Shown one piece after another: positions 1 through 64,000 of a stretch of DNA of 64,000 bases. The stretch is from assembly GCA_964106645.2 (NCBI GenBank), contig OZ067038.1. One strand, given 5' to 3'. The notes under the pieces are model-generated. The model was not told the DNA's origin. It ran no database searches and saw nothing but the letters and a program-made list of their open reading frames with translations. A program made the translations under genes and the position numbers. The stretch comes from Podarcis pityusensis. Its lineage: Eukaryota. How positions within the stretch are numbered: the stretch's first letter is position 1; each line of letters starts with the position of its first letter.

Positions 1-115
1 GTAGTTTGCAATGTGACGTGGTGCAAGCTGAAATCTGCTTTGTGTGGGGGGAACTTGTTGCATGATGGGTCTGTTTCCAGCCTTATTGTGTAGTTAAAAT
101 TATGTTGATCTGAAG

Positions 116-20101
<19,986 letters not shown>

Positions 20102-20534
20102 AATTGCATCAGACAGCGTGGCTGTTGAAGAGCTGTCCATCTTTAGTTTACTAAACTAGAAGTCTTCATAGTTAAGTGGCCTCATGTAGGCCTTCTGTAT
20201 ACAAACTGGTTTATGTGTATAATACAGCAGATCTTGGAGGAGGATCCAAGTCATTGTGGCACAAGTCTTTGTACATACTTTGCTTCTCTGTGAGCATTTA
20301 TTGACCGTAGAAGACTGTCTGTATTAGTTTTAGTGTACAGAGCTGTAAACAACCATTCTCTTCAATCCAGTTTCTCATAACTTTATTTGTAAAGTTGTCT
20401 TCTCTTTCTTAGCTCTTAACTCTTAGAAGCTCTTCAGTGGTTTTCCTTTTATTTTTAACAACTTCTTCTCCATATAATCCTTGAACAGTTTCTGTACGGA
20501 CGCATGGCATGAATTAACTAAGTGTCTTTTTGTA

Positions 20535-20540
20535 AATAAA
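20535..20540 (+). terminator. CKAP5 polyadenylation signal
   Basis: AATAAA about 435 nt after the stop codon, preceded by U-rich sequence. Confidence 0.7.
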
Positions 20541-23194
20541 GTTTGCATTAACTCTCTGGGAGCAGCAGTGGCTGTTGGTGAGAAATGTCCATCCATGTTC
20601 TTAGTTACAAGTGACTCAGCCTTTCTAGTTGTCCGTGAGCTGCTGTCTAAACCTTCACAGCAGATTAACTTTCATGGAGAAGCTGAGACACTAACATTGC
20701 AAGCATGCTTCAGGTTGAAGAAATCTTTGATTTCTATTGTGAGCACTGTTAGTCTTACCATGGCTTCCAGAATTGCGTGGGGCAGAGGCAAAACATTTCA
20801 CCCCCTAAAAAACCACTTTCCAAGCCCTTCTCTGTGTTTTTATCTAGTTAGCCTACAAGTGCTAGAATGCTCAGGTTCCTTTTAAGGATTTAGTTTCATC
20901 CATTTTGAGAACTGATTTTTTTAAAATGGTGGATGATCAGTATCCTACACTGAAGACATGTTGGCCTTTCCTCATATGTCAGTTGCTATACATGCTGGAG
21001 CCCAGAATATTTGCTCTTAGATATATTTTTAGCTCTGCTGTCAGCCTGAAAGTTTTGTAGTAAATGTATGATCAGTGATTGCTGCTAGTGGTTGAGAACA
21101 TAGTCTTGGGGACACTGTTTCCAAAATACATGTGTTCTCAGAAGGTGAATTATACTGTGGCAGTTGACGGTCACGTGGATGTGGTTGTGGGGAATTGTTC
21201 TGGAGGACTTGCTGCTTTTATGTATGGGTTATGCATTTGTGTGCCTCTTACAATCTGAGCTATAGCACACAGTTGTTGGAGTAATTTCTAGGTTAATCTT
21301 CTCTCCTCTGCCCCTGCCTTGGATATTTTGACATAAGTGGCATTGCACCGGCTTTAACACGCTCCCAGAAATACCAGCTCTTTCCTGTGGCTGACAGAGA
21401 TTTAATTTCATTTGCATTTCTTCGTGCTTGTTAGACGTTGATTAAATAGCATTTACTATACACCATAGTTTAGTGTTGCATCAAATCAAATTGGTTGTCT
21501 TTATAAACTTTGTTGGTCATTGTGTACACATTATGATGTGTATGCTGATTTGGAAGCGATGCCCATAAGAGGGTGCATCCCAGTGTGTGCATTATTTGCC
21601 TTCTGGGAGGACTCTGCACACTTCCCATTGTTAACTTGCAGTTTTTTTCAGTGGATGCCACTTCATATTGAATCAGCTGCCTTAGGTAGGGCTATGAAAG
21701 ATTGAATCAGCACCTGTCAGCCACATCATTCTATAGCACTTTGGTGTGCCTTGCAGTGGTGCAAAATGCATACAGTTTGTGGGGCTCTGAGTTGCTGCTT
21801 GTGGCATCTAGTGATAGCCTCCTCTTGTAGCTGATGCCCTGTTCCTTACTCTTATGTTGGAGCTCACACTGGTATAGTAAGTGCTAGGAACGGAGAGGTA
21901 ATGGTCATTAGAAATACAATTTGCAGGGGGTGTGTATGTGTGTCATTAGTGAGATTTGGAAATGCAATGAAGTCTCTGGCAAACTTTGTTTTCTCTAAAA
22001 AGATGCTCTCCCCACCACTAGGTGTGGCTTTAGTTTTGATACATTCTCCCCTTACAGTGCTGGTTTCAGAAATGCCCTATTTAAGCCACGTTTAGCTTAA
22101 CCTAGAGCCAATGGAAATGTTTCTACAGTATGTTTGAATAAATGTTACATTTTACTACTAAAATTCTCTGTACTCCCTTAGTCTTGGTGATCTACCGATG
22201 ATAGGTATTCAAGGAGAACTAGCTCCTTTGCCTACCTGTGTCTGAAAGGACAATGCCTGATCAGCATTAGTATAAATAACAGGTTTTTTATGAATATAAA
22301 CTATCTTAAGGCGTATGCACCATATTCTAATAGCACATCCGAAGCACATTCTTTCCTTCAAAGAATTCTGGGCAGTGTAGTTTATTGCTGCCCGATTTAC
22401 AATTCTCAGCAACCCATAACAAATAGGGCCCAAAATTCTTTGAGGCGGGAAATTAAAGATATAGTACGTAGGCAACCTTTGTCAATATTCATGGAATTTG
22501 ACTAGTTTTCTCCATTGTATCTTTTTATGATGCCTCACTTAGAAATGGTTCTTGCTGTAGAAAAGGCTCGATTTAACAGCCGTGGCAATGGTGGGGTACA
22601 TTTCTTTGCTTGCAGACACTACTGTTTTTTGTTTAATGGGATTGAATAAAACTGCATGCCACAGCAACCACACCAAAGAACACACAAGCTGCCCTTTGGT
22701 TTACTCCCATGAATATCATAGAGTGGTGCTTGTAGTTTCACTCTGAACTTTGAACTATATTTTTTGTATTGAAATTGCTGGAAGAAAACATACTTCAATC
22801 AAAATGTATCTGCTTTCTCCCCAGAGCCCCAAAACCGGTGAACTATAGGCAACTTCTTTTACTTTCTCCTTTTTGAAGGCAAAAACGGAGGCTAAGTGCA
22901 CTCCTACCTTTGTTACTCTAAGATAAATAAGGCCACATAACTTACAGCTTCTTATGCTAAGGTTGTAACCCTAGCCACACTTGAGGATTTCCCATTGTAT
23001 ATTGTGAGGCTTGATTCTAAAAGATCCTGCATAGGGTTATCCTGCACAGCTATTTAACTTGCTCATTCAACCAGATGCAGTACATTCACCTTAGTCACAG
23101 TTTTGCTTTGCTAACTTTACATGTAGTACCTGTACTGCTAAGTTCACTTTTTTGCAATTGACAACAAAGGAGATTGAGTACTTGGTCCAGAACC

Positions 23195-23200
23195 TTTATT
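23195..23200 (-). terminator. F2 polyadenylation signal
   Basis: AATAAA about 110 nt after the stop codon, with downstream CTTTGTTGT. Confidence 0.8.
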
Positions 23201-23309
23201 GAGGTTTGTGCCAAAATACGTTTCCTTCCTTAGGCTTTTAGTTACCTGTCATGTTTGACCAGTATACATACATCTCTAAATCACTGTGCAGGTGCTGAGC
23301 TTAAGTTCT

Positions 23310-43477
<20,168 letters not shown>

Positions 43478-43545
43478 TGCGTGTGCGCCTGACTGCAGGA
43501 AGATTGCAGAGGAAATGGATGAAGAATGATTGCAGCCCAGCCTGG

Positions 43546-43558
43546 GTTAATGTTGAAC
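43546..43558 (-). promoter_or_regulatory. HNF1-like site in the F2 proximal promoter
   Basis: GTTCAACATTAAC vs consensus GTTAATNATTAAC (2 mismatches), about 70 bp upstream of the ATG of a liver gene. Confidence 0.55.
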
Positions 43559-44774
43559 CAGGATGAAGAAACAGGAACCAGGTCACAGTATGTCAGGGAC
43601 AGTAAGTTTGAAGATCTCACTATCTCACCCATCCTGGTTTTTCTCTCCCTCCCTTGCATTTTTGCTTTCAGGTGCCTTGGTGGCACAAGCAACCAATGGA
43701 ATAAGAACAATTCCATCCACACATTTAGATTGTTTGTGGTCTCAGAACACCAAATAAACATGGACTGATATTAGGAAACAATATGCACGTCTTATTATTA
43801 CGGCATTATTTCATAAAGCAGAGGACATTTGGCTATCCTGGCTTAAAATAAGGGAACTGCCATTTGTTTAGAAAATCCTCCTGTTGCAGATATTTAATCC
43901 AGATGCCAAAAGGTCTATTCCCTGTCTTTACTTCTGTGATCCTGTTCTAGAATACACCGAGAGACTGAATTTCTTCTCCTTTCCACAATTTATAATTCTT
44001 TGATTCTTGGATGTCTCTCAGCAAAAATCCAATGAGATCCCCATGACTCCTTTCTGAATGACCAAAGAGAGGTGCTTGATTATACATGTGTTGGAGAGGA
44101 GTCCAAGAAGTCAGTACAAATGGAAGATACCAAGGAGTCAAGTCATTAAATATTTGCGTCCTGTTTCAGTTCATTTGTATTTTTTAAATTTTCCCCGTTT
44201 AATTGTGGTTTGGACATAAATGAACTTGAAACAAATATTTGGTATATTGACCAGCCACTTTTAATGGGTAAACGTAATTTTCAAACAGATGCATGTCATA
44301 AACTCTTCAAGATTGTAGTGCAAGTCCTGTAAGGTAAATACAGATGAATAATTATTGTATTCACTGAACACGATATTCAATATTCATTGAATACAATATA
44401 CAAAATTGAATACAAAAACTTCATTGGGTTCAAATGGGTATGGAAAGGCAGCTAAACTCAAAGGCCCAGAGCACCTTTCAAATGAAGATAGGCTTGAGAA
44501 CATGGGGTTTTACTTTAAGAAGGAACACAGAAGTTTGTAAAATCATGATTGCTTGGAGTGAGCAGCTAGAGCGAAATGTCTTCTGTTTTCATAACACTTA
44601 TGTACACTCAGTGTAGCTGACAGACTAGGTGCAGGACTTAAAAAGGAAGCACTTTTTCACACATAATGTAAGACAATAAGATGTGGAGATAGTCACTAGC
44701 ACCTTGGCAACTTCTTAAAAGGATTAGGCAAATTAATAAAGGCAAGGTTCATCAAAGTCTATTTTAGTTAAATG

Positions 44775-44908
44775 CAGTGCTATTTTTCAAGAAAAAGAGG
44801 TGCCAGAACTCACCATGAATGCCTCCCTCATTCTCTTAGATAGCAAAGGCACCCACCTGACATATGCCAGAACTGAGTTCAAGTGAGTTCCCCCTGAAAA
44901 TAGCCCTG
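44775..44908. mobile_element. hAT-type MITE
   Basis: CAGTGCTATTTT...AAAATAGCCCTG; TSD G(T/C)TAAATG; sibling of 61819-61948. Confidence 0.8.
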
Positions 44909-45760
44909 GCTAAATGGAACCTTCATTTTCAGGGGCAGCACAGCTCTGACTATCAGATGAAGAAAACACCCCAGAGTGACTATTACCTTGCTTTTGAGCT
45001 TCTAGAGACATCTGGCTGGCTAGTAGAAACAGAATGCTGGACTTGATAAATCCAGCAAAGCAATTATTATCTTCAAATTTATTGAGATGAGTCTCATTGA
45101 TAAAATAATTAAATTAGGAGCCAGTACAGTTAGATATTGAAAGGCCATAATCTGAGCCGTATACTCTTGATCAAAAGAAATTAGCAACATCAAATTCATC
45201 ACTTGGAATTTAGGTCTTTGGAGATTCCAAATTAGTCCACCGTTTAGTAAAACAGGTCCCTACCCCGTCCTCATCTGAGACAAACTGTAAGAGTAGGAGG
45301 AGCTTAGAGAACTATCAATCTCAGCCCCCTTTCTCTTGCTCTTCTCTGTCTCTCTTCTGTAATGGTCTTCTAGTCAGTATTTGTTATCTCCATGGTACGC
45401 AAGTAAATATTAGCATTAGGGTAGCTGGGAAGTGACTCTTTGGCCACTTGTACAAAGAGCAATTGCACAGTCCCCACCTCCAACAGATTGCAGAGTTTGA
45501 AGAACACAGAGTCTCTTTCTAACACACAACAAAGCAGAGAGATTTGAGAAATGTCCAGTTCTGGGTCTAGCTTACTGGGATATTTAGGCAGAGCCTGAGT
45601 TCAACCACAGGAGAACATGCAGACAAAGAGTTCTGGCCCATGTATGAAGGGAAACTTTTGAAGAACATTCACAAGCTGTCAAGACTACAACACTGATTCC
45701 TGTAACATCTTCTCAAACCTGAACCTTTGTGAAGGCTGAGATCAGACTAGTAGCCCTCCT

Positions 45761-46000
45761 TAGTGGTTAAGAGCGGTAGTCTCATAATCTGGGGAACCGG
45801 GTTCGCATCTCCGCTCCTCCACATGCAGCTGCTGGGTGACCTTGGGCCAGTCACACTTCTTTGAAGTCTCTCAGCCCCACTGACCTCACAGAGTGTTTGT
45901 TGTGGGGAGGAAGGGAAAGGAGAATGTTAGCCGCTTTGAGACTTCTGAAGGGGAGTGATAAGGCGGGATATAAAATCCAAACTCTTCTCTTCTTCTTCTT
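45761..46000 (+). mobile_element. tRNA-derived SINE with (CTT)n tail (Squam3-like)
   Basis: TAGTGGTTAAG A-box remnant, GGTTCGCATCT B box, CTT tail; second copy at 24758-25010. Confidence 0.87.
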
Positions 46001-48697
46001 AGTTCAGCATTTCTAACTTCCTGAACAAGTCCCCTTTTCACCTTATAACATCTGCTACAATCTCTTTCCCATTCCTACATACAGATCTAGTAAATATTAA
46101 TAACTGCCAATCCATCAGGTTGCAGCAGAAAGAAAGATGGGAAGCAGGGCCACTCAATTATCTCAGATGAGAGGCTATCTCCATTTGGCTCCACCTCTCC
46201 TTGACCTGTTTACATTCAGGCTGGTCTTTGCAATAACTTTGTAACTTAAAAACTGGTACCCAAGTTTGCTTAATTCTCGCCACCTTCTAAACATGACACA
46301 AAAGATAGTAAACTATCTTGTGTGTTCGAGCTCTTACATAAGTGGCTCAAAGAGTTTTTTTGTCTGAGGCATTATCACAGGACCTCCAACCCCTTGTTTT
46401 CCAACCATGTGTATCATGCAAACAAGTGCATATGCTTAAAAGACTGGCGTAAGACACCTCCCTCCAAACCGTGATTGGTTGGGATCAGCGCAACCAACAA
46501 ACGTGCTTGACACCACATCAGCAATGACAGAAGATTGATATTTTGACTCATGCTCGGATTTCTTGGGTTTTGGCATCAGGAAGTCACTTTGCAGCTGTGT
46601 CAATATTGATTCATGCAAAAGCTCTCTTGGAAAAGACAAAAAACATACATGCCAACCATTCTAGATCACTGCTCCAAATCCTACTGCCTCAAAAGACTGC
46701 TTCCTTTGTGATTGCTTGTAAATGTACCACTGGGTGAGCCCAACAATAGGAAGTCAGTACTGTAATCTCAAGCATCTGTTTACTTTATCAAAATGGTTTG
46801 GAAATGTGGGGGTAGCAGAGACATAAGAAAAGCAACAAGTGTAGTTATGTGACCTATTGGTACCAGAACCAAATGACAGCTGGCCCATCCTAAGTATCCA
46901 AGAAGGAAGCATGTGGTAAATGAACATCACTTTGCAGAGGCTGTGACCATATAATAAATGATATTGTTGACAATGGGAGCCACCTAGTGAATGAATAAAC
47001 CCAAGTGCAAATCTCAATATATTTTCTGGAAATAGCAAAGCACTAAGGAAGGACTGTTAAAATGTCATATTGGACCACAGACACTCGCAATCCAATTTCT
47101 ACCCAGCCGTGAAGTTTTGATTTGGCTTTGGGCAATTCAGACTCTCTTGGCTCAGTTTCCTATGTGTTAAAATACCCGACTGGCCTATCACCACAGGATG
47201 CTGGGAAGAAGAAAATTACTCTCAAGTAGTGAATACAACCGCATAAAGTGATATAAAAATGGAAAATAAAAAAATTCCCATCCAACATTAATTCAAATTA
47301 GCTTGGACCAAAACTACTAACTATACATTGCAACACTATGGTGCAACATGACCTCCTGACAGGAAGTCTGTGATACTCACTGTCAAGGAAAAGCTAAACA
47401 AAACAAAAGTAGAAAATTTGGCAAAGTACTATGTTGAAACGAGACAATGTAATTAAGCAACATTTTCATTTGTCATTGTTTTTATATACTGCAATGAAAT
47501 GCATTACAGGCATAGCAAAGCTCTTCCTCATTGATTTACTTTCATGTGAATGAAAACTGTCACCATTTGAATCTTGCTCCTGCAGTATGAAGTGGTCTAA
47601 TCCAGCAACACATGTATCATATGCAACTGCTGAGATGATATTTACCAGATCCAATGAATTGGTTTGATTTTAAAAGCAAACCTTTGGATTACAGTTGCAG
47701 CCACTCGGGATCTACAATTCTCACTCAGATTGCAATGTGTTGACTTGGGCAAAACCCAAACACTGTCTTGGTAGGTATCAAACAAATGTCTCTGGGCAGT
47801 CAGGACCCCACATCATGGTAATAATATACATAGCCAACAACCACAATTTGGCTAGATTGCATGGTGACTATCACAGCATCACCAGCACAAGCCCATGGAG
47901 AGGTATAACTGGCAAAAGAAACACCTATATGTTCTGTCTGAGTCACACGATTGACTGCATGTGCTATCACAATATTTTTGAGAGCTGCTTACATCACCAA
48001 GCTAATGTGGGAGTTGGATCTTAGCCAATGTTGTCGTTAGCTGTAATTAAAGCAGGCATCTGATGGCTTCATCCCCTACTCAGATTCAGCAAGTATCAAG
48101 TTAAAGCACATCTAAGCACAGTTTGGGCAAATGAGTCAGGAGCAGTAGCTTCCTGTTATTTATACCTTTGAAGCTAAAGAACTTTGAACCCTCACTGGTG
48201 TTGACATAATCCTTGCACACCTCAGAAAATTGTTGGAAGTTCCTGCTCTTTTACTTTAAAAAAAGATATACTTCCATACTTTCTACTGCATTAATTTTTG
48301 GACCATATGTGCATAACCATGTGGAAATCTGCAGACTCTTCACCACTCAGTCAGTTTTGCCACGTTTTCACTAAACATATGTAACACACAAGCAGAACTG
48401 GTACAGTTCCTGACACTGGATCAATTTGAAACAAATTCTGATAGTATAGAAGAGATGCTTAGTGAAGGTTTTCTTCCAGGCATAACCTCATCTATCAGGC
48501 TTTTGCCCAAGCTTACGGGCTTTGGAAATGATGGTGGGAATCCAGCCATAGCCTTGGCCAAACTGAAGTCACCTATTCCCTTCTAAACATCCCAGTATAT
48601 ATTTCATAACCCACATGCTGTTTTCTTGCAAACACATAGAAAGAGCACATTTAGACTTCCAAAGATGTTTTAATGCTATTTGCAAAAAGATTGACAG

Positions 48698-50394
48698 TCA
48701 TGTCCCCACCTCCACCTCCACCACCTCTGCCACTGTGCTAAAACTGACATCCTCTTGAATAATGAACATGTCACTGGCGGAGCCCTGCTCCTGCACAATG
48801 ATGCATTCTTTCTCTGTGTCCGAGACAGCAATCTCAATGACGTTCTTGTGCTTGGCAGAGCTCTGCTGTGCAGTAACATAGTGCCCATCATTGGTGATAA
48901 GGAGCTCTGTGTGGTTTCCAGGCCCTGCCCTGTCCACAGAGTGCACTACCAGCACAGCTGGCTGCTCTGAAGCTGGCAGCTCCTGGGGGGCTTTCGTGCC
49001 CCTTTTGGATGGATCCCCTTCTAGGTTTCCTTTGTGCTCAAGCTGGTGACGTCGCAGGCTCTGGGGGAGGGCGTAGCCCATGCCACAAATTTGGCACTGG
49101 TGCGGCTTGTCAGCGTGGTGGGCTTTCTGGTGGCGTCGCAATTTTGTGGCCAGAGGATAGGATTTGGGGCACAGATGGCAGCGGAAAGGGCGCTCGCCTG
49201 TGTGCAAACGTTCGTGAGCCCGTAACGTGTGGGGATCACGCAGTGCTTTCCCACACACTGTGCACAGGTGAGCCTCACCTGTGTGGGAGATCAGGTGACG
49301 GCGCAGCTCAGGGCGCTGCGGGAAGGCATCTCCACAGAAGTGGCAGCGGTAAGGGCGCTCCCCTGTATGCAACCGAAGGTGCCCACGGAGATTGCCCTGC
49401 TGGCGGAAAGACTTGGGGCAGTAGGGGCAGGTATATGGGCGTTCCCCTGTGTGCAGCCGCATATGGTTGCGCAATGACCCAGGGTTGGCCAGCTGCCGCT
49501 CACATATCACACACTGGCAGGCGGCGGCAGCAGATGGCCTTGGCTCCTTAGCCTGGTGGGTTTTGCGATGGATCCGAAGAGAGGGCCGACGGGCAAAGGA
49601 TTTCCCACAGTCAGGGCATACAAAAGGGCGCTGGCCCGTGTGCAGCACCTGGTGTTCTTGAAGGTCCCGTTTGGTGCCGTAACTCTTGTGGCACTGTGGG
49701 CAGGGGAATGGCCGCACCCCTCGGTGGCCCAGTGTGTGCGCTTTAAAGCTTTCTTCCGAGCTATAGCTCTTGCCACACTCTGTGCACAGGAATGGTTTGT
49801 GATCAGTGTGCACAAAGTGGTGCTTCTTCAGGTGGCAAAGCTGCAGGAAGGCTTTGCCACACTCTTCACACCGGTATCGTCGCTCGTGGTCTGCCTCCTT
49901 GAGCTGTGGAGCACCACCCATGTTGCTTGGAGACACTTCCTCCTGCTTGGGATTTTCACTCTGCTCCTCTGCCCTGGGTGTAGACATGGCACATCCACTG
50001 GGGGCTCCTTCAGCACAAGATTGGCCCCTCAACACCTCCACCTTCTCAGCCAAGTGAGGACTGGGTTGAATTGCATTGGATGGGGGCGGCTGTGAACACA
50101 TGTCAGTCAGTTTTACCTTGGATAGTGTCTCATTCACTTGCTCTGTTTGAGGATGCAGCACACCATATTCTTTACTTCCACCCTCCTCCGCCACAGAGCA
50201 CCTCACAAAGGGCTGCTTCTCTCCATGCTGCTCCTTGGAGTCCCTGAGCTCATGTTGCAGGAACCCATCTTCATTCCTTTTCTTGTGATCATTTTCCAGG
50301 CCAGGAGGTTGCTTGACTGGCAGCTTCTTATCCAGCAAAGGAAGACAATGGGCTCTGGCTTTCTGCTCCACAACCTTGGGGATATCAAGAGCAC
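48698..50394 (-). CDS. ZNF408: ZNF408 last exon, 10 C2H2 fingers
   Basis: ttgcag acceptor; ten CxxC...HxxxH repeats, several with TGERP linkers. Confidence 0.96.
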
Positions 50395-53300
50395 CTGCAA
50401 TTTGAACCAGTAACCATTAGCTCCCTTAACAAAGAAAACAAAGTAATTATTGACACTTCAAGGTGAGACCTCTGTTTCTATGCACTGCTCCACTCCCCAC
50501 CCACTGCCTCAGTCATGCTGAACAGAGATCTTTTGCTGAGCACAGAGGCTTGAGAAGTCCCACTAGTTATCAAAGCAGTGCTTCTGCGAATTGAAACATA
50601 GCTGGTTATAGCTAGGGAACTCTGCTTGAATTTAAATATTCTAAAAGTTTAGAATTTGGGGAGGAATATTTCAGTATCTTCTGTAAGGCTCACTTTGGAA
50701 GCACAGCTTCCTTAATCTTTTTGATGCAAATTGGATTTCTCTGAAGTGCTTTACTACATAACTTAGAATGAGGTTACAGAAATGTGTAGAAACAGCAAAT
50801 TTCAACACTCTTATCATTTGTAATCTTTGCTGTTTTCTTTAGAAAGCAAGAATTGCAAACTAAAACAGCTTATCCACACAGTCACAATACCAGGGACCTG
50901 TGTTTCTCCCTTATTCACAACAAGCAGAGTTACCTTGAGCAGTTTAATTCACCTAAGAAAATTCTTAAGGAAACAGACATGGATATAGAATGTCATAGGG
51001 AAATGAAGTTCTGTGTACACAATTGTGTGTGAGGAAACAGAGATAGTAAGAAGCCTGACTGATTCTACCATTATAGACAGGAGTTGCCCACATATCTGAA
51101 AGGGCCAGGAACATAAGTAACTAAATAGGCTCCTCACAGTGTATGAACATGCAAATAACCGTAACTTAAAAGAAGGAACCATAATCTGTGCACTGCACCT
51201 AAAGTCAGGCATCTGGATTCTGCATCAAGAGCTGAAGCTTAAAGTCTGAATTACAATAATTCTTAGTGCCCCCACCAAACTACAACTCTCAAAGATTATT
51301 TGTGGGTACCCATGATTGCTAAAATGGTATAAAACTAACATAAGCTTCTAGTGCAGACATACCCTCAGATATCTGATCAAATGTACTCTGGCATGATAAA
51401 CATTCTGATTCACCATGTGCACTTCTCAAAGAAATCGCCTCCTCCAGCACTGCAATAAAATAGCAAAGCACTGTTTGCAAGGGTGGGGCTGGCCAGTGCT
51501 GTTGAGCAAAATAAAGGTCACTGGCTAGAGGAGTGGACATTGGCCTGAGTTCCACTTCTGCCTGGCTGTGGGCTGATTGAATTGTCCTGGGCAAGAATAT
51601 GCTTCCACACTTGGTTCCCATTCTCTGTACTTGGGATGCCGAAAGCCAGCCTCTCAGGGGATTGTGCCCTGAAAGCACTGAAGAAATATTCCTTATTCAC
51701 AGCAAGAGAGTGTATACATTCTGAACAAGTTGCCTCCCACAGTATCATTTGAAGGAAAAAAAGGAGCCCCTAACTTTCAAGTTAAAATATTACTATCAGT
51801 CTGAGTTTGTTCACAGATGACAATTTAGGTCTGTGAAAATCAAATCATGTACCATAAACTCTTTTTGTGAAAGGAAGGACAAAACACAGGGTGCTTCAAC
51901 TACAGTTGCCTGCGTGTGCAGAGTTTGGCAATGGAGTTCTTTGCTTAAGGAACATGCATGTTTCTATTACCAAGTATGTTAAGTCATTTTTTTAAAGAAT
52001 AAAAACCCTTCCTGTTTCCGATGCTGCTTAAATCACCAGTGATACCCCCTTCTGACTAAGATTCTAGGAATTCAGGTACAGTACCTGCAAAGGAATCTAT
52101 TGCATCGCCATCTAGGGAAGCATCTCCTTTCTGTGTCAAAGTCTCTGCTTCCACAGTGGTGGTCTTAGCTAGCTGCTCCTCTACCATTTTCCTCTTTGCG
52201 ACAAATACCCCATCTGATATATTTGTTGGTGCATTCTTTTCCAGGCAAGCAGGACTGGCCTCTGCTAACCAGTACAGCAATTCAGTGCCAGCAGCAATGG
52301 GACAGGATACTCTGATGTGGAGCTCCCCATTGATCCAAACTAATGCCACATTTGCCTCATCTTTATCCCGGCTTTGCTTCACCAAGCTGTAAAACACATT
52401 ATGCCAAGCATCAGTATCCAATATGGGCTTTGTCCGAAGTACAGGGGCATGACAAGGCTCTAGAGAGGCAGTGCAGGTGGGTGTTATGCAAGACTGAAGG
52501 GGGCCTCAGACAGGTCTATCAACTAATATGTCTATAGATCCTGACGGTTTTTTTTGAGCAGACTCCTAGGAAAAGTTAATTCAGAATACTTTTTCTGAAG
52601 TTACCTTTTGTTGAGACAGATTTATGAGTCCATCTAACTCAGCATTGTTCACATACAATGACTGGTAGTAGTTCTCCAGAATTTTAGGCAGGGGTCCTCC
52701 TTAGCGGTACAGTGATTGAACCTTTAAACTTTCCTGAAAGCAGTTTATGAAACCATACAGGTAACAAAACACCTAGTTCAAACAAAATGGATTCTGATAG
52801 TGGCCATGCAAGAGTACTGATTAAGGGTACAAAAGACTTGCGGGTGCTTCAAGGTTTGTTATATTTAAAGTCACATATAGGACATTTAATCAGCACAAAA
52901 TTGTTGGCTCATGACTGATTGGTCAAATTGCCCTCTCCAAAGGCTAAATGAATATATTTAGATTTACCATCCTATTTTTTAGAAAGATGAATAATTATTT
53001 AAGAGATCTTTGTTAAACTGAATAGAAATTTATTGCTAGCTGCAAAATATTGAGTTGTATTCAATTAAGTCCAGGCAGAACAGAGCCAATGAAATTAATG
53101 AGCCCAATTGAGTCAAGTCCATTAATGTAATGGACCACTGGTCATAGTGGCTAGATCTGGGGGGAGTTGCAGTCCAAATTTGGGAGGGATTATTCCTTTG
53201 TTTTTAGATCAGGGGTGGGGAACCTCCAGGCTGAAGACCAGATTTTGACTGCCAAAGGTTCCAGTTTGGCCCAGAAGGCAGTTCTCCCCAAATTACACCC

Positions 53301-56300
53301 ACCTGCCCCATACATGACATCATATATGGGGCAGGTAGAGACACAGACGCCAATGCACATTGGGAGCCTGACTGTGCATTGGTTAGGGAAAGCAGGCTTC
53401 AGCTCTACTGCCCAGATAGGTGAGAGCCAATGCTTTCCCTAGAGTTCCCTGCAAGGAACTTGTTCATGCAGCTGATGCCTGCAAAAAGGATTCAGCTCTC
53501 CTGCCCATCAGCTGACTGGTGGAAGAATGGAAGCCTGTTTGTTGCAGGAATCAGCTGCCTGCTGCATTGCTGTGGGGGGCTTATAGAGCTCCAATTTCTG
53601 CTTTCCTGCCTGTCAGAACCACATTACAGCGTCTGTGACACAAGATAACCCAAGGAGAAAGGACAGTGACTCTGCTGAGTTTCTTCCTCATTCTGTTGGT
53701 TGACCTGCCTGCCTACCCTGTAGTTGATTTCCTTCAGCATTAGGAAAAAGTTGCAAGATGAGAAGACAGACAGCAGAGGAGCTGCTCAGCTCCTAGGGGT
53801 GACAGAGGAAAAGAGCAGAGCTAGTTGCTATTAAACAGGCCAGTTTCTATATCTGCAGCAAAAACATTTATTGATCACACATTTATCACCCATTCTTCAG
53901 TGGCTAACATACCAGAACCTATATATCCGCTCACAATATCACTAGTTACTTTTGGATTTACAGAGGCATACAGAGTCATCAGAAATACATTCCAGGATCA
54001 TATCTGATTTTGGCTCACTTGACTGCAAGTTGGTCCCAGCCATGGAGCAAAATTGATCATCTCATTGCTCTGTTATATATCTGGATTGATTTTTGAGATG
54101 TGTGAGAATAAATTCCTTCACATCATCATATGCTGAAAATTCATCTGGCTGCTTGAAGAAACCATCAAGTGATCACTGCACTACAGTTTGTGATAACAAA
54201 CACTGAGCTTGTGGTGCAGCCACAAGCTTTTCAACAGAAATGGCCCCATGCTGGTTGCCGGAAAAACGTTAAGTGCTGTTGGTGAGATAAATACTAAAGT
54301 CTGATTCTCACAACTTACATAATTTTCAGCCTGACTCAAGCAGGATTGATGGTAAAACATCTATGTGGTTTACAAACAAGTTAAAAAACAGTTTGCGTGA
54401 ATTGACCCTAACTTGTTCATTATGGTTTGAATGATCGTAGCCAACAAACCACTTCATTAGATGTATGAAGTTTGCTGAGAAAGTTGTAAAGGAGAATGCA
54501 AGTTACCCACAGAGTTTTGCTGTTCTCACCTTTTCCAGCTTGCTATCTTGTTGCAAGCAGAAGCCTCTTTCCAGCAAGCTGGTGGAAGTTCCTGAAAAGT
54601 GAGAGTAAGGGGAGTCCCAGTTAGAGAGGTATTTTAATTCCCACGGGCAGATCTTAAGCCGAGAACTAATGGGCTAGCTGTCCTTTTCACATGAGGGTCA
54701 ATTCAACAATCAAGCTGGCATATTAAGAATGAGTGTGGTGGCCTATGCCCTCAGGGCCAACATACATATAATGTAGGCAATATGCTGTTAGGTCTTCCAA
54801 TGTCTTTTTATCAGTGTGTCCCAAACTTGGGTTTCCAGCTGTTTCCGGACTACAATTCCCATCACCCCTGACCACTACTCTTGCTAGCTAGGGATGATGG
54901 GAGTTGTAGTCCAAAAACAGCTGGAGACCCAAGTTTGGGAAACGCTGCTTTTTATTTACTTGAGAGCAGCTATGCACCCTCACCTGGATCACAGACTTCA
55001 CACTGTTTCCTTTGTTGAAATTACCATCCTAAGTTTAAATGCACAGCTCACATCCTCTAGCAGCTGTACCTTCAGTACTGTGGGCCCAATTTTATGGAAC
55101 TCCCTTCTATTTGAGGTCAGACAATCTTCCTCCCTGTTGAACACTGGGTGCCTACTGAGAAGTTTTTATTCTGGCAGACATTTAAATGAAATTGACTGAT
55201 TTATGGCTTCAACTGATTTTTATCTTTATTGTATTACACTATTGTACTTTATTTAAGAGACTACTGTAATTAAGCAATACATAAATTGTCAAAATAAAAA
55301 TAAATGAATGAGCTGTTGTTTGCCTCCAGGAGGTGGGGAGGAAGTCAGGTAATGTCATGAGCCCCTCGGCCCTATCAGGATTGGGCATCTGGAGGTGGAG
55401 GGTGTGGGTTTTCTCCATGCAACTTTAGATGTCAGAAAAAGTGAAACAAAGCTACATCCTCTTAGCTGTTGTCACTGCTCCTCTTGAGAGGCGCAGATAA
55501 TTATTAGGGAGGGAGGATGACTCTGACTAGCCAGTGGGAGGAGCTGAGCAAGAGCAGCTCCAGGGAGAGGGGCAGGACAGTCTAGTGGCCACAAACGTGG
55601 CACCACTTTTGTAGGTGGGATCAGCTGCATCTGCCCCAGAGAAGCACACGTGTGTGCAGCAGGCTAGTGAGGCAAGAGAGTCTCGTGAGTGAACATACTC
55701 CACCTAGACTTTTTAAAACTTGGTGGGAGGGGTGAGACAACCATTGGGACATCTTCTAGCGTCATTAATAGAACCAAGAATTGTAGAGCTGGAAGGGAAC
55801 TCGAGGGCCATCTGGTCCACCTCTCTGCAATGCAGGAATCTTTTGCCAATGTGGGGCTCGAACCCACAACCCTGAGATTAAGAGTCTCATGCTCTACCAA
55901 CTCAGTTATTCAGTTCTGAATCACTTATCTTGCTCTTGTAACTTGAACTCTTTACGACTGAACCTGTGCTTGCTGCTAGCCTGAGTAAAGATCGCTTCCT
56001 TACTCTGAAGTAAGCACTGTGTGATTTCAATCATGGAAATAAGGGGAAAGAGTTAATCATATTCCCTAAGCACTGCTTCACCATCCCATTATCCTCCCTC
56101 TGCAGTATGTTTTTTTAGATATTAAAAAAATAATCCCAAGATACAGTGATTGCTACTATATGTTCAGCCCTCAGATCTACAGTAAGAATTATTGGTAACT
56201 ACTGTAATTCAACACATGTTCAACTGAGTTGTCAGAAATGGGATGAGCTTAGATTATTATTTGTAATACTACTACTTGTAAAGTCACTTTGGGGAAATAT

Positions 56301-58035
56301 AGCCATGTGGTGAACTGTTTGCCTATAGAGCTTCAGCAGCTACAAACTATCCCCCCATTTTCATTCAGTTGTAGTAAATACTTGCCTCGCTAGATGGCCT
56401 GATACTACAGAAGACCAACTCTCCCTACACAGTTGCGGTCACTCAGCAGTGACCTTTTAAGCAGCTGGAAGTAGTGCGCAGTAGTGGCTAGACTATGTAG
56501 GAGACCAAATGTTAAAACTGCTCAGATAAGAATAGAGGAGTAAGTGGCCTTGAGCAACAATAACTTTCAGTGCTCCTTCACAGAATTGTTGAGTGGATAA
56601 AAATGTGTCTGACTGTAAGTTGTCTTGAGTACTTACTAGTAAAGTGGAATATAAACTGAGCAGACATCATGCCACATTCAGTCAGTTTCAACCCATGCAA
56701 TGAGCAGGGGTATGCCAAGTGAGGTCTGAGTTGTGTGCATGATGGAACAGATACATGACTGCTTCATGAGGAAGGGAGAGACAAACTTCACCTTTGAAGC
56801 ACATTCTCAATGGGACAACTAAGTAACATGAAGTGACTACAGTTCAGACCTCTATAGACAGAAAGAGGAAACTGTGGCACCATAGCTAGATGTGTGTGCA
56901 ATTACCTTCTAACATGAAAAACCTTGTATCTGTATCTGAAGAAGTGTGCATGCACACGAAAGCTTATACCAAGAACTAACTTAGTTGGTCTTTAAGGTGC
57001 TACAGGAAGGAATTTTTTTATTTCGACTATGGCAGACCAACACGGCTACCCATCTGTAAATGAAAAACCTTGCTAGTTTGGACAAAAGGTCCATCTAGCT
57101 CAGCATTCTAACAAGTCTGGTATGAGGGCAATAGGCCACTCCGTCATGGTATTCAGTGGCATTCGGTTGCCGAAACACTGTGGCTAATAACCATTGGTAT
57201 TTATTCCCTATGAACTTTTAAAATCATCTTTTAATGTCACCTAAGCTAGTGGTCACCATATAGTGTGACAATGAATTCTGCATATTAATTATGAGCTGTG
57301 TAAGTACAGTACTTCCTTTTCTACCCCGTTTCGTTAGCTTACTGGGAAGCGCTAGCATTATGAGAGGGGGGGAAATGCCTTCTATCCCCTTTCTCCCATC
57401 CATGCGCAGGTGTCAAGGATACCAGAAACCAATCAAAACTATTTTTGGCCACCCAAAAGTGATTAGATAACACCAAGACCAGAACAGCTGCACTTTGAAG
57501 AGAGAAATTGGGCAAGCAAGCTGCTTTCTTAACTGGTGGATAGAACAAGCTGCGCCTGCCAGAATCCCTTCTCCCGGCAACCGAGAAGGGTCGGGCGTCT
57601 AGATGTGGTTGGCCGGGCAGGGGGTCGCGAGAGGGCGCCCCCACCGGCCTGAGGGATCTGACTGCAGGCCCAAATTTGCCCGCCCATCGCTCACCGCCGG
57701 GCAGGCGCCCGCCTCCTGCTCCTCTTCCTCCGGACCAAGCAGGAGCAGCAGCGCCCCCGGCTGCAAGGGGCTCCCCACACACCACACCCCAAGGCCCCTC
57801 TCGGCGGACAGGGAAGGGCCCAGGGCTAAGCCCCGAGGAAGGCTCCACACTGGGCAGCAGGACCAGCCGCCGCCGCCGCCGCCGCGCGCGTCCGGGGGCC
57901 GACCTGAAAGGGAAGCAGAGACACGAAAGGGACGGTGAGAGCAATCAAGGACGCGGGGCCGCAAGCGCTCTCCGCTCCCTCCCGTCTCCCGAAAGACACC
58001 CGCTCGCCCTCACTCTGGCCGGAGCTCTGCTCCAT
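48698..58035 (-). CDS. ZNF408: ZNF408 (PRDM17): degenerate PR/SET-like domain plus 10 C2H2 zinc fingers, about 763 aa
   Basis: Exons (minus): 58035-58014 (tentative), 57903-57695, 54591-54530, 52386-52085, 50394-48698; total 2292 nt in frame. Diagnostic [12 protein letters not shown]...[21 protein letters not shown] and C-terminal [11 protein letters not shown]; adjacent to F2 as in mammals. Confidence 0.92.
52085..52386 (-). CDS. ZNF408: ZNF408 exon 4 ([16 protein letters not shown]...ELLYW)
   Basis: ttacag acceptor, gtactg donor; PR/SET-like ELLYW motif. Confidence 0.88.
54530..54591 (-). CDS. ZNF408: ZNF408 exon 3 ([20 protein letters not shown])
   Basis: 62 nt, ttttcag acceptor, gtgaga donor; phases fit both neighbours. 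Confidence 0.85.
54812..54947. mobile_element. hAT-type MITE
   Basis: Palindromic; perfect 8-bp TSD CTTTTTAT; core shared with 39248-39383. Confidence 0.87.
55769..55915 (-). mobile_element. tRNA-Lys(CTT)-derived SINE with CR1 tail (Squam2/POMSINE-like)
   Basis: GGTAGAGCATGAGACTCTTAATCTCAGGGTTGTGGGTTCGAGCCCCAC fused to a tail matching the CR1 at 29808-29876. Confidence 0.88.
56927..57059 (+). mobile_element. Penelope-like element terminal fragment with a 13-bp TSD
   Basis: ATGAAAAACCTTG at 56914-56926 and 57060-57072; contains a hammerhead motif and the TTGGTCTTTAAGGTGCTAC...CAGACCAACACGGCTAC tail recalled for reptile PLEs. Confidence 0.8.
56932..56969 (+). ncRNA. Minimal type I hammerhead ribozyme motif
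   Basis: GTAT - CTGAAGA - A - GTGTG CATG CACAC - GAAA - GC - TT - ATAC: stem I, conserved core, stem II and palindromic AGCT stem III. Confidence 0.75.
57695..57903 (-). CDS. ZNF408: ZNF408 exon 2
   Basis: ctttcag acceptor, gtgagc donor; [30 protein letters not shown]. Confidence 0.9.
58014..58035 (-). CDS. ZNF408: ZNF408 putative exon 1 coding part (MEQSSGQ)
   Basis: gttATGG context; CAGA|gtgagg donor in the required phase 1. Confidence 0.6.
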
Positions 58036-58189
58036 AACGGCTCCTGGGCGGAACGTTCCGCGCAGCGCGCCGTGTTTGCGCCCGGACGGCTTTTCCTTTT
58101 CTCTCGCCGGCCTTTCCCAGAGGAGGCGGGAGCGTGTTGCCACGGAGACTCGTCCTTTTTCCGGTTCGGAGGCGGATGTTTGTGAAAGG

Positions 58190-58341
58190 GGGGTTTGACA
58201 GGCGGGAGTGGCGGCTGCTGGCGAGCGGAGGAGTGCTCAGGGAGCGCGCAGCGCAGGAACTCCGTACTGGGCGCGCGTCGTCGGCGTCGGGGCTGCATCT
58301 CTTCCCTTCCCCCCACCGCGCACACCTTCATGAGATAAATA
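58190..58341 (+). other. ARHGAP1: Putative non-coding first exon of ARHGAP1; intron 1 would run beyond the window
   Basis: Donor a|gtgagt at 58342 inside the CpG island. Identity rests on conserved ZNF408/ARHGAP1 head-to-head synteny only; no ARHGAP1 coding exon was seen. Start is approximate. Confidence 0.45.
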
Positions 58342-61300
58342 GTGAGTGGAGGCCCAGGCGCCGCTTCGAGGGGCGGGGCTGCTTCTGGGTTTATTCTCTT
58401 GCTTATTGGGGGGGGAGCGGGGGGCTGGGGACGAAGTTGAGGGAGGGCGCATGCGTCGACTCCAGCCTCAGCGTGACTTTCGGTGGGAAGGAGGGAGGTC
58501 TCTTGTCAAGCAGGGGCCGCTGCCAGGCTTCTGGGCTGGGCTTCTGTCTCGACCCTCCCACCATCTCCGTGGGTGTCGTCGTTCTCAGGGCTGCCAGGTT
58601 CAGATCTATGTCAGATTTTGGAAGACGCCCCCCCCGCTCCCTCAGCAACCCAAGGGGCCCCCATGCCTTTGTTGTTAAGGAGCCCCCCCCCTCGCCCTCG
58701 GTCCTTTCCTGAAGATCTTTTTTGGTGCTGGAGGTGGAGGTGCCTACACTGGGGAGGCTTTTAGGAGTGTGCGCGTGCGTGCAGGTGCTTAAAGGCGGCG
58801 GGGGTGGGGAGAGATGGGAAACATTCGTTTACTTTAAAGTGAACTGATTTTAGCACCCAAACCATTGCCACCTGTGCACATTGCACACTTTTTTTTGGGG
58901 GGGGAATACTTGCAATTTGGGAAATACTTGCAACTGAGTTAAGCAGGGGTAGTAAGGTCAAGGGGTGTGGGTTGCTTAAAAGCAAACATATAAAGACTTT
59001 CCCACCACAAAAATAATGCCAGAACTCCCCATTTCTATTGAATGGGGCTTGTCGCAGAGTAGTGTCGGATGACTGCGTGTTGGCCTCCTGTCCCTTACGC
59101 AGAAGGGTGCTGCAGTGAATTGTGATGTCTCCACTGCCATCTGTATGAAGCTGTTGGGTTCCACTAGGGACCCCATTTGTACCATGGAGTTAAGCATATG
59201 CTCATGGTACTCCATTTCTCTGTTACATCTGAATCAAGTGTGACTGTGCAAGCCCTGGATGAGTATGTGGTATGCACAGGAAGTGGGGGTGAATCCTGTT
59301 AAGACCAAGCCCCTGTAAGCGACTAGCTCTGTGCATGGATTTTGGGAGTTTGCTTTTTCTGGACCAGGGTTCTACTCCCTCTACTGGAACTGGAATGTCA
59401 TATGGGGGTGCTCCTTGATCATTCTTTATTTCTGGGGGTACAAGTGACCTCAGTGGCTAAAGGTTACTTTTGCCACCTTGTACTCTTGCACTAGCTGTGA
59501 CCATTCTTGGACCAGTGCAGCCAAGCTACAGTGACCCATGCATTGGTAAGCTCAAGACTGCATTATGGCAGTTTGGTCCATGTGGGACTGGCCTTAAGGC
59601 TGGTTTGGAAGCTGCAGCATATAATATCTGTGTTGAGGGAATTGTGCTGCTGAGCAAAGTTGAAGGTTTCATTATACCTACATATTCCTAAACTTAAGGG
59701 GAAAATGGTTATTTGAGAGACTGCCTTCTCCCATATAGATGTGTCTGCTCGCTAAGGTCTTCAGAGAAGGCCCTGTCACTTATTCTGTGGCCCACAGAGA
59801 CTTATCTCATGTTAAGCTGGAAGAGGGCCTTCTCCTTTTTGGCCTCCAGCCTGTGAGATGCACCTGCTGTGGTGAGCTTTCGTCTGCTGTTAAAAACACA
59901 GCTACCTTATTTGAGGCTTCCCTGGCCTCTGATACAATGACTTGAATGGTTCCCGGTTCCTGTGTTTGTGTTATGTTTCTTTTATCGGACTGTTTCTATT
60001 GTATATAGAATTGCTTTGTTACACTGAATTATTTTGTTGCACTCCATTTTGATATTTTAAAGAGGTGGTATGTAACTATTTTAATTTAAACTTTCAAAGT
60101 TTCTGGAGCCCTTTGGGGGTTTGAGTCTGGTAATTCTAAATGTATGCTTTGCTAGTTTGCATAAATCATCTCACAGAAACTGCTTTATCCTGCTTTTATC
60201 AGGATTCTTACATCATGCTTCTGTGGTAAATGTAACCCCACAAATACTTGAGTCTACTGCATAAGACTTTGTGGCCCATCACAAGATTGTCACTAGGGCT
60301 TTGTGGTTTACGTATTTGAGCTGGAAAGAAAGGGGGAGTTGTATAGTTCTGTAAAAGAGAAGAGTGGGAAGTGTGAGGTGTGGTAGGGGCTCAGTAAAAC
60401 CAGAGAGGTGTGATAGCACTTGTTTAAGGAGAAATCATTATTTATTGTGTTTTGGTTCATGCATGTCCATAAACAGAGCATTGAACTAGGATGGATGGAG
60501 CCACTTATCGGATTATTATGTCTGACTTGTGAAGAGCATTCTGAAGAAGGAAATATGACAGGAATGCCCACTTTCATGACAAATTTTTGCTTTGAGATAA
60601 TGAGTGAAAGAAATTAGAGGGATTATATAGCCTGCTTGGGAGTCTTTGATGTTCAGCTGTTCCTGCTGAACAAAAAGTCAAATTTAAAGTTCTTTGGTTT
60701 AAATGAAATGTTTGCGATTATTCTATGCATCTATGGTTTCATGTCCTTTGAGCTTGCAGTAAAAACCCTAAAGCAAATAGACAGAATTATCCTGGAAGCA
60801 GGGTAGGCATGTGCGTTAAACATGTGGCACAATTCTCCCCCACCCCATGCTTGAATTTGTGTAACATTTCCAGAGTCTCAGTGTAAGCTCAGCAGCTGGA
60901 AAAGGTTGGCTGAGGCAGGGCTGAGTAGTCAGGTTTATGATCTGACCGGAAAGGTGTGGTGCCTTTTTAGTTCTGTCACCTAACTCAGTTCTGGGTGTTC
61001 AGCAGTTTGCGTTGTTCAGTGAGTGTATCCTGTTTGATTTAAGCTGGTAGCTTCTGAGGGAGGGACTACCTTGGCTTAACTCTTCTGCTCCCTCCCCTTG
61101 AGGTTGAAAACAGTGTTGGCTAGGTAATCATAATGGCTGCCTTTCTTTACCATACTGAAATATGGATAAAATTAAGTGGATTTCACAATCAATGCAGCAC
61201 TGGAGGCGCAAACAGCTGTAGTGGACACGTCTATATTGAGTCAGCAGGGTTGTTGATAATATGAAAGAAGTAGGGTGTGATGTTCCCATGACCTAAAAGC

Positions 61301-61429
61301 AGGAATCTTAACTCACCAGCTGTTAGAACTATGATTAGTTGAAAACCTCTCTTGCAGTTAATGTCTTCAGAGAGATCCCTTTTCCAGTTATCATTTAAGG
61401 AAATTTGGTTTATGGAAGTATGGAACAAG

Positions 61430-62200
61430 TTGTTATAACACTGCATCTATGGAATAGTTTCCCTGTGGAGATTTGCTGTATAGCAACACATAAATAAGGG
61501 TCAGAGTAGTTTTAAATGGTGGTGTGACTGATGCTTTTAGAATGTTGCAAGGAGTGAAGCAAGGTTGCATTATGGCTCCCACTCCTTTTAGCATTTATAT
61601 GAATGATTTGGTGCCATATTGAGCCAATGCAAACACCCCTCTCCAGTAATTAGGAACAAGCTCAATCTTGATGTATGCAAATGATTTAGTGCTCCTCTCT
61701 CATTCCTGATTGGGTCTCAAAAAGCTCCTGGAGGTGTTCAGCACATACAATAAATTGGGAAGCCTATCCATAAAATACTCTAAGACCAAGATTATGCTTT
61801 TTGGCAAACAGTCCTAGGCAGTGCTATTTAGAAAAAGAGGTGCCAGAACTCACTATGAACAGCTCCCTTGTTCTTATAATGACAATGATGCCCACCTGAA
61901 AGGTGTGGGACCAAGTTCTGGTGAGTTCTGACTTTAAAAAATGCCCTGGTCCTAGGTATAAATGGTGCTTAGATCAGAAAGCTACAGAACACACTTGCTC
62001 ATTTAGATACCATACCTGGGCCTACTCTTTAGTGAAACCCTCTTTTGGAAGTGCCATATGGAGGCAGTGAAAGCCAAAGCACAAAAAACTATAGCAGCAG
62101 TGATGAAGTTCTGTTACAGTAAGGGAGGGAAACTGATTGAACCTGCCATAAAAATATTTGGTAACAAACCACTTATTCAAATCCTCTTTGTAGCATTGAA
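61430..62200 (+). mobile_element. Degenerate non-LTR retrotransposon reverse transcriptase fragment
   Basis: GVKQGCIMAPTPFSIYMNDL from 61551 and LMYANDLVLLS (YADD-like, 61674-61685), with stops; boundaries approximate. Confidence 0.75.
61819..61948. mobile_element. hAT-type MITE nested in the old LINE
   Basis: Perfect 8-bp TSD GTCCTAGG. Confidence 0.85.
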
Positions 62201-63015
62201 ATATGTGGCTTTGATTCAACTCCATTAAAGTTTTGGAAATTGCGCAGAATGTCCCCCCCCCCCCCAAAAAGCTATACTCTCTACAAACAGGAATATCAGC
62301 AGCTCGTCCTCATAAAGAACCAATTAAGGCAAGAGTGGATAGTTTAAGTATATTTTTAAAAATACTACTATGCCTATTGAGAGTTTTCCTGTACTGTGCT
62401 GTATGGAATTGGTTGAAAACCAACTCTGGAAAGCAGCTTAGATCATTATTGTTTTCTAGAACTGAGCTCTGCTTTGACCTTGAATAAGTGTCAACTAAGG
62501 GATTGGCTCTGCTGGATAGAATCCAGAAAGGACCTGCAGCTAATTAGAAATACCACATTCTCTTTCCCCACCCCCTGGTATCCACTCTTGATAACTATTT
62601 CAGTGAAGCATAGATTAGAAAAGCCTACTGCTAAATAATACAACAAATGAATGGCCATGGTATATGAAGCTTAGGGTGCTTCAAATGTAACACCAACCAT
62701 AATTTGGTGTTATGAGAACACAGTATCATTTTCAGGCAAATGGAAATAATGGTTTTCCAGTTTGGATGAAAAAGCAAGCCAGCTAAGTTTCAGTCCTGAT
62801 TTTCAGTAATCAGTTACTGATTTTCAGGAATCAGTAATGTACAAGGGGAGGAGAATGTGCAAGTCAAAGACTCCTCAGGCATTCTTACATTCCTGAATGT
62901 AAACCCATGGTTGAATAACCCATTAAAGTTGTTCAGATCTCAGTGATGTTTGTCACATGGGGGGAAAATGAAGTAGAAACACAAAGTCTATATGGCTAGG
63001 CTGTGGAATTTTCAA

Positions 63016-63266
63016 CACAATATTCAGCAGTCAGATTCAACCATAATCTAAAGTCCTTTAACATCTCATGCCTCAGGAATGGTGAGCCTGTGACCTTTCA
63101 GACGTTGTTGGACTCTAACCTTCATCTTATCCAGCCAGCATTGCCAATGATCAGGGATGATAGGAACTGTAATCCTACATCCGAAGGGTCACAGGTTCAC
63201 CATTCCTAGAGCATGGAATGTTAAAGGAGTCTAGATTATGGTTGAGTCTGAACGCTGAATATTGTG
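63016..63266. repeat. Inverted repeat: ~56-bp arms flanking a hAT-like MITE core (63074-63208)
   Basis: CACAATATTCAGC...CATGC and GCATG...GCTGAATATTGTG. Confidence 0.85.
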
Positions 63267-64000
63267 AGTTGGTGAAGTCTTGCGCAACTCTTTTATTTTG
63301 CTGACTTTTGTGTAAAAGCATTTAGATCTGGATCAGATTTTTAAATGAATAGGCATATTTAGCTACAACACTACCTGACACTAGGGAAAATGGGATTTCA
63401 AAAAATATTTTCACTGTGTCTGCCTCCAAATGGAGAACAGACCTAGCTGAAAGATCCAGAGTAAGAGGAGTTATTTCATAATATGATAGGAAGAATTAAG
63501 ATATGCTTAACTCTCTGCTAGAAGTAGGATCAGTCTCCACTGAACACTCAAGTTTTTTAGGTGGTATGAAATTTGTCTATAGTGTTTGGTCTGTGGTGGT
63601 CATTTCAGTAAGCTTCTCAGTAGAGTGATACCAAACTTTTTTTGGACCTGTGGGTACACATAAATTGGATAAACTGTTGAGAGTGCCGCACACCTCATCC
63701 ACATGCACACCACATGTTCTGTTAGCTACAATTGGAGTCCTTTTTTAAAGCTTAACTTAGCAGGGTAAGGTGCTCCAGGGAAGACTTCTGTAGGTGTATG
63801 TGCACACCCAGGAACCACATTGATGATCCCAGTTCTAAGTCATCGTGAGGAAAATGTATATGTAAATTCGTCCATAAAGCTATATAAACAAATACCACAT
63901 GGGTTTTGTTCAGCAGAATCCCAAATACCCAGTACTCCAAATTCTTTCCCATCCACTTGTTTGGCAATGTCTACATTCAACAACCAGTTTTCCATGTTCA

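Follow-up and report, generated by a model that had tools for sequence, protein, structure and literature searches.

The stretch of DNA analysed here, called the window throughout, comprises 64,000 nucleotides (64 kb) and carries on its minus strand a PR/C2H2 gene whose predicted exons lie at 58035-58014, 57903-57695 (exon 2), 54591-54530 (exon 3) and from 52386 onward. Their splice sites are canonical and their frame is open, with the PR and C2H2 domains downstream, and a plus-strand insert of 133 nt therefore lies antisense within intron 2. From human gene order (a Gla-domain gene and SNORD67 nearby) the host gene is presumably ZNF408; SNORD67 itself is placed by Rfam at 9998-10107 (+), with 102.6 bits. 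The features in and around the insert are these:

54592-57694, minus strand: intron 2 of the PR/C2H2 host gene, as set by the predicted splice sites and reading frame
56914-56926, plus strand: left copy of the target-site duplication (TSD), present once in the empty allele, where 56913 joins 57060 with 13 shared letters
56927-56930, plus strand: 5' junction letters, from repeat comparison; the family has different letters here
56931-57059, plus strand: element proper, 128-129 nt (ribozyme, spacer and tail), with a depth step at both ends
56932-56969, plus strand: minimal type I hammerhead, from descriptor match, numbering and family conservation
56970-57029, plus strand: spacer from the ribozyme to the putative first RT start, with subfamily-diagnostic letters (variable sites at 56971-57025, allele shares)
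57017-57022, minus strand: AAUAAA motif from the insert, on the pre-mRNA strand, a putative signal by its sequence
57030-57059, plus strand: optional AC-rich tail of ~30 nt (up to ~36 nt in other copies), from copies ending near 57030 and six further shared letters in run X13
57060-57072, plus strand: right TSD copy, a 13/13 match to the left copy
57073-57330, minus strand: older repeat that took the insertion, found in all four organisms, with extra depth at 57061-57120 and 57201-57280

The two TSD copies (56914-56926 and 57060-57072) are identical at 13 of 13 positions, enclose exactly the 133 nt, and are the only perfect repeats of at least 13 bp at a spacing of 100-200 in the 64-kb window, which bears out the perfect direct repeat that a sequence-only reading of this DNA had described as bounding a 133-bp insert. 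The last two TSD bases together with 56927-56930 (56925-30) repeat 56931-36, so that the element's first 6 nt are duplicated at the junction, likely through re-priming at the template's 5' end. The same reading had the unit begin almost exactly at the ribozyme; this holds for the 5' boundary shared by the family, while the first 4-5 nt of this particular insert are junction duplication.

The antisense orientation of the insert brings an AAUAAA into the ZNF408 pre-mRNA strand. The earlier suggestion that this orientation would spare the pre-mRNA finds no support, as it stands, from this single locus. Elsewhere in intron 2 there is a tRNA-like head at 55851-55908 (-; Rfam, 36 bits), probably a SINE. 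The flanking sequence is found in all four organisms compared below and shows extra depth, and is therefore an older repeat; by resemblance it may be CR1-like. A search for similarity to the CR1 ORF2 C-terminus in 57185-57328 (-) returned 0 matches (Atlas, phmmer); the older repeat named in the sequence-only reading is upheld by depth, its CR1 label by no tool match.

Evidence on the age of the insertion comes from the assembled contigs of 4 of 24 runs, one each from organisms A-D (X1 = A, X4 = B, X8 = C, X13 = D), a second run from organism A (X2) being left out. Looking for the empty site in relatives, as had been proposed, finds it in all four organisms. X1, X4 and X13 each have one contig that joins 56913 to 57060 at flank depth, with a single TSD copy, skipping 146 nt cleanly across the 13 shared letters. 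X8 lacks the insert too, but carries a local 18-nt duplication. This is a tandem duplication at 56899-56916 that overlaps the empty target site in organism C (one contig, depth 4). A filled allele is not listed among the contigs of any of the four runs, contigs being prone to drop rare alleles. X1 differs from the window at 1 of 454 flank bases. The insertion is thus young, as the earlier reading had it, and since even this very similar sample has the empty site, it is probably polymorphic as well. The window's own letter A57004 accounts for 48% of family depth in organism A and for 0.6-2.2% in B-D, a share that fits a recent expansion of the family in A.

A minimal hammerhead of the Penelope-like form

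The ribozyme can be numbered throughout. Stem I (4 bp) pairs 56932-35 with 56966-69; C3-A9 occupies 56936-42 and is followed by an extra A at 56943; stem II (5 bp) pairs 56944-48 with 56953-57 around the loop CAUG and opens with G10.1-C11.1; G12-A14 lies at 56958-60, ahead of a loopless palindromic AGCU at 56961-64; and N17 is U56965, with the predicted cut after 56965. A type I descriptor finds this match alone on both strands of the 64-kb window and nothing in 300 of 300 Markov-simulated windows. The features expected of a minimal type I hammerhead are all here (C3-A9, G12-A14, a 15.1-16.1 pair, an N17 other than G, ends in stem I), as are the marks of the Penelope-like element (PLE) type, namely an extra nucleotide between 9 and 10.1, G10.1-C11.1 and a palindromic 15.2-16.2. 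Numbering and descriptor together confirm every part of the earlier description of a type I hammerhead with full core, extra A and AGCU stem III.

The Rfam hammerhead models, among them the Hammerhead_1 model suggested as a check, gave 0 matches at E<=10 for the window, for 601 nt and for 66 nt. They equally miss the hammerhead motifs of three other contigs (L005-L007), so the models do not see this form of hammerhead. Those contigs came from a search with a looser core pattern, which returned 15 matches outside the window's family, 11 of them in metagenomes and 4 in prokaryote genomes; of the 15, 11 lack the stems and were dropped, and 4 form both stems. L005 (21-69, -) and L006 (269-314, +) each hold a minimal hammerhead that shares this core and has compensated stems; likeness to L007 is 67% for L006, and no PLE frame lies near L005. 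Relative to L005-L007, 5 of 9 stem pairs covary, in a comparison for which the 4 of 15 matches were chosen for their stems and the pattern fixed 3 pairs.

L007, a metagenome contig, carries within 244-1417 an RT motif frame followed by a CxxC + GIY-YIG frame, the two offset by a frameshift (Pfam E 0.017, below the cut-off; Atlas 0.96-0.97). Its ribozyme lies 27-30 nt past the stop of the GIY-YIG frame, and an inverted second copy starts ~10 nt before stem I. Read from these frames, L007 appears to tie the same ribozyme core to a compact PLE in another eukaryote.

Within the window's own family, only N17 (U or C) varies at >=5% of family depth across 56932-56970, while ten sites vary downstream. 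Both U and C at N17 are cleavable. The core nucleotides are accordingly conserved among copies, although 1 variable site of 38 in the ribozyme against 10 of 90 downstream makes no significant contrast (p = 0.17). Stem II covariation, which the sequence-only reading had asked for among genomic copies, is absent within the family, the stem being invariant at the 5% level. Minimal type I hammerheads are described from the pseudo-LTRs of metazoan PLEs, turtle and snakes included, mostly as dispersed single copies (PMC4209133). The present one resembles those described there in its core, the extra nucleotide 9/10.1, G10.1-C11.1, the palindromic 15.2-16.2 and a 4-bp helix I. On the other hand, the single copies of that account are highly variable and probably truncated PLEs, whereas the window's family has a near-invariant ribozyme and singles that share both ends.

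Folded alone, the insert forms stem I with a pairing probability of 0.82-0.86 and stem II with 0.99, and once genomic flanks are added, the stem I probability drops to 0-0.16 in five of five longer folds. Folding z-scores are unremarkable (-0.46 for the insert, -0.89 for the ribozyme). Stem II with its loop (56944-56957) is a perfect 14-nt palindrome, a possible second dimer interface competing with AGCU. The predicted dimer indeed pairs through this palindrome and not through AGCU (-31.2 kcal/mol, against -7.1 per monomer), in a nested folding scheme that cannot represent the active dimer. Minimal PLE hammerheads are characterized as having low self-cleavage activity in PMC4209133, cleavage by the hammerhead of PAc, a Poseidon PLE of Anolis carolinensis, is described as protein-assisted (PMC11167929), and 1 of 9 Xenopus hammerhead dimers is given as active (10.64898/2026.07.22.740005). 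Because the copy in the ZNF408 intron is a lone minimal one and is predicted to misfold with its flanks, it is unlikely to cleave itself, whichever way it is oriented.

Ends and anatomy of the repeat family

A high copy number is borne out by 5,450, 2,081, 4,365 and 5,578 family contigs in the four runs. Family depth stands four to five orders above flank depth, with ratios of 28,000-111,000, or 900-3,600 after division by 31 for contig overlap; these ratios are not copy numbers and, allowing for the overlap, indicate roughly 10^3 to 10^5. The window's letters at 56977 and 56992 make up 54-62% of depth in organisms A and D and 3-8% in B and C. Organism D is the most divergent in its flanks, yet shares these letters with A, a pattern that subfamily loss, introgression or transfer might explain.

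Two classes of 3' end occur in the family, one near 57030 and one from 57059 to 6 nt beyond it. They lie 30-36 nt apart, which corresponds to the optional 30-40-bp tail of PLEs. Contigs running on behind 57023 follow the family for ~11 letters before agreement is lost, and a 511-nt ENA contig, P0002, diverges there too. In P0002 both strands show a match to the ribozyme region, in head-to-head arrangement, and three of the four runs contain opposite-strand joints. Longer family copies continue at least 30 nt upstream of the ribozyme. With inverted 5' copies, an optional 3' tail, a short TSD and this upstream continuation, the family has the anatomy of PLE terminal repeats, and the element in the window, as placed by these non-coding features, is likely a PLE-type terminal fragment. 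The sequence-only reading's "Penelope-type" label is in this way supported; its further idea of a self-standing non-autonomous unit runs against the longer copies, which extend at least 30 nt upstream and carry there a TATA-like box that the window copy lacks.

The pseudo-LTRs (pLTRs) of Adineta vaga, as described in PMC3846280, offer a close parallel, with an optional 31-bp tail, TSDs of 8-10 bp, head-to-head inverted copies and solo pLTRs, and with a TATA motif, 20 bp and an initiator-like motif. They differ in being of low copy, and their TSD-less solo pLTRs are ascribed to recombination, whereas the solo piece in the window is flanked by a TSD and begins downstream of the box.

Two other assignments fit less well. 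Against a SINE stand the 3' end, which is an AC-rich tail and not an A-rich or simple-repeat SINE tail, and the finding of no Pol III A/B boxes in the element with crude box patterns. Non-LTR retrozymes (PMC7229834; 10.64898/2026.07.22.740005) are likewise described as short, non-coding, hammerhead-bearing, PLE-related and dispersed as monomers, but those accounts concern tandem units with at least two ribozymes and circular RNAs, whereas the window copy is single, TSD-flanked and built on a minimal ribozyme. There is 1 ribozyme copy in the 64 kb, and among the joints listed in the four runs none is a high-depth head-to-tail joint, the back-joints listed being at single-copy depth.

A search for the coding partner found no RT-endonuclease frame of the family in viral contigs, metagenomes, prokaryote genomes or the protein search, and the family motifs gave 0 matches in viral contigs and 0 in metagenomes. 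The protein search with the insert's frame returned one match from one candidate, without a Pfam domain. If 56977 is given the letter most common in organisms B and C, the reading frame that begins at the loop II ATG has no stop across 56950-57024 (P0002), and a second ATG stands at 57029, at the start of the tail; the ORFs of PAc and of Adineta PLEs are shown starting in the region corresponding to 56950-57029 (PMC11167929, PMC3846280).

The 5' ends of the family carry the most information about its origin. Among the positions listed, loose ends are best supported at 56931 (49, 37, 53 and 48 contigs in the four runs, 187 in all) and 56932 (56, 28, 58 and 58, or 200), with 47 more at 56933 in two runs. 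This pile-up at 56931-56933 is the shared 5' boundary at the ribozyme that the earlier reading had anticipated. As 56931 is the leftmost base alignable to the window, longer copies necessarily pile up there, and flank agreement at 56931 (0.40-0.49) means that only ~15-35% of its contigs share upstream sequence; about 62 of the 187 would be expected from copies starting at 56932. At 56932 flank agreement is 0.37-0.38, near the random-flank level of 0.33-0.39. Longer copies are under-counted, since contigs collapse on entering the upstream sequence, which is of high copy number; contig counts are biased in this sense and give no share for the short unit. The boundary lies 33-34 nt upstream of the cut site. 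No 5' end falls at the cut site, 56966, among the positions listed (the smallest holding 30, 19, 27 and 35 contigs), nor does any downstream position before 57016 appear among them.

Upstream of this boundary, the X4 consensus opens with TATATAA at a distance of 30-31 nt from 56931/56932, and by hand comparison 29 of 30 letters agree with P0002's antisense frame after back-translation. A spacing of 30-31 nt is the canonical distance from TATA box to start, and such a box at that distance is found for 0.45% of window positions. It is clear in one of the four consensus lines (X4) and weak in X1, the consensus being limited to 30 letters, which may hide the box's true start. Two of the four comparison motifs also have a TATA-like hexamer, L006 at -35 and one L007 copy at -31; L005 and the inverted L007 copy have none. 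An initiator-like A would sit 2-3 nt upstream of the 5'-end peak. By contrast with such a TATA layout, D. virilis Penelope is described as having a TATA-less internal promoter ~120 nt upstream of its ribozyme. The letter before 56932 is G in all four consensus lines (p ~0.001 for random flanks). A copied cap is reported to give an extra G in L1, and the G here could stem from such a cap or from a variant without T56931. In favour of the variant, the second-last letters follow the upstream subfamily letters, the pair reading TG in A and D and AG in B and C.

A proposed run-off origin and its rivals

On balance we incline to the view that the insert is a run-off cDNA, made from a 5'-proximal RT start on an uncut PLE transcript and promoterless once inserted. 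A TATA-type promoter within the pseudo-LTR of a longer source copy would drive transcription, with 56931-56932 as the start to judge by the DNA ends. The RT-endonuclease would then nick AT-rich DNA and, by analogy with the Anolis data, begin cDNA at the tail end, which for the window copy would put the RT start at 57059, 94 nt past the cut site. As this start signal lies ~130 nt from the 5' end of a transcript beginning with the ribozyme, priming there would give a start-to-tail cDNA, some 130 bases being copied up to the RNA's first base. The template was presumably not self-cleaved, because the copy keeps the whole ribozyme. What was left at the site is the 13-bp TSD and the 6-nt junction duplication. 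The resulting copy would be a promoterless passenger, its lone fold predicted to be sequestered by the flanks; having neither the upstream box nor Pol III boxes, it is likely a dead end, and its ribozyme would be conserved for the needs of the source elements and not for those of the ZNF408 intron.

Much of this scheme has a counterpart in PAc. There, RT is reported to start internally at +111-118, 85-92 nt past the cut site, and the product to shorten with the template's 5' end; uncleaved RNA serves as template, cleavage is dispensable and needs protein, and no RNA ends were observed at the cut site (PMC11167929). The AC-rich internal RT start past the ribozyme (85-92 nt in PAc, a putative 94 here), the optional tail between two 3' ends and the AT-rich targets are alike, but by eye the two share no sequence likeness beyond the ribozyme core. 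In the PAc template as printed, a TATA-like run can be made out by eye 31 nt before an initiator-like A, which lies 11 nt 5' of stem I. The passages on PAc in PMC11167929 describe no common 5' ends or short run-off units.

One might suppose instead that the family is a discrete non-autonomous element, SINE-like or a retrozyme monomer, whose ~130-nt master has the ribozyme at its start and depends on a PLE for mobilisation in trans. Common 5' and 3' boundaries, thousands of copies and organism-specific subfamilies speak for such a master, as do the PLE-derived non-autonomous retrozymes described from reptiles, dispersed as monomers with a mean unit of 176 bp (10.64898/2026.07.22.740005). A short master would need an internal promoter, and D. 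virilis Penelope is known to have a downstream Pol II promoter. The element itself shows no A/B boxes by the crude patterns, however, and the family runs on upstream to a TATA-like box that the window copy lacks. The 5' end, moreover, falls 33-34 nt upstream of the cut site, and the back-joints listed are all at single-copy depth, with no high-depth tail-to-head joint among them. Taken together, these points make a short master rather unlikely.

The conventional reading would be an ordinary 5'-truncated PLE end, RT having begun at the 3' tail of a full transcript and fallen off early, with the peak at the ribozyme's edge due to RT stalling, microhomology or a bias of alignment or assembly. Heavy 5' truncation is indeed described as typical of PLEs, X4 has copies that start within the ribozyme, at 56951 and 56959, and the contig counts are biased as noted above. 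Yet 56932 is judged to be at least as well supported as 56931 in each of the four runs, its flanks being near random, and truncation would not lead one to expect the lack of any listed 5' position downstream before 57016, a peak that fits TATA spacing, or a window copy that duplicates exactly the element's first 6 nt. We therefore regard simple truncation as improbable.

It is far less probable still that the boundary marks a 3' splice site, a pLTR intron ending just ahead of stem I and copies that start at the ribozyme being made from spliced or branch-stalled templates. In organisms B and C the upstream consensus is rich in pyrimidines, with CAG as its last letters, and an intron of D. virilis is described as ending at helix I, but organisms A and D have CTG with the same peak, and the flanks hold no common upstream exon. 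That misassembly in the window's source produced the filled allele is hardly credible: no such allele is listed in any of the four runs, but the perfect 13-bp TSD, the 6-nt junction duplication and the organism-A letter A57004 are hallmarks of a real insertion.

The run-off reading invites a generalisation, which we put forward tentatively and with less assurance than the reading itself: the thousands of lone hammerheads in PLE genomes, in place of random truncations, may form a defined class of start-to-tail run-off cDNAs of ~130 nt, copied uncut (cap included), promoterless, and recording the start site. They would arise because the RT start signal lies a short way downstream of the point where transcription begins. 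The same rule, applied to the layout of PAc, predicts a unit of 131-138 nt there. The literature searched holds no match to the family motifs and no account of units bounded by a start site and formed by run-off; Repbase and Dfam, where the family may already be named, lay outside that search.

The link between ribozyme and PLE is already established, and the locus itself is probably ordinary and inert. The interest of the family lies in the handle that it gives on why single minimal hammerheads are present by the thousand in PLE genomes and on where cleavage fits in the cycle, since existing assemblies allow both ends of its copies to be mapped. Polymorphic insertions of 130 bp in their thousands would make convenient population markers, and on the run-off reading the family may offer a natural record of how PLEs are transcribed and primed. 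If its 5' ends lie at the start site and in no case at the cut site, then cleavage would be no step in making such insertions. This would agree with the one in vitro study (PMC11167929) and would place the role of the ribozyme elsewhere, for example in limiting or processing tandem transcripts.
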